Shown here piece after piece: positions 1 through 64,000 of a DNA stretch of 64,000 nt. The notes below the pieces were generated by a model. That model was not told the origin of the DNA. It ran no database searches and saw only the letters and a program-made list of their open reading frames with translations. The translations under genes were made by a program, and so were the position numbers. Numbering within the stretch: the first letter of the stretch is position 1; the number at the start of each line of letters is the position of its first letter. The stretch lies in NCBI RefSeq assembly GCF_024223415.1, contig NZ_CP100500.1. One strand, given 5' to 3'. Source of the DNA: Escherichia coli. Lineage in GTDB: Bacteria; Pseudomonadota; Gammaproteobacteria; Enterobacterales; Enterobacteriaceae.

Positions 1-1157
1 ATCAACCATACGGTCTGCCAGTCGGTAATGCCGTTTTGGGTGTACATCTCAACAACTTTACCGCTCACGATGCCGCCGAGGATACAGCCGAAGCCGTTAG
101 TCATCATCAGGAACATCCCTTGTGCACTGGCGCGAATTGCCGGGCTAACTTCTTTTTCGACAAACACCGAACCAGAGATGTTGAAGAAGTCGAATGCGCA
201 ACCGTAAACGATCATCGACAGAACCAGCAGTACGGTGCCGAACGGAGTCGGGTCGCCGTAAGCAAACAGCGCAAAACGCAGGATCCACGCCACAATACTG
301 ATCATCATTACGTTCTTAATACCGTAGCGGCTTAAGAAGAACGGGATGGTCAGAATGAACAGGGTTTCAGAGATCTGCGAAATCGACATGATGATTGACG
401 CATGCTGCACAATAAAGCTGCTGGCAAACATCGGATCTTTGTCGAAGCTGTGCAGGAAGGTATTACCGAACATGTTGGTAATCTGCAGTTCCGCGCCCAG
501 CAGCATTGAGAAGATGAAGAAGATTGCCATACGCTTGTTTTTAAACAGCGCGAATGCATCGAGGCCCAGCAGGGTTGTCCAGCTCTGATTCGCTTGCTGT
601 TTAGCAACCGGAATATGCGGCAGAGTCAGGGTAAACAGAACCAGAATGGCGGAAAGTGCTGCGCCAATATACAGCTGCATGTGGCTTAATTCGAAGCCAG
701 ACAGGCTCACCACCCACATTGCCATGATAAAGCCGATGGTGCCCCAGATACGGATTGGCGGGAAGTCAGTAACGATATCCATCCCGGCATTTTGCAGGCG
801 ATAGTAAGAGATGGTGTTGATTAACCCAAGCGTTGGCATATAAGCAAACGAGTTAATCAATATCACAAGGAACATCGCTTCCGGCGTCGTGACCTGTGCC
901 GCCATGAACAGCGTGATAGCGCCAATGGTGTGGCAAATGGCATATACCCATTTCGCACTTAACCATTTGTCGGCCACAATCCCCAGCAGCGCAGGCATAA
1001 AGACCGCGGCGATACCCAGTGAACTATAAACTGCGCCAATAGAAGCACCGTCAAACTTCAGGGTAACAAACATATAGGAGCCGAGGGTCGTCAGCCAACT
1101 TCCCCACAGACAGAACTGCAGAAAAGAGAGGATTTTCAGCTGCAGCTTAAGATTCAT
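1..1157 (-). CDS. nupG: nucleoside:H+ symporter NupG, 5' portion; the gene runs off the window start
   Basis: Minus-strand frame from ATG at 1155-1157 translates MNLKLQLKILSFLQFCLWG..., matching the NupG N-terminus, and stays open to the window edge. Confidence 0.85.
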   Translation of the reverse strand, partial: MNLKLQLKILSFLQFCLWGSWLTTLGSYMFVTLKFDGASIGAVYSSLGIAAVFMPALLGIVADKWLSAKWVYAICHTIGAITLFMAAQVTTPEAMFLVILINSFAYMPTLGLINTISYYRLQNAGMDIVTDFPPIRIWGTIGFIMAMWVVSLSGFELSHMQLYIGAALSAILVLFTLTLPHIPVAKQQANQSWTTLLGLDAFALFKNKRMAIFFIFSMLLGAELQITNMFGNTFLHSFDKDPMFASSFIVQHASIIMSISQISETLFILTIPFFLSRYGIKNVMMISIVAWILRFALFAYGDPTPFGTVLLVLSMIVYGCAFDFFNISGSVFVEKEVSPAIRASAQGMFLMMTNGFGCILGGIVSGKVVEMYTQNGITDWQTVWL

Positions 1158-1304
1158 GTTAATTTCCTCACATCGTGATGCGGATGAGTGTTTGAAAAAG
1201 CACATTTGACCGTGCGAGATGATGGGATTCTATCAACTTCGCGGACTGGTTTTTTGTTACCTGTGGCAAATAATTGCAAACATTCCTAATTTGCAAAACG
1301 AAAT

Positions 1305-1320
1305 TGTGATATGGATAACA
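1305..1320. promoter_or_regulatory. CRP-like site (TGTGA-N6-TAACA) in the nupG/mltC intergenic region
   Basis: tgtgatatggataaca read directly; nupG is a known CRP/CytR/DeoR-regulated gene. Confidence 0.35.
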
Positions 1321-1358
1321 TTTTTGCCCCTGAGCATCGTCAGGGGCGGTTAGTGGAA

Positions 1359-2465
<1,107 letters not shown>

Positions 2466-2502
2466 TTATGCAAGCTGCCGGAGGCGTGCTCCGGCACTGT
2501 TT

Positions 2503-2781
<279 letters not shown>

Positions 2782-2805
2782 TCATCCTCTTTATCGACTC
2801 ACGCG

Positions 2806-3858
2806 CTAAACCGGCGCGCCAGTGCGTAACTGCTGTAACAAACGCTCCACGGGAGCCGCCAGGCCAACTGACGGCGGTTGCGCTAAGTTATACCAGAGCG
2901 CATTGCCTTCATCCATGCAGCCGGTGAATGACGACACGGGAAGCCACATAGGCACAATATCTAAGTGGAAATGGCTGAAGGTATGCCGAAACGCGGTCAG
3001 CTGCGTCAGGTTATCGGCAGCAATCTGCCGTTGCGCCAGCCACTGCCGCAAACTTTCTTCGTCGGCAAACTGCGGGAAACAGTATAAACCGCCCCACAAT
3101 CCGCTCGGCGGACGCTGCGCCAGCAATACTTCATCTTCGTGCTGTAACAGGAGAAAGTAGCCGGTGCGCTCCGGCAGCGTCTGTTTCGGTTTTTTGCCCG
3201 GATAAAGCGACCAGCTATTGTTGGTGGCGGCAATACATCCGTTTTGTAGCGGACAGAGCGAACATTTCGGCTTCGAACGCGTGCAAATCATCGCGCCCAA
3301 ATCCATCATCGCCTGATTAAACCGTTCCACGCCGACCGCGGGCGTCACCTGCTCGCTTAAACTCCATAATTTATTCTCGACCTCTTTTTTCCCAGGCCAG
3401 CCGCTTACAGCATAGCAGCGCGCCAGCACCCGTTTGACGTTACCGTCGAGAATCGGAAAGTGCTTACCCAGAGAAAGCGAGAGAATCGCGCCTGCGGTGG
3501 AACGCCCGACGCCCGGCAGTGCTGCAACTTCCTCAAAGGTTTCCGGGAATATACCGCCGTGTAAGGTCGCCACTTGTTGTGCCGCTTTATGCAGATTGCG
3601 CGCGCGGGCGTAATAGCCAAGCCCGGTCCACAAGTGGAGAACTTCGTCGAGCGGCGCATTGGCGAGATCGGTCACCGTCGGGAAGCGCGCCATAAAGCGT
3701 TCAAAATAGGGGATAACGGTCGCAACCTGAGTTTGTTGCAACATCACTTCTGAGAGCCATACTTTGTAGGGCGTCTTGTCAATTTGCCAGGGCAGAGTTT
3801 TTCGCCCGTATTTATCGTACCAGTCCAGAACCTGGGCTGAAAATTGCGACGCTTGCAT
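2806..3858 (-). CDS. mutY: adenine DNA glycosylase MutY
   Basis: Translation [45 protein letters not shown]...; internal Met chosen as start (the ORF track gives a longer upstream frame). Confidence 0.93.
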
Positions 3859-4018
3859 GGTCACCGAATTCACTGTTGTTGGGGGCAAGATTGCAGCACA
3901 GCGACGGCAGGGTGTAAACCGGAACTTTCCGCAGCCACGGCCTTATCATGCTTGCATCCGGCAACTAACTTTGGATAATGCCCGTTTTCAGAACACTTTC
4001 ACAAGCGACTAAATCTTT

Positions 4019-4738
4019 ATGAAAAACGACGTCATTTCACCGGAATTTGATGAAAACGGCCGCCCACTGCGCCGTATCCGTAGTTTTGTGCGCCGCCAGG
4101 GGCGACTGACCAAAGGCCAGGAACATGCGCTGGAAAACTACTGGCCGGTGATGGGCGTTGAGTTCAGCGAAGATATGCTGGATTTCCCCGCGCTTTTTGG
4201 CCGTGAAGCGCCGGTGACGCTTGAGATTGGTTTTGGCATGGGGGCGTCGCTGGTGGCAATGGCTAAAGATCGCCCCGAGCAGGACTTCCTCGGCATTGAA
4301 GTGCATTCACCGGGCGTTGGTGCGTGCCTGGCTTCTGCGCATGAAGAGGGCTTAAGCAACCTGCGCGTGATGTGTCACGATGCGGTTGAAGTGCTGCATA
4401 AAATGATTCCTGACAATTCATTGCGCATGGTGCAGCTCTTTTTCCCTGACCCGTGGCACAAAGCGCGCCATAATAAACGCCGTATCGTTCAGGTGCCGTT
4501 TGCCGAACTGGTAAAAAGCAAACTGCAGCTGGGGGGCGTATTCCATATGGCGACCGACTGGGAACCTTATGCGGAACATATGCTTGAAGTGATGTCTTCT
4601 ATTGACGGTTATAAAAACCTGTCAGAGAGCAATGATTACGTACCGCGTCCGGCATCACGTCCGGTGACGAAATTTGAACAACGTGGTCATCGTCTTGGTC
4701 ACGGAGTATGGGACTTAATGTTCGAGAGGGTGAAATAA
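4019..4738 (+). CDS. trmB: tRNA (guanine-N7)-methyltransferase
   Basis: 239-aa [52 protein letters not shown]... Confidence 0.93.
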
Positions 4739-5064
4739 TGGCAAAGAACCGTAGCCGTCGTCTGCGTAAAAAAATGCACATCGACGAATTCCAGGAATTA
4801 GGATTTTCGGTGGCATGGCGATTCCCGGAAGGTACATCGGAAGAACAGATTGATAAAACCGTTGATGATTTTATTAACGAGGTTATCGAACCGAACAAAC
4901 TGGCCTTTGACGGCAGCGGTTATCTGGCCTGGGAAGGTCTGATCTGCATGCAGGAAATCGGCAAATGCACTGAAGAACATCAGGCGATTGTGCGTAAGTG
5001 GCTGGAAGAGCGCAAACTGGATGAGGTACGCACCAGCGAACTTTTCGACGTTTGGTGGGACTAA
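4738..5064 (+). CDS. yggL: DUF469 protein YggL
   Basis: [29 protein letters not shown]...; start overlaps the trmB stop. Confidence 0.88.
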   Translation: MAKNRSRRLRKKMHIDEFQELGFSVAWRFPEGTSEEQIDKTVDDFINEVIEPNKLAFDGSGYLAWEGLICMQEIGKCTEEHQAIVRKWLEERKLDEVRTSELFDVWWD

Positions 5065-5094
5065 GAAAGCATACGGGCGATGACAAATGCAAAA

Positions 5095-5185
5095 CTGCCT
5101 GATGCGCTACGCTTATCATGCCTACAAAGATGCACGATCGAGTAGGCGGGATAAGGCGTTTACGCCGCATCCGGCATGGAAAACG
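5095..5185. repeat. REP / palindromic unit cluster
   Basis: gcctgatgcgctacgcttatcatgcctac ... ggataaggcgtttacgccgcatccggc, typical enterobacterial REP consensus. Confidence 0.8.
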
Positions 5186-5247
5186 CGTACTTTGTTATCA
5201 ATCTGGGGCCAGCAAATGCTGGCCTGATTTGTTCTTGAGGGAAGACT

Positions 5248-5967
5248 ATGATGCGCAAAATGCTGCTGGCGGCAGCACTTTCAGTGACGGCAATGACCGC
5301 TCACGCCGACTACCAGTGCAGCGTCACGCCGCGTGACGATGTGATTGTCAGCCCGCAAACCGTGCAGGTGAAGGGCGAAAACGGCAATCTGGTGATCACG
5401 CCAGACGGCAACGTGATGTATAACGGTAAGCAATATTCCCTGAATGCCGCCCAGCGCGAGCAGGCGAAGGATTATCAGGCTGAACTACGTAGCACGCTGC
5501 CGTGGATTGATGAAGGCGCGAAAAGCCGCGTCGAGAAAGCCCGTATTGCTCTGGATAAAATTATCGTTCAGGAGATGGGCGAAAGCAGCAAAATGCGCAG
5601 CCGTCTGACCAAACTTGATGCGCAGCTGAAAGAGCAGATGAACCGCATTATCGAAACGCGCAGCGATGGCCTGACGTTCCACTATAAAGCCATTGATCAG
5701 GTTCGCGCTGAAGGCCAGCAATTAGTGAATCAGGCAATGGGCGGAATTTTACAGGACAGCATTAATGAAATGGGCGCGAAAGCGGTGCTGAAAAGCGGCG
5801 GTAACCCATTACAGAATGTGCTGGGAAGCCTGGGGGGGCTGCAATCCTCAATCCAAACCGAGTGGAAAAAGCAGGAAAAAGATTTCCAGCAGTTTGGCAA
5901 AGATGTTTGTAGCCGCGTTGTGACTCTGGAAGATAGCCGCAAAGCCCTGGTCGGGAATTTAAAATAA
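5248..5967 (+). CDS. yggN: periplasmic DUF2884 protein YggN
   Basis: MMRKMLLAAALSVTAMTAHADYQCSV... signal peptide; recognised YggN. Confidence 0.88.
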   Translation: MMRKMLLAAALSVTAMTAHADYQCSVTPRDDVIVSPQTVQVKGENGNLVITPDGNVMYNGKQYSLNAAQREQAKDYQAELRSTLPWIDEGAKSRVEKARIALDKIIVQEMGESSKMRSRLTKLDAQLKEQMNRIIETRSDGLTFHYKAIDQVRAEGQQLVNQAMGGILQDSINEMGAKAVLKSGGNPLQNVLGSLGGLQSSIQTEWKKQEKDFQQFGKDVCSRVVTLEDSRKALVGNLK

Positions 5968-6142
5968 TCCTCTATTTTAAGACGGCATAATACTTTTTTA
6001 TGCCGTTTAATTCTTCGTTTTGTTACCTGCCTCTAACTTTGTAGATCTCCAAAATATATTCACGTTGTAAATTGTTTAACGTCAAATTTCCCATACAGAG
6101 CTAAGGGATAATGCGTAGCGTTCACGTAACTGGAGGAATGAA

Positions 6143-7189
6143 ATGGAGTTTTTCAAAAAGACGGCACTTGCCGCACTGGTTATGGGTTTTAGTGGTGCAG
6201 CATTGGCATTACCCAATATCACCATTTTAGCAACCGGCGGGACCATTGCCGGTGGTGGTGACTCCGCAACCAAATCTAACTACACAGCGGGTAAAGTTGG
6301 CGTAGAAAATCTGGTTAATGCGGTGCCGCAACTGAAGGACATTGCGAACGTTAAAGGCGAGCAGGTAGTGAATATCGGCTCCCAGGACATGAACGATGAT
6401 GTCTGGCTGACACTGGCGAAAAAAATTAACACCGACTGCGATAAAACCGACGGCTTCGTCATTACTCACGGTACCGACACGATGGAAGAAACCGCTTACT
6501 TCCTCGACCTGACGGTGAAATGCGACAAACCGGTGGTGATGGTCGGCGCAATGCGTCCGTCCACGTCTATGAGCGCAGACGGTCCATTCAACCTGTATAA
6601 CGCGGTAGTGACTGCAGCTGATAAAGCCTCCGCTAATCGTGGCGTGCTGGTGGTGATGAACGACACCGTACTGGACGGTCGCGATGTCACCAAAACCAAC
6701 ACCACCGACGTAGCGACCTTCAAGTCTGTTAACTACGGTCCTCTGGGTTACATTCACAACGGTAAGATTGACTACCAACGTACCCCGGCACGTAAGCACA
6801 CCAGCGACACGCCGTTCGATGTCTCTAAGCTGAATGAACTGCCGAAAGTCGGCATTGTTTATAACTACGCTAACGCATCCGATCTTCCGGCTAAAGCACT
6901 GGTAGATGCGGGCTATGATGGCATCGTTAGCGCTGGTGTGGGTAACGGCAACCTGTATAAAACCGTATTTGACACTCTGGCGACCGCCGCGAAAAACGGC
7001 ACTGCAGTAGTGCGTTCTTCCCGCGTACCGACGGGCGCTACCACTCAGGATGCCGAAGTGGATGATGCGAAATACGGCTTCGTCGCCTCTGGCACGCTGA
7101 ACCCGCAAAAAGCGCGCGTTCTGCTGCAACTGGCTCTGACGCAAACCAAAGATCCGCAGCAGATCCAGCAGATCTTCAATCAGTACTAA
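6143..7189 (+). CDS. ansB: L-asparaginase 2 (periplasmic)
   Basis: 348-aa ORF MEFFKKTALAALVMGFSGAALALPNITILATGGTIAGGGDSATKSNYT... Confidence 0.95.
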   Translation: MEFFKKTALAALVMGFSGAALALPNITILATGGTIAGGGDSATKSNYTAGKVGVENLVNAVPQLKDIANVKGEQVVNIGSQDMNDDVWLTLAKKINTDCDKTDGFVITHGTDTMEETAYFLDLTVKCDKPVVMVGAMRPSTSMSADGPFNLYNAVVTAADKASANRGVLVVMNDTVLDGRDVTKTNTTDVATFKSVNYGPLGYIHNGKIDYQRTPARKHTSDTPFDVSKLNELPKVGIVYNYANASDLPAKALVDAGYDGIVSAGVGNGNLYKTVFDTLATAAKNGTAVVRSSRVPTGATTQDAEVDDAKYGFVASGTLNPQKARVLLQLALTQTKDPQQIQQIFNQY

Positions 7190-7195
7190 TCACCT

Positions 7196-7223
7196 CGCCC
7201 CGGTATCGTGCCGGGGCTTTTTC
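7196..7223 (+). terminator. rho-independent terminator of ansB
   Basis: GC hairpin gccccggtatcgtgccggggc followed by a T-run. Confidence 0.7.
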
Positions 7224-7305
7224 ACTTCAGACTTACGTCCATTGCCAATTTTTATTACCATGATGATAATCACTGGAATAAATTATTCCGCGCGAGGGTT
7301 TTCGG

Positions 7306-8313
7306 GTGAAAAAGCAATGGATTGTTGGCACGGCGCTGCTTATGTTGATGACTGGTAATGTCTGGGCAGATGGCGAACCGCCAACTGAAAATATCTTAAA
7401 AGATCAATTCAAAAAGCAGTATCACGGCATTCTCAAGCTTGATGCTATCACCTTAAAAAATCTTGATGCTAAGGGTAATCAGGCCACCTGGTCAGCGGAA
7501 GGCGATGTCTCTTCCAATGACGATCTCTATACCTGGGTCGGTCAGTTGGCAGATTACGAACTGCTCGAACAGACCTGGACGAAAGATAAAGCGGTAAAAT
7601 TCTCGGCGATGTTAACCAGTAAAGGAACGCCCGCGTCTGGCTGGTCGGTGAACTTTTACTCTTTTCAGGCGGCAGCCAGCGATCGTGGGCGGGTGGTCGA
7701 CGATATCAAAACGAATAATAAATATCTGATCGTGAATAGCGAAGATTTCAATTATCGCTTTAGTCAGCTTGAATCTGCGTTGAATACCCAGAAGAACTCG
7801 ATTCCTGCGCTGGAAAAGGAAGTGAAAGCGCTTGATAAGCAAATGGTGGCGGCGCAGAAAGCAGCGGATGCATATTGGGGAAAAGATGCAAACGGTAAGC
7901 AAATGACCCGCGAAGACGCCTTTAAAAAAATTCACCAACAGCGTGATGAGTTTAATAAACAGAACGATAGCGAGGCGTTCGCGGTTAAATATGACAAAGA
8001 GGTTTATCAACCGGCGATTGCGGCATGTCATAAACAGAGTGAAGAGTGTTATGAAGTGCCGATTCAGCAGAAACGAGATTTCGATATCAACGAACAACGG
8101 CGACAGACTTTTCTGCAATCACAAAAACTTAGCCGTAAATTGCAGGATGACTGGATAACGCTCGAAAAAGGGCAATATCCGCTAACGATGAAAGTTTCAG
8201 AAATAAACAGTAAAAAAGTCGCGATTTTGATGAAAATTGACGATATCAACCAGGCTAATGAACGCTGGAAAAAAGATACCGAACAACTGCGGCGCAATGG
8301 GGTGATTAAGTAA
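7306..8313 (+). CDS. yggM: DUF1202 protein YggM (GTG start)
   Basis: 335-aa ORF MKKQWIVGTALLMLMTGNVWADGEPPTENILKDQFKKQYHG... Confidence 0.85.
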   Translation: MKKQWIVGTALLMLMTGNVWADGEPPTENILKDQFKKQYHGILKLDAITLKNLDAKGNQATWSAEGDVSSNDDLYTWVGQLADYELLEQTWTKDKAVKFSAMLTSKGTPASGWSVNFYSFQAAASDRGRVVDDIKTNNKYLIVNSEDFNYRFSQLESALNTQKNSIPALEKEVKALDKQMVAAQKAADAYWGKDANGKQMTREDAFKKIHQQRDEFNKQNDSEAFAVKYDKEVYQPAIAACHKQSEECYEVPIQQKRDFDINEQRRQTFLQSQKLSRKLQDDWITLEKGQYPLTMKVSEINSKKVAILMKIDDINQANERWKKDTEQLRRNGVIK

Positions 8314-8319
8314 GTTTTG

Positions 8320-8555
8320 ATATAGCGCACGATTTGTAGCAGGATGCGGCGTTGACCCCGCATCCGGCAATCAACGTCTGATGCGACGCTAGCGCGTCTT
8401 ATCAGACCTACAACAGCTGCCACATGTCGGCTGAGGTGCTCACGCCGCATCCGGCAATCAACGTCTGATGCGACGCTTGCGCGTCTTATCAGACCTACAA
8501 CCGTTGCCACATGTAGGCTGGATAAGGCGTTCACGCCGCATCCGGCAATACAAGT
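8320..8555. repeat. BIME: two tandem ~87-bp REP-containing units plus flanking palindromic units
   Basis: catccggcaatcaacgtctgatgcgacgct[a/t]gcgcgtcttatcagacctacaac... occurs twice, offset about 87 bp (8361 and 8448). Confidence 0.85.
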
Positions 8556-9692
8556 TTACTCAGCCAGAAAAAGCTCCAGCAGCGAATTTAAAAACAGCTT
8601 CCCATGTTCCGTAATCTGCCAGTAATCCGCACATTCGGTGAGATAACCCTGGGCAATCGCCTCGTCTAACTGTGGGCGAATCACATCTTCGCAAAGCCCG
8701 GTATACGCACTAAACTCCACGCGCGGCGCAGGTTCCAGCAACCGGAAGCGATTCATAAAGAACTCAAACGGCTTATCTGCGGCTTCGACATCACGCTGGC
8801 TTTCCAGATACCTTCCCTGCATAAAACCACGCGGATGACGCGTTTTGGTGGTACGCAGAATGCGCCCATCCGGGAAGGTCACTTTGCCGTGCGCGCCGCA
8901 GCCAATACCGATGTAGTCACCAAAGCGCCAGTAGTTGAGATTGTGCTGGCACTGATAACCGAGTTTGGCGTAAGCGGAAGTTTCATATTGCTGATAACCC
9001 GCTGCGGTTAATAACTGATGCCCCTGTTCGAAAATATCCCACAGCGCGTCGTCGTCCGGCAGTACCGGCGGGCGTGAACCAAACAGCGTATTAGGTTCGA
9101 TGGTCAGTTGATACCAGGAAAGATGCGGCGGATTCAGTTCAATAGCCTGGCGCAGATCGCCAAGCGCCTCTTCCAGCGATTGATCCGGTAGCCCATGCAT
9201 CAAATCAAGGTTAAAGCTACGTAACCCTAAACCGCTCGCCAGCTTTGCCGCTCGTTTCGCTTCTTGCGGGCCATGAATACGTCCCAGCCGTTTCAGCTTT
9301 TCTTCGCTAAAACTCTGTACCCCAATAGAGATACGATTTACACCGGCACGCTGATAATCAACAAAGCGATCGGCTTCTACCGTACCGGGGTTCGCTTCCA
9401 TGGTAATTTCTGCATCCGCTGCCAGCGGCAAACGCGCACGCACGCCGTCCAGCAGCGTTTGCATCGCCGAGCCGGAAAGCAGGCTCGGCGTACCACCGCC
9501 AATAAAGATTGTCTTTACTTCACGGCCCTGAGCGTAAGCCACATCGTTGTCCAGATCGTTAAGCAGATGCTGAACGTAATCGTCGTGCGGCACTTCTCCT
9601 TTCAACGCGTGAGAGTTGAAATCGCAGTACGGGCATTTCTGCACGCACCACGGGATATGAATGTAGAGACTCAGCGGCGGTAATTTAACCAT
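8556..9692 (-). CDS. hemW: heme chaperone HemW (radical SAM, coproporphyrinogen oxidase-like; YggW)
   Basis: 378-aa [36 protein letters not shown]... with CxxxCxxC radical-SAM motif. Confidence 0.92.
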
Positions 9693-10278
9693 TACGTAAA
9701 GCGTCCAGCAGCAGTTTCAACGCCTGACCACGGTGGGAAATGGCGCTCTTTTCTTCGCGAGTCAGTTCGGCAGCGGTTTTCCCTTCGGAAGGAACGAAGA
9801 AGATTGGATCATAACCAAAGCCGCCAGTACCGGCCGGTTCACGAGTAATCACACCAGGCCAGCTACCGTGGCACACCAGCGGAGTCGGATCTTCCGCGTG
9901 ACGCAGATATACCAGCACGCAGTGGAAACGCGCCTGACGTTGTTCGTCCGGTACGTCTTTCAGTGTTTCCAGCAGTTTTTGCAGATTCTTTTGATCGGTC
10001 GCGTCTTCACCGGAATAACGCGCGGAGTAAATGCCTGGCGCGCCACCAAGTACATCTACCGCCAGACCGGAGTCGTCGGCAATTGCCGGTAAACCGGTCA
10101 CTTTTGCCGCATGGCGCGCTTTCAGAATCGCGTTTTCGATAAAGGTCAGGCCGGTTTCTTCAGCGGAATCTACGCCGAGGTCTGTTTGGGCCACGATATC
10201 AAGACCGAAGTCGCTAAGCAGCGACGCCAGCTCACGCACTTTACCGGCATTGCCGGTTGCGAGGACAACTTTTTGCAT
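9685..10278 (-). CDS. rdgB: dITP/XTP pyrophosphatase
   Basis: 197-aa [53 protein letters not shown]... Confidence 0.93.
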
Positions 10279-10285
10279 AGGATAC

Positions 10286-10576
10286 CTAATTAATTAACGC
10301 CGCGATTTCTGGCGGGATTTGTTGCGGATTAATGATTTTAATTTGTTTGTGGCGGCCAAGTTCGCCTTTTTCAATCACCACCTGGCTTTTGGCAACCCGG
10401 AATTGCTTACCGAGAAACTTCACCAGATGGCTGTTGGCCTGACCGTCAACCGGCGGCGCGGTAATGGCGACTTTAACTTCGTCGCCATGTAAACCGACAA
10501 TAGAATCACGGCTGGCTTTCGGCTGAATATAGAGCCGTAAAACCAGACCGTCATCATTAACTGTTACGGCACTCAT
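10286..10576 (-). CDS. yggU: DUF167 protein YggU
   Basis: [36 protein letters not shown]...; an alternative Met four codons upstream would end the gene at 10588. Confidence 0.85.
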
Positions 10577-11139
10577 AACGCCATCCACAGCCCCGGCAGC
10601 AGCATATTTCCGGTTGCCTGTAATACTTCTGCGACACCCATATTGATGACATACAGCAGCAGAACGAGGATCATCGGCGAGAAATCAATCCCACCCATTG
10701 CCGGTAGCAGGCGGCGAATCGGGCGCAGCAGCGGATCGGCCAGCTGAATCAGCACGTATTCAATCGGGCTACGACCCTGGCTTACCCAGCTCATAATCGC
10801 CATCACCAGCAGGACCCAGAAAATCAGCAGGCCGATGGTTTTCAGCAGAATCAGTAAACCGGCAATCCAGATGATTGGCAGGAAGGTCACCACTTTAAAC
10901 AGCACGATGGCTTTGATAAAACTGAGAATATAGGCAACCAGCAGCGAGGCGCTATCAATGGGGCCCATTGCCGGAATAACGCGGCGCAGTGGCCCGATAA
11001 TTGGCTGCGTTACCTTCACTACAAACTGTGAGAAGGGGTTGTAAAAATCACAATGAGCCCACTGCATCCAGATGCGTAATAACAGCACCATGGTATACAG
11101 CTCAATGACCGTTGAAAGCAGGAAAGTCAACGTATTCAT
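10573..11139 (-). CDS. yggT: YggT family inner-membrane protein
   Basis: 188-aa hydrophobic [42 protein letters not shown]... Confidence 0.9.
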
Positions 11140-11156
11140 GGCGTTCCTTTAATTCC

Positions 11157-11861
11157 TTATTTTTTAGAGTAATCACGCGCACCAAAAATTGCAGTGCCGA
11201 TACGAACCATCGTGCTACCTGCCGCAATGGCGGCTTCCATATCGTCCGACATTCCCAGAGAGAGTGTGTCGATATGCGAGTAGCGCGTTTTCAGTCCGGC
11301 AAATGCTACAGCCATTTGGCGTGCAACTTCAAACTGCCTTACATATTCTGACTCAGGCGCAGGGATTGCCATCAGCCCGCGCAGACGTAAACGCGGTAGT
11401 TCAGCGACCGCAGCTGCCAGCTCGTCCAGTTCTGCCAGTTGAATCCCGGACTTACTGTTTTCATCACTAATATTAATTTGAATCAGCACGTTAAGAGGGG
11501 GAAGTTCTGCCGGGCGCTGATCGTTGAGGCGGGTAGCGATGCGCAAACGGTCGATGGTATGACACCAGTCGAAATGCTCTGCCACCAGGCGGCTTTTATT
11601 AGACTGCAACGGGCCAATAAAATGCCATTCTAATCCTGTTACGCCCAGTTCCTGAAAGTGGCGAATTTTATCTACCCCTTCCTGAACGTAGTTTTCACCA
11701 AATTGACGCTGCCCGGCATCAATGGCTTCTGCGATGGCGCTCGCAGGTTTTGTTTTACTGACTGCAAGCAGCGTAATTTCTTCTGGAGAACGGCCGCAAC
11801 GCGTTGCAGCCGCTGAGATTTTGTCCCGGACCTGTGCCAGGTTATGCGCAATATCGTTCAT
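11157..11861 (-). CDS. yggS: pyridoxal-phosphate homeostasis protein YggS
   Basis: 234-aa ORF MNDIAHNLAQVRDKISAAATRCGRSPEEITLLAVSKTKPASAIAEA... Confidence 0.92.
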   Translation of the reverse strand: MNDIAHNLAQVRDKISAAATRCGRSPEEITLLAVSKTKPASAIAEAIDAGQRQFGENYVQEGVDKIRHFQELGVTGLEWHFIGPLQSNKSRLVAEHFDWCHTIDRLRIATRLNDQRPAELPPLNVLIQINISDENSKSGIQLAELDELAAAVAELPRLRLRGLMAIPAPESEYVRQFEVARQMAVAFAGLKTRYSHIDTLSLGMSDDMEAAIAAGSTMVRIGTAIFGARDYSKK

Positions 11862-11878
11862 TTTCCGAGGATCTTAGT

Positions 11879-12859
11879 ATGAATATGGAAGAAATTGTGG
11901 CCCTTAGTGTAAAGCATAACGTCTCGGATCTACACCTGTGCAGCGCCTGGCCCGCACGATGGCGCATTCGCGGGCTAATGGAAGCTGCGCCGTTTGATGC
12001 GCCGGACGTCGAAGAGCTACTGCGGGAGTGGCTGGATGACGATCAGCGGGCAATATTGCTGGAGAATGGTCAGCTGGATTTTGCCGTGTCGCTGACGGAA
12101 AACCAGCGATTGCGTGGCAGCGCAATCGCGCAACGGCATGGCATTTCGCTGGCGTTACGGCTGTTACCTTCGCACTGCCCGCAGCTCGAACAGCTTGGCG
12201 CACCAACGGTATTGCCGGAATTACTCAAGAGCGAGAATGGCCTGATTCTGGTGACGGGGGCGACGGGGAGCGGCAAATCTACCACGCTGGCGGCGATGGT
12301 TGGCTATCTCAATCAACATGCCGATGCGCATATTCTGACGCTGGAAGATCCTGTTGAATATCTCTATGCCAGCCAGCGATGTTTGATCCAGCAGCGGGAA
12401 ATTGGTTTGCACTGTATGACGTTCGCATCGGGATTGCGGGCCGCATTGCGGGAAGATCCTGATGTGATTTTGCTCGGAGAGCTGCGTGACAGCGAGACAA
12501 TCCGTCTGGCGCTGACGGCGGCAGAAACCGGGCATCTGGTGCTGGCAACCTTACATACACGTGGTGCCGCGCAGGCAGTTGAGCGACTTGTGGATTCATT
12601 TCCGGCGCAGGAAAAAGACCCCGTGCGTAATCAACTGGCAGGTAGTTTACGGGCAGTGCTGTCACAAAAGCTGGAAGTGGATAAACAGGAAGGACGCGTG
12701 GCGCTATTTGAATTGCTGATTAACACACCCGCGGTGGGGAATTTGATTCGCGAAGGGAAAACCCACCAGTTACCGCATGTTATTCAAACTGGGCAACAGG
12801 TGGGGATGATAACGTTTCAGCAGAGTTATCAGCAGCGGGTGGGGGAAGGGCGTTTGTGA
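11879..12859 (+). CDS. yggR: PilT-like type IV pilus retraction ATPase homologue YggR
   Basis: MNMEEIVALSVKHNVSDLHL... with Walker A GATGSGKST; internal Met chosen over the longer track ORF. Confidence 0.88.
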   Translation: MNMEEIVALSVKHNVSDLHLCSAWPARWRIRGLMEAAPFDAPDVEELLREWLDDDQRAILLENGQLDFAVSLTENQRLRGSAIAQRHGISLALRLLPSHCPQLEQLGAPTVLPELLKSENGLILVTGATGSGKSTTLAAMVGYLNQHADAHILTLEDPVEYLYASQRCLIQQREIGLHCMTFASGLRAALREDPDVILLGELRDSETIRLALTAAETGHLVLATLHTRGAAQAVERLVDSFPAQEKDPVRNQLAGSLRAVLSQKLEVDKQEGRVALFELLINTPAVGNLIREGKTHQLPHVIQTGQQVGMITFQQSYQQRVGEGRL

Positions 12860-12861
12860 CG

Positions 12862-24049: not shown

Positions 24050-24970
24050 ATGAGCACCTTAGGTCATCAATACGATAACTCACTGGTTTCCAACGCCTTT
24101 GGTTTTTTACGCCTGCCGATGAACTTCCAGCCGTATGACAGCGATGCTGACTGGGTGATTACTGGTGTGCCGTTCGATATGGCCACTTCTGGTCGTGCGG
24201 GGGGACGCCACGGTCCGGCAGCTATCCGTCAGGTTTCGACGAATCTGGCCTGGGAACACAACCGCTTCCCGTGGAATTTCGACATGCGTGAGCGTCTGAA
24301 CGTCGTGGACTGTGGTGATCTGGTATATGCTTTCGGCGATGCCCGTGAGATGAGCGAGAAGCTGCAGGCGCACGCCGAGAAGCTGCTGGCTGCCGGTAAG
24401 CGTATGCTCTCCTTCGGTGGTGACCACTTTGTTACGCTGCCGCTGCTGCGTGCTCATGCGAAGCATTTCGGCAAAATGGCGCTGGTACACTTTGACGCCC
24501 ACACCGATACCTACGCGAACGGTTGTGAATTTGACCACGGCACCATGTTCTATACCGCGCCGAAAGAAGGTCTGATCGACCCGAATCATTCCGTGCAGAT
24601 TGGTATTCGTACCGAATTTGATAAAGACAACGGCTTTACCGTGCTGGACGCCTGCCAGGTGAACGATCGCAGCGTGGATGACGTTATCGCCCAGGTGAAA
24701 CAAATTGTGGGTGATATGCCGGTTTACCTGACCTTTGATATCGACTGCCTGGATCCTGCATTTGCGCCGGGAACCGGTACGCCGGTAATTGGCGGTCTGA
24801 CCTCCGATCGCGCTATTAAACTGGTACGCGGCCTGAAAGATCTCAACATCGTTGGGATGGACGTAGTGGAAGTGGCTCCGGCATACGATCAGTCGGAAAT
24901 CACCGCTCTGGCAGCGGCAACGCTGGCGCTGGAAATGCTGTATATTCAGGCGGCGAAAAAGGGCGAGTAA
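24050..24970 (+). CDS. speB: agmatinase
   Basis: 306-aa [61 protein letters not shown]... Confidence 0.96.
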
Positions 24971-24971
24971 G

Positions 24972-25077
<106 letters not shown>

Positions 25078-25607
25078 TGAACTGCACCCCAAATGTTGGA
25101 CATAATCTGACATCTGAAGGTGCAGTTTATGAAACATTCATTTGAAGTAAAACTTGCCGCTGTAAATCATTACCTGGCCGGTCATGCAGGCATCATTTCT
25201 ACGGCAAAACTCTTTCAACTTTCTCACACCAGCCTCTCACACTGGATTAATCTTTTTCTTCTTCACGGTCCTCAGGCACTGGATTGCAGACACAAGCGTA
25301 GCTATTCTCCTGAAGATAAACTTTGCGTGGTTCTTTATGCTCTCGGGCATTCTGAGTCTCTACCCCGGGTAGCTGCCCGGTTTAACATTCCCAGCCACAA
25401 CATGGTTAAAAACTGGATAAAAGGCTACCGCAAATCTGGTAATGAGGCCTTTATCAGGCGCAGGAAGGAGAAAAGCATGACCCGTTCTGATGATACCCAT
25501 GAAAACGAGGCAAACATGACGCCGGAAGAGATGAAGAATGAGCTGCGTTATCTTCGCGCAGAAAATGCATATCTGAAAGCCATGCAGGAGCATCTCCTGG
25601 AAAAAAA

Positions 25608-26600
<993 letters not shown>

Positions 26601-26611
26601 ACCACCAGGCT

Positions 26612-27370
26612 TTACTTAATCCCATCCGCGCTCATGCGATCGCGAATATGCTGGGCGCGTTCGGCGGATGCAGGATGGTCGTCAAACATTGAGCTTTGGC
26701 GACCTTCTTCCAGTTTTGCCAGTTTTTCAAAGCTGGTGGCAAGACCTGCCGGGCTGATGCCGCGTTGGCGCAGAAGATCGTAAGAATAATCATCGGCTTC
26801 TGCTTCCTGGCGCTGGGAGAATTGCGAATTGACTAATTTCTCGCCCAGATCACCGAGTTGTGATTGAGATAAACTGCCGACAATCCCGCCCGCAGAGGCC
26901 GCAGCTACTCGCACGGCATTTGTACCAAGTGCCACCTGCATTCCTTTTTTCACATGGCCTAACGCCACGTGCCCCATTTCGTGACCGATCACCGCTTCGA
27001 CTTCGTTATCCGTCATCATATCCATCAGCCCGCTATAGACACGGATACAGCCGTTAGCCATTGCAAAGGCGTTCACATCCTTCGCCATATACACTTTGTA
27101 ATTTACCGGCTGACCGTTGATATTGTTGCCTAGCGCATTGGCAATAGTTGTCAGACGTTTAGCGTATTCGCTATTGGCTGGCGCAATCGTCGCCTTGCTG
27201 TCCATCTCCTGACATGCCTGATCGCTCAGGGTTTTCACCTGCGCATCACTCAAACTGTAAGCCTGAAAAGCTTCCGCTCCTGATGAGAGCAGTCCGTTGG
27301 AGTCCATATTCTGGCAACCAGTCAGTACCGTTGCCACGCTCATTGCTACCAATAAGGCGCGAATTTTCAT
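26612..27370 (-). CDS. loiP: M48-family metalloprotease lipoprotein LoiP (YggG)
   Basis: MKIRALLVAMSVATVLTGCQNMD... with HEMGH zinc motif; internal Met chosen over the longer track ORF. Confidence 0.9.
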   Translation of the reverse strand: MKIRALLVAMSVATVLTGCQNMDSNGLLSSGAEAFQAYSLSDAQVKTLSDQACQEMDSKATIAPANSEYAKRLTTIANALGNNINGQPVNYKVYMAKDVNAFAMANGCIRVYSGLMDMMTDNEVEAVIGHEMGHVALGHVKKGMQVALGTNAVRVAAASAGGIVGSLSQSQLGDLGEKLVNSQFSQRQEAEADDYSYDLLRQRGISPAGLATSFEKLAKLEEGRQSSMFDDHPASAERAQHIRDRMSADGIK

Positions 27371-27647
27371 GTTTTTTCTTCCGCACAAGGTCAGGATTAT
27401 TCTAAAAATGCGCCGTTTGCAGGTGAACCGACGCTCAGTCTCAGTATAAGGAAAAGCGCAGCGGACGGGCGAGTAGATTGCGCAACATGCGAGCATGATC
27501 CAGAGATTTCTGAAGCGGCAAAAGGATGTTCCATGTACATGACGCGCGGCTTGCGGTAAATTGTTGGCAAATTTTCCGGCGTAGCCCAAAACGCGCTGTC
27601 GTCAAGTCGTTAAGGGCGTGCCCTTCATCATCCGATCTGGAGTCAAA

Positions 27648-29639
27648 ATGTCCTCACGTAAAGAGCTTGCCAATGCTATTCGTGCGCTGAGCATGGACGC
27701 AGTACAGAAAGCCAAATCCGGTCACCCGGGTGCCCCTATGGGTATGGCTGACATTGCCGAAGTCCTGTGGCGTGATTTCCTGAAACACAACCCGCAGAAT
27801 CCGTCCTGGGCTGACCGTGACCGCTTCGTGCTGTCTAACGGTCACGGCTCCATGCTGATGTATAGCCTGCTGCACCTCACCGGCTACGATCTGCCGATGT
27901 CCGAGCTGCAAAACTTCCGTCAACTGCACTCCAAAACTCCGGGCCACCCGGAAGTGGGTTACACCGCTGGTGTGGAAACCACCACCGGTCCGCTGGGGCA
28001 GGGTATTGCCAACGCAGTAGGTATGGCGATTGCAGAAAAAACGCTGGCGGCGCAGTTTAACCGTCCGGGCCACGACATTGTCGACCACTACACCTACGCC
28101 TTCATGGGCGACGGCTGCATGATGGAAGGCATCTCCCACGAAGTTTGCTCTCTGGCGGGTACGCTGAAGCTGGGTAAACTGATTGCGTTCTACGATGACA
28201 ACGGTATCTCTATTGATGGTCACGTTGAAGGCTGGTTCACCGACGACACCGCAATGCGTTTCGAAGCTTACGGCTGGCACGTTATTCGCGACATCGACGG
28301 TCATGACGCAGCATCCATCAAACGCGCAGTAGAAGAAGCGCGCGCAGTGACTGACAAACCGTCCCTGCTGATGTGCAAAACCATCATCGGTTTCGGTTCC
28401 CCGAACAAAGCCGGTACTCACGACTCCCACGGTGCGCCGCTGGGTGATGCAGAAATCGCTCTGACCCGCGAACAGCTGGGCTGGAAATACGCACCGTTCG
28501 AAATCCCGTCTGAAATCTATGCGCAGTGGGATGCGAAAGAAGCAGGTCAGGCGAAAGAATCCGCATGGAACGAGAAGTTTGCTGCTTACGCCAAAGCTTA
28601 TCCGCAGGAAGCTGCTGAATTCACCCGTCGTATGAAAGGCGAAATGCCGTCTGACTTCGACGCGAAAGCGAAAGAGTTCATTGCTAAACTGCAGGCTAAT
28701 CCGGCGAAAATCGCCAGCCGTAAAGCGTCGCAGAATGCTATCGAAGCGTTCGGTCCGCTGTTGCCGGAATTCCTCGGCGGCTCCGCTGACCTGGCACCGT
28801 CTAACCTGACCCTGTGGTCTGGTTCTAAAGCAATCAACGAAGATGCTGCGGGTAACTACATCCACTACGGTGTTCGCGAGTTCGGTATGACCGCGATTGC
28901 TAACGGTATCTCCCTGCACGGTGGCTTCCTGCCGTACACCTCCACCTTCCTGATGTTCGTAGAATACGCACGTAATGCCGTACGTATGGCTGCGCTGATG
29001 AAACAGCGTCAGGTGATGGTTTACACCCACGACTCCATCGGTCTGGGCGAAGATGGCCCGACTCACCAGCCGGTAGAGCAGGTTGCTTCTCTGCGCGTGA
29101 CCCCGAACATGTCTACATGGCGTCCGTGTGACCAGGTTGAATCCGCGGTCGCGTGGAAATACGGTGTTGAGCGTCAGGACGGTCCGACCGCGCTTATCCT
29201 CTCCCGTCAGAACCTGGCGCAGCAGGAACGTACTGAAGAGCAACTGGCAAACATCGCGCGCGGTGGTTATGTGCTGAAAGACTGTGCTGGTCAGCCGGAA
29301 CTGATCTTCATCGCTACCGGTTCAGAAGTTGAACTGGCGGTTGCTGCCTACGAAAAACTGACTGCTGAAGGCGTGAAAGCGCGCGTGGTTTCCATGCCGT
29401 CTACCGACGCATTCGACAAGCAGGACGCGGCTTACCGTGAGTCTGTCCTGCCGAAAGCTGTTACTGCACGCGTTGCGGTGGAAGCGGGTATTGCTGACTA
29501 CTGGTACAAGTATGTTGGCCTGAATGGCGCTATCATCGGTATGACCACCTTCGGTGAATCTGCTCCGGCAGAGCTGCTGTTTGAAGAGTTCGGCTTCACT
29601 GTTGATAACGTTGTTGCGAAAGCAAAAGCGCTGCTGTAA
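27648..29639 (+). CDS. tktA: transketolase 1
   Basis: [52 protein letters not shown]... Confidence 0.96.
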
Positions 29640-29660
29640 TCAGTAAGACGTTTTGTGAGA

Positions 29661-29685
29661 AGGGCCGCGAAAGCGGCCCTTTAGA
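29661..29685 (+). terminator. tktA terminator hairpin
   Basis: gggccgcgaaagcggccc followed by ttt; the same hairpin recurs at 29838-29855. Confidence 0.5.
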
Positions 29686-29689
29686 TTAT

Positions 29690-29835
<146 letters not shown>

Positions 29836-29858
29836 GGGCCGCGAAAGCGGCCCTTTTT

Positions 29859-30767
29859 TTACTTAGTAGAGATAAACGGAACTGTGCTGCCGGGGATCAT
29901 GGTATCGGGCAGTTTACCGTCCCAACGTTCGGCAGTGGTGAGGGCTACAAGTCCGGGATTATCCCGCAGAGCTTCACCGCGCAGGCGGATTGCTTCTGCT
30001 TCAGCCGCACTTTTTAAACGAATAGTTTCAGCCTCTGCCGCGCCTCTTACGCGAATAGTTTCCGCTTCTGCTTTGGCTGCCGCCAGTTTACTGTCTGCTT
30101 CTGCCTGGGCCTGAGTTACCGCTATTTGCGCCTGGATTTTCTCTGTTTCCAGATTTTGCTTACGCGTGGCAATGGCGACTTCTGCTTTCATTCGGTCTTC
30201 AATCGACTTTTCATAAGCGTCAGAAAAATCAATATTTTCAATCTGGACCCCGTCAATTACCACTGGCCCAACAACGGCTTTGCGCATGGCATTTTGCAGA
30301 TCCTGAACCAGTTTTGTACGATCCTGTACAGCGCTGATGGCGGTATATTGGCCGAAAACGTTCTCCAGTTGAGTTGGCAACTGACGGACAATCAGACGAT
30401 CTTTTAATGCTTCAATGGTGTTGTAGGTGGTATAAACCGCGCCTGCTTCTGAAGGTTTAATGTGGAAGCTGACTGATACTGTCATTTGTGCCGGTTGCTG
30501 GTCGCGGCTGTAGGCCTGTAATCCCTGATAGACCACAGCCTGATTACGCGTGGAAATTTTCTCCACGCTTTCCATAAACGGGATCTTAAAACCCAGACCC
30601 GGCTCGGCAACTTTTACGATTTTTCCGTAGCGCAGCAAAATGCCGCGTTCACCTTCATTAACGGTGTAATACGAGAGAAATGGCAGCACAACCACGGCAA
30701 GCACGCCGATGGCGATAGCAAGAGATTTTTGTGGGCGAAATGAGGTTAATGAAACAGGTGCTTTCAT
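29859..30767 (-). CDS. SPFH/band-7 (stomatin/prohibitin-like) membrane protein with a C-terminal Ala/Glu-rich repeat
   Basis: N-terminal TM segment SLAIAIGVLAVVVLPFLSYY, SPFH-like core, then AAAKAEAETIRVRGAAEAETIRLKSAAEAEAIRLRGEA. Confidence 0.65.
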   Translation of the reverse strand: MKAPVSLTSFRPQKSLAIAIGVLAVVVLPFLSYYTVNEGERGILLRYGKIVKVAEPGLGFKIPFMESVEKISTRNQAVVYQGLQAYSRDQQPAQMTVSVSFHIKPSEAGAVYTTYNTIEALKDRLIVRQLPTQLENVFGQYTAISAVQDRTKLVQDLQNAMRKAVVGPVVIDGVQIENIDFSDAYEKSIEDRMKAEVAIATRKQNLETEKIQAQIAVTQAQAEADSKLAAAKAEAETIRVRGAAEAETIRLKSAAEAEAIRLRGEALRDNPGLVALTTAERWDGKLPDTMIPGSTVPFISTK

Positions 30768-31144
30768 GACAATCTTCCTTGAGTAAAGTGTGGGAATATG
30801 TCACATGAGATGAGGAGAAAACAGCCGACAGGTGAGAATTCAGAATCTATAAAGGGGTATAGCGAAAAAACATTGCATTAGGAAAGTATGTTTTCGAACA
30901 TTCAATAAATAAATAGAGATATTCATCACAAATACAATAACAAACAAAATGTTGATTTTGTGATAAGCATAACAAATACAAAGTTGACTTTAAAAATATC
31001 AATTTCATATTGTTGTTATTTAAGGTTTTATTATTTTGGTTTATGGGGTTTTTCTTCTCGCGTACCCAATTGCTTTCATTAAACCGCACGAGTATTTTAT
31101 TTTTACCGCCGGACGGTACCCTAAAAATAAAATAAGGATAATTT

Positions 31145-31588
31145 ATGCGGCTTAGTGATTATTTTCCAGAATCATCAATCTCAGTTATACATTCAGCAAA
31201 AGATTGGCAGGAAGCTATCGATTTCTCGATGGTATCATTGCTGGATAAAAACTATATCAGCGAGAATTACATTCAGGCAATTAAAGATTCCACCATTAAC
31301 AATGGCCCTTATTATATTCTCGCACCAGGCGTGGCAATGCCTCATGCGCGACCGGAATGTGGGGCGCTTAAAACCGGGATGTCTTTGACATTACTTGAAC
31401 AAGGTGTTTATTTTCCGGGGAATGACGAACCAATTAAATTACTCATCGGACTCTCTGCTACCGATGCCGATTCGCACATTGGCGCTATTCAGGCGTTAAG
31501 TGAATTACTGTGCGAAGAAGAAATACTCGAACAACTCTTAACAGCATCATCAGAAAAACAATTAGCGGACATTATCAGCCGCGGATAA
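31145..31588 (+). CDS. cmtB: mannitol-family PTS enzyme IIA (cryptic cmt operon)
   Basis: 147-aa ORF MRLSDYFPESSISVIHSAKDWQEAIDFSMVSLLDKNYISENYIQ... Confidence 0.88.
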   Translation: MRLSDYFPESSISVIHSAKDWQEAIDFSMVSLLDKNYISENYIQAIKDSTINNGPYYILAPGVAMPHARPECGALKTGMSLTLLEQGVYFPGNDEPIKLLIGLSATDADSHIGAIQALSELLCEEEILEQLLTASSEKQLADIISRG

Positions 31589-31615
31589 TTACTCTCTCCT
31601 CTACAGGATAATATT

Positions 31616-33004
31616 ATGGAAAACAAGTCTGCTCGTGCAAAGGTCCAGGCTTTTGGGGGCTTTTTGACTGCAATGGTCATCCCCAATATTGGTGCTTTTA
31701 TTGCCTGGGGTTTTATTACTGCGTTATTTATTCCCACCGGTTGGCTGCCTAACGAACATTTCGCCAAAATTGTCGGCCCGATGATTACCTATTTATTGCC
31801 CGTGATGATTGGTTCTACCGGTGGTCATCTGGTCGGCGGTAAACGCGGCGCGGTCATGGGCGGAATAGGTACTATTGGTGTGATCGTCGGCGCAGAGATC
31901 CCGATGTTCCTTGGCTCAATGATTATGGGGCCGCTCGGTGGTCTGGTCATAAAATATGTTGATAAGGCACTGGAAAAACGCATACCTGCCGGTTTTGAGA
32001 TGGTTATCAATAACTTCTCATTAGGTATCGCGGGGATGCTCCTTTGCCTGCTGGGTTTTGAAGTGATCGGCCCGGCGGTGTTAATTGCCAATACTTTCGT
32101 CAAAGAGTGTATTGAGGCGCTGGTACATGCGGGTTATCTGCCTCTGCTGTCAGTCATCAATGAACCGGCGAAAGTGCTTTTCCTTAATAATGCGATCGAT
32201 CAGGGCGTCTATTATCCGCTGGGAATGCAACAGGCTTCGGTTAACGGTAAATCCATCTTCTTTATGGTGGCCTCTAACCCAGGTCCGGGCCTGGGGCTGC
32301 TGCTGGCGTTTACCTTGTTTGGTAAAGGGATGAGTAAACGTTCTGCGCCCGGGGCGATGATTATTCACTTCCTCGGTGGGATCCACGAACTGTATTTCCC
32401 ATATGTGCTGATGAAGCCGCTGACTATTATTGCCATGATTGCGGGCGGTATGTCTGGCACCTGGATGTTTAACTTACTGGACGGTGGTCTGGTGGCTGGC
32501 CCAAGTCCGGGGTCTATCTTTGCTTACCTGGCGCTGACGCCGAAAGGTTCGTTCCTGGCGACAATTGCCGGTGTTACGGTAGGTACCCTGGTGTCCTTTG
32601 CTATCACTTCGCTGATACTGAAGATGGAAAAAACGGTGGAAACGGAGAGCGAAGATGAGTTTGCTCAGTCAGCCAATGCGGTTAAGGCGATGAAACAAGA
32701 GGGTGCATTCTCGTTAAGCAGGGTTAAGCGTATCGCCTTTGTTTGCGATGCGGGGATGGGCTCCAGTGCGATGGGCGCGACCACCTTCCGTAAACGCCTG
32801 GAAAAAGCGGGGCTGGCAATTGAAGTAAAACATTACGCCATAGAAAACGTGCCTGCGGATGCGGATATCGTCGTTACTCATGCCAGTCTGGAAGGGCGCG
32901 TGAAACGTGTGACGGATAAACCACTGATATTGATTAATAACTATATTGGCGATCCAAAACTCGACACTTTATTTAATCAATTAACCGCCGAACATAAACA
33001 CTGA
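31616..33004 (+). CDS. cmtA: mannitol-family PTS enzyme IICB (cryptic)
   Basis: 462-aa ORF MENKSARAKVQAFGGFLTAMVIPNIGAFIAWGFITALFIPTGW... Confidence 0.9.
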   Translation: MENKSARAKVQAFGGFLTAMVIPNIGAFIAWGFITALFIPTGWLPNEHFAKIVGPMITYLLPVMIGSTGGHLVGGKRGAVMGGIGTIGVIVGAEIPMFLGSMIMGPLGGLVIKYVDKALEKRIPAGFEMVINNFSLGIAGMLLCLLGFEVIGPAVLIANTFVKECIEALVHAGYLPLLSVINEPAKVLFLNNAIDQGVYYPLGMQQASVNGKSIFFMVASNPGPGLGLLLAFTLFGKGMSKRSAPGAMIIHFLGGIHELYFPYVLMKPLTIIAMIAGGMSGTWMFNLLDGGLVAGPSPGSIFAYLALTPKGSFLATIAGVTVGTLVSFAITSLILKMEKTVETESEDEFAQSANAVKAMKQEGAFSLSRVKRIAFVCDAGMGSSAMGATTFRKRLEKAGLAIEVKHYAIENVPADADIVVTHASLEGRVKRVTDKPLILINNYIGDPKLDTLFNQLTAEHKH

Positions 33005-33018
33005 TTACAGAGGTAAAA

Positions 33019-34296
33019 ATGAAAACCAAAGTTGCTGCTATTTATGGCAAGCGGGATGTCCGTCTGCGCGAATTTGAACTGCCAGAAATTACCGATAATG
33101 AATTACTGGTGAGTGTGATTTCTGACAGCGTCTGTTTATCCACCTGGAAAGCGGCGTTACTCGGTAGTGAACATAAACGCGTACCCGACGATTTAGAAAA
33201 TCATCCGGTCATTACCGGGCATGAATGTGCCGGGGTTATTGTCGAAGTGGGTAAAAATCTCACTGGCAAATATAAAAAAGGCCAGCGTTTTGTATTGCAA
33301 CCGGCGATGGGGTTACCAAGCGGATATTCAGCGGGCTACAGCTACGAATATTTTGGCGGCAATGCCACTTATATGATTATTCCCGAAATCGCCATTAATT
33401 TGGGCTGCGTATTACCGTATCACGGCTCTTATTTTGCTGCGGCGTCGCTGGCAGAGCCTATGTGCTGCATTATTGGTGCTTATCATGCCAATTATCACAC
33501 CACGCAATATGTTTATGAGCATCGCATGGGCGTCAAACCTGGCGGTAATATTGCACTGCTGGCGTGTGCAGGTCCGATGGGCATTGGCGCTATCGATTAC
33601 GCCATTAACGGCGGCATACAACCGTCGCGGGTGGTGGTGGTCGATATCGACGACAAACGTCTGGCGCAGGTACAGAAGCTGCTGCCGGTGGAACTGGCGG
33701 CCAGTAAAGGCATTGAGCTGGTGTATGTGAATACCAAAGGGATGAGCGATCCTGTCCAGATGCTGCGGGCGCTGACAGGAGATGCCGGGTTCGATGACAT
33801 TTTTGTTTATGCGGCGGTGCCTGCTGTCGTTGAGATGGCTGATGAATTACTGGCGGAAGATGGCTGTCTGAACTTCTTTGCCGGGCCGACGGATAAAAAC
33901 TTCAAAGTGCCGTTTAATTTCTACAACGTTCATTACAACAGCACGCACGTCGTCGGTACATCCGGCGGTTCAACGGGCGACATGAAAGAGGCGATTGCCC
34001 TTAGCGCCACTGGGCAGTTACAGCCGTCGTTTATGGTGACCCATATCGGTGGCCTGGATGCGGTGCCAGAAACCGTGCTCAATCTGCCGGATATCCCTGG
34101 CGGTAAAAAACTCATTTATAACGGCGTGACCATGCCGCTCACTGCCATTGCCGATTTTGCCGAAAAAGGCAAAACCGATCCGCTGTTTAAAGAGTTGGCG
34201 CGGCTGGTTGAGGAAACGCACGGCATCTGGAATGAACAGGCCGAGAAATATCTGCTGGCACAATTTGGCGTTGATATCGGGGAGGCCGCGCAATGA
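33019..34296 (+). CDS. yggP: zinc-type alcohol dehydrogenase-like protein YggP
   Basis: 425-aa ORF MKTKVAAIYGKRDVRLREFELPEITDNELLVSVISDSVCLSTWKAALLG... Confidence 0.88.
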   Translation: MKTKVAAIYGKRDVRLREFELPEITDNELLVSVISDSVCLSTWKAALLGSEHKRVPDDLENHPVITGHECAGVIVEVGKNLTGKYKKGQRFVLQPAMGLPSGYSAGYSYEYFGGNATYMIIPEIAINLGCVLPYHGSYFAAASLAEPMCCIIGAYHANYHTTQYVYEHRMGVKPGGNIALLACAGPMGIGAIDYAINGGIQPSRVVVVDIDDKRLAQVQKLLPVELAASKGIELVYVNTKGMSDPVQMLRALTGDAGFDDIFVYAAVPAVVEMADELLAEDGCLNFFAGPTDKNFKVPFNFYNVHYNSTHVVGTSGGSTGDMKEAIALSATGQLQPSFMVTHIGGLDAVPETVLNLPDIPGGKKLIYNGVTMPLTAIADFAEKGKTDPLFKELARLVEETHGIWNEQAEKYLLAQFGVDIGEAAQ

Positions 34297-35258
34297 TGTC
34301 CCTGGCGTGGCCATTATTTCGCGTTACGGAACAGGCAGCGTTGGCTGCCTGGCCGCAAACCGGATGTGGCGACAAAAATAAAATTGATGGCCTGGCGGTC
34401 ACCGCGATGCGCCAGGCATTAAACGACGTCGCTTTTCGTGGACGAGTGGTTATCGGCGAAGGAGAAATTGACCATGCGCCGATGCTGTGGATTGGCGAAG
34501 ATGTGGGCAAAGGCGATGGACCAGAAGTCGATATCGCGGTTGATCCCATTGAAGGCACGCGGATGGTGGCGATGGGGCAGAGCAATGCGCTGGCGGTCAT
34601 GGCTTTCGCCCCTCGAGATAGCCTGTTACATGCGCCCGATATGTATATGAAAAAGCTGGTTGTTAATCGACTGGCTGCCGGGGCGATTGATCTGTCTTTG
34701 CCTCTGGCGGACAACTTGCGTAACGTGGCGCGGGCGTTAGGTAAACCGCTGGACAAGCTGCGCATGGTTACGCTGGATAAACCGCGTCTGAGTGCCGCGA
34801 TTGAGGAAGCAACACAGCTGGGGGTGAAAGTTTTTGCCCTGCCGGATGGCGATGTCGCCGCCAGCGTGCTGACCTGCTGGCAGGATAATCCTTACGATGT
34901 GATGTACACCATCGGCGGTGCGCCAGAAGGCGTGATTTCTGCCTGTGCCGTTAAAGCATTAGGCGGGGATATGCAGGCCGAGCTGATTGACTTTTGTCAG
35001 GCTAAAGGGGATTACACGGAAAATCGGCAGATTGCAGAGCAGGAGCGCAAGCGTTGCAAGGCAATGGGCGTTGACGTTAACCGTGTGTACTCGCTCGATG
35101 AACTGGTGAGGGGGAACGATATCCTCTTTAGCGCTACGGGCGTCACGGGCGGCGAGTTGGTGAACGGTATCCAACAGACGGCGAATGGGGTGCGGACGCA
35201 GACATTACTGATCGGCGGCGCGGACCAAACGTGTAATATAATAGACTCCCTGCATTGA
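34293..35258 (+). CDS. yggF: fructose-1,6-bisphosphatase, class II (GlpX-like) YggF
   Basis: 321-aa ORF MMSLAWPLFRVTEQAALAAWPQTGCGDKNKIDGLAVTAMRQALNDV... Confidence 0.9.
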   Translation: MMSLAWPLFRVTEQAALAAWPQTGCGDKNKIDGLAVTAMRQALNDVAFRGRVVIGEGEIDHAPMLWIGEDVGKGDGPEVDIAVDPIEGTRMVAMGQSNALAVMAFAPRDSLLHAPDMYMKKLVVNRLAAGAIDLSLPLADNLRNVARALGKPLDKLRMVTLDKPRLSAAIEEATQLGVKVFALPDGDVAASVLTCWQDNPYDVMYTIGGAPEGVISACAVKALGGDMQAELIDFCQAKGDYTENRQIAEQERKRCKAMGVDVNRVYSLDELVRGNDILFSATGVTGGELVNGIQQTANGVRTQTLLIGGADQTCNIIDSLH

Positions 35259-35279
35259 TGGTGATCTATCGGAAGACCA

Positions 35280-35789
35280 ATGGCGACGCTGACAGAAGAT
35301 GATGTGCTTGAGCAACTGGATGCACAGGACAATTTATTTTCATTTATGAAAACTGCGCATTCTATTTTGCTCCAGGGGATACGCCAGTTTCTGCCGTCGC
35401 TGTTTGTCGATAACGATGAAGAGATCGTCGAATATGCAGTGAAGCCGTTACTCGCCCAAAGCGGCCCGCTTGACGATATTGATGTCGCACTGCGTTTGAT
35501 TTATGCGCTGGGGAAAATGGATAAATGGCTGTACGCCGATATCACGCATTTTTCCCTGTTCTGGCATTACCTGAACGAACAGGATGAAGCGCCCGGATTT
35601 GCCGATGACATGACCTGGGATTTTATCAGCAACGTCAATAGCATAACCTGCAATGCGACGCTCTATGACGCGTTGAAAGCGATGAAGTTCGCCGATTTCG
35701 CCGTCTGGTCAGAGGCGCGTTTTAGCGGAATGGTCAAAACGGCGCTGACGCTGGCAGTAACGACCACCTTAAAGGAATTAACGCCGTGA
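35280..35789 (+). CDS. yggD: MtlR-like transcriptional regulator YggD
   Basis: 169-aa ORF MATLTEDDVLEQLDAQDNLFSFMKTAHSILLQGIRQF... Confidence 0.85.
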   Translation: MATLTEDDVLEQLDAQDNLFSFMKTAHSILLQGIRQFLPSLFVDNDEEIVEYAVKPLLAQSGPLDDIDVALRLIYALGKMDKWLYADITHFSLFWHYLNEQDEAPGFADDMTWDFISNVNSITCNATLYDALKAMKFADFAVWSEARFSGMVKTALTLAVTTTLKELTP

Positions 35790-36499
35790 AAATTGAATTA
35801 ACGGTGAATGGGCTGAACGTGCAAGCGCAGTACCATGATGAAGAGATAGAACGCGTGCATAAACCGTTGCTGCGTATGCTGGCGGCCTTACAGACGGTAA
35901 ATCCGCAGCGCCGAACCGTGGTTTTTCTTTGCGCTCCGCCGGGGACGGGGAAATCTACCCTAACCACCTTCTGGGAATACCTCGCGCAACAAGACCCGGA
36001 ACTGCCCGCTATTCAGACGCTGCCGATGGATGGTTTTCACCATTACAATAGCTGGCTGGATGCGCATCAATTGCGCCCCTTCAAAGGCGCACCAGATACA
36101 TTCGATGTGGCGAAACTGGCGGAAAATCTGCGCCAGGTAGTGGAAGGGGATTGTACGTGGCCGCAATACGATCGACAAAAGCATGATCCGGTTGAAGATG
36201 CGTTGCACGTTACCGCACCACTCGTCATCGTCGAAGGAAACTGGTTGTTGCTGGACGACGAGAAGTGGTGCCAGCTTGCGCAATTTTGTGATTTCTCGAT
36301 CTTTATCAACGCGCCAGCTACTGCGTTGCGGGAACGACTGGTAGGGCGCAAGCTGGCGGGAGGGGTATCGCTGGCAGATGCAGAAGCTTTTTATGACCGT
36401 ACCGACGGGCCGAATGTTCGCCGGGTGCTGGAAGAGAGTCTGCCTGCAAATTTGACTTTAATGATGACCGCTACGGGTGAATATCGTCTGGTGGATTAA
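35786..36499 (+). CDS. yggC: P-loop nucleoside/pantothenate kinase-like protein YggC
   Basis: 237-aa ORF with Walker A PPGTGKST; MKIELTVNGLNVQAQYHDEEIERVHKPLLRML... Confidence 0.88.
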   Translation: MKIELTVNGLNVQAQYHDEEIERVHKPLLRMLAALQTVNPQRRTVVFLCAPPGTGKSTLTTFWEYLAQQDPELPAIQTLPMDGFHHYNSWLDAHQLRPFKGAPDTFDVAKLAENLRQVVEGDCTWPQYDRQKHDPVEDALHVTAPLVIVEGNWLLLDDEKWCQLAQFCDFSIFINAPATALRERLVGRKLAGGVSLADAEAFYDRTDGPNVRRVLEESLPANLTLMMTATGEYRLVD

Positions 36500-37148
36500 C
36501 GTTCCTGATTAGACCATCTTCCAGTCGCACCACACGAGAGAAATGACGCCGGGTAAATGCGGCGTCATGACTGATTGCTACGACGCTCGTGCCTCGCTGG
36601 CGGCACTTCTCCAGCCAGCTTTCAAACACGCTCAACCAATTTTCGTCAAAATCCCGACTCGGCTCGTCCAGCAGCAATAGTGGCGGAGAGAGTGCTTCCA
36701 GGCAGGCGACGGCGACCATCCGTCGCTGCGCACTATGCAGATCCAACGGGTGCGCGTTGGCAGTGTCTGCTAACTGACAACATTGCAGGGCAGCATGGGT
36801 ACGTTGAGTGATTTCATCCGCCGGGCATTTTTGCAGTTTCAAACCAAATGCGATCTCGTCAGCGACGGTGCTGTGAAAAAGTTGGTTTTCCGCTTCCTGA
36901 AACAGTACGCCAATCTTTGCCGCGCGCTGGCGGTTTTTCAGGTTTTTCATCGCCTGTTGTTGCAGCATAACCGTACCGGCTGTGGGCGTAAGAAGACCTG
37001 CCATTACTCGTAACAGCGTCGATTTCCCTGCGCCATTGTCGCCGGTCAGCGCCAACCATTCACCTTGTTTGAGTTGCAGAGAAATGTCGCAAAGACAATC
37101 CGTTGCCGCGCCAGGCCAGCGATAAGATATCTGATTTAACGTTAACAT
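36471..37148 (-). CDS. ABC/ECF-type ATPase subunit with degenerate signature and Walker B motifs (EcfA'-like)
   Basis: MLTLNQISYRW...; Walker A GDNGAGKST, signature position reads LHSAQRR instead of LSGGQ, Walker B LLLLDEPS; its 3' end overlaps the yggC 3' end convergently. Confidence 0.7.
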   Translation of the reverse strand: MLTLNQISYRWPGAATDCLCDISLQLKQGEWLALTGDNGAGKSTLLRVMAGLLTPTAGTVMLQQQAMKNLKNRQRAAKIGVLFQEAENQLFHSTVADEIAFGLKLQKCPADEITQRTHAALQCCQLADTANAHPLDLHSAQRRMVAVACLEALSPPLLLLDEPSRDFDENWLSVFESWLEKCRQRGTSVVAISHDAAFTRRHFSRVVRLEDGLIRNVNPPDDIHP

Positions 37149-37825
37149 AGTGGCTGGAGCGCTCCGTTTTGCAATTGCCACGCTTGCTGGCAGTAGTTCA
37201 GGAAAGGTGTGCGATGACGTTCAAAAAGAATAATCAGCGAACCACGTTCAAACGCCCAGTGTTGTAAGCGCTGCAACAGCATTTCGCTGGCCTGCGGCGT
37301 CAGGCGGCTAAAGGCTTCATCAAGAATTAATAGCTTTGGCTGCATCGCGATGGCGCAGGCGATGACCACGCGCTGTGTCTCTCCACCGGAGAGTGTTGCC
37401 GGGTGACGATGGCGCAACGGCTGGCACTCGGTCAGAGTCAGGGCGGCATCAATCCGAGCCATAATCTCTGCTTCAGCAAGACACAGATTTTCTGGCCCAA
37501 AGGCAACTTCTTCTTCCACGCTAAAGGTACAGCCGGAGAGCTGCAAATAGGGCGATTGCTGGACGAGCTGGATGGTGGCGGATTGTTCATTAAGCGGGAG
37601 ATGCCCAATGGGCGTACCGAGGAGCGTCCCCGTGCCTGTTATCTCTCCTGGCAGAAAGTCCGGATACCAGCCCGCCATCAGCTGTGCCAGCGTACTTTTG
37701 CCACTGCCGTTGTCACCAAAGATGGCGACCATCCCCGGTTTGACATAGTGAAAGTCATAACAGAACGGAGGATGTGTTGAGTGTGTCGGGCAATAACGGA
37801 ACTGTTCTAACGTAACCATATCCAC
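37142..37825 (-). CDS. ABC/ECF-type ATPase subunit (EcfA-like)
   Basis: Walker A GDNGSGKST, signature LSGGETQR, Walker B LLILDEA; start overlaps the preceding gene. Confidence 0.75.
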   Translation of the reverse strand: MDMVTLEQFRYCPTHSTHPPFCYDFHYVKPGMVAIFGDNGSGKSTLAQLMAGWYPDFLPGEITGTGTLLGTPIGHLPLNEQSATIQLVQQSPYLQLSGCTFSVEEEVAFGPENLCLAEAEIMARIDAALTLTECQPLRHRHPATLSGGETQRVVIACAIAMQPKLLILDEAFSRLTPQASEMLLQRLQHWAFERGSLIILFERHRTPFLNYCQQAWQLQNGALQPLC

Positions 37826-38514
37826 GCTCCGAATTCTGTCAGCATCAGCAAGATCATGGTGTAACGCGCTACGCGTTGTAGGGTGCTATCGGCTGGTGCC
37901 CACAACGTTGTTCGTCGATTGTGGATCCGAAATGCCCGCATATCCAGCGCCGCACCACGGACAGCAAGATCGTTTAGCGCATTGTGTGTTAGCGGAATAA
38001 TTAACGCGGGCATCGCACGTAAACGCTGATACCAGCCCTCATCCAGCGGCACGCCGCGGGCACGCTGCGCTTCATGAATAATCGCTAATTGCCGTTTTAA
38101 CTGCTCAACGACCAATAACGGCCCGGCAAACAGATAAGCGACGCCTGGCGGCAGGCGAGAAGCAAACAGAGCGCGGATAAAACATTGCACGGGGACGTAC
38201 TGCATCCACAACTGTGAGGTTGAAACAATCGCCAGAATCCGCAACCAGAGCGTAATAGCATGCGTCCAACGCTCCGGCGAACGCGGCGTGCCGCTTAGCC
38301 ATTCTGTTAGCCAGCCACCGTGTACCAGCCACAGCCCGGCTCCCAGCGAGAACATCAGCCAGACGACATATTTTGCCCGCCGCCGCGTGGCCTTTAGCGC
38401 AATAAGGCAGAAAAAGGTCGCCGCGCTATAGATCGGCAAAATGGTCTGCGCGGGCAGGATAAGCGTGGTGCAGGCCGCCAATGCCCACAGTGTTAATGAG
38501 GTAAATGGATGCAT
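37807..38514 (-). CDS. ECF transporter transmembrane T component (CbiQ/EcfT family)
   Basis: 235-aa polytopic membrane ORF with C-terminal Arg-rich coupling-helix region (...AIIHEAQRARGVPLDEGWYQRLRAMP...). Confidence 0.65.
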   Translation of the reverse strand: MHPFTSLTLWALAACTTLILPAQTILPIYSAATFFCLIALKATRRRAKYVVWLMFSLGAGLWLVHGGWLTEWLSGTPRSPERWTHAITLWLRILAIVSTSQLWMQYVPVQCFIRALFASRLPPGVAYLFAGPLLVVEQLKRQLAIIHEAQRARGVPLDEGWYQRLRAMPALIIPLTHNALNDLAVRGAALDMRAFRIHNRRTTLWAPADSTLQRVARYTMILLMLTEFGAWIWLR

Positions 38515-39093
38515 TTAGCGCACGGCAGCCATTGCCGGAAAATGGCGCGTGGTGCGAATCGGCAGCTGGCGCAGTAAAAGCCAGACAATCACCGCTGTAA
38601 GAGTTTTATCGACCAGGTTCGCGCCTATCACCGTAATCGCCACCGACTCCACCAGGTTTTGCCCCATCGAGTGCATCCAGGCAACGAACAAATCGGCTCC
38701 GCTACCGGTGACACCGCCGAACAGCGCAGTACGCAGCGGTACAGCGACGACCGTTACCGCAAGCGTAATAATCACGCCGCTGACAACGACTTTTGGCAGG
38801 GTGCGGAACCAACCCGCTCGCGCCAGCCAACCGGCGACCAGGCCGATGACCATCGCCACGGGCGCAAATGCGGCGGCGATCGGGTCGGTCAGCAATCCCC
38901 AGAGTAAATTGGTCAGTAAACCGGTCAGCATCCCGATCACCGGACCAAGCAGTACCGCGCTAATAAGTGTGCCGATGGAGTCGAGAAATATAGGTAATTT
39001 GACCATGCTGGCCAGTTGCCCGCCGATCATATTGATGGCGATAGATATAACGATTAACACCAGCGCCTGACTGGAAAAGTGGCTACGCGCCAT
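38515..39093 (-). CDS. ECF transporter substrate-specific S component (small integral membrane protein)
   Basis: 192-aa hydrophobic ORF MARSHFSSQALVLIVISIAINMIGGQLASMVKLPIFLDSIGTLISAVLLGP...; GAGAGG ribosome-binding site 7 nt upstream of this Met; stop abuts the T-component start. Confidence 0.6.
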   Translation of the reverse strand: MARSHFSSQALVLIVISIAINMIGGQLASMVKLPIFLDSIGTLISAVLLGPVIGMLTGLLTNLLWGLLTDPIAAAFAPVAMVIGLVAGWLARAGWFRTLPKVVVSGVIITLAVTVVAVPLRTALFGGVTGSGADLFVAWMHSMGQNLVESVAITVIGANLVDKTLTAVIVWLLLRQLPIRTTRHFPAMAAVR

Positions 39094-39115
39094 AAGAAAA
39101 CCTCTCTGAAAGTAG

Positions 39116-39547
39116 TTATTTAACGGGGGAAATATGCAACTCGTCGTAACCAGAAAGCGCGCAAGGTTGGCGGCTAAACGCCAGTTCCTCAAGGCTACCG
39201 ATCACCAGTTCAAGCGTGGTCCGCACGGTACAGCCGGGCATCATATGACCGCCAAGCATCGTGCCGTGTGGATCGGAAACGCAGAGATGAAGATGCTCAC
39301 CACTCTGTTCCAACGTGCCGTTTAGTGAGATCACTTCGAATGTACCGTTCAGGAGCGTGGTGCCTTCTTGCCCGGCATAGCGCAAGGCGATGTCAGTCAG
39401 GCTACCGGTACAGCCTGCAATCCAGGCGGCATGAAGTTGCTGCTGCTGTGCAAAAGCGTGTAGCTGGGAAAAAACTTCCTGCCCGGGGAGGAGGCGCAGT
39501 GCGTAAAAGCGTGCGGAGGAAGAATATGGGTAGGGCAATGTCATCAT
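39116..39547 (-). CDS. PPC/DUF296-domain protein (AT-hook-less PPC DNA-binding-like), first gene of the ECF-type operon
   Basis: 143-aa ORF MMTLPYPYSSSARFYALRLLPGQEVFSQLHAFAQQQQLHAAWIAGCTGSLTD...; family assignment from memory of DUF296 proteins. Confidence 0.5.
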   Translation of the reverse strand: MMTLPYPYSSSARFYALRLLPGQEVFSQLHAFAQQQQLHAAWIAGCTGSLTDIALRYAGQEGTTLLNGTFEVISLNGTLEQSGEHLHLCVSDPHGTMLGGHMMPGCTVRTTLELVIGSLEELAFSRQPCALSGYDELHISPVK

Positions 39548-39918
39548 TGGAGTACTCCGAAACTCGGACGTATTGCGGATAATATCGACGCTGCATCAGT
39601 CATATTCTGATATAAGTCAGGGTTTGTGACGGCACAACGAAAAGATTTTGCTACGCTTATTCGTGATTCTGCAAAGTGGAATAAATTCCACAGGGGCGGG
39701 GCTGAAAACGTGACGTAAGTCAGATAATTGTCTTCTTTGACTGGACAATCATTCCTTTTATTCCACGTTTCGCTTATCCTAGCTGAAGCGTTTCAGTCGA
39801 TTAAATGTTCGACAATTAACCAATCAGTCGCAGTTTGCGACAGGTAAGGTTTCCCCGGACGATTTGCTGGATTACTCTGTCTGGCAAATTTGCTCAGGGA
39901 AAACCTTGCAGGAGATCT

Positions 39919-40938
39919 ATGACCGTACGCGTAGCGATAAATGGCTTCGGTCGCATCGGGCGTAATGTGGTTCGTGCTTTGTATGAATCCGGACGCCGGG
40001 CGGAAATTACCGTGGTGGCAATCAACGAACTGGCGGATGCTGCGGGCATGGCGCATTTGTTGAAATATGACACCAGCCATGGCCGTTTTGCATGGGAAGT
40101 ACGACAGGAACGCGATCAACTTTTTGTTGGTGATGACGCCATCCGCGTATTGCATGAACGTTCACTGCAATCGCTCCCCTGGCGTGAACTTGGCGTTGAT
40201 GTAGTCCTCGACTGCACCGGCGTATATGGCTCCCGCGAGCATGGCGAAGCGCATATTGCCGCCGGGGCCAAAAAAGTGCTCTTTTCACATCCTGGCAGTA
40301 ACGATCTCGACGCGACCGTTGTTTACGGCGTCAATCAGGATCAACTTCGTGCGGAACACCGCATCGTTTCTAACGCTTCCTGTACCACGAATTGCATAAT
40401 TCCCGTCATCAAATTGTTAGATGATGCGTACGGTATTGAGTCCGGCACTGTGACCACAATTCACTCCGCCATGCACGATCAACAGGTTATTGATGCATAC
40501 CATCCTGACCTGCGTCGCACCCGGGCAGCCAGCCAGTCGATCATTCCGGTCGATACTAAACTGGCCGCCGGTATCACACGATTTTTTCCGCAATTTAACG
40601 ATCGCTTTGAAGCGATTGCGGTACGTGTGCCAACCATAAATGTGACGGCAATCGATTTAAGCGTGACGGTGAAGAAACCTGTAAAAGCCAATGAAGTCAA
40701 CCTGTTGCTGCAAAAAGCAGCACAAGGTGCATTTCATGGTATAGTTGACTATACGGAATTGCCGTTGGTCTCTGTAGATTTTAACCACGATCCGCACAGT
40801 GCCATTGTCGATGGCACCCAAACCCGGGTCAGTGGCGCACACCTGATCAAAACGTTGGTCTGGTGCGATAACGAATGGGGCTTTGCTAACCGAATGCTCG
40901 ACACGACGTTAGCTATGGCTACTGTTGCTTTCAGGTAA
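39919..40938 (+). CDS. epd: D-erythrose-4-phosphate dehydrogenase
   Basis: [55 protein letters not shown]...; internal Met chosen. Confidence 0.95.
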
Positions 40939-40987
40939 GACGCAAGCAGCGTCTGCAAAACTTTTAGAATCAACGAGAGGATTCACC

Positions 40988-42151
40988 ATGTCTGTAATTA
41001 AGATGACCGATCTGGATCTTGCTGGGAAACGTGTATTTATCCGTGCGGATCTGAACGTACCAGTAAAAGACGGGAAAGTAACCAGCGACGCGCGTATCCG
41101 TGCTTCTCTGCCGACCATCGAACTGGCCCTGAAACAAGGCGCAAAAGTGATGGTAACTTCCCACCTGGGTCGTCCTACCGAAGGCGAGTACAACGAAGAA
41201 TTCTCTCTGCTGCCGGTTGTTAACTACCTGAAAGACAAACTGTCTAACCCGGTTCGTCTGGTTAAAGATTACCTCGACGGCGTTGACGTTGCTGAAGGTG
41301 AACTGGTTGTTCTGGAAAACGTTCGCTTCAACAAAGGCGAGAAGAAAGACGACGAAACCCTGTCCAAAAAATACGCTGCACTGTGTGACGTGTTCGTAAT
41401 GGACGCATTCGGTACTGCTCACCGCGCGCAGGCTTCTACTCACGGTATCGGTAAATTCGCTGACGTTGCGTGCGCAGGCCCGCTGCTGGCAGCTGAACTG
41501 GACGCGCTGGGTAAAGCACTGAAAGAACCTGCTCGCCCGATGGTGGCTATCGTTGGTGGTTCTAAAGTATCTACCAAACTGACCGTTCTGGACTCCCTGT
41601 CTAAAATCGCTGACCAGCTGATTGTTGGTGGTGGTATCGCTAACACCTTTATCGCGGCACAAGGCCACGATGTGGGTAAATCCCTGTACGAAGCTGACCT
41701 GGTTGACGAAGCAAAACGTCTGCTGACCACCTGCAACATCCCGGTTCCGTCTGATGTTCGCGTAGCAACCGAGTTCTCTGAAACCGCTCCGGCTACCCTG
41801 AAATCTGTTAACGACGTGAAAGCTGACGAGCAGATCCTGGATATCGGTGATGCTTCCGCTCAGGAACTGGCTGAAATCCTGAAGAATGCGAAAACCATTC
41901 TGTGGAACGGTCCGGTTGGCGTGTTCGAATTCCCGAACTTCCGCAAAGGTACTGAAATCGTGGCTAACGCTATCGCAGACAGCGAAGCGTTCTCCATCGC
42001 TGGCGGCGGCGACACTCTGGCAGCAATCGACCTGTTCGGCATTGCTGACAAAATTTCCTACATCTCCACTGGCGGCGGCGCATTCCTCGAATTCGTGGAA
42101 GGTAAAGTACTGCCTGCAGTAGCGATGCTCGAAGAGCGCGCTAAGAAGTAA
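40988..42151 (+). CDS. pgk: phosphoglycerate kinase
   Basis: [48 protein letters not shown]... Confidence 0.96.
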
Positions 42152-42365
42152 AAAATCACAGGGCAGGGAAACCTGCCCTTGTTTCAGCGCGCTTTTAGAG
42201 CACGCATTTTTTCATACTCTAAATAATTCGAGTTGCAGGAAGGCGACAAGAGAGTGAATCCCCAGGAGCTTACATAAGTAAGTGACTGGGGTGAGCGAAC
42301 GCAGACGCAGCACATGCAACTTGAAGTATGACGAGTATAAGGCCCGACGATACAGGACAAGAGAC

Positions 42366-43445
42366 ATGTCTAAGATTTTTGATTTCGTAAAACCTGGCGT
42401 AATCACTGGTGATGACGTACAGAAAGTTTTCCAGGTAGCAAAAGAAAACAACTTCGCACTGCCAGCAGTAAACTGCGTCGGTACTGACTCCATCAACGCC
42501 GTACTGGAAACCGCTGCTAAAGTTAAAGCGCCGGTTATCGTTCAGTTCTCCAACGGTGGTGCTTCCTTTATCGCTGGTAAAGGCGTGAAATCTGACGTTC
42601 CGCAGGGTGCTGCTATCCTGGGCGCGATCTCTGGTGCGCATCACGTTCACCAGATGGCTGAACATTATGGTGTTCCGGTTATCCTGCACACTGACCACTG
42701 CGCGAAGAAACTGCTGCCGTGGATCGACGGTCTGCTGGACGCGGGTGAAAAACACTTCGCTGCTACCGGCAAGCCGCTGTTCTCTTCTCACATGATCGAC
42801 CTGTCTGAAGAATCTCTGCAAGAGAACATCGAAATCTGCTCTAAATACCTGGAGCGCATGTCCAAAATCGGCATGACTCTGGAAATCGAACTGGGTTGCA
42901 CCGGTGGTGAAGAAGACGGCGTGGACAACAGCCACATGGACGCTTCTGCACTGTACACCCAGCCGGAAGACGTTGATTACGCATACACCGAGCTGAGCAA
43001 AATCAGCCCGCGTTTCACCATCGCAGCGTCCTTCGGTAACGTACACGGTGTTTACAAGCCGGGTAACGTGGTTCTGACTCCGACCATCCTGCGTGATTCT
43101 CAGGAATATGTTTCTAAGAAACACAACCTGCCGCACAACAGCCTGAACTTCGTATTCCACGGTGGTTCCGGTTCTACTGCTCAGGAAATCAAAGACTCCG
43201 TAAGCTACGGCGTAGTGAAAATGAACATCGATACCGATACCCAATGGGCAACCTGGGAAGGCGTTCTGAACTACTACAAAGCGAACGAAGCTTATCTGCA
43301 GGGTCAGCTGGGTAACCCGAAAGGCGAAGATCAGCCGAACAAGAAATACTACGATCCGCGCGTATGGCTGCGTGCCGGTCAGACTTCGATGATCGCTCGT
43401 CTGGAAAAAGCATTCCAGGAACTGAACGCGATCGACGTTCTGTAA
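42366..43445 (+). CDS. fbaA: fructose-bisphosphate aldolase class II
   Basis: MSKIFDFVKPGVITGDDVQKVFQVAKENNFALPAVNCVGTDSINAVLE... Confidence 0.96.
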   Translation: MSKIFDFVKPGVITGDDVQKVFQVAKENNFALPAVNCVGTDSINAVLETAAKVKAPVIVQFSNGGASFIAGKGVKSDVPQGAAILGAISGAHHVHQMAEHYGVPVILHTDHCAKKLLPWIDGLLDAGEKHFAATGKPLFSSHMIDLSEESLQENIEICSKYLERMSKIGMTLEIELGCTGGEEDGVDNSHMDASALYTQPEDVDYAYTELSKISPRFTIAASFGNVHGVYKPGNVVLTPTILRDSQEYVSKKHNLPHNSLNFVFHGGSGSTAQEIKDSVSYGVVKMNIDTDTQWATWEGVLNYYKANEAYLQGQLGNPKGEDQPNKKYYDPRVWLRAGQTSMIARLEKAFQELNAIDVL

Positions 43446-43467
43446 GATATTCCTTTCTGCTTATCTC

Positions 43468-43502
43468 AAGGCCCGCTCTGCGGGTCTTTTTTTTGCCAAA
43501 AG
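43468..43502 (+). terminator. fbaA rho-independent terminator
   Basis: gcccgctctgcgggtc followed by tttttttt; a near-identical copy lies at 43636-43670. Confidence 0.65.
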
Positions 43503-43635
43503 AAAAATTGCCTGATGCGCTACGCTTATCAGGCCTACACGTATCCTGCAATATATTGAATTCGCAGGTTTTTGTAGGCCGGATAAGGCGTTCACGCCGC
43601 ATCCGGCATGACAAAGCGCACATTGATATCTGTCT
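43503..43635. repeat. BIME / REP pair
   Basis: gcctgatgcgctacgcttatcaggcctac ... gtaggccggataaggcgttcacgccgcatccggc. Confidence 0.8.
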
Positions 43636-43803
43636 GAGCCCCGCTCTGCGGGTCTTTTTTTCGCCAAAAGCAAGGTGATACAGATGAGAAATCTGTGATC
43701 TATTTGGCAAAATTATGCTTTATTGTTTACCCTTGTCAGACTGCCCGTCATAAGGCGGCGGAGTGTATTTCTCCATTTTGAGTCAGTTGAAAAGGAATAT
43801 TGA

Positions 43804-44679
<876 letters not shown>

Positions 44680-44688
44680 TCATGTGAA

Positions 44689-44711
44689 GCGCCCATGAAA
44701 TTCATGGGCGC
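44689..44711. terminator. hairpin between convergent mscS and the solute-binding-protein gene (possible bidirectional terminator)
   Basis: gcgcccatgaaattcatgggcgc; no strong U-run on either side. Confidence 0.35.
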
Positions 44712-44720
44712 ACTACCAAT

Positions 44721-45764
44721 TTAACGCATTGTTTCATCAAGTATATTGGCAACTTTTTGCATGACTTCCCCGGCATTATCCACGCCTTCAGTTTTTTGCT
44801 GTTCTACCCACTGCGTTTGCTCTTGCTGATAACCAATCGCTTTCTGCCAGGCGTCCAGCTCTGATTTTTTCAAATAGCGAACCTGTGCACCTTCCTGCTC
44901 AAGCGTTTTTACCATGCTGATCAGGTTGTTATCTAATGCCTTGCCCAGCGCTTTCTCGGTTGTAATGGCCGCTCGTTGAATAGCCTCACGATCTCTGTTA
45001 TCAAGGTTTTCCCACGTTTGTTTATTCATTACCAACAGATAAACATGACCAAGCCAGAGCGAAGGGGAGAGCAACACATTCGGCGCAGCACGTTCAGCAT
45101 GGATGTCATATCCGCTATCAAGATTGACCATTAAGCCATCGAGTTGTCCGTCGCGGAGTGCTGTCGTAATTTGCTCATTCCACGGTAAGGTTACGGTTTT
45201 TGCCCCCGTATGAGTTAAATAAGCCCGGTGCCAGAAACTGGCTGTTCGCCAGGTGGTTCCCTGAAGTGCAGTCAATTTATCAATGGGCCTGGTAGAGAAA
45301 AAGCCTACCGGGTAGCCAAGGAAAAACTGTAAATTCACGATATTGTTACGCTCAAGTTCAGCGTTAAACTCGGGAATTTCCGCATATACGCGACGAAAGA
45401 ATTCTACCTGACTGGCTCCATGATCCGGGCCAATAGCAAAGCTCTTGAAGATTTGATGAAGCGGTAATTGTTTCGCTGTGTATTCCGGTACCACTATACC
45501 CATATCAGCTTTGCTACCATCACTTATTGTCGTCAGAGCGTCATAGCTGATGGCGGTTTCACCGTTCCAGTGTGGTTCGATTTTCAAACGCCCCTGCGAC
45601 TCTTTTTCAATTTCTGCAAAAAATATCTCTTTAATTATTTGTGTACGCATTCCCCCGTAGGGTTCATGGTCTGTATAACGAAGAATTTTTTCAGCGGCAA
45701 CGTTGTGGGAAGATATCAGAAGTAATCCTGATACCAGAGAAAGTAAAAAGTGTTTGAATGTCAT
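44721..45764 (-). CDS. DctP-family (TRAP-type) periplasmic solute-binding protein, orphan (no DctQ/DctM adjacent)
   Basis: Signal peptide MTFKHFLLSLVSGLLLISSHNVAA, then a fold-length ORF with DctP-like stretches (...ALRDGQLDGLMVN..., ...TWENLDNRDREAI...); internal Met chosen. Confidence 0.6.
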   Translation of the reverse strand: MTFKHFLLSLVSGLLLISSHNVAAEKILRYTDHEPYGGMRTQIIKEIFFAEIEKESQGRLKIEPHWNGETAISYDALTTISDGSKADMGIVVPEYTAKQLPLHQIFKSFAIGPDHGASQVEFFRRVYAEIPEFNAELERNNIVNLQFFLGYPVGFFSTRPIDKLTALQGTTWRTASFWHRAYLTHTGAKTVTLPWNEQITTALRDGQLDGLMVNLDSGYDIHAERAAPNVLLSPSLWLGHVYLLVMNKQTWENLDNRDREAIQRAAITTEKALGKALDNNLISMVKTLEQEGAQVRYLKKSELDAWQKAIGYQQEQTQWVEQQKTEGVDNAGEVMQKVANILDETMR

Positions 45765-45818
45765 CTCAGTTCCATCTGTAATTTTATTGGTCGTCATTAA
45801 TATCAAAAACCGTGAACT

Positions 45819-46748
45819 TTAACAACTAAAATCGAACTTCATATTTTTAAAGTCCAGCCACGCATTGCCAGTACCAAAATTATACCCGCCGAAGTATTCT
45901 TCAAATTCAATATAAAAAGGTGACATTCCATCTGGTATAGATTGAAATGGAACCATTGAACCACCGAGATGATCGGGTTGATGTGCACTATGCCACTGGT
46001 GAGTTTCACATTTACTCTTTCCCTCTGCATCTTTAGAAAAATAACGAATGGACTGATATTCCGTATTATTTCTTTCTGTGGGGCTAATTCCCGCATTAGG
46101 ATCAAAAGCGCGCGGCTTACATGAAATCGCCAGATTGAAAGCCAGCGACTGCTCAGGAATGGTGCCCATTTTACGGTATACAAAATTGCTTTCAGGCGTA
46201 TCTTTTGGTCTGACGCTTGCCTGAAAATAACTAAACGCACTGCCGGTGGTCATCCATTCTGGTGTATCTTGCTGGTTGCGATAGTGATTAGGTATAAGTT
46301 CAGGCGGTTCACAAAATGGGCCGTTGAACTCTTGCTGGGTGAGTAAAATCACCGCATAAGAACAACCTAATATATCTTCCATCCGAAATAGCCGTGGATG
46401 TCGTTGCTTTTCTGCCAGCCAGAAAACATAAAGGTCTGGATCTTCGGGGGGGGTGCAGGACTCGAAACTCTCAAACACATCCAATATTTCTTCTGTACAT
46501 GGTGTTCTGCCATCGTTGTGCTCGGGCGCAACAGCAAAGAAAGATAACGCGACAATCTCTGGCCCATAAATCCGATAATCTTCTGGCAACAACAGGGTAA
46601 ATCCATGATTCAATGGGAAACCATTATTTGGATCCAGCGGCCACTGTTCGGGCGTTATGCCTGGCGGTAGGCCAAAGCACCAACCTTGTTGGCGCGGTAT
46701 ATTTTCGCGAATAGGATGGGGCAAGAGGGTAAGATCATAAGCATGCAT
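45819..46748 (-). CDS. hypothetical cytoplasmic protein (309 aa), family not recognised
   Basis: No signal peptide or TM segment; AT-rich coding sequence; His/Cys-containing motifs (CETHQWHSAHQPDHLGG, FYIEFEEYFGGYNFGTGNAWLDF). Confidence 0.5.
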   Translation of the reverse strand: MHAYDLTLLPHPIRENIPRQQGWCFGLPPGITPEQWPLDPNNGFPLNHGFTLLLPEDYRIYGPEIVALSFFAVAPEHNDGRTPCTEEILDVFESFESCTPPEDPDLYVFWLAEKQRHPRLFRMEDILGCSYAVILLTQQEFNGPFCEPPELIPNHYRNQQDTPEWMTTGSAFSYFQASVRPKDTPESNFVYRKMGTIPEQSLAFNLAISCKPRAFDPNAGISPTERNNTEYQSIRYFSKDAEGKSKCETHQWHSAHQPDHLGGSMVPFQSIPDGMSPFYIEFEEYFGGYNFGTGNAWLDFKNMKFDFSC

Positions 46749-46951
46749 TGTGTGAGTCCTTTATAAAGCGAGGCCGTAATGGCCGTAGCACGATTCCTGT
46801 GAGCGATATTGTTATCCAAAAAATAGCCACGCATCCTGACTGTTCGTTTTTTTATTAATATTATTAATATGCTATTAAAAATATCCATTTCCGCTAATGA
46901 TGCTCACACGCTATAGTCTGCAAATCAGATAATTAGCTCGGAATAAATTAC

Positions 46952-47587
46952 GTGATTTCTTATTACTTTCAAGGTCTTGCACTTGGTGCTGCTATGATCC
47001 TACCGCTCGGTCCACAAAATGCTTTTGTGATGAATCAGGGCATTCGTCGTCAGTACCACATTATGATTGCCTTACTTTGCGCTATCAGCGATTTGGTCCT
47101 GATTTGCGCCGGGATTTTTGGTGGCAGCGCGTTATTGATGCAGTCGCCGTGGTTGCTGGCGCTGGTCACCTGGGGCGGCGTAGCCTTCTTGCTCTGGTAT
47201 GGTTTTGGCGCTTTTAAAACAGCGATGAGCAGTAATATTGAGTTAGCCAGTGCCGAAGTCCTGAAGCAAGGAAGATGGAAAATTATCGCCACCATGTTGG
47301 CAGTGACCTGGCTGAATCCGCATGTTTACCTGGATACTTTTGTTGTACTGGGCAGCCTTGGTGGGCAGCTTGACGTCGAACCAAAACGTTGGTTTGCGCT
47401 CGGGACAATTAGCGCCTCTTTCCTGTGGTTCTTTGGTCTGGCTATTCTCGCAGCCTGGCTGGCACCGCGCCTGCGCACGGCAAAATCACAGCGCATTATC
47501 AATCTGGTAGTGGGATGTGTCATGTGGTTTATAGCCTTGCAGCTGGCGAGAGACGGTATTGCTCATGCACAAGCCTTGTTCAGTTAG
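46952..47587 (+). CDS. argO: arginine exporter (LysE family), GTG start
   Basis: (M)[46 protein letters not shown]... Confidence 0.93.
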
Positions 47588-47679
47588 GCGCTATCTGATG
47601 GAAAAATAAAACAGAGGCGCTAAGCTTGCCTCCAGAGGTCCTGAATTTTGGGCAAGTCAATTAACACGGAGAGACTAAC

Positions 47680-48420
47680 GTGAAGTTCAAAGTTATCGCC
47701 CTGGCGGCATTAATGGGTATTAGCGGGATGGCAGCGCAGGCTAACGAATTGCCGGATGGACCGCATATTGTCACCTCCGGTACGGCAAGCGTGGATGCGG
47801 TGCCAGACATTGCCACTCTTGCGATTGAAGTTAACGTGGCCGCGAAGGATGCCGCTACTGCCAAGAAACAGGCAGATGAGCGCGTCGCACAATACATTTC
47901 CTTCCTTGAACTCAATCAGATCGCGAAAAAAGATATCAGCTCAGCGAACTTACGCACCCAGCCAGATTATGATTATCAGGATGGTAAAAGTATCCTGAAA
48001 GGCTACCGCGCAGTGAGAACGGTGGAAGTCACGCTCCGTCAGTTAGACAAACTGAATTCCTTGCTGGACGGCGCGCTGAAGGCGGGTCTTAACGAAATTC
48101 GTTCTGTGTCGCTGGGCGTGGCGCAGCCGGATGCCTATAAAGACAAAGCGCGTAAGGCAGCGATTGATAACGCGATTCATCAGGCGCAGGAACTGGCGAA
48201 CGGCTTTCATCGTAAACTGGGGCCGGTATATAGCGTGCGCTACCATGTTTCCAACTATCAGCCCAGCCCAATGGTGCGGATGATGAAAGCCGATGCCGCG
48301 CCGGTCTCAGCCCAGGAAACTTACGAGCAGGCCGCTATTCAGTTTGATGATCAGGTCGATGTGGTCTTCCAGTTAGAACCTGTGGATCAACAACCCGCTA
48401 AAACACCTGCAGCACAATAA
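47680..48420 (+). CDS. yggE: SIMPL/DUF541 periplasmic protein YggE (GTG start)
   Basis: MKFKVIALAALMGISGMAAQANELPDGPHIVTSGTASVDAVPDIATLAIEVN... Confidence 0.9.
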   Translation: MKFKVIALAALMGISGMAAQANELPDGPHIVTSGTASVDAVPDIATLAIEVNVAAKDAATAKKQADERVAQYISFLELNQIAKKDISSANLRTQPDYDYQDGKSILKGYRAVRTVEVTLRQLDKLNSLLDGALKAGLNEIRSVSLGVAQPDAYKDKARKAAIDNAIHQAQELANGFHRKLGPVYSVRYHVSNYQPSPMVRMMKADAAPVSAQETYEQAAIQFDDQVDVVFQLEPVDQQPAKTPAAQ

Positions 48421-48587
48421 TACTTGTAGCCCGACGTATTCGTCGGGCTAATGCCTTTACCCGATATTGCCTCCTTTTTCTGTAATTTTCTGTAAAACCA
48501 TGACGTAATCACCTATCTTTGCTCGCGGTTTCATCAAGGATAGGCTGACTGAAACGGTTAAGCGGACAAGGATGCGGGGGAGGGGGG

Positions 48588-49484
48588 ATGGACATTTTTA
48601 TTTCGAAAAAGATGCGCAATTTCATTTTATTAGCGCAAACCAATAATATTGCCCGGGCGGCAGAAAAAATCCATATGACGGCTTCGCCATTTGGTAAAAG
48701 CATTGCCGCGCTGGAAGAACAAATTGGCTATACGCTATTTACCCGTAAAGATAATAATATCAGTCTCAATAAAGCCGGTCAGGAACTGTATCAAAAGCTG
48801 TTCCCGGTTTATCAACGGCTTTCTGCGATTGATAATGAAATCCATAACTCAGGACGTCGTTCACGAGAAATTGTGATAGGCATAGATAATACTTATCCGA
48901 CAATTATTTTTGATCAGTTGATTAGTCTCGGAGATAAGTATGAAGGCGTGACCGCCCAGCCAGTTGAGTTCAGCGAAAATGGCGTTATCGATAATCTTTT
49001 TGACCGCCAGTTAGATTTTATTATCTCCCCACAGCATGTATCTGCACGAGTTCAGGAACTGGAAAACCTGACTATCAGTGAACTACCACCGCTGCGATTA
49101 GGCTTTCTCGTTTCTCGCCGTTATGAAGAGCGTCAAGAGCAAGAGCTGCTTCAGGAGCTGCCCTGGCTACAAATGCGCTTTCAGAACCGGGCCAACTTCG
49201 AAGCAATGATTGATGCGAATATGCGACCTTGTGGGATCAATCCAACCATTATTTATCGTCCCTACAGTTTTATGGCCAAAATCAGCGCCGTGGAGCGCGG
49301 ACATTTTCTGACGGTGATCCCGCATTTTGCCTGGCGACTGGTGAATCCGGCAACGCTGAAATATTTTGATGCACCGCACAGGCCGATGTATATGCAGGAA
49401 TATCTTTATTCAATCAGAAATCATCGTTATACCGCCACGATGCTTCAGCATATTGCTGAAGATCGTGACGGGACGAGTCATTAA
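48588..49484 (+). CDS. ygfI: LysR-family transcriptional regulator YgfI
   Basis: 298-aa ORF MDIFISKKMRNFILLAQTNNIARAAEKIHMTASPFGKSIAALEEQIGYTLFTRK... Confidence 0.85.
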   Translation: MDIFISKKMRNFILLAQTNNIARAAEKIHMTASPFGKSIAALEEQIGYTLFTRKDNNISLNKAGQELYQKLFPVYQRLSAIDNEIHNSGRRSREIVIGIDNTYPTIIFDQLISLGDKYEGVTAQPVEFSENGVIDNLFDRQLDFIISPQHVSARVQELENLTISELPPLRLGFLVSRRYEERQEQELLQELPWLQMRFQNRANFEAMIDANMRPCGINPTIIYRPYSFMAKISAVERGHFLTVIPHFAWRLVNPATLKYFDAPHRPMYMQEYLYSIRNHRYTATMLQHIAEDRDGTSH

Positions 49485-50959
49485 CCCAGCATCGAGCCGG
49501 TTGCAATTAAATTACGGTGTAAGTCGAAGACGTGGCTAAGATCGTGGTGAATATGTCCGCCAGGCGCATTTTCCAGATAGCGATGCAGATAATCCCGATA
49601 CATAGGATGTGCACAATTATCAATGATCGTGCGGGCGCGTTGAAGCGGGGAAAGACCGCGCAGATCGGCGATCCCTTGTTCGGTGATGATCACTTTGACG
49701 CTGTGTTCGCTGTGATCAACATGGCTGCACATTGGCACGACGGTTGAGATCTTGCCTTCTTTAGCAATCGACGGGGCCATAAAGATCGACAGATACGCGT
49801 TGCGTTCAAAATCACCGCTGCCGCCGATGCCGTTCATCAGATCGACCCCGGCTACGTGCGTTGAGTTGGCATGCCCGTAAATATCAAACTCCAGGCCGAC
49901 GTTCAGAGCGATGACGCCCAGACGACGGATGATTTCCGGGTTATTGGAAATCTCCTGCGGACGCAACACAATGCGGCTGGCAAAGTAATCCATATTGTCG
50001 TAAATCTTGCGCAGGGAATCGGCCGAGATTGTCAGGCTGGAGGCGCTGGCCCCGCTGATTTTGCCGGTTTCCAGTAAATGCACCACCGATTCCTGTAGCA
50101 CTTCCGAATACATCATAAACGGAGGAATTTCCGGGTTTTCCCCCAGACGCGCCATTACCGCATTATTGATATTGCCCACGCCACTTTGCAGCGGCAGAAA
50201 TTCCGGCGGAATACGCCCATGCGCCATTTCCTGCAATAAGAACGTGACCACGTTATCGGCAATCTGCTGGCACATGGGATTTTGCTTATCCAGCATATTA
50301 CCGGCGTCAGGCAAGTTGGTTTCCACGACGGCGACAATCTTTTTCGGATCGATTTGCACATAGCGGGTACCGACGCGATCCATTGCATGGAAGATCGACA
50401 CGCTATTACGCCGCGGTGGCGCGCCAGGAATCACAATATCTGCCAGTTCTGCAACGCGCGGATCGTGATAGTGATTAAGTTCAATGATCACTTTCTTCGC
50501 CCGCAGCAGCCATGTCGGCGCATTACCGATCCCGCTGGTTAACCAGACTCGACCATCCGGTGCCAGTGCCGATGCTTCGATGACGGCAACATCAATGTCG
50601 CCGAAGAAACCGTAATTGACCATTTGCGCCACTTCGCTCAAATGCAGGTCAACGAAACTCACCGCGCCCTGATTGATCTTTTTACGTAAACCGGACGATG
50701 TTTGATATGGCGCACGCCAGGAAACAGCATCGGCGTCAGAAAGTACATCGTCAGCGGCGGCGCTGATTGACGCCCCCGTCAGCAGGCGAATTTGATACGG
50801 CTTTTTGGCCTCATGCTGTTCGTTAGCTCTGCGGGCAATCGCGGTGGGTAGGGCTTTCGGCGAACCCGCTGGGGTAAAGCCGCTAAATGCCACCATGTCG
50901 TTATGCTGGATAATTTCTGCCGCTTCATCGGCGGTCATCCTTGTCCACTGAGTTTCCAT
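49481..50959 (-). CDS. scpC: propionyl-CoA:succinate CoA transferase
   Basis: 492-aa ORF METQWTRMTADEAAEIIQHNDMVAFSGFTPAGSPKALPTAIARRANEQ... Confidence 0.93.
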   Translation of the reverse strand: METQWTRMTADEAAEIIQHNDMVAFSGFTPAGSPKALPTAIARRANEQHEAKKPYQIRLLTGASISAAADDVLSDADAVSWRAPYQTSSGLRKKINQGAVSFVDLHLSEVAQMVNYGFFGDIDVAVIEASALAPDGRVWLTSGIGNAPTWLLRAKKVIIELNHYHDPRVAELADIVIPGAPPRRNSVSIFHAMDRVGTRYVQIDPKKIVAVVETNLPDAGNMLDKQNPMCQQIADNVVTFLLQEMAHGRIPPEFLPLQSGVGNINNAVMARLGENPEIPPFMMYSEVLQESVVHLLETGKISGASASSLTISADSLRKIYDNMDYFASRIVLRPQEISNNPEIIRRLGVIALNVGLEFDIYGHANSTHVAGVDLMNGIGGSGDFERNAYLSIFMAPSIAKEGKISTVVPMCSHVDHSEHSVKVIITEQGIADLRGLSPLQRARTIIDNCAHPMYRDYLHRYLENAPGGHIHHDLSHVFDLHRNLIATGSMLG

Positions 50960-50982
50960 TTTTACTCCTTCGTTCGCAGGGA

Positions 50983-51768
50983 TTAATGACCAACGAAATT
51001 AGGTTTACGTTTTTCGAGGAAAGCGCTCATCCCTTCCTGGTAATCTTCGCTGTCATAAACCGCGCGGCGCATCCCCTGAATACGTTCAAATTCATCGGAG
51101 TTCATGGTGTGCGCTTCGCCCAGTACACGCAGCTCTTCTTTGATAACGGCAATGGCTAACGGCGCTTTCTCAGAGATGTGGTGCGCCATTTGTAAGGTGA
51201 AATCTTCCAGTTCTTCCACTTCCACAACATGGTTGAGGATGCCGACAGCCAGCGCGCGTTGGGCGGTGATTGGCGAAGCGGTAAAAATCAGCTCTTTGAC
51301 AATGTGGAAGCCCGCGTCGCGGGTCAGGTTGTGAATGCCGACCAGGTTATACGGGACGCCGAGGTTTACAGGCGTCATTGAGAAGGTTGAGGTACTGGCG
51401 GCGATGATCAGATCGGAACTCATGATCATTTCAAATGCTCCACCCCAAACACTACCTTCCACCATCGAAATGATCGGTTTCGGGAATTTTTGGATCATGC
51501 GGGTGATTTGACGCAATGGATCATCATAGGAGAGCGGATCGCGACCGCCAGACGGCAGTTCGTGAATATCGTGACCTGCGGAGAAGACTTTGGATCCACT
51601 CGGCGCGCGCAAAATGATACAGCGAATTTCCGGCCGGTTGAGATCGCTTAACGCCTGCATAAGATCATCAATAAAGACTTTACTTAAGGCATTAAGTTTT
51701 CGGCCATAGTTAAACTCAATGACCGCCACTTTGTTGATAGTGGCAACGTTCACATACTGATAAGACAT
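50983..51768 (-). CDS. scpB: methylmalonyl-CoA decarboxylase (crotonase fold)
   Basis: MSYQYVNVATINKVAVIEFNYGRKLNALSKVFIDDLMQAL...; internal Met chosen. Confidence 0.93.
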   Translation of the reverse strand: MSYQYVNVATINKVAVIEFNYGRKLNALSKVFIDDLMQALSDLNRPEIRCIILRAPSGSKVFSAGHDIHELPSGGRDPLSYDDPLRQITRMIQKFPKPIISMVEGSVWGGAFEMIMSSDLIIAASTSTFSMTPVNLGVPYNLVGIHNLTRDAGFHIVKELIFTASPITAQRALAVGILNHVVEVEELEDFTLQMAHHISEKAPLAIAVIKEELRVLGEAHTMNSDEFERIQGMRRAVYDSEDYQEGMSAFLEKRKPNFVGH

Positions 51769-51778
51769 AAAAATTCCT

Positions 51779-52774
51779 TTAATCAAAATATTGCGTCTGG
51801 ATAAATTCACTGAGCTGCCGCAGGCCGGTGCGCGGTGAGAGCGTATTGTTTTTGACCGCTAAAAGCGTCTGGCGGTAATAGCGATCGAAATCTTCATTCG
51901 CGAACAGGTGATTCAGTACTTCTTCTTCGGTCTGCTTACGCAGCCATTCCACCGATTGTTGTTGCCGCACTTGTTGTAAACGACCACTGGCAGTTAGCGC
52001 GGTTTTGAAGTCGATGATGGCGTGCCAGATCTCATCGATTCCACGTTTTTCCAGTGCGCTACAAGTCAGAACCCGTGGCTGCCATTCGTCGTATTTACGT
52101 CGCAGAATATGCAGGGCACTCTCGTACATATGCCGGGCAATGGCGACATTGGTATGGTTATCGCCATCGTCTTTGTTGATAACGATCAGATCAGCCACTT
52201 CCATCAGCCCTTTTTTAATGCCCTGCAGATCATCGCCGCCACCGGCAATTTGCAACGAGATAAAACAGTCCACCATGCGGGCGACTTCCGTTTCCGACTG
52301 CCCGACGCCAACCGTTTCGACAATCACTACGTCATAACCCGCCGCTTCGCATAACAGCATTAATTCCCGCGCTCGCTGACTGGCACCGCCCAGATGACCG
52401 GAGGATGGTACCGGGCGAATAAACGCCGTCTCGGCACGCGCCAGGTCATTCATGCGGGTTTTATCCCCGAGAATGCTACCGCCAGTGACCGGACTGCTGG
52501 GATCGACCGCAATAACCGCAACCTTTAATCCATCACGAATCAACAACATGCCAAAGGCTTCAAGAAAGGTACTTTTCCCCGCGCCGGGTGTGCCGGTAAC
52601 GCCCAGTCGCAGGGCGTTACCGCAGTACGGCATAATGGCATCAAGCAGTTGCGTACTTAGCGCCTGATGACGCGGGTGACGGCTTTCCACCAGCGTCATG
52701 GCTTGGGCGAGTGTGGCACGCTCACCCTGACGTAAGCGGCGAATACTTTCTGCCAGCGTGGCTTCATTAATCAT
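51779..52774 (-). CDS. argK: methylmalonyl-CoA mutase-associated GTPase (MeaB/ArgK)
   Basis: 331-aa [49 protein letters not shown]... with P-loop GTPGAGKST. Confidence 0.93.
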
Positions 52775-54911
52775 GATGCTGGCTTATCAGATTCAGTACG
52801 TCGCGCACACTGTCGAGCATAGGTGTACCTGGACCATAAATCGCCGCCACGCCGCGCTCTTGCAGGAAGGCGTAATCCTGCGGTGGAATGACGCCACCGG
52901 CGACTACGCAGATATCTTCGCGTCCCCATTTTTTCAGCGCTTCGACCAGTTCCGGGATCAGCGTTTTATGACCGGCAGCCAGTGAGGATGCGCCCACTAC
53001 GTGAACGTCATTTTCTACTGCCAGGCGGGCGATCTCTTCAGGTGTAGAGAACATCGGGCTTAAATCTACGTCGAAACCGAGATCGGAATAGGCGCTGGCG
53101 ATCACTTTCGCGCCGCGATCGTGCCCATCCTGGCCCATTTTGGCGATCAGAATGCGCGGGCGACGACCATTGTCGGCAAGGAACTGCTCCGTTTGCGCAA
53201 CAATGGCATCGAACTCGGAGGCCGATTTCTCAGATTGATGATAGCTTTGCGCAATCACGCCGGTAACACACTGGCTTGGCACCAGATAACGGTCGAAAGC
53301 GGCTTCCAGCGCATCGGAAATTTCACCCAGGGTGGCGCGAACGCGAGCGGCATTAACAGCGGCAGCCAGCAGGTTTTCGTTATGCTGTGCGGCGTGAGTC
53401 AGGGCGTTCAACGCGGCGGTTACGGCGGCATTATCACGGGTGGCGCGAATGCGTTCCAGCGAAGCAATTTGCTCGTTACGCACCATCACGTTGTCGATCT
53501 CAAGTACATCGGTTTCGTCTTCGTGATCCAGTTTGTACTTGTTGACACCAACGATGACACGTTTGCCCTGGTCGATAAGCGACTGTTCGCGCGCTGAGGC
53601 CTCTTCGATCATTCGTTTTGGCAGACCTGCTTCGATCGCTTTCGCCATGCCACCGGCTTCGTCGATCTGTTGGATAATAGCTCTGGCTTGTTTGACGATT
53701 TGATCGGTCAGCGACTCAATGTAATAGGATCCGGCCAGTGGATCGACGGTGCGGCAGAGTTCTGATTCTTCCTGGATGATGATCTGGGTGTTGCGGGCAA
53801 TGCGTGCTGAGAAATCGGTAGGCAAACCAAGCGCTTCGTCAAAGGCGTTGGTATGCAGTGACTGAGTACCGCCCAGCGTCGCAGCCAGTGCTTCAATGGT
53901 GGTGCGGATAACGTTGTTATACGGATCCTGTTCAGTCAGGCTCCAGCCTGAGGTCTGGCAGTGGGTACGCAGCGCCAGTGATTTCGGGTCCTGTGCGCCA
54001 AATCCACTGACCGCTTCGCTCCATAAATAACGTGCCGCACGCAACATGGCGACGTTCATAAACAGATCCATGCCGATGCCGAAGAAGAACGACAGGCGAG
54101 GAGCGAAGTCATCAATTTTCAGTCCGGCAGAGATTGCTGCTTTGATGTACTCAATCCCATCAGCGAGCGTAAATGCTACCTGCTGCACGCAGTTGGCACC
54201 CGCTTCACCCATGTGGTAACCGCTGATACTGATGGTATTAAATCGCGGCATGTTGCCGGAACACCAGGCGATGATGTCGGCGATAATGCGCATTGACGGT
54301 TTTGGCGGGTAAATATAGGTGTTGCGGCAGAGGTACTCTTTGAGGATATCGTTCTGAATGGTGCCGGTCAGTTTATCAGGTGTAACACCTTGCTCTTCCG
54401 CGGCGACGATATAAAACGCCAGTACTGGTAGCACTGCGCCATTCATGGTCATCGAAACCGACATTTTATCCAGCGGGATCTGGTCGAACAGGACTTTCAT
54501 ATCTTCCACGGTGTCGATAGCGACGCCCGCTTTGCCGACGTCGCCCGCCACGAGCGGGTTATCGGAGTCGTAGCCTCGGTGGGTGGCAAGGTCAAACGCA
54601 ACGGAAAGACCTTTTTGCCCGGCGGCCAGGTTACGGCGATAAAAAGCGTTGGACTCTTTTGCTGTTGAAAAACCAGCATACTGACGGATGGTCCACGGTT
54701 GGGCGGTATACATAGTGGCACGCGGGCCACGAACGTAGGGCGGCAAACCTGGAAGGGTACCTGTCACCTCCAGATTATCGAGATCGGCTTCGGTATACAG
54801 CGGCTTGATGGCGATCCCTTCCGCGGTTTGCTGAACCAGCGAGTCGACAGTTTTCTCCCGACGGCTCAATTCCTTGTTGGCAAGCTGTTGCCACTCCTGC
54901 ACGTTAGACAT
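52767..54911 (-). CDS. scpA: methylmalonyl-CoA mutase (Sbm)
   Basis: [46 protein letters not shown]...; internal Met chosen. Confidence 0.93.
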
Positions 54912-55114
54912 TATTTGCTCCGTAAAACGCAATCAAAATGAGGGTATTTGCGCCTACGGTGAGCTTTTTACGTGGGTTTGTCGCCAGCAAAAAAAATGCA
55001 TTCAGACGTCGTTTTTTGCCGCCTGAGATTTGTCTATTTTGTGATGTGATTCAAGGAATACAAAAAGAAGTGAGGGCAACGCCTGATATGTGCTATCAGG
55101 CATTATTTGGTGGA

Positions 55115-56008
55115 TTAATCCTGACGAAGGACTTTGTGACCATAATCGAGTAACGCATCAGTGACTTTACGCATCATGCGGCTTTCAGGAGCAAAGCGGT
55201 GCCAGTAGAGCATCCGTCGTTGAAATAGCCCAGGCGTTAAGTCAATCAGTTCACCGCAGGCCAGCTCTTTCTCGATTTGCAGGTGCGGGATCATACAGCA
55301 GGTGGTGCCCTGGCGAGCAAGTTGTACGAACGCTTCTGAAGAATTAACGATATGGCAGGGCACGCTGCCTGGAGGCAGATCGAAGTTTTGCTGCAAAAAG
55401 GCCTGGTGCATATCGTCAAGATGGTCAAACGCGACCACTGGCGCTTTCAGTAATGCCGAACGCGTTACGCCGTTAGGGAAATATTTTTCGGCAAAGGGTT
55501 TTGAGCTGACGAACAGATAGTCGAGCGCACCAAGTTTATCGACAAGACAACTCGGCAGCGCCTGATGTTGAATACTCACCGCGCCGACCACTTCGCCGCG
55601 ACGCAGACGTTCCTGAGTGCGGGTTTCATCTTCTACCTGCAAGTTGAGGCGGATAGGCGAATCAGCCAACACAGGAGCCAGTGCCGGAAGCAACCACGTC
55701 GCCAGACTGTCGGCATTGACCGCCAGTGAAAGCAGCAGCGGAGTCGAACCGGTTTGTTCATCGCCCAGCCACTCTTCTTCCAGCAACTCCACCTGGCGCA
55801 GCAGTGCCAGCAGTTTTTGACCTTGTTCCGTTGGGCGCGGCGGTACGGTACGCACCAACAGCGGCTGCCCGAACATATTTTCCAGTTGCTTAATGCGCTG
55901 TGAGACGGCTGATTGTGTAATGCACAGCTTTTGTGCCGCGCGCTCAAATCCTCGTTCACGTATCACCGCATCCAGTGCCTGTAATGTTCTGTAGTCCGGG
56001 CGTTTCAT
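55115..56008 (-). CDS. argP: LysR-family regulator ArgP (IciA)
   Basis: [51 protein letters not shown]...; internal Met chosen. Confidence 0.93.
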
Positions 56009-56428
56009 TGCTGTTGTCTGCTCCTGGTAAATGCTTTTTCCTGCACTATGACACAATTTTGTGTCAGGTTGCATATACCGAAGCCGTCGGCGGGTAACAT
56101 TTGTATTCGTGGTTAAACGCGCAGCTTAAAAGATCAGGGATTTGCGCTAATGCATTTCGCTCAGCGAGTTCGCGCCCTGGTTGTGTTGAATGGCGTGGCG
56201 TTATTGCCTCAATTTGCCTGTAAACAGGGGCTTGCGAACGGTGAACTGGTGCGCCTGTTTGCACCGTGGAGCGGCATACCCAGATTGTTGCATGCCTTAT
56301 TTGCGGGGCGAAAGGGGATGCCTGGCGATATTTTATGGATGAGTTAACCACGCGGCTTGCCAACGGGGTCTGAATCTCTTTTTTTGTATATAATGCGTGT
56401 GAAATTTCATACCACAGGCGAAACGATC

Positions 56429-57088
56429 ATGACGCAGGATGAATTGAAAAAAGCAGTAGGATGGGCGGCACTTCAGTATGTTCAGCCCGGCACCATTGTT
56501 GGTGTAGGTACAGGTTCCACCGCCGCACACTTTATTGACGCGCTCGGTACAATGAAAGGCCAGATTGAAGGGGCCGTTTCCAGTTCAGATGCTTCCACTG
56601 AAAAACTGAAAAGCCTCGGCATTCACGTTTTTGATCTCAACGAAGTCGACAGCCTTGGCATCTACGTTGATGGCGCAGATGAAATCAACGGCCACATGCA
56701 AATGATCAAAGGCGGCGGCGCGGCGCTGACCCGTGAAAAAATCATTGCTTCGGTTGCAGAAAAATTTATCTGTATTGCAGACGCTTCCAAGCAGGTTGAT
56801 ATTCTGGGTAAATTCCCGCTGCCAGTAGAAGTTATCCCGATGGCACGTAGTGCAGTGGCGCGCCAGCTGGTGAAACTGGGCGGTCGTCCGGAATACCGTC
56901 AGGGCGTGGTGACCGATAATGGCAACGTGATCCTCGACGTCCACGGCATGGAAATCCTTGACCCGATAGCGATGGAAAACGCCATAAATGCGATTCCTGG
57001 CGTGGTGACTGTTGGCTTGTTTGCTAACCGTGGCGCGGACGTTGCGCTGATTGGCACACCTGACGGTGTCAAAACCATTGTGAAATGA
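56429..57088 (+). CDS. rpiA: ribose-5-phosphate isomerase A
   Basis: [48 protein letters not shown]...; internal Met chosen. Confidence 0.95.
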
Positions 57089-57343
57089 TCTGACGGGGGA
57101 ACCTCCCCCGTTAAAAAAATTCTCTTCATTAAATTTGGTGACATGTGTCACGTTTTTACCTGGCTATTGTCGATTGCTCTAAATAAATCCTCTAAACCAG
57201 CATATTCATCCAAGAATTACCTTTGCGTGATATTTCCTCAACATCGCGACGCAAACGTTCATATTGCCGCAATATTATTTTTTGATATGTTGAAAGGCGG
57301 ACGCAAATCCGCACACAACATTTCAAAAGACAGGATTGGGTAA

Positions 57344-58576
57344 ATGGCAAAGGTATCGCTGGAGAAAGACAAGATTAAGTTTCTGCTGGTAGAAGGCGTG
57401 CACCAAAAGGCGCTGGAAAGCCTTCGTGCAGCTGGTTACACCAACATCGAATTTCACAAAGGCGCGCTGGATGATGAACAATTAAAAGAATCCATCCGCG
57501 ATGCCCACTTCATCGGCCTGCGATCCCGTACCCATCTGACTGAAGACGTGATCAACGCCGCAGAAAAGCTGGTCGCTATTGGCTGTTTCTGTATAGGAAC
57601 AAACCAGGTTGATCTGGATGCGGCGGCAAAGCGCGGGATCCCGGTATTTAACGCACCGTTCTCAAATACGCGCTCTGTTGCGGAGCTGGTGATTGGCGAA
57701 CTGCTGCTGCTATTGCGCGGCGTGCCGGAAGCCAATGCTAAAGCGCACCGTGGCGTGTGGAACAAACTGGCGGCGGGTTCTTTTGAAGCGCGCGGCAAAA
57801 AGCTGGGTATCATCGGCTACGGTCATATTGGTACGCAATTGGGCATTCTGGCTGAATCGCTGGGAATGTATGTTTACTTTTATGATATTGAAAATAAACT
57901 GCCGCTGGGCAACGCCACTCAGGTACAGCATCTTTCTGACCTGCTGAATATGAGCGATGTGGTGAGTCTGCATGTACCAGAGAATCCGTCCACCAAAAAT
58001 ATGATGGGCGCGAAAGAAATTTCACTAATGAAGCCCGGCTCGCTGCTGATTAATGCTTCGCGCGGTACTGTGGTGGATATTCCGGCGCTGTGTGATGCGC
58101 TGGCGAGCAAACATCTGGCGGGGGCGGCAATCGACGTATTCCCGACGGAACCGGCGACCAATAGCGATCCATTTACCTCTCCGCTGTGTGAATTCGACAA
58201 CGTCCTTCTGACGCCACACATTGGCGGTTCGACTCAGGAAGCGCAGGAGAATATTGGCCTGGAAGTTGCGGGTAAATTGATCAAGTATTCTGACAATGGC
58301 TCAACGCTCTCTGCGGTGAACTTCCCGGAAGTCTCGCTGCCACTGCACGGTGGGCGTCGTCTGATGCACATCCACGAAAACCGTCCGGGCGTGCTAACTG
58401 CGCTGAACAAAATCTTCGCCGAGCAGGGCGTCAACATCGCCGCGCAATATCTACAAACTTCCGCCCAGATGGGTTATGTGGTTATTGATATTGAAGCCGA
58501 CGAAGACGTTGCCGAAAAAGCGCTGCAGGCAATGAAAGCTATTCCGGGTACCATTCGCGCCCGTCTGCTGTACTAA
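57344..58576 (+). CDS. serA: D-3-phosphoglycerate dehydrogenase
   Basis: 410-aa ORF MAKVSLEKDKIKFLLVEGVHQKALESLRAAGYTNIEFHKGALDDEQLKESIRD... Confidence 0.96.
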   Translation: MAKVSLEKDKIKFLLVEGVHQKALESLRAAGYTNIEFHKGALDDEQLKESIRDAHFIGLRSRTHLTEDVINAAEKLVAIGCFCIGTNQVDLDAAAKRGIPVFNAPFSNTRSVAELVIGELLLLLRGVPEANAKAHRGVWNKLAAGSFEARGKKLGIIGYGHIGTQLGILAESLGMYVYFYDIENKLPLGNATQVQHLSDLLNMSDVVSLHVPENPSTKNMMGAKEISLMKPGSLLINASRGTVVDIPALCDALASKHLAGAAIDVFPTEPATNSDPFTSPLCEFDNVLLTPHIGGSTQEAQENIGLEVAGKLIKYSDNGSTLSAVNFPEVSLPLHGGRRLMHIHENRPGVLTALNKIFAEQGVNIAAQYLQTSAQMGYVVIDIEADEDVAEKALQAMKAIPGTIRARLLY

Positions 58577-58597
58577 TTCCCCTTCTCTGAAAATCAA

Positions 58598-58628
58598 CGG
58601 GCAGGTCACTGACTTGCCCGTTTTTTTA
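58598..58628 (+). terminator. serA rho-independent terminator
   Basis: cgggcaggtcactgacttgcccg followed by ttttttt. Confidence 0.75.
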
Positions 58629-58749
58629 TCCCTTCTCCACACCGTTGCCGCGTTGCGCATTCTACTTTGCGAGTCTGCTCCAGAAAATAAATCAAAGTCA
58701 GATCAATGCGTTGTGTTTATTTAATGGGGATTTACGATGGCGGGACAGC

Positions 58750-58905
58750 ACAGGGCTGTAACGCTAAAGCCCTCACCGAAGCGAGGGCTTGAAGGAGAAG
58801 GGTTATGATGCGACTTGTCATCATACTGATTGTACTGTTACTCATAAGTTTCCCAGCTTATTAACAGTCAGTCTCAGGGGAGGAGTCATCCTCCCTTACC
58901 CTTAC
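58750..58905 (-). ncRNA. sibC: SibC antisense sRNA (type I antitoxin) overlapping ibsC; ends approximate
   Basis: Inferred from the ibsC position and the known Sib/Ibs architecture; hairpin aagccctcaccgaagcgagggctt at 58757-58780 could serve as the minus-strand terminator. Confidence 0.4.
58805..58864 (+). CDS. ibsC: type I toxin peptide IbsC (19 aa, hydrophobic)
   Basis: atgatgcgacttgtcatcatactgattgtactgttactcataagtttcccagcttattaa gives MMRLVIILIVLLLISFPAY; sits in the serA/ygfA intergenic region as in K-12. Confidence 0.7.
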   Translation: MMRLVIILIVLLLISFPAY

Positions 58906-58964
58906 TCACTAAATTAGGTTAAAGAATCAACGATGTCAATCAGGGCGATGCAGGTGTGTCGCCC

Positions 58965-59513
58965 TTACCACTCCCAGACTTTCGACGGTGTAATCACCGC
59001 AGGCAGTGGGATATCCCACTCTTCAGTGGGGAGTTTTTCCACCAACTGACAATCATGCGCATAACCCACCGGTTGCATTTTATAGTGCTGCCAGTTTTGT
59101 AAGGTCCGATCATAAAAACCACCGCCCATTCCCAGGCGCTGACCGTACTCATCAAAGGCGACCAGCGGTGTGATCAACACGTCTAATCGGGAAAGGGGTA
59201 GCACGTCACGCACATCCAATTTTGGCTCATGGATCTTCAACCTGTTCATCACCAGTTCGCTTTGCGGATGGTAATTCAGGAACAGCAAATTACCGGCACT
59301 AAAGGGATGCAAAACTGGAAGATATACGCGCTTACCGGCGCGCCAGAGTTGTTCTATGAGTGGCTGGGTGTCGAGTTCGCCATCAAAAGAGAGGAATACA
59401 GCGACCGTATGTGCCATCACCACCGGGGGATAAGTCATCATCCGGGTAGCGGCTTGTTGACCCATTTCCTGCTGTTGTTCCGGCGTTAACGTACGACGAC
59501 GTTGCCGAATCAT
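58965..59513 (-). CDS. ygfA: 5-formyltetrahydrofolate cyclo-ligase
   Basis: MIRQRRRTLTPEQQQEMGQQAATRMMTYPPVVMAHTVAVFLSFDGELDTQPLIEQLW...; the 182-aa Met was chosen and upstream Mets are possible. Confidence 0.88.
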   Translation of the reverse strand: MIRQRRRTLTPEQQQEMGQQAATRMMTYPPVVMAHTVAVFLSFDGELDTQPLIEQLWRAGKRVYLPVLHPFSAGNLLFLNYHPQSELVMNRLKIHEPKLDVRDVLPLSRLDVLITPLVAFDEYGQRLGMGGGFYDRTLQNWQHYKMQPVGYAHDCQLVEKLPTEEWDIPLPAVITPSKVWEW

Positions 59514-59585
59514 TTTGCGGATTTCTTGTCGGGATAATGTCAGTGGGAGTTCTGGTAGTTGCGTCATGGCTGGTGCCAGATAAGA

Positions 59586-59771
59586 AGGGAATCTCCGAGA
59601 TGCCGCCGCAGGCTGTAACCCTTGAACCCTTGGTTCAAGGTGAATGTGTCGTCGCAGTTTTAAGGCTTCTCGGACGGACCGAGCATGCTCACCAACCGCG
59701 GAGCGCCACATTCTTGTGGTATGAAATATCGGCTCAGGGGACTGGCCCGCTTGCGAACATCTCAGAGAAAT
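59586..59771 (-). ncRNA. ssrS: 6S RNA (ends within a few nt)
   Basis: Minus-strand sequence AUUUCUCUGAGAUGUUCGCAAGCGGGCCAGUCCCCUGAGCCGAUAUUUCAUACCACAAGAAUGUGGCGCUCCGCGGUUGGUGAGCAUGCUCGG... recognised as E. coli 6S RNA, upstream of ygfA. Confidence 0.9.
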
Positions 59772-59812
59772 TTTGTCTTCACGGTTACTCTACCACAGTA
59801 AACCGAAAAGTG

Positions 59813-60208
<396 letters not shown>

Positions 60209-60309
60209 CTATAGCTACCCTGATGAGAAGAGACAAGCCCTTTTCTGGTCCACCAGGGCCCAAAGTGGTAGCATATCATGAATATTCCTCCCTTTGACGA
60301 CGAATGCTT

Positions 60310-60888
60310 ATGTCTATACAGAACGAAATGCCTGGTTACAACGAAATGAACCAGTATCTGAACCAACAAGGGACGGGTCTGACCCCTGCTGAGATGCATG
60401 GTTTAATCAGTGGGATGATATGTGGCGGTAACGATGACAGCTCATGGCTGCCGCTACTTCACGACCTGACGAACGAAGGCATGGCTTTCGGTCATGAGCT
60501 GGCACAGGCACTGCGTAAAATGCACTCTGCCACCAGCGATGCCCTGCAAGATGACGGCTTCCTTTTTCAGCTTTATCTGCCTGATGGCGATGATGTCAGC
60601 GTTTTCGATCGGGCTGATGCACTGGCAGGTTGGGTCAATCACTTCCTGCTTGGTCTTGGCGTTACGCAACCGAAGCTGGACAAAGTGACCGGAGAAACCG
60701 GTGAAGCCATCGACGATCTGCGTAACATCGCGCAGCTGGGCTACGACGAAGACGAAGATCAGGAAGAGCTTGAAATGTCGCTTGAAGAGATCATCGAATA
60801 CGTTCGTGTTGCCGCGCTGTTATGCCACGACACCTTTACTCATCCGCAACCGACCGCGCCAGAAGTACAAAAACCGACTCTACACTAA
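60310..60888 (+). CDS. ygfB: UPF0149 protein YgfB
   Basis: [48 protein letters not shown]... Confidence 0.9.
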
Positions 60889-60913
60889 AAACAAAAAACG
60901 TAAGGAGAGTGTT

Positions 60914-62239
60914 ATGAGTGAGATATCCCGGCAAGAGTTTCAGCGTCGCCGTCAGGCCCTGGTGGAGCAAATGCAACCCGGCAGCGCCGCGCTGATTTTT
61001 GCTGCACCAGAAGTAACACGTAGCGCCGACAGCGAATACCCCTATCGTCAGAACAGTGACTTCTGGTACTTCACCGGCTTTAACGAACCGGAAGCGGTGC
61101 TGGTGCTGATTAAAAGCGATGACACTCATAACCACAGCGTTCTGTTTAACCGCGTTCGCGACCTGACGGCGGAGATCTGGTTTGGCCGTCGTTTAGGTCA
61201 GGATGCCGCGCCAGAGAAACTGGGCGTTGACCGCGCACTGGCATTCAGCGAAATTAATCAGCAACTTTATCAACTACTTAATGGTCTGGATGTGGTTTAC
61301 CACGCCCAGGGCGAATATGCATATGCTGATGAAATCGTGAACAGCGCGCTTGAGAAACTGCGTAAAGGTTCGCGGCAAAATCTCACCGCGCCGGCAACGA
61401 TGATCGACTGGCGTCCCATTGTTCATGAAATGCGCCTGTTCAAATCGCCGGAAGAGATTGCCGTACTTCGCCGCGCGGGTGAAATCACCGCCCTGGCGCA
61501 TACTCGGGCGATGGAAAAATGCCGTCCGGGAATGTTCGAGTACCACCTGGAAGGCGAAATTCACCACGAATTTAACCGCCACGGCGCGCGCAATCCTTCC
61601 TATAACACCATTGTCGGCAGCGGTGAAAACGGCTGCATTCTGCATTACACCGAAAACGAGTGTGAACTGCGCGACGGCGATCTGGTGTTGATTGACGCGG
61701 GTTGCGAATACAAAGGTTACGCTGGCGATATTACCCGCACCTTCCCGGTCAACGGCAAATTCACTCAGGCTCAGCGTGAAATCTACGACATTGTGCTGGA
61801 GTCTCTCGAAACCAGCCTGCGCCTGTATCGTCCGGGAACTTCCATTCAGGAAGTCACCGGTGAAGTGGTGCGCATCATGGTTAGCGGCCTGGTAAAACTC
61901 GGCATCCTGAAAGGTGATGTTGATGAACTGATCGCTCAGAACGCCCATCGTCCTTTCTTTATGCATGGCCTTAGCCACTGGTTAGGACTGGATGTCCATG
62001 ACGTGGGTGTTTATGGTCAGGATCGCTCGCGCATTCTGGAACCGGGCATGGTACTGACCGTAGAGCCAGGGCTGTATATTGCGCCGGATGCAGAAGTGCC
62101 AGAACAATATCGCGGTATCGGCATTCGTATTGAAGACGACATTGTGATTACCGAAACCGGTAACGAAAACCTCACCGCCAGCGTGGTGAAAAAGCCGGAA
62201 GAAATCGAAGCGTTGATGGCAGCTGCGAGAAAGCAATGA
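60914..62239 (+). CDS. pepP: Xaa-Pro aminopeptidase
   Basis: MSEISRQEFQRRRQALVEQMQPGSAALIFAAPEVTRSADSEYPYRQNSDFWYFTGFNEP...; internal Met chosen. Confidence 0.95.
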   Translation: MSEISRQEFQRRRQALVEQMQPGSAALIFAAPEVTRSADSEYPYRQNSDFWYFTGFNEPEAVLVLIKSDDTHNHSVLFNRVRDLTAEIWFGRRLGQDAAPEKLGVDRALAFSEINQQLYQLLNGLDVVYHAQGEYAYADEIVNSALEKLRKGSRQNLTAPATMIDWRPIVHEMRLFKSPEEIAVLRRAGEITALAHTRAMEKCRPGMFEYHLEGEIHHEFNRHGARNPSYNTIVGSGENGCILHYTENECELRDGDLVLIDAGCEYKGYAGDITRTFPVNGKFTQAQREIYDIVLESLETSLRLYRPGTSIQEVTGEVVRIMVSGLVKLGILKGDVDELIAQNAHRPFFMHGLSHWLGLDVHDVGVYGQDRSRILEPGMVLTVEPGLYIAPDAEVPEQYRGIGIRIEDDIVITETGNENLTASVVKKPEEIEALMAAARKQ

Positions 62240-63414
62240 GCGTAATCATCGTCGGTGGCGGCATGGCGGGCGCGACGCTGGCGCTGGCTATTTCCCGGTT
62301 AAGTCACGGGGCGCTGCCGGTACATTTGATTGAAGCGACCGCGCCAGAATCACATGTTCATCCGGGCTTTGATGGGCGAGCGATTGCGCTGGCGGCGGGT
62401 ACCTGTCAGCAACTGGCGCGCATTGGCGTCTGGCAATCTCTGGCGGATTGCGCAACCGCCATCACTACCGTGCATGTCAGCGATCGTGGTCATGCCGGAT
62501 TCGTCACCCTCGCCGCAGAAGATTACCAACTGGCGGCGCTGGGGCAGGTTGTCGAATTGCACAATGTCGGGCAACGGCTGTTTGCATTGCTGCGCAAAGC
62601 ACCTGGCGTAACGCTGCATTGCCCGGATCGCGTGGCTAACGTTGCCCGTACTCAGAGTCATGTTGAAGTGACGCTGGAGTGTGGCGAGATGCTGACGGGC
62701 CGCGTGCTGGTAGCCGCTGATGGCACCCATTCAGCGTTAGCCACTGTGTGCGGCGTTGACTGGCTGCAGGAGCCTTACGAACAACTGGCTGTGATTGCCA
62801 ACGTTGCGACTTCCGTTGCGCATGAAGGGCGCGCTTTTGAACGCTTTACGCAACATGGCCCGCTGGCGATGTTGCCGATGTCTGACGGACGCTGTTCGCT
62901 GGTCTGGTGTCATCCACTGGAACGGCGCGAAGAGGTGCTGTCGTGGAGCGATGAGAAGTTTTGCCGTGAACTCCAGTCGGCCTTTGGCTGGCGACTTGGG
63001 AAAATTACCCACGCTGGTAAACGCAGTGCTTATCCGCTGGCGTTAACCCACGCCGCCAGATCTATTACCCATCGTACCGTGCTGGTGGGCAATGCGGCGC
63101 AAACCCTGCACCCGATTGCCGGGCAAGGGTTCAACCTCGGTATGCGAGATGTCATGAGTCTTGCGGAAACCCTGACTCAGGCGCAGGAGCGCGGAGAAGA
63201 CATGGGTGATTACGGCGTATTGTGTCGTTATCAGCAGCGTCGACAGAGCGATCGCGAAGCAACCATTGGCGTCACGGACAGCCTTGTACATCTTTTTGCC
63301 AACCGATGGGCGCCGCTGGTTGTCGGGCGCAACATCGGGCTGATGACGATGGAATTATTTACCCCGGCACGCGATGTGCTGGCGCAGCGCACCCTCGGTT
63401 GGGTGGCGCGTTGA
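62236..63414 (+). CDS. ubiH: 2-octaprenyl-6-methoxyphenol hydroxylase
   Basis: 392-aa ORF MSVIIVGGGMAGATLALAISRLSHGALPVHLIEATAPESHVHPGFDGRAIALAAG... Confidence 0.95.
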   Translation: MSVIIVGGGMAGATLALAISRLSHGALPVHLIEATAPESHVHPGFDGRAIALAAGTCQQLARIGVWQSLADCATAITTVHVSDRGHAGFVTLAAEDYQLAALGQVVELHNVGQRLFALLRKAPGVTLHCPDRVANVARTQSHVEVTLECGEMLTGRVLVAADGTHSALATVCGVDWLQEPYEQLAVIANVATSVAHEGRAFERFTQHGPLAMLPMSDGRCSLVWCHPLERREEVLSWSDEKFCRELQSAFGWRLGKITHAGKRSAYPLALTHAARSITHRTVLVGNAAQTLHPIAGQGFNLGMRDVMSLAETLTQAQERGEDMGDYGVLCRYQQRRQSDREATIGVTDSLVHLFANRWAPLVVGRNIGLMTMELFTPARDVLAQRTLGWVAR

Positions 63415-63436
63415 AGGCGGTTTTAAGGAATAAACA

Positions 63437-64000
63437 ATGCAAAGTGTTGATGTAGCCATTGTTGGCGGCGGCATGGTGGGGCTGGCGGTTGCCTGCGGCT
63501 TACAGGGTAGCGGCTTACGCGTTGCCGTACTGGAGCAGCGCGTACCGGAACCTCTGGCGGCGGATGCACCACCACAACTGCGCGTTTCGGCTATCAATGC
63601 CGCCAGCGAAAAATTACTCACCCGTCTTGGCGTCTGGCAGGACATTCTCTCTCGTAGGGCCAGTTGCTATCACGGCATGGAAGTGTGGGACAAAGACAGT
63701 TTTGGTCACATTTCGTTTGACGATCAAAGCATGGGCTATAGCCATCTTGGGCATATCGTTGAAAACTCAGTGATTCACTACGCGCTGTGGAACAAAGCGC
63801 ATCAGTCGTCAGATATCACTCTGTTGGCCCCCGCAGAATTACAGCAGGTCGCCTGGGGAGAAAACGAAACCTTCCTGACGCTGAAAGATGGCAGCATGTT
63901 AACGGCGCGTCTGGTGATTGGTGCGGATGGCGCTAATTCCTGGTTGCGCAACAAAGCCGATATTCCGCTGACTTTCTGGGATTATCAGCATCACGCGCTG
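63437..64000 (+). CDS. ubiI: 2-octaprenylphenol hydroxylase UbiI (VisC), 5' portion; runs off the window end
   Basis: MQSVDVAIVGGGMVGLAVACGLQGSGLRVAVLEQRVPEPLAADAPPQLRVSAINAASEKLL... Confidence 0.9.
   Translation, partial: MQSVDVAIVGGGMVGLAVACGLQGSGLRVAVLEQRVPEPLAADAPPQLRVSAINAASEKLLTRLGVWQDILSRRASCYHGMEVWDKDSFGHISFDDQSMGYSHLGHIVENSVIHYALWNKAHQSSDITLLAPAELQQVAWGENETFLTLKDGSMLTARLVIGADGANSWLRNKADIPLTFWDYQHHAL

Follow-up and report, generated by a model that had tools for sequence, protein, structure and literature searches.

The convergent genes yggM and hemW face each other across a gap of 242 bp (8314-8555) in the window, by which we mean the whole stretch of 64,000 nucleotides of Escherichia coli DNA (contig NZ_CP100500.1 of assembly GCF_024223415.1) that was analysed. 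The same two gene names are used in the RefSeq annotation of identical or near-identical sequence, including that of K-12 MG1655, and the first 24 kb of the window has 100% identity with E. coli O78 strain 3, NCTC10444 and KV7. The gap contains five REPs in alternating orientation (y-z2-y-z2-y, 8336-8547). The first REP has its GTAG 22 nt and its stem 25 nt after the yggM stop codon (TAA, 8311-8313). At the other end the last REP, y3, is followed by ATACAAGT and then by the hemW stop codon, and the y3 stem (GCCGGATG..., from 8546) begins 9 nt beyond that stop. This 9-nt spacing is unchanged in all alleles that bear a REP, and four other Escherichia lineages have it too. The coordinates of the features are collected in Table 1.

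Table 1. Features of the yggM-hemW junction, with REP elements and RNAs found elsewhere in the window.
Feature	Position	Strand	Evidence
ansB	6143-7189	+	neighbour
yggM (DUF1202 protein), upstream convergent gene	7306-8313	+	ORF list; Pfam DUF1202, E=1.7e-195; RefSeq annotation
Spurious 156-aa ORF, GTG start; REP translation plus antisense-yggM frame	8064-8534	-	ORF list
Approximate, presumed equivalent of the K-12 rut peak, overlapping REP217 and the yggM 3' end in antisense	~8262-8361	-	transfer of K-12 coordinates
y1, y-type REP, 5' GTAG, GTAGCAGGATGCGGCGTTGACCCCGCATCCGGCA	8336-8369	+	core motif match; aligned to y half of Rfam naRNA4 consensus; outgroup sequences
Tandem unit A, 87 bp: ATCAAC + z2a + 14-nt linker + y2	8370-8456	+	sequence, repeat, motif, Rfam alignment, folds
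z2a, GTCTGATGCGACGCTAGCGCGTCTTATCAGACCTAC, ends CTAC; the REP reads on the - strand	8376-8411		
Unit A 14-nt linker, AACAGCTGCCACAT	8412-8425		
y2, GTCGGCTGAGGTGCTCACGCCGCATCCGGCA, degenerate: GTAG to GTCG, 4 nt shorter	8426-8456		
Rfam RF02564 naRNA4 match, one y+z2 pair	8425-8495	+	63.0 bits, gathering score 59.5
Tandem unit B, 91 bp: ATCAAC + z2b + 14-nt linker + y3	8457-8547	+	sequence, repeat, motif, Rfam alignment, folds
z2b	8463-8498		
Unit B 14-nt linker, AACCGTTGCCACAT	8499-8512		
y3, GTAGGCTGGATAAGGCGTTCACGCCGCATCCGGCA, canonical y REP with GTAG	8513-8547		
8-nt spacer ACTTGTAT (- strand) and hemW stop TAA (8558-8556)	8548-8558	-	sequence reading, ORF list
hemW (radical SAM heme chaperone), downstream convergent gene	8556-9692	-	ORF list; Pfam Radical_SAM and HemN_C; RefSeq annotation
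rdgB	9685-10278	-	neighbour
Paralogous unit: z2 + 14-nt linker AACCGCTGCCACAT + y	12910-12994	+	convergent gap
Classical BIME-1: y iREP, ~33-nt L linker with IHF-like AATTCAATATATTG motif, z1 REP	29706-29810	+	Rfam, sequence
Classical BIME-1, same build as at 29706-29810	43510-43608	-	Rfam, sequence
Sib antitoxin RNA, 136.5 bits	58789-58939	-	Rfam gathering-threshold scan
6S RNA (ssrS), 139.8 bits	59588-59771	-	Rfam gathering-threshold scan

Anatomy of the array

We examine the repeat structure with several searches. Tandem Repeats Finder reports an array at 8358-8549 with a period of 87, 2.2 copies, 90% matches and a score of 310, and it is the only tandem array scoring at least 80 in the window. 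A repeat search gives a direct repeat of 87 nt (8342-8428 and 8429-8515, with 89% identity), and in it the y-REP core appears three times, at intervals of 87 and 91 nt. Across the whole window the REP core motifs are far above chance, with 11 matches to the y core where 0.24 are expected and 3 matches to the z2 core where 0.00 are expected.

The initial annotation had described 8320-8555 as two near-identical copies of a REP-containing BIME unit of about 87 bp, arranged head to tail between yggM and hemW. The arrangement and the place are borne out by the sequence, the tandem-repeat search, the RefSeq neighbours and the Rfam alignment, and the coordinates fit the gap. The copies are tandem, but to call them near-identical is generous, since units A and B are identical in 75 of the 85 aligned columns (88%) and are further separated by a 4-nt indel. 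Two is a correct count of the tandem units, although five REPs, or 2.5 BIME pairs, describes the array better. The REP that stands ahead of the two units, y1, matches in position the single REP of other Escherichia species.

In the BIME classification of Gilson and Bachellier, as summarised by Ton-Hoang et al. 2012 (PMC3333891), a BIME-2 combines z2 and y REPs of inverse orientation, which are joined by short linkers and repeated in tandem, with a number per locus that differs between strains (PMC3333891). The yggM-hemW array has three y cores and two z2 cores, and a full-length alignment to the covariance model of a y+z2 pair preserves the stems. Neighbouring REPs are inverted, with the y REPs starting with GTAG (GTCG in y2) and the z2 REPs ending with CTAC on the + strand. 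The linkers are of 6 nt (ATCAAC) and 14 nt, and there is no long L linker with an IHF site. The 87-nt period is present in tandem and its number varies between strains, with alleles of 0, 1 and 2 units. The array has every feature that defines a BIME-2 at the level of sequence. We consider it very probable that the 242-bp gap is filled by a BIME-2-type cluster with five REP palindromes, the long allele of the K-12 element REP217.

The individual REPs, when folded as RNA, give -15 to -20 kcal/mol on either strand, with the exception of the degenerate y2. The hairpin of y1 has -17.6 kcal/mol on the + strand and -19.8 kcal/mol on the - strand, and that of z2 has -19.3/-18.4 kcal/mol. The y2 hairpin has -15.1 kcal/mol on the + strand (z=-1.9) and is weak on the - strand (-9.9 kcal/mol, z=-0.75). 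The spacer as a whole folds much better than shuffled sequence, with z=-7.0 on the + strand and z=-6.0 on the - strand.

The window contains other members of the REP family. The paralogous unit at 12910-12994 lies in a convergent gap that we take, from the K-12 gene order, to be yggR/ruvX. Of its 85 positions 83 agree with 8463-8547; it has the unusual GTCTGA...TCAGAC stem variant in common with it, and is closer to z2b-linker-y3 than the tandem units A and B are to each other. This similarity suggests that copying or conversion may have taken place between the two loci, which are 4.4 kb apart. A short z1-like iREP precedes the paralogous unit (region 12880-13000) and makes it an atypical BIME. 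The two BIME-1 elements of the window have L linkers that Rfam labels as the sRNA family ES036/CssrF (RF02751), which is another REP-derived Rfam family.

Alleles, their origin and alternative readings

To follow the locus through the species, we use a query of 701 bp across the locus and a query made of the flanks only, each sampled as 60 matches at even steps down the ranking. The two queries give the same discrete span classes in complete E. coli genomes. BLAST coverage, whether of the full-length or of the flank-only query, cannot alone separate the 3-REP from the 5-REP form, and span lengths are used together with a query for the internal junction (linker, y2, ATCAAC, z2b, linker). This junction, covered to at least 80%, marks the 5-REP form in 446 of the 5,426 genomes (8.2%). 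The next-best class of matches to it has coverage of at most 75% at 86-88% identity and comes from other loci.

The initial annotation had stated that copy number varies between strains, and the comparison across 5,426 genomes confirms this, with spacers of 242, 154/150-151 and 63-68 bp corresponding to five, three and one REPs. The 5-REP spacer of 242 or 241 bp is found in the window, O157:H7 and 11PC. Spacers with three REPs have 154 bp in K-12 and 150-151 bp in JNEC-KY202 and PI7, and those with a single REP have 63-68 bp in A37, C41(DE3) and SSGNw2. According to the samples of 60, about 7-8% of the genomes have five REPs, about 43% have three (as in K-12), about 21% have one, and about 27% carry an allele with a TRAP-transporter operon. 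No spacer longer than 242 bp occurs in the two samples of 60, and none of the 9 sampled 5-REP genomes has more than five REPs, a number that leaves room for rare longer alleles.

The flank-only search finds yggM and hemW at most 750 bp apart in 3,932 of 5,425 genomes (72.5%). In the remaining 1,493 (~27.5%), every split case that was inspected has a three-gene TRAP-transporter operon of about 3.2 kb in place of the whole REP spacer, except for one deletion mediated by IS1. The operon encodes a large permease, a small permease and a substrate-binding protein, and it has no REP, only two plain hairpins by both stop codons. The exception is E. coli CEA106S (NZ_CP166722.1, locus 2823-3974), where IS1A lies between a truncated yggM and hemW, and the 3' half of yggM is lost along with the REP spacer. 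With this IS1A form the locus has a fifth class of allele, which is rare.

Outside E. coli, a single y REP in a 68-bp spacer is found in E. albertii, E. whittamii, Escherichia sp. E1V33 and the lineage of SCPM-O-B-8794, and the TRAP allele is found in Escherichia sp. MOD1-EC7003. The lone y REP in these lineages implies that a lone y placed 9 nt past the hemW stop predates E. coli, and that the z2+y units are an E. coli addition. These results come from a collection with one genome per species, which returned only Escherichia lineages and two probable contaminant contigs, and whose scope leaves Salmonella and E. fergusonii outside. The two contigs, one of 289 bp labelled Caballeronia mineralivorans and one of 3.3 kb labelled as a Bacillota MAG, contain an E. 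coli-like yggM (97-100% amino-acid identity) and are probably assembly contamination. The 3.3-kb contig has the TRAP allele, yet its first 14 nt after the yggM stop are K-12-like, and from this we place the left breakpoint of the TRAP/REP replacement about 17 nt past that stop.

The next question is how the REP-bearing alleles are related. They fall into two flank haplotypes, one that begins GTTTTGATATAGCGC (the window, O157 and PI7) and one that begins GTTTGATATAGTGC (K-12, 11PC, JNEC and A37). Within a haplotype, each shorter allele can be had from the 5-REP form by a single deletion. In the first, PI7 lacks 91 bp of the window allele and otherwise matches it with 0 mismatches, and the breakpoint can lie anywhere in a 20-nt repeat common to y2 and y3; removal of the register 8457-8547 reproduces this 3-REP allele with 0 mismatches. 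In the second, K-12 is 11PC minus 87 bp and A37 is 11PC minus 178 bp, each with 0 mismatches, and JNEC is 11PC minus 91 bp with 2 mismatches. The breakpoint of the 87-bp deletion lies inside y2/y3, and because of this the terminal y of K-12 is a chimera (GTC of y2 followed by GGCTGGATAAGG... of y3). Such changes in copy number would arise by slippage or by unequal homologous recombination between the direct y repeats, in a register of 87 or 91 bp.

In both flank haplotypes, units A and B of the 5-REP form have diverged in the same way, and by parsimony this makes the 5-REP arrangement the older one. The two units appear old and diverged, not a fresh duplication. The K-12-type alleles and the A37-type 1-REP alleles look like recurrent collapses, a polarity that is drawn from parsimony with no rooted tree and that ectopic conversion from paralogous units, such as 12910-12994, could mimic. 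The 3-REP alleles arose more than once, so that the marker is homoplasic. The suggestion in the initial annotation that the locus could serve for typing stands in part. Copy number separates some lineages, and the O157:H7 genomes among those listed all have five REPs, but the homoplasy of the 3-REP state limits this use, and some 27.5% of the genomes lack REPs at the junction.

We also observe that the spacer 8314-8335, between the yggM stop and the first REP, reads GTTTGATATAGTGCACGATTT in the BIME-bearing haplotypes and TTTTTGCGATGACGCATGAGTT in the ancestral-type 1-REP alleles, and that the two are only about 60% alike. The flanking genes have 92-97% identity at the protein level in the same comparison. 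It seems that the yggM-side spacer was replaced or that its evolution is much faster than that of the flanking genes.

Could the number of repeats be an artefact of assembly, with a short repeat wrongly expanded or collapsed? Tandem repeats raise this question in general, and nothing specific points to it here. A typical sequencing read is longer than the array of 242 bp, the same 242-bp spacer is found in independent complete genomes (including O157:H7 E32511, Combat11I9, O78 strain 3 and NCTC10444), and the internal junction is carried by 446 genomes; against this, the chance of an artefact is negligible. It is also possible to see the second unit as a recent duplication of a K-12-type unit, that is, as an expansion specific to the O157/O78 lineage. 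K-12 has one unit where the window has two, and in vitro BIME-2 recombination and amplification by TnpA-REP has been proposed (PMC3333891). A recent copy, however, is hard to reconcile with units that have only 88% identity and a 4-nt indel between them, with the presence of the same diverged pair in the haplotypes of window/O157 and of 11PC, and with the chimeric terminal y of K-12 and the exact relations of K-12 to 11PC and of PI7 to the window. At least five further changes would be needed to derive the window allele from the K-12 unit, and we regard recent duplication as unlikely. The older 5-REP arrangement with later collapses is the reading that we retain.

The remaining alternatives assign a product to the array. 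On the - strand, 156 uninterrupted codons with a GTG start might be taken for a real repeat-containing protein. The initial annotation had set this ORF (8064-8534) aside as an artefact of the repeat, rightly in our view. Its N-terminal part is translated REP, with the peptide VVGLIRRASVASDVDCRMR appearing twice, and the remainder is antisense to yggM. No Pfam family matches it or the 48-aa ORF at 8468-8614, and it has no annotation in the RefSeq genomes of identical sequence. In the K-12/11PC haplotype the frame is interrupted where a T run differs by 1 nt (the pieces in K-12 are 46 and 101 aa), and its length differs with every allele, so that a real protein is hardly conceivable. A more interesting proposal is that the units are genes for naRNA4-like nucleoid-associated sRNAs, which with HU would bridge cruciforms and condense the chromosome, as in the original REP325/naRNA4 model (PMC4550694). 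RF02564 is the sole Rfam family that matches in the gap; next to the match in Table 1, a second one at 8338-8408 (+) scores 58.8 bits, just under the gathering score, and y3 gives a half-match. In the RF02564 consensus a z2 hairpin comes after a y hairpin. The alignment of our array keeps the two hairpins, and the outer stem of z2 has a compensatory C-G to U-A change relative to the consensus. This model, however, describes a generic y+z2 unit and fits any BIME-2 unit, and for this reason each unit scores. An E. coli genome has units of this type at 33 places (median), the linker between y and z2 has 6 nt fewer here than in the RF02564 model and REP325, and there is no promoter-like site in or beside the array. 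In addition, a preprint of 2026 (10.64898/2026.03.23.713779), from a group to which one author of the first naRNA4 study (PMC4550694) belongs, questions the condensation: it finds REP325/naRNA4 without measurable nucleoid compaction and describes it as a local 3'-UTR element. On these grounds the Rfam match is rejected as a specific gene call, and we consider naRNA4-like genes at this locus very unlikely. The naRNA4 label appears to name a common unit type and not an orthologous sRNA gene. A function of the naRNA4 type, with a discrete RNA of ~77 nt cut from a REP transcript and bound to HU, would be putative here, and it is disputed for REP325 itself.

Possible roles at the two 3' ends

No intrinsic-terminator-like site is found in 8314-8555, and no promoter-like site is found in or adjoining the array. 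The REP hairpins have no T runs and do not have the hairpin-plus-U-tract build of a bidirectional terminator. Because the gap has neither such a terminator nor a promoter-like site, the REP array is the one structured element that either gene has at its 3' end. By analogy, it is likely to work as a 3'-UTR element in both directions, blocking RNA decay and helping Rho-dependent termination, and it is possibly a gyrase site. All functional statements on the window allele are transferred from K-12 REP217 or from other REPs.

The mRNAs of yggM and hemW would end in the array or read into it, and its hairpins, on both strands, would act as barriers to 3'-exonucleases and as sites of pausing or partial termination. 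For K-12, the 2026 preprint (10.64898/2026.03.23.713779) reports a rut peak (3098511-3098610) and a bicyclomycin-sensitive transcript (3098480-3099197) on the hemW-sense strand, both of which start inside REP217 and run antisense into yggM. Because of these two K-12 observations, we propose that hemW transcription may read into the array and be stopped there, with Rho completing termination after pausing at the REPs. The window allele would put one extra z2+y pair ahead of the Rho stop point. The same preprint (10.64898/2026.03.23.713779) places about 60% of REPs between convergent genes, finds convergent pairs with a REP more highly expressed, and describes REPs as dual terminators and stabilisers with a local role in the 3' UTR. 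It also reports a large variance from locus to locus and no general effect of REPs on half-life (10.64898/2026.03.23.713779).

Two further effects may be considered. According to the account in PMC12306157 of Liang, Rudd & Deutscher 2015, REPs at most 15 nt after a stop codon stall terminating ribosomes. The distance is within this limit for hemW (9 nt) and beyond it for yggM (22 nt to GTAG, 25 nt to the stem). The REP after the hemW stop would fall into the stalling class as that account describes it, and an effect on HemW is predicted by analogy. Binding and cleavage by gyrase in vivo are published for the BIME-2 class, in which cleavage sites are enriched, chiefly in the y REPs (PMC6379681). 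The y REPs of the array may be preferred cleavage sites, and this would help where positive supercoils accumulate through convergent transcription. The supplementary text of this Topo-Seq paper (PMC6379681) has no mention of the yggM-hemW locus.

A more speculative extension, to which we give only a small chance, is that the number of units (0, 1 or 2) may work as a heritable, contraction-prone dial. It would set how much of the transcription from hemW runs on antisense into yggM before Rho stops it, and also the stability or translation of the hemW and yggM messages. If this were true, the four allele classes (five, three and one REP, and TRAP) would give lineage-specific expression of the heme chaperone without a change in the coding sequence or the promoter.

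Relation to known REP systems

The yggM-hemW element is already known biology, and polymorphism in BIME-2 copy number is textbook for the family (PMC3333891). The allele series, the exact-deletion relations and the TRAP-operon alternative are tidy details and not surprises. Beyond annotation hygiene, where the feature should be labelled as a REP/BIME-2 orthologous to K-12 REP217, and neither as an ORF nor as a 'naRNA4 sRNA gene', the import is small. The locus can serve as a worked example of how a BIME-2 changes, by exact deletions in a register of 87 or 91 bp between direct y repeats in two haplotype families. The natural allelic series (one, three and five REPs, and none) can also be used for ideas on REPs as two-way 3'-UTR regulators between convergent genes.

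When compared with the BIME-2 family, the array has the alternating y and z2 REPs, the 6- and 14-nt linkers, the tandem and extragenic arrangement and the strain-variable number in common, and it differs in nothing essential, the middle y being degenerate (GTCG, 4 nt shorter). The closest relative is REP217 of K-12 MG1655, which the supplement of the 2026 preprint (10.64898/2026.03.23.713779) lists at 3098414-3098534, convergent, between hemW and yggM; the annotation of NC_000913.3 has no REP feature at this junction. The two elements are orthologous, with the locus, the flanking sequence, y1, z2 and the linker sequences in common. They differ in that K-12 has three REPs in a 154-bp spacer where the window has five in 242 bp, and in that the terminal y of K-12 is the y2/y3 chimera.

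The remaining systems are more distant. REP325, with naRNA1-6 at yjdM-yjdN, has the same y+z2 unit type, tandem repetition and an Rfam score that reaches the threshold, but it lies at another locus. The yggM-hemW array has two units instead of six, stands between convergent and not tandem genes, and has a linker that is 6 nt shorter. The likeness to BIME-1 (RIB/RIP: y, an L linker with an IHF site, z1) is confined to the y REP and the 3' intergenic position, since here the partner is z2 and not z1, the L linker of about 33 nt is absent, and the units are in tandem whereas BIME-1 is single-copy. With the REPIN/RAYT (TnpA-REP) system there is agreement in that y1, y3 and both z2 REPs (the latter on the opposite strand) have retained two features needed by TnpA-REP in vitro, the 5' GTAG and the mismatch in the stem (PMC3333891). 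The changes in copy number at yggM-hemW, in contrast, can be explained by homologous deletion between direct repeats, for which no transposase is needed.

Follow-up and report, generated by a model that had tools for sequence, protein, structure and literature searches.

Paired CRP sites 44 bp apart upstream of cmtB suggest a CRP-spacing-dependent operator for an MtlR-family protein in Escherichia coli

Results

Two CRP sites lie 44 bp apart in the control region of the cmt operon

Positions 30878 to 31144 of the window (the whole 64-kb stretch of E. coli DNA analyzed here) constitute the ancestral regulatory region of the cmtBA-yggPFDC operon, which carries two CRP sites whose centers lie exactly 44 bp apart. 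From the sequence comparisons below and by analogy with the mtl operon, we lean toward the view that this CRP pair recruits an MtlR-family protein and serves as a CRP-spacing-dependent operator. We see roughly even chances for the fuller proposal, namely that cmt is a second natural operator of this type, that YggD is its cognate repressor lacking DNA binding of its own (‘CmtR’) and that this repressor would be freed by dephosphorylation of the IIB domain of CmtA. That CRP binds upstream of cmtB has been published before, and the basic idea of a preliminary description of this DNA, which had pointed to CRP-like half-sites upstream of cmtB, is therefore not new; that description overlooked both the exact 44-bp spacing and the MtlR-family gene of the operon. 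What is new against the published record is the presence of two sites at the MtlR-recruiting distance, the conservation of this geometry, and an operon in which both an MtlR paralogue and an identical copy of the EIIB docking loop are encoded.

CRP sites were scored with a PWM built from 106 ChIP-seq-derived CRP sites of ETEC H10407, with the cmtB site excluded, and this PWM reproduces the published mtl spacings. Site 1, AGAGATATTCATCACA (30915-30930, center 30922.5), scored 11.82 bits and ranked fourth in the 64 kb, and site 2, TGTGATAAGCATAACA (30959-30974, center 30966.5), scored 14.65 bits and ranked third. Site 2 outscores 71% and site 1 37% of the 106 ChIP-derived sites, so that both fall within the range of sites bound in vivo. 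Site 2 is one mismatch away from TGTGA-N6-TCACA; it is the TGTGA-N6-TAACA motif flagged in the preliminary description, which on scoring held up as a strong CRP site. Site 1 reads AGAGA..TCACA in the window allele and matches the core at 8 of 10 positions. The tcatcaca/tgtgataa inverted motifs that had been pointed out nearby are present as well, as TCATCACA at 30923-30930 and TGTGATAA at 30959-30966 with the inverted repeat I5 between them, but they do not make a separate feature, being the inner half-sites of the two adjacent palindromic CRP sites. The two sites are also joined by a 44-bp direct repeat (D2). They form the sole pair of sites of at least 10 bits at a distance of 20-120 bp in the window, and the chance expectation for a pair at 43-46 bp is 0.005-0.03.

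Binding of CRP to this region, and a need for CRP in promoter activity, have been shown by published work on the K-12-type allele, in agreement with the earlier proposal of a CRP-dependent cmt promoter region. Genomic SELEX yielded the CRP site CGTGTTGTAGATCACA in the tktA/cmtBA-yggPFDC spacer of K-12, and the activity of a cmtB-lacZ fusion, whose fragment covers the whole spacer, was lower in a crp mutant (Shimada et al., 2011; PMC3105977). ChIP-seq in ETEC H10407 gave a CRP peak at cmtB with a Fold-Above-Threshold (FAT) of 16 (Haycocks et al., 2015; PMC4287617), which ranks fifth among the CRP peaks of that strain, the top two being the yibI/mtlA peaks. Once a coordinate offset of ~195 bp, calibrated using the galP and mtlA sites, is corrected, the peak center falls ~7 bp from site 1, and the SELEX site likewise aligns to site 1 of the window (30915-30930) and not to site 2. 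The published target and the window share the locus and the position of site 1. The published allele, on whose lacZ fusion CRP acts as an activator, is of the K-12 type, is without the SPFH gene described below and is 52% identical in the variable spacer. Furthermore, a single site was reported in that work, while site 2 is the stronger one in the window, and neither the spacing nor its conservation was described there. The high FAT value is only an indirect hint that both sites are occupied simultaneously.

The operon encodes an MtlR-family protein and an EIIB loop identical to that of MtlA

The first gene of the operon, cmtB (31145-31588, plus strand), encodes a PTS EIIA protein of the mannitol family (Pfam PF00359), and cmtA (31616-33004, plus strand) encodes a PTS EIICB protein (Pfam PF02378 and PF02302). 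CmtA is 53% identical to MtlA, with a 12/12 match in the loop at the equivalent of Cys384; this IIB active-site loop, CDAGMGSSAMGA, is identical to MtlA residues 384-395. The fifth gene, yggD/fumE (35280-35789, plus strand), encodes an MtlR-family protein (Pfam PF05068 MtlR, 174 bits, full domain) of 169 amino acids that is about 30% identical to MtlR. Its name differs by source, either ‘fumarase E’ or ‘MltR family transcriptional regulator’, and in view of the former annotation its function may be enzymatic instead of regulatory. Residues R147 and L158 of YggD align with R167 and L178 of MtlR, are invariant in 19 orthologues and are two of just 25 invariant columns in 20 sequences; the alignment of the MtlR and YggD C-termini is weak and tentative, the BLASTP match ending at MtlR residue 147. 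Structures have been solved for YggD (3C8G) and for MtlR (6KCR and 3BRJ).

The bearing of these features comes from a study of the mtl operon, in which MtlR was found to bind only where two CRP dimers lie 43-46 bp apart, with an optimum of 44-45 bp, this arrangement being necessary and sufficient (Lee et al., 2026; PMC13421365). Moving the spacing at malK from 34 to 44 bp suffices for MtlR binding, and the sequence between the sites is irrelevant; R167 and L178 of MtlR contact CRP, and their mutation abolishes docking and repression; and MtlA residues 383-393 are the docking surface for MtlR, which is sequestered by the EIIB loop (PMC13421365). Some Vibrio MtlRs fail to bind despite the right spacing, owing to the dimer angle, and the 43-46 bp spacing is stated to be met only by mtl, cmt and YggD being unmentioned (PMC13421365). 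The dimer angle given for the S. enterica MtlR is ~138 degrees, a value described as agreeing with E. coli. The cmt locus combines a CRP pair at 43-46 bp, an MtlR-family protein whose contact residues align on the tentative C-terminal alignment, and an identical EIIB loop, from which we predict an operator of the MtlR type.

The spacing is kept while the surrounding sequence diverges

Conservation of the motif among strains had been set beforehand as a test, and the pair proved to be kept across alleles and genera, with the exception of site 2 in E2348-type alleles and of two loci (L014 and L019) in which both sites are weak. Among the E. coli alleles examined, site 1 scored 10.6-13.9 bits in 10 of 10, while site 2 scored 13-15 bits in seven, 7.6 bits in P276M and 4.4 bits in two E2348/69-type alleles, where it is lost; the 44-bp spacing was found in all 10. 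The E2348-type allele with its degenerate site 2 occurs in about 471 genomes, or about 9% of E. coli genomes. A wider set of 33 sequences was made up of the window, K-12, E2348/69 and 30 genome loci, and in 29 of the 33 both sites kept the same respective distance to the -10 block of the candidate promoter described below. Both sites reached at least 9 bits at 17 of the 30 genome loci, and at least one site did so at 28. The spacing was 44 bp at every Enterobacteriaceae locus with both sites detected; outside this family it was 44 bp in Providencia, 45 bp in Serratia, and 44 and 45 bp in Yersinia intermedia, and in these three the six-gene operon sits in unrelated genomic contexts.

The ancestral tkt-cmtB spacer around the sites (30878-31065, plus strand) is hypervariable, its length being kept with almost no indels and its sequence being variable except for a few conserved islands. 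Identity to the window over this stretch is 51.6% in K-12, ~71% in E2348-type alleles and 90-98% in other SPFH-positive alleles, with ~30% expected by chance, and the flanking cmtB is 94-99.8% identical. The columns that are invariant across genera coincide with the core G, T, C, and A of site 1. Judged from these alignments, Enterobacterales have kept the site pair, 44-45 bp apart, despite heavy divergence of the surrounding sequence, though not universally. K-12 site 1 and the mtl CRP1 site have the 11-mer TGTAGATCACA in common, which we do not treat as evidence of common descent.

Proposed mechanism

In the mechanism that we propose, two cAMP-CRP sites 44 bp apart would act from a fixed distance upstream of a weak sigma-70 promoter, P1 (TTGCTT-17-TATTTT), which is followed by an A-rich leader. 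An MtlR-family protein without a DNA-binding domain of its own would dock on the two CRP dimers, the likeliest docking protein being YggD/FumE from the operon itself, with MtlR as another possibility. Docking would block CRP-dependent activation and thereby keep cmt ‘cryptic’ and, by analogy with mtl, the cmt substrate would cause dephosphorylation of the IIB domain of CmtA, and in this state the domain would capture the regulator at the membrane. With spacing instead of sequence as the recognized feature, it would be understandable that the DNA flanking and separating the sites can drift, whereas indels are not tolerated. If this is true, a repressor mechanism that reads the distance between CRP dimers instead of a DNA sequence gains a second natural client, YggD/FumE gains a regulatory function, and the ‘cryptic’ status of cmt gains a concrete explanation. 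The locus would also be a clear case of a regulatory region constrained by length and not by sequence, and the E2348/69-type alleles that lack site 2 would be regulatory variants.

A candidate core promoter and the possibility of activation alone

The candidate core promoter P1 (31070-31098, plus strand) consists of TTGCTT (31070-31075), a 17-bp spacer and TATTTT (31093-31098), with a predicted start near A31105. The arrangement TTG(C/A)TT-N17-TATTTT is found in essentially all genera, and also in Providencia and Serratia, and TATTTT is the only -10-like hexamer that is position-conserved in 100% of 22 sequences. The CRP sites stand at a fixed distance from the P1 -10, while the ATG follows this -10 at a variable interval of 46-67 nt. 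With the P1 start, the CRP centers would fall at ~-138.5 (site 2) and ~-182.5 (site 1), which are not classical class I positions. The accessible portions of the Cappable-seq and SMRT-Cappable-seq supplements hold no entry for a start site at the cmt locus.

Other placements of the promoter were tried and rejected. A conserved TTG (here TTGACT, 30984-30989, plus strand) is shared without change by 22 sequences, drawn from more than 10 genera, and follows site 2 after a 9-bp gap in all of them. It was rejected as the -35 of the cmt promoter since no -10 at 15-19 bp from it is conserved among the 22 sequences, and since the promoter scan, in which TTGACT-16-CATATT and TTGACT-18-TATTGT came up as candidates, gave a count no higher than in shuffles. 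A second conserved island, TTGTTATTTAAG (31013-31024, plus strand), has T31014, G31015, and T31017 invariant across genera, but many genera are without the -11 A, so this island is not a conserved -10. Starts near 31008 and near 31028, considered in order to put site 2 at a class II or class I position, were rejected because the -10 hexamers that they need are unconserved and the -11 A is lacking in many genera.

Among the alternatives to a docked repressor, the one that survives best is an ordinary multi-site class III CRP promoter, at which the CRP dimers serve only to activate transcription or in an architectural role (by DNA bending, by alpha-CTD contacts or by remote activation that depends on phase) and no MtlR-family protein takes part, the 44-bp spacing being kept for CRP-CRP or RNAP geometry. 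This is a possibility to which we give a clear minority of the weight. CRP binding and CRP dependence are the only facts shown by experiment, the fixed distance to the -10 block fits stereospecific activation, and the pair in the window allele resembles a tandem duplication (repeats D1 and D2); moreover, in mtl, where the CRP spacings are 43/44/73/44, activation requires the far-upstream sites irrespective of MtlR (PMC13421365). However, plain activation leaves unexplained why the spacing of 44-45 bp that suits MtlR docking recurs in every lineage, Providencia, Serratia, and Yersinia included, and why the operon is accompanied by an MtlR paralogue in which the CRP-contact residues are invariant. 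In addition, Lee et al. report no further CRP-regulated unit at 43-46 bp (PMC13421365), which argues that this spacing is not a general requirement of CRP.

The AT-rich spacer adjoins an inserted gene

The preliminary description had remarked on the very low GC of the region from 30768 to 31144, and this is indeed the lowest-GC stretch of the window: the GC content in 200 bp is 0.24-0.30 over 30800-31100, the minimum of the 64 kb, against a window average of 0.51, and values below 0.33 are reached in just three stretches. The same region had been taken for the right-hand boundary of an SPFH islet. Alignment with SPFH-less genomes places the junction inside this region, at ~30878 and not at cmtB, so that the earlier reading was only partly right. 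The islet consists of a single gene (29859-30767, minus strand), an ORF of the SPFH/Band-7 (prohibitin) family (Pfam PF01145, 111.6 bits; annotated ‘prohibitin family protein’) that is divergent from cmtB. About 1814-1827 of 5426 complete E. coli genomes carry it, while K-12, BL21, and O157 do not; outside Escherichia tkt directly adjoins cmtB, with no SPFH gene between them in any non-Escherichia genus examined. The islet-side spacer (30768-30877), in which the SPFH gene has its 5′ region and, presumably, its promoter, can be aligned in SPFH-positive genomes only, and K-12 and O157 are gapped across it, homology to them restarting at ~30878. On this alignment the left 110 bp, as islet-only sequence with a definable junction, are part of the inserted SPFH gene unit, and 30878-31144 is the ancestral tkt-cmtB spacer that is found in SPFH-less K-12 and in other genera.

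This composition bears on a further possibility, that H-NS filaments on the ~25-30% GC spacer keep cmt cryptic and that CRP acts mainly as an anti-silencer, which would be compatible with either docking or class III activation and which we consider rather unlikely. The spacer has the AT-richness expected, part of the region adjoins an inserted gene, and anti-silencing by upstream CRP clusters has been raised as a possibility for mtl (PMC13421365). On the other hand, our literature search found no H-NS binding data for the cmtB/cmtA locus, the supplements of PMC4287617 hold no H-NS table, and an H-NS motif resembling TCGATAAATT had 67 matches in the window, with 64.8 expected, and one two-mismatch match in the spacer. 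The AT-rich 30878-31144 is, moreover, ancestral in all genera and not foreign, and H-NS alone would not dictate a base-pair-exact spacing.

The leader shows no conserved RNA structure

A perfect 13-nt inverted repeat, TATTTTATTTTTA-N16-TAAAAATAAAATA (I2; 31093-31134, plus strand), has its left arm over the -10 block and its right arm in the A-rich leader, where it ends at the Shine-Dalgarno sequence AAGGA (31134-31138). It is improbable, in our judgment, that the leader (31066-31144) acts as an RNA, whether through an AU hairpin by the Shine-Dalgarno sequence (as a translational element or attenuator) or through a TTG-initiated 21-codon leader peptide that ends at TAA 31133-31135. The folding z-scores of the repeat region are ~-3, as RNA or as DNA, the outer stem pairs in 94.7% of cells, with an A-to-G change in four sequences that still pairs as G-U, and many sequences of Escherichia, Citrobacter, and Salmonella keep the 21-codon frame free of stops. 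Yet the arms are near-invariant and free of covariation, shuffle controls were not exceeded (49/500 and 99/500), and RNAalifold predicted no consensus structure, for which reasons the hairpin or attenuator was rejected; the inner helix pairs in just 66% of cells, and Lelliottia, Huaxiibacter, and Enterobacter have a shortened 3′ arm. An Rfam scan of 29600-31700 gave nothing credible in the spacer, the only match above the gathering threshold being ES036, which falls in the REP cluster downstream of tkt. The leader peptide was rejected as well, since its frame is not conserved, being disrupted by 1- and 5-nt indels in E2348-type E. coli, E. albertii, and Raoultella; the remaining ORFs of the spacer, of 40 and 80 amino acids, have stops in other alleles. 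Neither covariation nor an RNA family nor a frame-conserved ORF thus marks the leader as a cis-acting RNA or a peptide-coding leader, and if P1 is the promoter, the 5′ arm of the hairpin is not transcribed at all.

That the CRP motifs are functionless chance matches is highly improbable and effectively refuted by the published SELEX and ChIP data together with the conservation, for although AT-richness lifts the background of TGTGA/TCACA-like words, with five one-mismatch matches to TGTGA-N6-TCACA in the 64 kb where 1.68 are expected, a count reached by 3 of 100 shuffles, a score of 14.65 bits was attained in just 13 of 5000 shuffles that preserved the dinucleotides of the spacer, and both sites together in none, and the invariant columns fall on CRP core positions while their surroundings are saturated with change.

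Comparison with known systems

The closest parallel to the proposed cmt operator is that of mtlADR (PMC13421365). Both have adjacent CRP sites 44 bp apart from center to center with inter-site DNA unrelated in sequence, both belong to a PTS operon of the mannitol family in which a dehydrogenase and a protein of the MtlR family are encoded as well, and they have in common the identical EIIB active-site loop, CRP ChIP-seq peaks that are among the strongest, and sites that lie far upstream. They differ in that cmt has two CRP sites and mtl five, cmt being without a promoter-proximal site at ~-58.5 if P1 is used, and in that the family member in cmt is YggD/FumE, annotated as a fumarase, whose role there is predicted. 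A second parallel is offered by the CytR-CRP complexes at deoP2, cdd, udp, and others, where protein-protein contacts keep a repressor beside tandem CRP dimers, or between them, as an anti-activator. CytR differs in binding DNA through a domain of its own and in having an operator, and its CRP spacing is about 52-53 bp, against 44 bp in cmt. In Citrobacter and Salmonella, site 2 begins with a left half-site TGCAA that resembles a CytR word. CytR-CRP repression is also named in the discussion of Lee et al. (PMC13421365).

The remote CRP site of papBA (at -215; cited in PMC13421365) would resemble the cmt sites in that CRP acts there from well beyond -100, in a manner that depends on helical phase, and it may counter silencing by nucleoid proteins. 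It differs in being a single CRP site that works along with Lrp and phase variation, and its relevance to cmt hinges on the position of the cmt start.

Finally, the divergence of the spacer recalls the ‘switched’, or horizontally replaced, intergenic regions of E. coli that Oren et al. in 2014 and Thorpe et al. in 2018 are said to have described. The likeness lies in near-identical flanks (99.8% in cmtB) around alleles whose divergence is at the inter-genus level (52%) and in the occurrence of mosaics such as O157. In contrast to such regions, the cmt alleles are alike in length and core promoter and retain the CRP pair, except that the E2348-type allele is without site 2, so that, this allele apart, the regulatory logic looks preserved and not rewired. 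The best identity of the K-12-type spacer to any sampled genus is only ~54%, and hence a horizontal donor could not be named. In the mosaic O157 allele, the recombination breakpoint lies at the conserved island 31013-31024.

A pair of CRP sites in the AT-rich spacer upstream of cmtB

At this locus tkt (+ strand) ends at 29639 and is followed by a REP/BIME cluster, a gene for a 302-aa SPFH/Band-7 protein (29859-30767, minus strand; Pfam PF01145), a 377-bp spacer (30768-31144) and, on the + strand, cmtB, cmtA, yggP, yggF (glpX-like), yggD and yggC; the locus sequence is 100% identical to that of an O78 E. coli strain. The spacer had been described from its sequence as strongly AT-rich, and its GC content indeed falls to 0.24 over 200 bp, the minimum of the whole 64-kb window. 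To score CRP sites we used a symmetrised weight matrix made from the 106 sites in Table 1 of Haycocks et al. (2015; PMC4287617), excluding the cmtB site. The CRP-like motif singled out in the preliminary description, TGTGATAAGCATAACA at 30959-30974 (site 2), proved real, scoring 14.65 bits and ranking third among all window positions, while AGAGATATTCATCACA at 30915-30930 (site 1), which includes the previously noted 'tcatcaca', scored 11.82 bits and ranked fourth; the highest-scoring position was the published galP CRP site. The inverted motifs reported nearby are present, but they are merely the facing half-sites of these two palindromic sites. A score of 14.65 bits was reached in 13 of 5000 dinucleotide-preserving shuffles of the AT-rich spacer and both sites together in none of the 5000, and elsewhere in the window there was no second pair of sites of at least 10 bits lying 20-120 bp apart. 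The start offset between sites 1 and 2 is 44 bp, which is the period of the direct repeat D2.

Other strong CRP-like sites in the window were the one upstream of galP (TGTGAAGCAAATCACA, 18739-18754, 16.45 bits), whose surroundings are AT-rich too, TGTGATATGGATAACA at 1305-1320 (16.29 bits), and a pair at 55040 and 55135, 95 bp apart, that matches SELEX sites listed near argP/scpA.

Published evidence for CRP at cmtB

In K-12, a genomic-SELEX CRP site, CGTGTTGTAGATCACA, was reported in the 'cmtBA-yggPFDC / tktA' spacer, and the activity of a cmtB-lacZ fusion covering the whole spacer was reduced in a crp mutant (Shimada et al., 2011; PMC3105977). In ETEC H10407, CRP ChIP-seq gave a peak at cmtB with the same site as in K-12, on the opposite strand; its Fold-Above-Threshold of 16 was the fifth highest overall, the top two being yibI and mtlA (Haycocks et al., 2015; PMC4287617). 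The coordinates in that table are ~195 bp lower than RefSeq NC_017633.1 positions (galP, mtlA/yibI, cmtB), an offset that was calibrated on the galP site and verified on the mtlA sites, and once it is corrected for, ~7 bp separate the cmtB peak centre from the middle of the published site. This site aligns with site 1 of the window, whereas the motif first noticed is site 2. For the K-12-type allele, then, where a single site was described, cAMP-CRP has been shown to bind upstream of cmtB, and the promoter requires it for activity (PMC3105977, PMC4287617); the CRP-dependent reading of the spacer is therefore supported for that allele and is already in the literature. Silencing by H-NS, also proposed for this spacer, is possible, the one line of evidence pointing to it being base composition.

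Conservation and geometry of the sites

Alignment of E. coli alleles showed that the ancestral spacer is hypervariable over 30878-31065 and nearly invariant in the leader that follows (31066-31144). In the variable stretch K-12 is 51.6% identical to the window, where ~30% is expected by chance; identity rises to 98.7% across the leader and 99.8% across cmtB. The K-12-type allele is as distant from the window-type as that of Salmonella or Citrobacter; the E2348/69-type allele is ~71% identical in the variable stretch. Despite this divergence, indels are nearly absent. The CRP sites are conserved among strains: site 1 scored 10.6-13.9 bits in every one of the 10 E. coli alleles and site 2 13-15 bits in 7 of 10, with 7.6 bits in strain P276M, where it reads TTAGA..TAACA, and 4.4 bits in two E2348-type alleles. 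Thirty loci of other species and genera were scored as well: 17 had at least 9 bits at both sites, 11 at one and 2 at neither, and the invariant cross-genus columns of the variable stretch coincide with CRP core positions. Using a conserved GTATTTTATTTTT block as anchor in 33 sequences (the window, K-12, E2348/69 and the 30 loci), we found the best-scoring sites at identical distance from the block in 29 and within 1 bp in 2; the remaining 2, both Superficieibacter, misfit, and one of them carries a 12-bp deletion in the cross-genus alignment. The distance from the block to the ATG is variable, from 46 to 67 nt. The site spacing was 44 bp at every Enterobacteriaceae locus with both sites detected, and it was 44 bp in Providencia as well; Serratia has 45 bp, and spacings of 44 and 45 bp both occur in Yersinia intermedia.

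At a series of comparison loci (L017-L043) from Citrobacter, Salmonella arizonae and several other genera, site 2 carries TGCAA(T/C) and not TGTGA in its left half, at position -186 from cmtB. This variant is similar to the operator word of CytR. In the E2348/69-type allele (~471 of 5426 genomes) site 2 is degenerate (TGTAGTTTACTTAACA, 4.4 bits) and site 1 is retained; its leader is also altered, E2348/69 itself having a further 1-nt deletion there. The O157 spacer is a mosaic of K-12 type and window type: in O157:H7 TR01 (L010 1320-1648) a W/E-type tkt 3' flank whose terminator hairpin is truncated is followed by a K-12-type left part and, from the conserved TGTTAT island (~31013), a window-type right part, which indicates recombination within the tkt-cmtB spacer.

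The SPFH gene as an insertion

The SPFH gene is carried by 1814-1827 of 5426 complete E. coli genomes, about one third, and is absent from K-12, BL21, ETEC H10407 and O157. The spacer had been taken as the right-hand boundary of an SPFH islet; the boundary does fall inside 30768-31144, but the earlier placement was off by ~270 bp, since in the alignment of 10 E. coli alleles only 30768 to ~30877 is specific to SPFH genomes and from ~30878 on the spacer is homologous across all strains. In Citrobacter, Raoultella, Lelliottia, Silvania and other genera, and likewise in Salmonella arizonae and diarizonae, the tkt end lies ~317-350 bp from cmtB with no SPFH gene between; at this locus the gene is confined to Escherichia (part of E. 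coli, E. albertii, E. whittamii and two further lineages). The gene has thus been inserted into the interval from the tkt terminator to CRP site 1.

Two copies of the tkt terminator hairpin AAGGGCCGCGAAAGCGGCCCTT, at 29660-29681 and 29834-29855, enclose the REP/BIME cluster; in some SPFH-positive strains the cluster is missing, and tkt and the SPFH gene have one hairpin in common. Rfam gave ES036/CssrF at 29746-29788 (53.5 bits, over the gathering score) and partial naRNA4 matches near the terminator and cluster, and the repeat at 29660-29855 accounts for the ~25 matches per genome in the genome search. In strain P276M (L005 590-1497) the SPFH/prohibitin gene is annotated as frameshifted.

A predicted core promoter

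Of the -10-like hexamers, TATTTT at 31093-31098 alone keeps its position in 22 of 22 aligned sequences, and an invariant TTG(C/A)TT (31070-31075) lies 17 bp upstream; in Providencia and Serratia, too, a TATTTT -10 is preceded by a TTGC(T/A)T -35-like hexamer. We infer that these hexamers form a candidate core promoter, P1 (31070-31098), with a predicted start near A31105. If so, the perfect 13-nt palindrome at 31093-31134 would be the -10 region plus an A-rich leader; it folded better than shuffles, and the alignment contained neither covariation in its arms nor a consensus structure. In several lineages, indels of 1 and 5 nt disrupt the frame of a 21-codon ORF that starts from the TTG. Three islands, CAA (30903-30905), TTG (30984-30986, a constant 9 bp after site 2) and TTGTT (31013-31017), are invariant across more than 10 genera within otherwise saturated sequence. 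They matched no conserved -35/-10 pair and may be sites for another protein.

A putative MtlR-type platform at cmt

Lee et al. (2026; NAR, PMC13421365) reported that MtlR lacks a DNA-binding domain and docks on a pair of CRP dimers, that the sequence between the CRP sites is irrelevant to binding, that stretching the malK spacing from 34 to 44 bp creates MtlR binding, that MtlR R167 and L178 are essential for docking, and that MtlR is released by binding to the dephosphorylated IIB active-site loop of MtlA. Our matrix recovered their five mtl sites, at spacings of 43, 44, 73 and 44 bp, and the cmt pair shares the 44-bp spacing. The fifth operon gene, yggD (35280-35789, +), encodes a full-length member of the MtlR family (PF05068, 174 bits); sources differ in calling it 'fumarase E' or 'MltR family transcriptional regulator'. 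When 19 YggD orthologues were aligned with MtlR, tentatively at the C-terminus, YggD R147 and L158 fell opposite MtlR R167 and L178, and both belong to a set of just 25 invariant columns. The IIB loop of CmtA, CDAGMGSSAMGA, matches the MtlR-docking loop of MtlA exactly; overall, CmtA and MtlA share 53% identity.

From these sequence comparisons we propose that two CRP dimers 44 bp apart, at constant distance from P1, would form a platform for a YggD or MtlR dimer, that the docked dimer would block CRP-dependent activation of cmt, and that the substrate of the cmt system would lift the block via the CmtA IIB domain. The part played by CRP is very probably correct; the full model we favor by a narrow margin. 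It would explain why length is exactly conserved where sequence diverges freely, why the operon is accompanied by an MtlR paralogue, and why cmt appears cryptic. Its weak points are the enzyme annotation of YggD, which conflicts with a regulatory role, and the alleles without a good site 2, of which the E2348/69-type offers a natural test of the two-site model. What is new here is the conserved 44-bp CRP pair beside an MtlR paralogue, from which we predict the locus to be a further instance of a mechanism first described in 2026. The text of Lee et al. (PMC13421365) mentions neither cmt, YggD nor FumE and claims the mechanism as unique to mtl.

The 11-mer TGTAGATCACA is present both in the K-12 cmt site 1 and in the most distal of the mtl CRP sites (CATGCTGTAGATCACA, L045), which could be coincidence or a vestige of shared ancestry between the cmt and mtl control regions. 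The six-gene operon (EIIA, EIICB, Zn-dehydrogenase, class II FBPase, MtlR-like, YggC-like) is intact in Yersinia intermedia, Providencia burhodogranariea and Serratia sp. (L047, L048, L049), in contexts unrelated to tkt and, in Serratia, adjoining a transposase, which suggests that it moves along with its own control region.

Follow-up and report, generated by a model that had tools for sequence, protein, structure and literature searches.

The lmiA operon of Escherichia coli (O-island 119) as a probable ECF-type importer cassette with a PCC-domain partner

Five tightly packed genes on the minus strand lie between yggC and epd in the window (the whole 64,000-nucleotide stretch of E. coli DNA that was analyzed), and this lmiA operon is probably best explained as a vertically inherited five-gene cassette that encodes an ECF-type importer together with its PCC partner, LmiA. 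The block is O-island 119 of EHEC O157:H7 EDL933 (z4267-z4271). An earlier reading made without database searches (hereafter, the sequence-only reading) missed that the locus is published and that its PCC gene is lmiA (PMC7667037, PMC11657066); the locus is therefore not a discovery. The present analysis adds its ancestry in Enterobacteriaceae, the recurrence of the cassette across phyla, its membership among ECF transporters, and the decarboxylase-like fold of LmiA.

Gene content and identity with O-island 119

An open reading frame scan recovered the genes listed below, all of which RefSeq annotates in a genome with 100% identity across the query, confirming the gene content and order given by the sequence-only reading.

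36471-37148, minus strand: ATPase A', 225 aa (best NCBIfam model ECF_ATPase_2, 149 bits, cutoff 330)
37142-37819, minus strand: ATPase A, 225 aa (best NCBIfam model ECF_ATPase_1, 120 bits, cutoff 315)
37807-38514, minus strand: ECF T component (energy coupling), 235 aa (matches CbiQ weakly, E=2.7e-4)
38515-39093, minus strand: ECF S component, 192 aa (PF12822, E=8e-8; NF045596, 134.9 bits, cutoff 180)
39116-39547, minus strand: lmiA, orthologue of z4267, PCC/DUF296 (also written PPC) protein, 143 aa (PF03479, E=4e-28)

The starts first taken for three of these genes (39192, 37825, and 37181) were those of the longest mechanical open reading frames; the shorter starts are preferred because homologues and PGAP back them. 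As read from the sequence, the stop codon of S abuts the start codon of T (TAAATG), the T and A genes overlap by 13 nt, and the A and A' genes overlap by 7 nt. The earlier description of overlapping or abutting codons, and the translational coupling that it suggested, are thus correct for S, T, A, and A' but not for the junction between the PCC and S genes, which are separated by a 22-nt gap containing GAGAGG. The 3' ends of the A' gene and yggC are convergent and overlap by 29 nt. The GC content of the block (0.53-0.58) compares with 0.51 for the window and 0.52-0.56 for the flanking genes, and its composition is therefore not atypical.

In EDL933 the genes likewise follow the order epd, PCC, S, T, A, A', yggC. 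EDL933 and the genome with a 100% match to the window both list LmiA as WP_000988700.1, and the PCC, S, and A proteins are identical, with RefSeq accessions common to the two genomes. The identification with O-island 119 rests on the coincidence of gene order, RefSeq accessions, PhoP footprint, and histidine numbering; locus, order, flanks, and promoter elements are alike, and no structural difference between the two was seen. Two of the products listed as hypothetical proteins in the literature, z4268 and z4269, are assigned here as ECF S and T subunits.

Distribution and origin

A comparison of presence and absence, as had been proposed, found the block in 3319 of 5426 complete E. coli genomes (61%), contrary to the expectation of the sequence-only reading that ECF transporters are uncommon in this species. 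K-12-type genomes lack it, having yggC, then 285 bp, then epd, in line with the sequence-only reading. K-12 serves as an ECF-free host strain of E. coli; despite that status, most E. coli and many Enterobacteriaceae appear to have one ECF importer. The cassette adjoins epd in more than 15 species of Enterobacteriaceae, with representatives in Salmonella, E. albertii, Citrobacter, Kluyvera, Klebsiella, Atlantibacter, Enterobacter, Superficieibacter, and Phytobacter. The orthologous five-gene operon of Salmonella enterica (STM3071 region) encodes PCC and S proteins that are 83% and 91% identical, respectively, to those in the window, and structures of its PCC protein are available (PDB 2HX0 and 2NMU). 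Its far flank differs: the serovar examined has tktA there, and subspecies diarizonae has yggC-fumE. The segment that is polymorphic in E. coli has the following borders.

36200-36499, plus strand: left edge (3' end of yggC), with a sequence that depends on whether the genome has the cassette
39697-39698, no strand: right breakpoint, within the lmiA promoter and immediately downstream of the PhoP footprint, from alignment to K-12-type DNA

Across the last 300 nt of yggC, nucleotide identity to K-12-type genomes drops to 82%, 64%, and 54%, and the C-terminal 77 aa of YggC are 62.5% identical to the K-12-type protein as opposed to 93.8% to that of E. albertii. On the other side, K-12-type DNA aligns from 39698 on at 97% and retains a diverged copy of the footprint region. 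No direct repeats flanking the block were found at its borders. The K-12 spacer and the lmiA promoter have 14 nt in common, a match (E=0.9) that was taken as chance.

In comparisons of these genomes, the cassette is ancestral in Enterobacteriaceae and vertically inherited, as indicated by its position beside epd across the family, its presence in the majority of complete E. coli genomes, its normal GC content, and the absence of flanking repeats. The foreign-looking, mosaic 3' end of yggC in the cassette-less haplotype points to loss of the cassette from K-12 through replacement by divergent DNA. The literature on EHEC instead frames the block as a horizontally acquired, pathogen-specific virulence island that is absent from commensals. 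In favor of this, the block is missing from K-12, is named an O island, and encodes a protein that, in EHEC and EPEC, controls the LEE and acid resistance (PMC7667037, PMC11657066). That framing can hardly be credited and is already contradicted: in addition to the breadth of its distribution, composition, and borders described above, the block has no integrase or transposase among its five open reading frames, the genome that is 100% identical over the query came from a rectal swab of a healthy student, and the divergent yggC end marks the haplotype without the cassette. The hallmarks of genomic islands, namely atypical composition, mobility genes or flanking repeats, and sporadic distribution, are thus absent from this locus. 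Where LmiA has been described as horizontally acquired and pathogen-specific, it is here ancestral, common in commensals, and tied to a transporter across phyla, which changes the reading of its low-magnesium, acid-resistance, and LEE phenotypes; these may reflect sensing of an imported metabolite.

Subunits of the putative ECF importer

The four genes downstream of lmiA probably encode a dedicated (group I) ECF-type ABC transporter, presumably an importer. The ECF assignment, made already in the sequence-only reading, is borne out by family matches of S and the two ATPases, and is favored because T has weak homology to CbiQ and carries arginine motifs, because both ATPases score best against ECF_ATPase models, and because the block lacks a solute-binding protein and has stop and start codons that abut or overlap.

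The S component is a small, six-helix integral-membrane protein with the ECF S fold. The suggested HMM classification gave a match to PF12822, and the best-scoring model was NF045596 (CD3073 family putative ECF S component), matched over nearly its full length (E=2.2e-39); since the score falls below the curated cutoff, S is regarded as a relative, not a member, of the CD3073 family. A PDB sequence search with S gave no match, and its identity to solved S components does not exceed 22%, in agreement with the earlier remark that it does not resemble BioY, CbiM, ThiT, or RibU; S belongs to a distinct family. In a comparison of structure models, it was nearer to vitamin-type S components than to CbiM. 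The conserved polar residues of the S family are Asn, Asp, Thr, and Lys, with no conserved His, Cys, or Met seen in the family alignment and no conservation at the N-terminus. In some relatives, S is fused to a CbiQ-type T domain; long proteins matching S were considered as clues to substrate and proved to be such S-T fusions or unrelated membrane sensor kinases.

The T component has no NCBIfam match reaching cutoff beside its weak match to CbiQ, and its orthologue in Salmonella (L011, 7580-8287) has no Pfam match on record. Its translation contains the motifs QRARG and ALDMRAF, which are conserved in 72 homologues. ATPase A has Walker A and B motifs and a canonical LSGGE signature without the conserved H-loop histidine, and ATPase A' has Walker A and B motifs and an SHD H-loop with a degenerate signature (LHSAQ); the consensus of the A' family is DLxxxQRR in place of LSGGQ. 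It should be noted that T and both ATPases score far below curated NCBIfam cutoffs, which counts against assignment to the ECF type. PADLOC defense-system models gave only generic P-loop matches.

The block resembles BioMNY and CbiMNQO (group I ECF systems) in that S, T, and two ABC ATPases are encoded together with no periplasmic solute-binding protein and with a shared S fold. It differs from them in its distinct S family, an extra conserved PCC cistron, short ATPases of which one ATP site is degenerate, and a T component that is weakly CbiQ-like. No open reading frame for CbiM, NikM, or CbiN/NikN is present in the block, which sets it apart from CbiMNQO/NikMNQO systems.

A conserved cassette across phyla

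Of 78 species genomes that could be tested, 68 have the PCC gene directly upstream of the S gene and in the same orientation, a linkage that spans Enterobacterales, Aeromonas, Beta- and Alphaproteobacteria, Desulfobulbaceae, Synergistaceae, and Chloroflexi. T is kept in 74 of 80 loci, and A and A' are generally kept. When all open reading frames from the 80 loci were clustered, only the five cassette families recurred in at least three clades and, from these comparisons, PCC-S-T-A-A' is a self-contained cassette with no other recurrent neighbor. A PCC protein as first cistron had been called unusual; this now stands in a stronger form, as a conserved feature of the whole transporter family.

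In the 80 loci, gene neighborhoods gave no non-cassette family in three or more clades that could indicate a substrate; NCBIfam annotation of 20 immediate neighbors returned unrelated functions (purC, mtfA, pyrD, a taurine-binding protein, TsuA, CopA, xthA, an RND adaptor, and response regulators); and metagenomic contigs carrying distant S homologues were too short or uninformative. Literature searches found neither transport assays nor ligands for members of this ECF family.

LmiA and the function of the cassette

LmiA belongs to the PCC/DUF296 family by both domain match (PF03479) and PCC fold. Nineteen residues, three each of His, Glu, and Arg among them, are invariant in 71 homologous sequences; the histidines form a triad, H85-x-H87-x13-H101, whose numbering is that published for LmiA and which is also kept in VCA0587, PH0802, and AF0104. 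The protein is acidic (pI 5.5) and has no recognizable DNA-binding fold. Plant AHL proteins, which combine an AT-hook with a PPC domain, share PF03479 with LmiA, yet the bacterial protein lacks the AT-hook, and in the plant proteins it is the AT-hook and not the PPC domain that contacts DNA. The only fold relatives of LmiA outside the PCC family, at 9-20% sequence identity, are alpha-acetolactate decarboxylase (ALDC) and C11orf54/PTD012. Each of these is a beta-keto-acid decarboxylase of the Zn(His3) type whose triad is H-x-H...H (PMC12337341). C11orf54/PTD012 is a beta-keto-L-gulonate decarboxylase. LmiA differs from both enzymes in being one small domain and a reported DNA binder.

The possibility that the PCC protein is a regulator, raised in the sequence-only reading, agrees with the published role of z4267 as LmiA, a PhoP-activated regulator of LEE and gad genes in EHEC that binds the ler, gadA, and gadBC promoters according to EMSA, DNase I footprinting, ChIP-qPCR, and reporter data (PMC7667037, PMC11657066). 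Deletion of z4268-z4271 had no effect on LmiA phenotypes, and no adherence phenotype was found for the four transporter genes (PMC7667037); LmiA can therefore act without the transporter in the conditions used.

In the favored explanation, S would capture a small, probably organic, solute at the outer face of the membrane, and T would couple S to a heterodimer of the two short ATPases, with one consensus and one degenerate ATP site. LmiA, with its His3 metal site, would be the obligate cytoplasmic partner of this transporter family, a partnership suggested by the position of the PCC gene upstream of S in most genomes and by the recurrence of only the five cassette families. It would most likely sense or bind the imported cargo or a metal and convert this into a transcriptional output. 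The five genes would be co-transcribed from the PhoP-activated promoter in the epd-lmiA spacer, with a possible further start at an anaerobic FNR-type promoter.

Two other accounts of function must be weighed against this explanation. In one, PCC proteins of the LmiA type act chiefly as zinc-dependent enzymes, similar to decarboxylases or hydrolases, that process the ECF cargo, while DNA binding and virulence regulation in EHEC are secondary, indirect, or moonlighting. The low pI, the absence of a DNA-binding fold, and non-PCC relatives that are all enzymes fit cargo processing at least as well as regulation. The His triad, invariant in LmiA homologues along with Glu and Arg and kept in distant PCC proteins, favors the same view, as does a fixed first-cistron place in a transporter cassette in several phyla, which is typical of salvage enzymes. 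Set against this are the EMSA, footprinting, ChIP-qPCR, and reporter data that support direct DNA binding, the lack of reported catalysis by any PCC protein, and the single 143-aa domain of LmiA compared with ~235 aa for ALDC, and a primarily enzymatic role is considered somewhat unlikely. The other account holds that the transporter imports cobalt or another transition metal and that LmiA/STM3071 is its metal-sensing regulator or chaperone. CbiM and NikM carry a metal-binding Met-His motif at the N-terminus; the block encodes neither these proteins nor CbiN, its S protein lacks such a motif at an N-terminus that is not conserved across the family, and the conserved polar residues of S (Asn, Asp, Thr, and Lys) include no His, Cys, or Met. 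The names CbiQ and CbiO in legacy annotation, which could be read as support for metal import, are used generically for ECF T and A subunits. The His3 site of LmiA would suit a metal sensor, the operon of Salmonella falls in a group with genes for nickel uptake that are induced anaerobically, and a 2018 thesis, as cited in PMC11481890, proposes that STM3071 regulates cobalt transport and that the operon is a Co2+ importer. On balance, metal import is judged improbable.

A broader proposal, advanced tentatively, is that LmiA-type PCC proteins are obligate partners of a previously undefined ECF family in at least five bacterial phyla, acting as zinc-dependent cargo-processing enzymes or as cargo sensors related to beta-keto-acid decarboxylases. 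If so, LmiA, described as a "virulence regulator" in EHEC, would be the output of an ancient module for nutrient salvage. Prokaryotic PCC domains have no assigned biochemical function, and the conserved cassette and putative decarboxylase-like metal site offer an experimental handle on them.

Promoter and leader of the operon

The elements of the published lmiA promoter, which spans 39637-39721 on the minus strand, could all be mapped exactly in the window; two candidate features are listed with them.

39705-39721, minus strand: putative PhoP box of the published lmiA promoter
39701-39719, minus strand: PhoP footprint, exact and unique match to the published sequence
39669-39674, minus strand: -35 element TTGCAG of the published promoter, read from the sequence
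39645-39653, minus strand: -10 element TAGCAAAAT of the published promoter, read from the sequence
39637, minus strand: transcription start site (T) of the published promoter
39579-39620, minus strand: candidate second promoter, with an FNR/CRP-family-like palindrome CTGACTTATATCAG at 39607-39620 and TATTAT at 39579-39584
39554-39571, minus strand: small conserved hairpin, a tentatively predicted fold, holding the Shine-Dalgarno sequence GGAG

In window coordinates the footprint lies at the transcription start site plus 64 to 82, which on the minus strand corresponds to the published -64 to -82 (PMC7667037). This promoter is situated in the epd-lmiA spacer, consistent with the earlier view that the operon and epd have a control region in common. 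No copy of the published LmiA-binding motif occurs in the window when up to three mismatches are allowed, and autoregulation of the operon is therefore not supported. Co-transcription of the five genes has been asserted as putative (PMC11481890).

The riboswitch scan that had been suggested was also run and lent no support to such an element: a permissive Rfam scan of the leader (39400-40000, E up to 10) returned no match other than a single one on the opposite strand that is attributed to chance, and no riboswitch was found across the window at Rfam gathering thresholds, nor in a scan of 10 diverse loci.

The Salmonella operon is reported to be anaerobically activated (PMC11481890), and the palindrome may belong to a second promoter. 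Its half-sites (CTGAT/ATCAG), which flank a variable spacer, are conserved in ~19 of 24 species of Enterobacteriaceae about 75 nt before the start codon, the TATTAT element is conserved as well, and the two are 32 nt apart, center to center; the center of the palindrome would fall at -41.5 from a start near 39572. The hairpin at 39554-39571 has a predicted folding energy of -5 to -7 kcal/mol in 17 species and shows one compensatory change, from A:U to G:C, which hints at a conserved structure around the Shine-Dalgarno sequence.

Gene content and identity of the cassette

ORF listing of the window returned five consecutive minus-strand ORFs flanked by yggC and epd. In a megablast against 5,426 complete E. 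coli genomes, one genome was identical across the entire query, and its RefSeq annotation supplied the names of the five genes (flanking genes are from the ORF listing).

35786-36499, plus strand, yggC
36471-37148, minus strand, ABC transporter ATP-binding protein (A')
37142-37819, minus strand, ABC transporter ATP-binding protein (A)
37807-38514, minus strand, energy-coupling factor transporter transmembrane component T
38515-39093, minus strand, ECF transporter S component
39116-39547, minus strand, PPC domain-containing DNA-binding protein (PCC, lmiA)
39919-40938, plus strand, epd

Profile searches agree with these names: PCC matched PF03479 (E=4e-28), S matched PF12822 (E=8e-8), T gave a weak match to CbiQ (E=2.7e-4), and the top-scoring models for both ATPases were ECF_ATPase models. 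HMM classification also placed S at 134.9 bits against NCBIfam NF045596 (CD3073 family), below the cutoff of 180. The claim of the sequence-only reading that a PPC protein leads a five-gene ECF operon is correct, as is its statement that yggC lies next to epd in K-12 (285 bp separate the two in K-12-type genomes, which lack the cassette). Its outer coordinates for three genes were those of the longest mechanical ORFs, not of the annotated starts. The tight packing that it described holds for S/T, where the S stop abuts the T start, for T/A (13-nt overlap), and for A/A' (7-nt overlap), but PCC and S are separated by a 22-nt gap containing an SD-like GAGAGG. A' and yggC are convergent and overlap by 29 nt.

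That reading was partly right overall but did not recognize a published locus. O-island 119 of EHEC O157:H7 EDL933 holds five genes: z4267, or lmiA, encodes a DUF296 protein in which His85/87/101 form a putative zinc site; z4268 and z4269 are entered as hypothetical; and the products of z4270 and z4271 are ABC ATP-binding proteins (Liu et al., mBio 2020, PMC7667037). The gene order on the EDL933 chromosome is epd, PPC, S, T, A, A', yggC, and the PPC (WP_000988700.1), S (WP_000124313.1), and A (WP_000256969.1) accessions are shared by EDL933 and the window-identical genome. The published 19-bp PhoP footprint, CTTACGTCACGTTTTCAGC, has a single match in the window (39701-39719, minus strand), and the published -35 (TTGCAG) and -10 (TAGCAAAAT) elements are both found in the lmiA promoter. 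The transcription start site (TSS) falls at 39637, 90 nt upstream of the lmiA ATG, so that the footprint spans -64 to -82, in agreement with the publication. Given the gene order, the accessions, and the exact match of the promoter elements, the block and its first gene, lmiA, have already been described.

Distribution and origin

A search with S against 1.8 billion representative proteins gave 740 matches at E<=1e-10, reaching ~30% identity. A one-genome-per-species scan with S returned 80 loci, in which ORFs were called and searched with the five window proteins, and iterated HMMs were used for PCC, S, and T. In 67 of the 78 loci testable at that position, the gene directly upstream of S, on its strand, is PCC; counting a locus with PCC and S as a single ORF raises this to 68 of 78, and T follows S in 74 of the 80. 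Loci with linked PCC and S occur in Enterobacteriaceae, Morganellaceae, Hafnia, Budvicia, Aeromonas, Wohlfahrtiimonas, Betaproteobacteria, Rhizobium, Brucella, Kaistia, Aminobacter, Paracoccus, Desulfobulbaceae, Synergistaceae, and some Anaerolineae; the exceptions are two orphan S genes (Kaistia) and those Chloroflexi loci that are most distant (S <=45% identical). When all ORFs of the 80 loci were clustered, no recurrent neighbor family in at least three clades was found besides the five cassette genes, and the functions of 20 immediate cassette neighbors are unrelated. Together, the linkage counts and the lack of any other recurrent neighbor family indicate that the five genes are the functional unit, to which the PCC protein belongs.

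The single ORF containing PCC and S is continuous (6428-7579 of the Citrobacter sp. R56 locus) and may be either a genuine gene fusion or the product of a sequencing error at the stop codon of PCC.

The sequence-only reading regarded ECF transporters as uncommon in E. coli, but the full block is present in 3319 of the 5426 complete genomes and is linked to epd across Enterobacteriaceae. The cassette adjoins epd in Salmonella enterica (with tktA or yggC-fumE on the other side), E. albertii, Citrobacter, Kluyvera, Klebsiella oxytoca, K. michiganensis, Atlantibacter, Pseudescherichia, Enterobacter, Superficieibacter, and Phytobacter. The GC content of the block is unremarkable, and a search for repeats flanking it found none. 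The literature's framing of the block as an acquired virulence island disagrees with these results; contradicted by distribution and synteny, it is exceedingly improbable. The 100%-identical genome is that of a rectal isolate, from a rectal swab of a healthy student.

Breakpoints were mapped by comparing the window with one K-12-type genome; the polymorphic segment on the left is as follows.

36200-36499, plus strand, polymorphic yggC 3' end, compared with 4626-4925 of the K-12-type locus

The right breakpoint (39697/39698) lies within the lmiA promoter, and K-12 retains the footprint region in diverged form. On the left, identity to the K-12-type sequence decays inside yggC, to 54-64% over the last 200 nt. 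The K-12-type yggC is a mosaic: it shares 95% identity with the window over its first 160 codons but only 62.5% over its last 77, which are as distant as those of other genera, whereas the C-terminal 77 residues of E. albertii YggC are 93.8% identical. From the breakpoints, the decay, and the C-terminal comparison, the haplotype without the cassette does not look ancestral; the cassette appears to have been lost when divergent DNA replaced this segment.

The lmiA promoter region

An Rfam scan for a riboswitch, as the sequence-only reading had advised, detected none in the operon leader, the window, or 10 diverse loci. The epd-lmiA spacer was aligned across 17 Enterobacteriaceae species, and the PhoP footprint region is a conserved block of it. 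A palindrome, CTGAT-N4-ATCAG with a variable spacer, lies ~75 nt upstream of the lmiA start in ~19 of 24 Enterobacteriaceae species.

39607-39620, minus strand, E. coli copy of the palindrome, CTGACTTATATCAG
39579-39584, minus strand, conserved TATTAT, 32 nt past the palindrome, centre to centre

This spacing fits a candidate class II FNR/CRP-family promoter starting near 39572, which may be an FNR-type anaerobic promoter; relative to the TSS that Liu et al. mapped, the palindrome lies downstream. The candidate agrees with a published remark on anaerobic activation of the Salmonella operon (PMC11481890). A small, conserved hairpin (ACG-UCCGA-GUU-UCGGA-GU; 39554-39571, minus strand) encloses the lmiA Shine-Dalgarno sequence, with a weak stem (~-6 kcal/mol) and one compensatory change (Superficieibacter).

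The part of the spacer towards epd contains the palindrome CTGAAACGCTTCAG (39783-39796), nearly invariant in the 17 species; judged by the consensus, it resembles an operator through which Cra (FruR) would act on epd-pgk. The PhoP footprint and the K-12 breakpoint lie between the arms of a 13-nt inverted repeat, AAAGTGGAATAAA (39673-39685) and TTTATTCCACGTT (39757-39769), whose TTATTCCA is kept across species on both sides.

Putative function of the transporter and LmiA

It is fairly probable that the block specifies an ECF importer dedicated to a small, probably organic solute, with LmiA as an obligate zinc-site partner that would link cargo or metal status to transcription. S has a confident AlphaFold model (pLDDT 92) and conserved polar residues (Asn21, Asp38, Thr42, and Asp162-Lys163); the S family comparison showed no His, Cys, or Met to be conserved. 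T retains QRARG and a second Arg motif. Both ATPases are short (225 aa; 36471-37819), and the pair is asymmetric throughout the family: A carries a canonical LSGGE signature and lacks a conserved H-loop histidine, and A' has the H-loop and a signature that is degenerate family-wide (without LSGGQ). Under standard ABC geometry, the two are predicted to form a pair of ATP sites, of which one is consensus and the other degenerate. Import of cobalt is suggested by a thesis, as cited in PMC11481890, and by the legacy CbiQ/CbiO names, but is improbable given that neither CbiM nor CbiN is encoded in the block and that no metal ligand is conserved in S.

In 71 cassette-linked PCC proteins, His85, His87, and His101 are invariant, as are Arg18, Arg56, Arg126, Glu71, Glu113, Glu136, and Thr110-Thr111; the His triad is found likewise in VCA0587, PH0802, and AF0104. 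Alpha-acetolactate decarboxylase and C11orf54/PTD012, fold relatives of LmiA, are both Zn(His3) beta-keto-acid decarboxylases that have an H-x-H...H triad (PMC12337341). The fold of LmiA, its invariant polar residues, and its acidic pI (5.5) favor the view that LmiA is chiefly a cargo-processing enzyme whose DNA binding is secondary. Published EMSA, footprint, and ChIP data for LmiA argue against this view, which is rather unlikely, although less so than cobalt import. LmiA, activated by PhoP at low magnesium (PMC7667037), binds the ler promoter as well as those of gadA and gadBC, and represses biofilm genes indirectly (PMC7667037, PMC11657066). Deletion of z4268-z4271 left adherence and LEE expression unaffected (PMC7667037).

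Other Rfam matches in the window are 6S RNA (59588-59771), a Sib antitoxin RNA (58789-58939), naRNA4 (8425-8495), and two ES036 elements (29746-29788 and 43531-43573), all of which are ordinary E. coli features.

Follow-up and report, generated by a model that had tools for sequence, protein, structure and literature searches.

A compact five-gene cassette lies on the minus strand of the Escherichia coli chromosome between epd and a yggC-like kinase gene, within the 64,000-nucleotide stretch of DNA analyzed here (the window). It encodes a PCC-domain protein, an ECF S component, an ECF T component, and two ATPases, hereafter A and A' (PCC-S-T-A-A') (Table 1). A' carries LHSAQRR at the position of the ABC signature. 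This raises the question of whether A and A' form a heterodimer with one degenerate nucleotide site, which of the two would then be the catalytic subunit, and whether the cassette is a selected module or a decaying remnant. Bases 36300 to 39700 of the window were 100% identical to the corresponding region of E. coli strain SCU-316, in which an open reading frame identical to that of A' is annotated by PGAP as "ABC transporter ATP-binding protein." The preliminary description had placed this gene at 36471 to 37148, and the 225-aa open reading frame found there on the minus strand coincides with the PGAP CDS.

Table 1. Positions in the window of the cassette genes, their flanks, and the motifs discussed in the text
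Feature	Position	Strand	Remarks
epd	from about 39.9 kb	+	Cassette flank
yggC-like nucleoside/nucleotide kinase gene	35786-36499	+	Other cassette flank
PCC/PPC (DUF296) domain protein	39116-39547	-	First cassette gene; Pfam PCC, E = 4e-28; solved orthologue 2HX0/2NMU
ECF S component, 192 aa	38515-39093	-	Pfam ECF_trnsprt (PF12822), E = 8e-8
ECF T component, 235 aa	37807-38514	-	Pfam CbiQ (PF02361), E = 2.7e-4, weak; PGAP name
T coupling-helix X-R-G motif QRARGV	38050-38067	-	Read in sequence
T coupling-helix X-R-G motif AVRGAA	37948-37965	-	Read in sequence
ATPase A, 225 aa	37142-37819	-	ORF; PGAP CDS; NCBIfam ECF/cbiO matches
A signature LSGGETQ	37373-37393	-	Canonical; LSGGE[TSAM]Q in 119/120 homologues
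A Walker B LLILD167-E168-AF, then D-loop S-R-L-T	37298-37333	-	Glu kept; D-loop without Asp
A H-loop region L-F-E200-R201-H202	37214-37228	-	Switch His replaced by conserved E-R
ATPase A', 225 aa	36471-37148	-	Intact ORF; PGAP CDS WP_000956883.1
A' Walker A GDNGAGKST	37017-37043	-	Canonical; invariant in 11-sequence alignment
A' signature L137-H-S-A-Q-R-R143	36720-36740	-	DNA ctg cat agt gcg cag cga cgg
A' Walker B LLLLD161-E162-PS	36657-36680	-	Canonical; catalytic Glu present
A' H-loop I-S-H194-D	36564-36575	-	Canonical; His invariant in 11-sequence and 78-relative alignments

The cassette contained the components of an ECF-type transporter: besides the S component and a T component bearing two X-R-G motifs, it encodes two ATPases of the CbiO/EcfA clade. 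The S and T genes are directly adjacent, the T and A genes overlap by 13 nt, and the A and A' genes overlap by 7 nt. Against the NCBIfam CD3073-family S component, the S component scored 134.9 bits, which is under the cut-off of 180. The best NCBIfam matches of the two ATPases were TIGR04520 and TIGR04521 (ECF_ATPase_1/ECF_ATPase_2) and cbiO, all far under cut-off; for the two equivalogs, with cut-offs of 315 and 330 bits, the scores were 149.6 and 145.8 for A' and 120.3 and 106.4 for A, respectively. By these scores, A and A' are best classified as relatives, not equivalogs, of the group II ATPases EcfA1/EcfA2. Both are short: the C-terminal extension found in canonical EcfA/EcfA' is missing, and profile coverage ends near position 231 of 279.

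The PCC gene was linked to the A/A' ECF family in most genomic contexts. The structures 2HX0 and 2NMU of its orthologue, both from structural genomics, are labeled only "putative DNA-binding protein." No solved relative of the S component was detectable by sequence, and for this reason no substrate is proposed. A search of positions 35500 to 40200 against Rfam for a riboswitch or other RNA element as a clue to the substrate gave no match with an E value of 1 or less, and promoter and terminator scans at the cassette gave only background-level signals. A reading of the locus as a defense system was rejected, as PADLOC gave only generic P-loop matches. A full-text literature search on HtsTUV/QrtTUVW, YkoD, and PCC/DUF296 found nothing on the PCC-S-T-A-A' cassette; the DUF296 matches all concerned plant AHL proteins.

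The signature segment of A' was aligned with HMMER to solved ABC proteins and with MAFFT to 28 reference NBDs. LHSAQRR aligned without gaps to LSGGQKQ/LSGGQQR and was flanked by the usual R-x-V-A-x-A, which agrees with the earlier assignment of this heptapeptide as a degenerate signature. Relative to LSGGQ, serine is replaced by histidine, the first glycine by serine, and the second glycine by alanine. The remaining A' motifs, including the Q-loop (LFQEA) and the D-loop (SRDFD168), are canonical. Since A' otherwise has the fold and motifs of the family, it is an ABC NBD with a degenerate C-loop rather than a nonmember. The preliminary description had also read the DEPS of A' as a degenerate Walker B motif. 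In a Walker B motif, the glutamate of DE serves as the catalytic base, and most often the motif reads D-E-P-[ST]. The A' segment follows the consensus hhhhDE and continues with P-[ST], and an alignment of 78 relatives showed the D-E of the second NBD to be invariant and the proline to be at least 90% conserved. The reading of DEPS as degenerate was therefore rejected on motif definitions together with the invariance of D-E.

The unusual signature was a property of the whole A' family. Among the best 120 A' clusters (90% identity), which came from Escherichia, Citrobacter, Salmonella, Klebsiella, Atlantibacter, and Leclercia, LH[TSA]AQR was present in all 116 that could be parsed. LHAGQRR was found in A' of Serratia (58% identity) and Proteus (55%) and in a metagenomic A-A' fusion (42%), and LNSAERR was found in two metagenomic T-A-A' triple fusions. 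All relatives compared thus showed LH[STA][AG]Q or, in distant forms, LNSAE. In an 11-sequence alignment reaching 46% identity, 11 of the 16 positions in the segment H133-PLDL-xxxx-RRMVA-A148 were invariant, against 64 of 225 in the whole protein, which places the signature segment among the best-conserved stretches of A'.

Next to A', ATPase A had been described as canonical. This holds for its signature LSGGETQ and Walker B LLILDEAF, as well as for its Walker A (GDNGSGKST) and Q-loop, and does not hold for its H-loop (LFERH) and D-loop (SRLT), in which the switch histidine and the D-loop aspartate are absent. The H-loop region read FERH, FERN, FERT, FERA, LERN, or LERT in orthologues. About 110 of 120 A homologues carried F-E-R-x, where x was N in 45, H in 27, and R in 14, with Q, D, K, T, S, and others also present. 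E-R stood in place of [ST]-H in A of E. coli, Salmonella, Klebsiella, Atlantibacter, Serratia, and Proteus, as well as in the fusions. The E-R pair is thus the conserved element of this region by alignment, and the histidine that follows it in E. coli (His202) appears to be incidental.

The register of this segment was examined by several alignments. Both the MAFFT and the HMM alignments set E-R onto [ST]-H, which puts Arg201 at the switch-histidine position, and the occurrence of E-H at the H-loop position of many fused relatives supports this register. In an AlphaFold model of a natural A-A' fusion (P0122), Arg210 of NBD1 matched His479 of NBD2, eight residues past the conserved glycine that precedes the strand. 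Some pairwise HMMER alignments to PDB chains set Glu200 at the switch-histidine position or opened a gap to reach the incidental histidine. Multiple alignment, HMM, and model register together favor Arg201 over Glu200 as the probable occupant. In either register, the A family has no conserved switch histidine. Replacement of this histidine by arginine inactivates MalK (H192R) and HisP (H211R).

The two NBDs of an ABC dimer lie head to tail, so that each ATP is bound between four motifs of one NBD (Walker A, Walker B, Q-loop, and H-loop) and the signature of its partner. Because of this geometry, the A' signature and the A H-loop would fall into one composite site, the site on the P-loop of A. 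The deviations in the pair were confined to this site, while the Walker A, Walker B, and H-loop of A' and the signature of A were conserved and canonical. By motif content, we therefore assign the A P-loop site as degenerate and the A' P-loop site as consensus. Such a predicted co-location of both defects is the hallmark of a degenerate-site heterodimer. The proposal of a heterodimer with one degenerate site is thereby supported by the complementary partner defect and by natural fusions; its identification of A' as the crippled subunit is not. A' carries the full set of catalytic residues for the consensus site; its unusual signature would disable the P-loop site of its partner. A' would thus be the catalytic subunit, and A would host the nonconsensus site.

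The same direction of asymmetry was found in a wider set of proteins. In a HMMER search of a 1.8-billion-protein library, the nearest nonorthologous relatives of A' were fused two-NBD ECF-type ATPases. We aligned 127 of these fused tandem ATPases to one HMM. The NBD2 signature was noncanonical (LSRGQ, LSKGE, LTRGE, and others) in 95 of the 127 and canonical in 32, in a set ranked by similarity to A', for which a slight bias to degenerate signatures is possible. The NBD1 switch histidine was present in 105 proteins, of which 73 had a noncanonical and 32 a canonical NBD2 signature, and absent from 22, all of which had a noncanonical NBD2 signature. Loss of the NBD1 histidine was thus always accompanied by a degenerate NBD2 signature (22/22; Fisher P = 8e-4 over the 127 proteins). 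Several NBD1 domains carried DQ, DD, or DA for DE, and the D-E and histidine of NBD2 were never lost in the 127. By a cruder regex parse, the opposite signature polarity was seen in only 2 of 111 fused ATPases. In the 78-relative alignment, the invariant columns were exactly the Walker A, Q, D-E, and histidine of NBD2 and the S and G of the NBD1 signature. These patterns identify the E. coli A/A' pair as a putative extreme, two-polypeptide instance of a directional asymmetry that is common in ECF-type tandem ATPases.

From the motif content and conservation of the two ATPases, we consider it probable that A and A' form an asymmetric heterodimer with one main hydrolytic site and that this arrangement is selected. 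In the proposed mechanism, A and A' would be the obligate 1:1 motor of a dedicated ECF importer, S-T-A-A'. Site 2, the hydrolytic site, would consist of the Walker A, Q-loop, Glu162, and His194 of A' and the LSGGE signature of A. To site 1, the degenerate site, A would contribute its P-loop and the E-R found in place of a switch histidine, and A' would contribute LHSAQ. ATP binding at site 1 is expected because the Walker A, the Walker B (with its Mg-binding aspartate), and the Q-loop of A are intact; hydrolysis there would be slow or would not occur at all. The ATP in site 1 may act as a long-lived latch that keeps the dimer together. Power for the EcfT coupling helices, and for the toppling or release of the S component, would then come solely from turnover at site 2, so that each cycle would use about one ATP. 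Two parts of this mechanism, namely, that site 1 has lost hydrolysis and that a cycle uses one ATP, are inferred from sequence.

Several features of site 1 deserve separate mention. Of all residues, classical degenerate sites most often lack the Walker B glutamate, and its retention in A (Glu168) speaks against a completely dead site 1. Ala140, at position 4 of the A' signature, keeps the backbone NH that contacts the gamma-phosphate. Since this NH is kept and glycine occupies the same position in distant relatives (LHAGQ), residual hydrolysis at site 1 may be possible. The replacement residues, His or Asn in the signature and E-R in the H-loop, are conserved as well and may serve a positive function.

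These features bear on an alternative in which both sites are catalytically competent, with His138 standing in for the signature serine as the contact to the gamma-phosphate and E-R for the switch histidine, so that the motif differences are a lineage-specific trait and the pair has no functional asymmetry. The Walker A, Q-loop, and catalytic glutamate retained in A are compatible with this alternative, and the invariance of the replacement residues suggests a positive role over mere loss. However, in both the A/A' family and the 127 fused relatives the deviations always fell on one composite site and never on the other, and the NBD1 catalytic glutamate was also lost in some fused relatives, which fits relaxed constraint at one site. 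The inactivating effect of a histidine-to-arginine change at the switch position of MalK and HisP also argues against it. Altogether, we regard two competent sites as unlikely and retain the asymmetric heterodimer as the preferred reading.

The heterodimer presupposes that A and A' act together. Natural fusions of the order A then A' were found in several metagenomic lineages, both as A-A' (P0122) and as T-A-A' (P0135 and P0149). The AlphaFold model of P0122 was a confident two-NBD unit (pLDDT, 90.7; pTM, 0.88). It superposed best on the ATP-bound fused tandem NBD 8wdb_D (TM score, 0.75), and the scores for apo and substrate-bound states of that same protein were 0.67 to 0.69. The overlapping genes, the natural fusions, and the tandem model argue that A and A' pair 1:1 as a heterodimer. 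The C-terminal extension of EcfA/EcfA' adds dimer contacts in group II systems, and its absence from the short A and A' would be in line with A' being a nontransport regulatory ABC ATPase or with A and A' forming separate homodimers with different partners. However, the 7-nt overlap of the A and A' genes within one operon with S and T, together with A-A' and T-A-A' fusions in several metagenomic lineages and the modeling of a fusion as one tandem-NBD unit, makes such a separation very improbable.

In addition to the motifs, the conservation of the whole cassette was examined. Orthologous loci were recovered by exact-protein look-ups; the matches listed for a profile scan of genome contigs with the A' alignment were all unrelated ABC ATPases, at no more than 38% identity, that shared the generic Walker A pattern NGAGKSTLL. 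The cassette occupied the same epd-adjacent site with conserved gene order in four genera (E. coli, Salmonella, Klebsiella, and Atlantibacter) and other contexts in Serratia, Proteus, and metagenomes. Within E. coli, it showed a presence/absence polymorphism: it was found in 3,330 of 5,426 complete genomes, of which 3,318 hold most of the query, and was missing from K-12 and about 39% of complete genomes. In comparisons of E. coli with Salmonella or Klebsiella by the Nei-Gojobori method, in which dS was saturated and the values are rough, dN/dS was 0.08 to 0.12 for A' and 0.05 to 0.10 for A. The ratio was about 0.1 for all five cassette genes and 0.10 for the neighboring yggC, values that are likewise approximate owing to saturated dS. 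A few A' clusters, such as P0011 (194 aa) and P0017 (179 aa), are truncated; these have tens to about a hundred members, versus thousands in the full-length 225-aa clusters.

Strain-specific decay, in which the cassette is a dying remnant and its motif changes are degenerative, would fit the absence from K-12 and many other E. coli genomes and the few truncated clusters, but it is hardly tenable given the intact open reading frames, the low dN/dS of all five genes, the same motifs across genera and families at a conserved epd-adjacent site and gene order in Salmonella, Klebsiella, and Atlantibacter, the far larger membership of full-length clusters, and the lack of a canonical LSGGQ in the orthologues compared. 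The view of the locus as a functional, selected module, put forward before these comparisons, is thus borne out by orthologue conservation, purifying selection, the fusions, and the complementary deviation in the partner.

We then compared the pair with known systems. Among single-NBD chains in the PDB, the group II ECF ATPases were the best matches of A and A'. Group II systems such as those of Lactobacillus brevis (4HUQ) and L. delbrueckii ECF-FolT2 (5JSZ) share the four-part architecture of the cassette, in which two unlike ATPases accompany an S component and a T component bearing two X-R-G motifs. Unlike in group II, one A/A' site is nonconsensus by sequence, the S gene is dedicated and lies in the operon of the other components, an organization like that of group I, and a PCC gene is attached; in addition, A and A' are about 55 aa shorter at the C terminus, and their equivalog scores are less than half of the cut-offs. 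In group II, both ATPases engage ATP via an LSGGQ signature (PMC10368641). Cryo-EM of ECF-FolT2 under turnover showed ATP retained on EcfA and ADP on EcfA' (PMC10368641). The mechanism proposed for A/A' has a parallel in this functional asymmetry, as it has in the degenerate-site exporters.

After orthologues, the closest relatives were the fused group I tandem-NBD ATPases (YkoD-like, about 450 to 620 aa), which showed the same polarity of asymmetry as A/A'. Their NBD1 H-loop often had E-H or no histidine, and their NBD2 always kept D-E and histidine. In contrast to these, the E. coli NBDs are separate polypeptides, the variant signature is LH[STA][AG]Q instead of LS[RK]G[QE], and NBD1 (A) is always without the histidine.

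Degenerate sites figure centrally in work on ABC exporters, among them CFTR, TAP, and TM287/288. Like A/A', the exporters TM287/288, TAP1/2, CFTR, and MsRv1273c/72c have one consensus and one degenerate composite site. These exporters are type IV proteins, in which TMD and NBD are fused, and the Walker B glutamate, which A keeps, is usually missing from their degenerate site as well. The degenerate-site exporters show a deviant signature in one NBD and a deviant H-loop in the other (PMC3971661 and PMC12038006), and reviews discuss degenerate ATP sites for exporters (PMC3971661). In the full-text literature searched, no paper describing a degenerate site in an ECF importer was found. The asymmetric-site principle is well known from exporters, and the A/A' pair would be a variant of it in an ECF importer.

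A broader reading is that the polarity is universal in heteromeric and fused ECF motors, with the P-loop site of NBD1 as a nonhydrolytic latch and that of NBD2 as the only engine. The PCC-S-T-A-A' cassette of the Enterobacterales would then be the extreme case, in which both the signature and the switch histidine are lost, and the linked PCC protein would cooperate with this transporter, with substrate processing and regulation as examples of such a role. We put this forward tentatively, at slightly less than an even chance.

The present analysis corrects the predicted catalytic subunit of this transporter, which would be A' and not A, and it flags an uncharacterized five-gene cassette that is conserved across Enterobacterales and missing from K-12. 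As to how many ATP molecules an ECF transporter hydrolyzes per cycle, and in which order, the sole hint found was the asymmetric nucleotide occupancy reported for ECF-FolT2 (PMC10368641). An ECF motor with sequence-distinct sites in E. coli and Salmonella means that single-site mutants could address ATP stoichiometry. If the universal polarity is true, the PCC-S-T-A-A' cassette would provide a genetically tractable E. coli/Salmonella model for the ATP consumed per toppling cycle.

The degeneracy of the ATPase domains was directional across 127 fused ECF-type tandem ATPases (from P0126-P0270), in which the first and second domains (NBD1 and NBD2) match A and A', respectively. The NBD2 signature was noncanonical in 95 of these relatives. 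NBD1 had lost its switch His in 22 of the 127, all 22 of which also carried a degenerate NBD2 signature, and in some relatives its catalytic Glu was replaced by Q, D or A. None of the 127 showed loss of the NBD2 D-E or His. Single-polypeptide fusions also occurred in metagenomic relatives, as T-A-A' proteins of 650 to 680 aa (P0135 and P0149) and as an A-A' protein of 503 aa (P0122), and the three kept the motif asymmetry, with LERN/LERT in NBD1 and LNSAE/LHAGQ in NBD2.

The E. coli A and A' proteins, at 225 aa each, stop near profile position 231/279 of the EcfA models and thus lack the C-terminal extension present in canonical EcfA/EcfA', whereas the two orthologues from Proteus, 281 and 273 aa long, have C-terminal extensions. 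The 3' ends of A' (-) and the yggC-like kinase gene (+) overlap convergently by 29 bp (window 36471-36499), and such overlaps also exist at the Salmonella locus L089 (5659-5690) and the Atlantibacter locus L090 (5641-5684).

Features of the window and of the retrieved loci (L handles)
Feature	Location	Coordinates	Strand
A'	window	36471-37148	-
A	window	37142-37819	-
PCC/PPC (DUF296) domain gene	window	39116-39547	-
302-aa ORF	window	29859-30767	-
PCC/PPC gene	L082	3606-4025	
PCC/PPC gene	L083 (Proteus)	3387-3815	
A and A' orthologues	L083 (Proteus)	5172-6822	
PCC/PPC gene	L084	919-1383	
PCC/PPC gene	L087	4732-5190	
PCC/PPC gene	L089-L091		
A-A' fusion P0122	L084 (metagenomic)	2681-4192	
T-A-A' fusion P0135	L085 (metagenomic)	6001-8052	
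T-A-A' fusion P0149	L087 (metagenomic)	6001-7959	

The cassette was found in 3,330 of 5,426 complete E. coli genomes and is missing in its entirety from K-12 (window 36430-39698 versus NC_000913.3 3073913-3074046, L092 3913-4046), in which epd and yggC are only 284 bp apart. Because identity between the K-12 and window sequences falls to 78% over the last ~255 bp of yggC beside the junction, against 97 to 99% in the flanks, an old two-haplotype polymorphism or recombinational replacement is suggested rather than a clean deletion. Elsewhere in the window, the tktA-cmtB interval holds a low-GC segment of ~1.4 kb (29641-31066), compared with only ~235 bp in K-12; GC was 0.436 in the composition window 30001-32000. 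Judging from its sequence, the 302-aa ORF within this segment looks like a putative SPFH/band-7 (HflC-like) membrane protein.

S-T-A-A' was directly preceded by the PCC/PPC (DUF296) gene in the contexts examined, with one metagenomic lineage (L085/L086) as the sole exception, and at the loci examined the linkage held across unrelated genomic neighborhoods. Solved structures exist for the PCC orthologue (2HX0/2NMU). Since the linkage recurs in nearly all contexts, including unrelated neighborhoods, the PCC/PPC protein is probably a functional part of the ECF system.

Follow-up and report, generated by a model that had tools for sequence, protein, structure and literature searches.

Why does a block of transporter genes stand between yggC and epd in some strains of Escherichia coli and not in others, K-12 among them, and which of the two arrangements came first? 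The question is raised by a junction in a window of 64,000 nucleotides of E. coli DNA (contig NZ_CP100500.1, assembly GCF_024223415.1), which is the whole stretch that was analysed. In this window, yggC and the last gene of an ECF transporter module converge and share their final bases. A sequence-only reading of the window had proposed that the module is ancestral and was lost from K-12 rather than gained here. Comparison of the locus across E. coli, other Escherichia species and other Enterobacteriaceae leads us to a similar answer. The overlap is likely to be old and neutral, the module ancestral in Escherichia, and the K-12 type the product of a single replacement.

The Convergent Junction and the Genes around It

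The gene yggC (35786..36499, + strand) is the last of the run cmtBA-yggP-glpX(yggF)-fumE(yggD)-yggC. Its product of 237 aa is annotated by PGAP as a member of the nucleoside/nucleotide kinase family and matches the NCBIfam model NF006742 from end to end (residues 1-237, 522 bits, cutoff 402). The kinase has been predicted to be a sugar/polyol kinase (PMC3223725). The stop codon of yggC, TAA at 36497-36499, lies within the gene of the terminal ECF-type ABC ATPase on the minus strand, whose own stop, TAG, is the complement of 36471-36473. Direct reading and the listing of open reading frames (+ ORF 35786..36499, 237 aa; - ORF 36471..37181) agree that the genes have 29 bp in common (36471-36499), that is, the last nine codons and the stop of each. 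The window from 32200 to 43200 is 100% identical to strain SCU-316 (RefSeq NZ_CP054371.1), and PGAP annotates the same overlap in that record, with the kinase at 3587-4300 of the locus and the ATPase at 4272-4949. The convergent overlap first noticed from the letters is thus borne out by the stops, the ORF listing and PGAP. Within it, codon position 1 of yggC faces position 1 of the ATPase gene, position 2 faces 3, and position 3 faces 2; the ATPase tail VNPPDDIHP is read antisense to the last nine yggC codons. Both partners are real genes, as judged by the NF006742 match of YggC, the match of the ATPase to Pfam ABC_tran (97.6 bits, 1.3e-27) and the retention of both across genera.

The terminal ATPase has 225 aa from the PGAP start (36471..37148, - strand), and its maximal ORF extends to 37181. 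The next gene in the module, found by PGAP and by profile search, encodes a second ECF-type ABC ATPase of 225 aa (37142..37819, - strand) and shares 7 nt (37142-37148) and 13 nt (37807-37819) with its neighbours, which are read in the same direction. Both ATPases match ABC_tran, with only 106-150 bits to TIGR04520/04521 (cutoffs 315-330); their alignments to the ECF ATPase profiles stop at position 231 of 279 or earlier, and both lack the C-terminal region of canonical EcfA/EcfA'. The transmembrane coupling or T component (37807..38514, - strand, 235 aa) is named EcfT by PGAP and scores 21.6 bits against Pfam CbiQ (PF02361), below the cutoff of 25. The substrate-binding or S component (38515..39093, - strand) belongs to the S-component family PF12822 (33.2 bits, cutoff 30.7). 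It is nearest to the CD3073 family, and membership of that subfamily is not established because its score against the equivalog NF045596 (134.9 bits) is below the cutoff of 180. The minus-strand operon begins with a gene for a PPC/DUF296-domain protein (39116..39547, - strand; PGAP, PF03479 at 3.5e-28). The region upstream of it (39548..39658) is specific to the module and has no counterpart in empty-site genomes by alignment and blastn. The right edge of the presence/absence difference falls at about 39646-39660, and by alignment the epd upstream region (39659..39918, + strand) is common to both haplotypes. The right flank is epd itself, encoding erythrose-4-phosphate dehydrogenase (39919..40938, + strand; PGAP, protein mapping).

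The module resembles dedicated (group I) ECF transporters in that one operon encodes, in order, an S component of PF12822, a T component and two ABC ATPases. It differs from them in several respects: the ATPases are short (225 aa), lack the last ~48 profile positions and score below the equivalog cutoffs, the S component is only near the CD3073 family, and a PPC/DUF296 gene leads the operon. As for clues to the substrate, no riboswitch or other Rfam match was found within 35500-40200 at E <= 1. A literature search for yggC and CD3073 returned no description of the module polymorphism or of the S component.

Two short elements were seen in the epd upstream region. In module-bearing Escherichia, a perfect palindrome, GTGGAATAAATTCCAC, occupies 39676-39691. 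The sequence GCTGAAGCGTTTCAGTC follows it by ~90 nt (39782-39798) and presumably resembles a Cra/FruR box.

Distribution of the Module in Escherichia coli

The module is present in 3,317 of 5,426 complete E. coli genomes (61%), including IAI1, O104:H4, O157:H7, UMN026 and 81009. The window-type 3' end of yggC was found in 3,320 of the same genomes, and the K-12-type 3' end with its spacer in 2,089, MG1655 among them. The yggC 3' allele and the module go together almost without exception. The gene has 237 codons in either type of strain; of the residues that differ between the products, 8 fall within the first 161 and 30 within the last 76. Among module-bearing strains, identity of the yggC 3' ends goes down to 93.7%, and the haplotype must therefore be old within E. 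coli.

The absence of the module from K-12 and from the other K-12-type genomes, together with the 30 differing residues at the C-terminus, might be explained by a recent gain. The module would then be an island acquired in the lineage of the window strain, and its insertion would have made a new yggC 3' end. Its properties argue against this. With GC contents of 0.547-0.564 (module) and 0.50-0.567 (flanks), the base composition is not atypical; no pair of direct repeats flanks the module, and it shows no tRNA target and no mobility genes, only those of the transporter and the PPC protein. The nucleotide identities of module and flanks, the latter taken from neighbouring non-housekeeping genes, track each other and give no sign of incongruent histories: 91-97% and 92-98%, respectively, between the window and E. 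coli 81009, 90-97% and 90-98% for E. albertii, and 72-78% and 74-83% for Citrobacter; in the comparison with E. whittamii, too, the module follows its flanks. YggC of the window matches its family profile over the whole length, and its C-terminus is common to four other Escherichia species. Furthermore, the same junction recurs in the same frame in eight genera. Taken with this evidence, recent gain is extremely improbable.

The alignment of the yggC 3' ends of the window strain and K-12, which the sequence-only reading had suggested, was carried out and gave the 30 differences in 76 residues. That reading would have abandoned the idea of an ancestral module if the yggC C-terminus here differed in a way showing that insertion had created a new end. 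A new end does exist, but it is K-12 that carries it. The window-type C-terminus is 88-96% identical to those of other Escherichia species, while the K-12 type is ~61-62% identical to all of them.

The Junction in Other Genera

A peptide-pattern scan for YggC in one genome per GTDB species retrieved 67 loci, onto which the window proteins were mapped; E. fergusonii, E. marmotae and E. ruysiae were not among the loci retrieved. E. albertii and E. whittamii have the full module between yggC and epd, oriented as in the window. Six Citrobacter species (C. freundii, C. werkmanii and C. koseri among them), Silvania, two Superficieibacter, the metagenome-assembled genome UBA5654, Phytobacter and Atlantibacter have it at the same site and in the same direction. 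In each of these module-bearing genomes yggC overlaps the ATPase gene (17 of 17 in eight genera, made up of 16 of 16 loci in seven genera and Atlantibacter). The overlap is 29 bp long in Escherichia, 44 bp in the C. freundii complex and Atlantibacter, 68 bp in C. koseri, 26 bp in Silvania, 41 bp in Superficieibacter, 92 bp in UBA5654 and 11 bp in Phytobacter. All of these lengths are 2 mod 3, and the relative frame of the two genes is constant; the junction is therefore a single homologous one and not the result of repeated insertions. It is an old feature of the Enterobacteriaceae, older than the genus Escherichia, in which the positions of the stops alone drift, by multiples of three.

The empty state is widespread as well. 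The yggC-epd site is empty in the Buttiauxella outgroup and in many genera, and Citrobacter and Escherichia each include both states. At the depth of the family, the module-bearing and the empty state are both old. Within Escherichia, the ancestral state is most likely the module-bearing arrangement, overlap included. The proposal that the module is ancestral and was lost from K-12 is in this respect upheld by the comparative evidence of species distribution, deletion scars and C-termini. The argument from which it had started, that tight packing is more typical of ancestral gene order, is not what carries the conclusion; the decisive evidence is comparative and not the packing as such.

Other Arrangements and Doubtful Assemblies

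In Buttiauxella sp. B2 (L052, 1-884 and 1356-6690), ecfS and PPC genes stand directly upstream of cmtB and are divergent from it. The module thus lies on the other side of the cmtBA-yggP-glpX-fumE-yggC cluster, and the yggC-epd site of this genome is empty. It is a second, different physical link of the module to the cmt-ygg cluster.

A further arrangement was observed at locus L073 (7550-10645; GCA_033992055.1), where the module lies between epd and tkt and the cmtBA-yggPFDC cluster is entirely absent. The name Salmonella for this locus comes solely from how NCBI labels a single assembly and a single protein cluster (protein: Salmonella enterica). The 42-nt spacer between its ATPase gene and tkt holds a GC hairpin with A and T runs, which is likely a bidirectional terminator, to judge from its sequence.

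Two assemblies call for caution. The metagenome-assembled genome 'Citrobacter sp. HRGM_Genome_0066' has two yggC loci (L004 and L019). One, on a contig of 4.5 kb, has 94-99% identity to the Escherichia module type, and this short contig probably contaminates the bin from Escherichia; the other, on a long contig, is empty and resembles Citrobacter. In 'Chryseobacterium sp. 18061' (L024), an enterobacterial cmt-ygg-epd locus is ~91% identical to that of Citrobacter sp. 18056 (L027), and the assembly is probably mislabelled or mixed.

A possible 'transport and trap' link between a kinase and an ECF transporter was also considered in Alkalibacterium (L056, Firmicutes) and rejected. The yggC homologue there follows ecfA-ecfA'-ecfT-truA, an ECF module of the standard ribosomal-cluster kind, and the ORF that comes next encodes a secreted, non-membrane protein. 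The adjacency is read as coincidental.

Origin of the K-12-Type Empty Site

The yggC gene of K-12-type strains is, on the evidence of its sequence, a chimera whose last 77 residues are foreign. Up to nt 480, sites private to the K-12 type number 0-2 per 30 nt; from nt 481 onwards, there are 4-14 per 30 nt. This breakpoint (36266 in the window) is identical in the BL21/K-12 locus (L002) and in a divergent genome labelled E. coli (L008). The tract that appears foreign in K-12-type strains, nt 481-714, corresponds to 36266..36499 (+ strand) of the window, with the left crossover at ~36266. Over codons 151-237 of the K-12-type gene, pS is 0.81, which is saturated, and pN is 0.25. By comparison, dS before the breakpoint is 0.24, and the 3' tract of the window yggC has a dS of 0.20 to E. 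albertii. Segment-specific neighbour-joining trees point in the same direction. The N-terminal 150 residues place all eight Escherichia sequences together with 100% bootstrap. With residues 151-237, the K-12 type falls outside Escherichia and joins the module-less Lelliottia/Enterobacter weakly (42%), and its nearest neighbour is an Escherichia sequence in 13% of resamplings. The K-12-type C-terminal tract is about equally far (57-65% aa identity) from every sampled genus. No close donor for it was found among the 67 yggC loci, where the best nucleotide match outside E. coli is 68.8%, and a protein search with the K-12-type YggC C-terminus returned short fragments alone, with no information on a donor. 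The tract is itself diverse, with L002 and L008 being 89% identical.

Nothing in the window corresponds to the 63-70 nt that follow the yggC stop of K-12. Nucleotides 1-70 of this spacer match the empty sites of C. amalonaticus, a Citrobacter metagenome-assembled genome and Raoultella at ~80% identity. A search of the K-12 spacer for module remnants found none, and the matches that MAFFT placed inside the module region were dismissed as alignment noise. On the right, the foreign tract fades into the common epd upstream sequence at about 39700-39740.

The K-12/BL21-type spacer contains a conserved inverted repeat, TTATTCCAG-N27-CTGGAATAA (L002, 4305-4349). Empty sites in E. coli, C. braakii, C. 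amalonaticus and Raoultella all keep this repeat, which is not followed by a T-run. Of its two halves, the right one alone is matched in module-bearing genomes.

These features agree with those of mosaic genes formed by recombination with a divergent allele, in which the breakpoint is sharp, dS is saturated to one side of it alone and the phylogeny depends on the segment. The K-12-type case differs from such genes in that the exchange involved, besides substitutions, a structural difference of 3.2 kb, with the module on one side and a 63-nt spacer on the other. The K-12-type empty site probably arose once, by homologous recombination, in which ~3.45 kb, from yggC nt 481 through the module to the region upstream of epd, would have been swapped for ~0.35 kb of a divergent empty-site haplotype. 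The outcome would be the K-12 state, with a chimeric yggC and without the ECF transporter.

A simpler course would be a local deletion of the module followed by rapid divergence of the yggC 3' end in place. Deletions do occur at this locus. Representatives of two other Escherichia species have internal ones: MOD1-EC7003 lacks 36720-39523 of the window and E1V33 lacks ~36710-39460, and both keep a decayed 3' remnant of the ATPase gene beside an intact window-type yggC 3' end. These scars and the loss of 36471-39645 in E. coli BS-04 show that the event itself is feasible. However, the scarred genomes retain the window-type yggC 3' sequence, and yggC of BS-04 is broken. The K-12 type, on the other hand, combines pS 0.81 and pN 0.25 with an intact frame and length. 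Saturated pS, low pN and an intact frame speak of long evolution under purifying selection. In addition, the onset of divergence at nt 481 is abrupt, the spacer has homologues in empty sites of other genera, and no stepwise intermediate alleles occur among the 5,409 classified E. coli genomes. Simple deletion is therefore very unlikely. The suggestion that the K-12 junction had been remodelled is right in so far as that junction is the changed one. Deletion with local remodelling gives way to replacement by a divergent empty-site haplotype with its crossover at nt 481.

The deletion in BS-04 can be described more closely (L072, 6229-6279). It starts from the first base of the ATPase stop codon and has its right junction at 39646, and 51 nt of unrelated T-rich filler have taken the place of the module. 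In this strain, yggC is annotated as a frameshifted pseudogene.

It may also be asked whether there was a discrete import from another genus at all. Both haplotypes could form a very old trans-species polymorphism, possibly under balancing selection, that recombination has shuffled. The empty sites of different genera do have a homologous spacer with a conserved inverted repeat, the module-bearing sites have one junction frame, and both states are found within Citrobacter and within Escherichia; the diversity of the K-12-type tract (89% between L002 and L008) and the lack of a donor among the loci searched fit as well. Against this, all four sampled Escherichia species other than E. coli have the module-type yggC 3' end, and the left breakpoint of the K-12 type is sharp and common to L002 and L008, which looks like one event. 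We regard such a polymorphism as unlikely, and a single replacement on a module-bearing Escherichia background remains the preferred account.

Does the Overlap Have a Function?

The length of the overlap is by itself not above what chance would give, being the nine tail codons up to the next in-frame stop. What exceeds chance is the conservation of the junction, as the sequences compared here indicate, and not the overlap length. In eight Escherichia sequences, the overlap has 6 variable sites and the three preceding blocks of 29 nt have 3, 7 and 3, so the overlap shows no excess conservation over neighbouring DNA in this set. Every substitution within it changes one or both protein tails. The ATPase tail differs between genera, and the conserved core ends near ...RLEDGLIRN, ahead of the overlap. 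At the Salmonella-labelled locus, where yggC is absent, the ATPase homologue has 218 aa and ends in ...RLENGRLSKGE* without the tail; its gene is followed by a likely terminator composed of a GC hairpin and a T-run. In the window, the ATPase frame runs nine codons beyond the core, antisense to the end of yggC, until it meets a stop, as expected of a neutral 3' extension. The mechanism of the overlap thus appears ordinary, resting on poorly conserved tails, and the overlap does not look like a designed dual-coding element.

Random 3' extension has been offered as the explanation of convergent overlap lengths in the Kingsford 2007 model, as it is cited in PMC3887535. So far as that citation describes them, such convergent pairs resemble yggC and the ATPase gene in lying on opposite strands with only weakly conserved 3' tails in common, and in an overlap length that shifts among relatives by whole codons. 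Compared with the same description, the present pair is unlike them in two ways: the abutment is kept across at least eight genera, and the overlap marks one edge of a presence/absence polymorphism.

How transcription ends at this junction bears on a possible function. Two convergent units, cmtBA-yggP-glpX-fumE-yggC and the five-gene ECF operon, meet without a spacer, and each transcript is predicted to end inside the opposing gene. A consensus scan, which is blind to Rho-dependent sites, found no intrinsic terminator between yggC and the ATPase gene. Its single weak hit on the + strand, inside the ATPase gene (36917-36933), was not above the expectation from shuffled sequence.

Convergent transcription might on this basis couple the cmt-ygg and ECF operons via antisense RNA or transcriptional interference, which would make the overlap functional. 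The missing spacer and terminator would suit such coupling, as would the persistence of the abutment in eight genera and the Buttiauxella sp. B2 module, which adjoins the same six-gene cluster in another arrangement. The length of the overlap, however, drifts from 11 to 92 bp, and its sequence is no more conserved than its neighbours. In many genomes the ygg cluster is present and the module absent, and the reverse is true of the Salmonella-labelled genome. We consider a functional overlap improbable.

A broader proposal would take yggC-epd as a long-lived two-state locus of the Enterobacteriaceae that is kept by selection. The persistent link between the ECF module and cmtBA-yggPFDC, which is convergent in most genera and divergent-upstream in Buttiauxella sp. 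B2, would then reflect a common pathway, the ECF transporter would import a compound that the YggC kinase or YggP/YggF/FumE process, and the abutting 3' ends would give antisense cross-talk. This proposal is unlikely. An old, neutral overlap at a homologous junction is the reading we retain.

Implications for K-12 and YggC

As a routine matter, E. coli K-12 is regarded as free of ECF transporters and serves as a clean background for studying them. At the yggC-epd locus, this reference strain represents a derived, remodelled state, and it lacks an ECF-type transporter that 61% of complete E. coli genomes encode. Work on YggC should note that E. coli has two alleles of the protein, whose last 77 residues have an identity of only ~61%. 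As a point of method, junction homology can be marked cheaply by the frame of a gene overlap. The chimeric yggC of K-12, the two-state locus across genera and the ECF-type transporter in most E. coli are modestly useful additions. They do not overturn current understanding, and the result is tidy and unsurprising.

Further Signs of Recombination at the Locus

Exchange at this locus may extend beyond the K-12 type. The fumE-yggC-epd regions of Raoultella planticola (L017, 5001-8100) and Citrobacter braakii (L014, 5001-8100) are 89% identical in nucleotide sequence, and the yggC sequences of these two species cluster tightly. Such an identity is higher than expected between Raoultella and Citrobacter. 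The likeness hints that the empty haplotype has passed between genera.

A second small mosaic patch was observed within yggC at nt 31-90 (35816-35875). The window and the K-12 type differ at 16 sites over nt 33-94. The window also differs at 13 of the 60 positions of 35816-35875 from strain 81009, which bears the module. The pattern suggests that the 5' end of yggC may hold further recombination tracts.

Follow-up and report, generated by a model that had tools for sequence, protein, structure and literature searches.

The way in which REP sequences and BIMEs spread has been a question for about forty years, and papers from 2012, 2021 and 2026 call the mechanism unknown. The composition of BIME-1 and its size of ~140 bp are established, and its L linker frequently carries an IHF site (PMC3333891); its presence or absence among isolates is stated in the passage of PMC1187871 that cites Bachellier 1997. 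The sole nuclease linked to REPs so far is the REP-associated tyrosine transposase, whose family inserts without duplicating the target; it is related to the IS200/IS605-type enzymes, whose transposition involves neither terminal inverted repeats nor flanking direct repeats (PMC3333891). A review states that REPs "do not display MITE signatures" (PMC3184786), and REP dimers inside palindromes are found in other phyla (PMC3733652). The staphylococcal element IS1272/TnSha1 (IS1182 family) targets terminator-type hairpins with no preference for primary sequence; it cleaves inside the stem and removes a portion of the hairpin, and it produces no target duplication (PMC4923244). In Helicobacter pylori, "insertion with long target duplication" (Nobusato et al. 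2000, as cited in PMC1643837) is described there as leaving a long direct repeat that is single-copy when the site is empty.

We studied a BIME-1 located between fbaA and mscS of Escherichia coli and flanked on both sides by copies of one terminator-like hairpin. As shown by comparison of alleles, BIME-1 insertion is derived and is accompanied by a direct duplication coinciding with the target palindrome, the ends of the element being constant.

The fbaA-mscS locus and BIME-1 anatomy

The window, i.e., the whole 64,000-nt stretch of E. coli DNA analysed here, carries fbaA at 42366-43445 (positive strand), identified from the ORF list and the RefSeq annotation of matching E. coli records as the gene of a class II fructose-bisphosphate aldolase; its 359-aa product had an exact match in public assemblies and matched the Pfam family F_bP_aldolase. 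It is the last gene ahead of the repeat and BIME-1 described here. The gene for the small-conductance mechanosensitive channel, mscS, follows at 43804-44679 (positive strand; ORF list and RefSeq annotation), with a RefSeq start usually 15 nt downstream of 43804. The first-pass annotation had noticed between them a terminator hairpin repeated over roughly 33 bp, at 43468-43502 and 43636-43670, on both sides of a REP pair. Both strings were present and the repeat extends to 37 nt: the repeat search, the scan for hairpins with a T-run (9-bp stem in copy 1) and folding placed copy 1 at 43469-43505 and copy 2 at 43637-43673, both in the positive strand, 34/37 identical and with a start-to-start spacing of 168 bp. 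In copy 1 the core AGGCCCGCTCTGCGGGT of the terminator hairpin (43469-43485) is followed by a T8 run and then by GCCAAAAGAAA; from 43486 onward this copy occupies the position of the BIME-1 left end. In copy 2 a T7 run and then CGCCAAAAGCAA follow the hairpin AGCCCCGCTCTGCGGGT, and this copy runs on into the native mscS upstream region. A 34-nt consensus of the repeat, with up to three mismatches allowed, matched only at these two places in the 64 kb, where 0.00 matches were expected from 100 shuffles. In the pattern scan both copies scored as a GC-rich hairpin plus T-run downstream of a gene, and the predicted RNA hairpin energies were -14.1 kcal/mol for copy 1 and -9.9 kcal/mol for copy 2. 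The earlier proposal of two consecutive terminators after fbaA holds for the hairpin and T-run pattern, which is present in both copies; termination itself is predicted.

The element between the hairpins is a BIME-1 in Z1-L-Y orientation (43486-43636, positive strand), assigned by alignment to other BIME-1 sites and to their consensus, and the REP pair seen at first thus resolved into the Z1, L and Y parts of this type. By canonical geometry it measures 151 nt, its first 20 nt reading T-run plus GCCAAAAGAAA in place of the consensus GAGACTGCTGACAAACGCAA. The Z1-type palindromic unit (REP), GCCTGATGCGCTACGCTTATCAGGCCTAC, recognized by sequence and inverted-repeat arms, lies at 43510-43538 (positive strand), followed by the L linker at 43539-43573 (positive strand), whose conserved core CTGCAATATATTGAATTCGCA at 43546-43566 has one mismatch to the consensus. 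The Y-type palindromic unit (REP) at 43574-43607 (negative strand) is an exact consensus with 0 mismatches; it is inverted relative to Z1, and the arms of the two units pair. The right flank motif ATGACAAAGCGCACATTGATATCTGTCTG (43608-43636, 29 nt, positive strand; alignment across BIME-1 sites) corresponds, in inverted form, to the left flank motif of the consensus. The fbaA element is extragenic, lies at the 3' end of a transcription unit and is present in one copy in the window. An Rfam search of the locus gave a match to ES036 above the gathering score (43531-43573, negative strand) over the L linker, a sub-threshold match to naRNA4 over the Y unit, and no family over the fbaA hairpins. The ES036 (CssrF) "sRNA" family may model a dispersed repeat rather than one gene.

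Upstream of mscS, at 43690-43740, the motifs TGTGATC.ATTTGGCAAAA and TTATTGTTTACCCTT are kept from Escherichia to Citrobacter, Salmonella and Klebsiella; TTGTTTACCCTT, also upstream of mscS, occurs in Entomohabitans as well, and Chimaeribacter has the variant TTAGTTACCCTT. These conserved motifs probably make up the promoter or a regulatory region of mscS.

A search of the whole window for direct repeats with a minimum of 22 nt and lying within 700 bp yielded only four families: two inside a BIME-2-type array, the fbaA repeat, and a hairpin duplication at tkt (29660-29871). The L motif likewise marked only two elements in the window, the fbaA and tkt BIME-1. At tkt, hairpin copy 1, AAGGGCCGCGAAAGCGGCCCTT (29660-29681, positive strand; direct-repeat search and folding), adjoins a full-length BIME-1 of 152 nt (29682-29833, negative strand, i.e., Y-L-Z on the positive strand; L and Y motif matches), whose orientation is opposite to that of the fbaA element. 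Hairpin copy 2 (29834-29855, positive strand) has exactly the sequence of copy 1, and the native T-run comes after it. The BIME-2-type array is a tandem one (8339-8549) with an 87-nt period, in which three Y-type units alternate with Z2-type units. At 25078-26509 a 1432-bp IS3-family element (transposase match of 300 bits) has inserted into a palindromic unit, within its loop, and shows what looks like a GCCA duplication; such behaviour and size are known for IS1397. The 66-nt direct repeats beside it (24996-25061 and 26545-26610) are neighbouring BIME units and not a target duplication.

When metagenomes were scanned with the L-motif consensus, 120 E. coli-like loci were obtained, corresponding to 21 distinct sites. 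The full-length BIME-1 has the order left flank motif GAGACTGCTGACAAACGCAAAA, Z1, L linker, Y and right flank motif ATGAACAAAGCGCACTTTGTCAACAATCTG, and its length was 151-152 nt at 11 of the 12 sites with both flank motifs. The exception was a 133-nt short-linker variant in the window (5073-5205), a BIME with the BIME-1 left and right flank motifs around a short unrelated linker; the GC hairpin GGGCCAGCAAATGCTGGCC adjoins its right end only, and it has no flanking duplication. The consensus ends are imperfect inverted repeats, GAGACTGCTGACAAA matching the reverse-complement CAGATTGTTGACAAA at 12/15 positions, and the ends GAGACTG...CAATCTG are constant across unrelated loci. The unit reaches 22 and 30 nt past its REPs, and its consensus has a predicted fold of -56 kcal/mol.

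The survey of other BIMEs proposed with the first-pass annotation extended the observation beyond fbaA: a site-specific GC hairpin adjoins both BIME-1 ends as a direct repeat of ~17-25 nt at 7/12 sites, a fraction probably inflated because sites were chosen by an exact match to the L-motif consensus, a criterion biased towards young copies. Gapped local scores at the seven sites were 9-22, against a mean of 5.2 and a maximum of 9 for unmatched-flank controls, the control maximum tying the weakest of the seven; a first survey had found duplication at 6/10 sites (Mann-Whitney p=3.5e-4). The duplication alignments finish at the left junction and begin 0-2 nt from the right junction. Clear duplication was absent at 5/12 full-length BIME-1 sites, for which decay or another insertion mode is needed as an explanation. 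The 30 nt adjoining the element had a mean folding energy of -10.8 kcal/mol compared with -4.2 for windows 90-240 nt away (p=5e-7), and a hairpin was present at one or both element ends in 10/12 sites. Judged by loops and T-runs, the flanking copies are direct and not inverted. An inverted duplication, as fold-back copying would give, was rejected on these loops and T-runs, and direct scores were equal to or higher than inverted ones at the sites with significant repeats. The possibility that the hairpins form part of BIME-1 was also rejected, because the hairpin sequence differs between loci.

Occupied and empty alleles

The fbaA-mscS spacer of Citrobacter freundii, Salmonella enterica and Klebsiella variicola measures 188-191 nt and contains a single orthologous hairpin but no BIME, and in Entomohabitans and Chimaeribacter a single hairpin lies immediately 3' of fbaA. 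A contig scan for outgroups with the FbaA C-terminus pattern (...QELNAIDVL*) gave 8 loci; Salmonella, Citrobacter and Klebsiella, whose FbaA ends in ...KELNA(I/V)DVL, fell outside that scan. The MscS homologue search with the window protein listed only near-identical E. coli proteins, and the outgroups were reached by a homologue search with the Entomohabitans MscS. These deeper outgroups settle the direction of change: the ancestral fbaA-mscS state is a single hairpin without BIME, and the insertion is derived.

In E. coli the long allele, called by a match over at least 80% of a 501-nt query, was found in 3719 of 5426 complete genomes; in the others (~31% of 5,426) the match span was exactly 168 bp shorter among the matches listed. 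In the short-allele examples that were sequenced, a single hairpin, matching copy 1 on its left and copy 2 on its right, lies in a spacer of 190 nt, which equals the outgroup spacer length (188-191 nt). E. coli strains differ in having one versus two terminator-like signals after the very highly expressed fbaA. The first-pass annotation had read the repeat as a target-site duplication and proposed a comparison with strains or species that lack the BIME, adding that related BIME-less genomes with both hairpin copies would speak against it. In that comparison the E. coli short allele, Citrobacter, Salmonella and Klebsiella all had a single hairpin, and no BIME-less genome with both copies was seen among them, which supports the target-duplication reading as a signature in sequence, with the duplicated core refined to 17 nt (see below).

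The occupied allele was also found in E. albertii, E. whittamii, Escherichia sp. E1V33 and Escherichia sp. MOD1-EC7003; since it is common to E. albertii and three other non-coli Escherichia lineages, the fbaA insertion is old. The E. albertii element is identical to that of the window at 142/151 positions, compared with 68-84% for BIME-1 copies elsewhere, and this identity therefore points to one old insertion or to one allele exchanged between lineages. At fbaA, E1V33 carries a tandem array of two BIMEs with three hairpins, and the MOD1-EC7003 locus ends inside the second hairpin. In E. whittamii (L010) the distal hairpin is decayed (GAGGCCGCCAGGATAGAGGGG), with the T-run and CGCCAAAAGCAAGG kept, and the element departs less from the BIME-1 consensus than does that of E. 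coli. Within E. coli, the short allele was found in strains named as ST131, ST95 or ST1193 and the long allele in K-12, O157:H7 and strain C. In a weak neighbour-joining tree of the flanks (814 alignment columns) the short alleles were early-branching and paraphyletic. The short allele may be a secondary exact loss that occurred repeatedly, or it could be a retained empty site, with the long allele spread by homologous recombination; both histories yield the same sequence.

Pairs of occupied and empty alleles, with a single hairpin in the empty one, were found at five loci: fbaA, tkt, metE-ysgA, yqjF-yqjG and mog-satP. Between tkt and the prohibitin gene, occupied and empty alleles differ by 174 bp, i.e., 152 + 22, and the empty allele, found in E. 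coli strains N25 and MEW, reads GTGAG|hairpin|TTTTT. The size difference is 171 at metE-ysgA, 177 (152 + 25) at yqjF-yqjG and 173 at mog-satP, and at each of these loci the empty allele has one hairpin. With coverage of at least 80% required, the occupied allele matched 89 E. coli genomes at yqjF-yqjG, 467 at mog-satP and none at metE-ysgA, where it is present in a relative that is ~93% identical. At tkt, metE-ysgA, yqjF-yqjG and mog-satP the duplication comprises the entire palindrome together with its A/T extension. Together with the survey, these pairs back the hint in the first-pass annotation that REP/BIME elements may colonise terminator hairpins. The two copies at metE-ysgA (L018:1194-1834) differ by a compensatory T-A to C-G change (GGGTGGT..ACCACCC vs GGGTGGC..GCCACCC), which suggests that the stem was constrained in at least one copy after duplication. 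At chbG-katE, K-12-like strains have hairpin-BIME-1-hairpin (L021:13845-14485) and other E. coli (L155, strain PM22) have an unrelated hairpin, GGTAAGGTCAC...GTGACCTTATC, i.e., a replacement; this locus was left uncounted as an empty site because the other allele bears that unrelated hairpin.

Arrays of the form hairpin-element-hairpin-element-hairpin were found at three loci: fbaA (E1V33), tkt (strain HSP60, a tandem x2 array) and yqjF-yqjG (N96). Within each array both elements have the same orientation and site-specific variants in common, and the arrays therefore fit unequal exchange or slippage better than a second insertion.

Origin of the duplicated hairpins

We consider it likely that, taken as a whole, the locus arose by insertion of a BIME-1 at the fbaA terminator hairpin with duplication of the hairpin, followed by conversion, exact loss and tandem gain. 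On the Escherichia lineage, the element would have inserted at the hairpin of the fbaA intrinsic terminator and doubled the whole hairpin into hairpin-element-hairpin, a step that the comparison of alleles shows at the level of sequence. The first 20 nt of the element, beside copy 1, would later have been replaced by the T-run plus CGCCAAAAGCAA found after copy 2, giving the 37-nt repeat, a T-run of its own for copy 1 and two terminator-like signals flanking the BIME. A near-palindrome between direct repeats is a classical setting for exact deletion and for tandem gain. Judging from the allele structures, slippage or unequal exchange between the repeats around the palindromic element would allow the unit to be lost exactly or gained in tandem, hence the single-hairpin alleles and the tandem arrays.

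The numbers at fbaA bear on the length of the repeat. The 168 of the unit is the sum of 17 and 151, and the distance of each hairpin from the L motif is the canonical one. Element positions 1-20, where the consensus is GAGACTGCTGACAAACGCAA, read CTTTTTTTTGCCAAAAGAAA, nearly equal to the 20 nt that follow copy 2, CTTTTTTTCGCCAAAAGCAA; in strain RM9131 the match is exact. The native stretch after the T-run has outgroup counterparts, e.g., TTGCCAA in Entomohabitans. On the simplest reading, the core duplication at fbaA would be the 17-nt hairpin, later extended to a 37-nt repeat by conversion of a 20-nt patch, and this conversion would have given the proximal hairpin back its T-run. A 37-nt duplication combined with a 20-nt truncation of the element would fit the sequence equally; it is less simple because two lengths must coincide. 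A full-length BIME-1 at L053:768-920 has an overlap of the same kind, its left target copy overlapping the first 7-8 nt of the element (AAGCACCTTGTGAAAAGAGCTTC vs AATCACCTTGTAAAAGGTGCTTC).

For the insertion mechanism we go by the footprint seen on comparing alleles. Under insertion with hairpin duplication, the two strand breaks would most likely fall at the two feet of a hairpin or cruciform. Once the palindrome is extruded these feet would be adjacent in space, and the stagger, hence the duplication, would equal the length of the palindrome, 17-25 nt. That BIME-1 spreads in this manner, by structure-directed integration at both feet of an extruded terminator hairpin or cruciform, a route not described before, is a tentative proposal, which we hold with less confidence than the history of the locus. 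If true, a target duplication comprising a whole palindrome (17-25 nt) would explain the location of BIME-1 at the 3' ends of transcription units, and BIME-1 would move as a 152-bp unit with terminal inverted repeats and not by "peel and paste", the single-strand, duplication-free route that REPs are assumed to take.

Staggered cleavage could be replaced by template switching (copy choice) at a stalled hairpin: the nascent strand would copy the hairpin, jump to a donor BIME-1, return upstream and copy the hairpin again. Hairpins and palindromes do stall replication, BIMEs have no known classical transposase, and the overlap of the repeat with the element left end at fbaA and L053:768 could reflect microhomology. 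However, random microhomology jumps predict ragged ends and variable lengths, whereas the element has identical ends and a length of 151-152 at unrelated loci. Because these ends are invariant and without homology to the hairpin-adjacent sequence of the target flanks, template switching is the weaker account, and we regard it as unlikely. We give still less credence to a BIME that landed beside the terminator without duplication and was later partly duplicated in tandem, or underwent unequal exchange, to leave 1.2 copies. The tandem arrays at three loci indicate that unequal exchange or slippage of the unit occurs, but unequal exchange requires a second hairpin copy beforehand, and the breakpoints would have to fall exactly at the element end and the hairpin edge independently at seven or more loci with different hairpins; the alignments stop at the left junction and begin 0-2 nt from the right one. 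A GC-rich stem and a T-run are common to terminator hairpins, but the idea that two independent terminators became alike by chance or convergence, the BIME merely lying between them, is effectively refuted and hardly deserves weight, given the 34/37 identity that includes the loop and 12 nt past the T-run against an expectation of 0.00, the one hairpin in BIME-less relatives, and the same layout with other hairpins at other loci.

Insertion at the hairpin with its duplication predicts that the proximal hairpin is normally parted from its T-run, putting the BIME inside the 3'UTR. At the duplicated sites other than fbaA the proximal hairpin has lost its T-run, and transcripts are therefore predicted to read through the BIME to the distal hairpin. 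The junction signature, i.e., a fixed 152-bp unit flanked at each end by the complete terminator hairpin of that site, which is single in empty alleles, would be a testable insertion footprint. It offers a mechanistic reason for the long-noted placement of BIMEs at gene 3' ends, and would account for BIME-1 loci as hot spots of exact presence/absence and copy-number polymorphism.

Comparison with known elements

The fbaA element corresponds to the BIME-1/RIP/RIB described by Gilson, Bachellier, Hofnung; Oppenheim, Rudd; and Boccard, Prentki: it has the same Y and Z1 units inverted around a long L linker, a size of ~140-150 bp, an extragenic position at transcription-unit 3' ends, and is present or absent among isolates (PMC3333891, PMC1187871). 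In the literature examined, the primary papers of 1991-1999 excepted, we found no description of a site-specific hairpin duplication at BIME-1 ends, and this signature may be new unless it is already in Bachellier 1997, Gilson 1991 or Boccard & Prentki 1993.

BIME-1 resembles MITEs in several ways: it is small and polymorphic for presence/absence, has terminal inverted repeats and a strong predicted fold, and is flanked by direct repeats of target DNA. The terminal inverted repeats are present in the BIME-1 consensus, the left one being overwritten at fbaA, and a flanking duplication that is single-copy in empty sites was found at five loci, with variable length. MITE target duplications are short, of fixed length and set by the transposase, whereas that of BIME-1 is 17-25 nt and coincides with the whole target palindrome. 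To our knowledge, the BIME-1 ends have no convincing match among the ends of common E. coli IS elements. With REPINs the element shares two inverted REPs and a spacer as the proposed mobile unit, and a hairpin-recognising biology. In contrast to REPINs and to IS200/IS605 "peel and paste", BIME-1 extends 22 and 30 nt beyond its REPs and is flanked by a duplication. For a REPIN, cleavage by the cognate transposase is expected beside the REP foot (GTAG/CT), and insertion of the IS200/IS605 type is expected to leave no flanking direct repeats; here repeats of 17-25 nt were found at 7/12 sites.

At fbaA the long repeat is single-copy in relatives without the insert, as in the "insertion with long target duplication". 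As far as the description of that H. pylori class cited above goes, its inserts are gene-sized and no tie to hairpins is described, whereas BIME-1 is a 152-bp repeat with a palindrome-sized duplication at many loci. Precise excision of Tn10 and Tn5 occurs by slippage between target duplications that flank inverted repeats. By analogy, BIME-1 has direct repeats around a palindromic insert, and its loss would restore the length of the empty site (190 nt at fbaA); it differs from Tn10/Tn5 in its longer repeats (17-37 nt) and in showing tandem gain too. Unlike IS1272, BIME-1 leaves a complete hairpin on each side.
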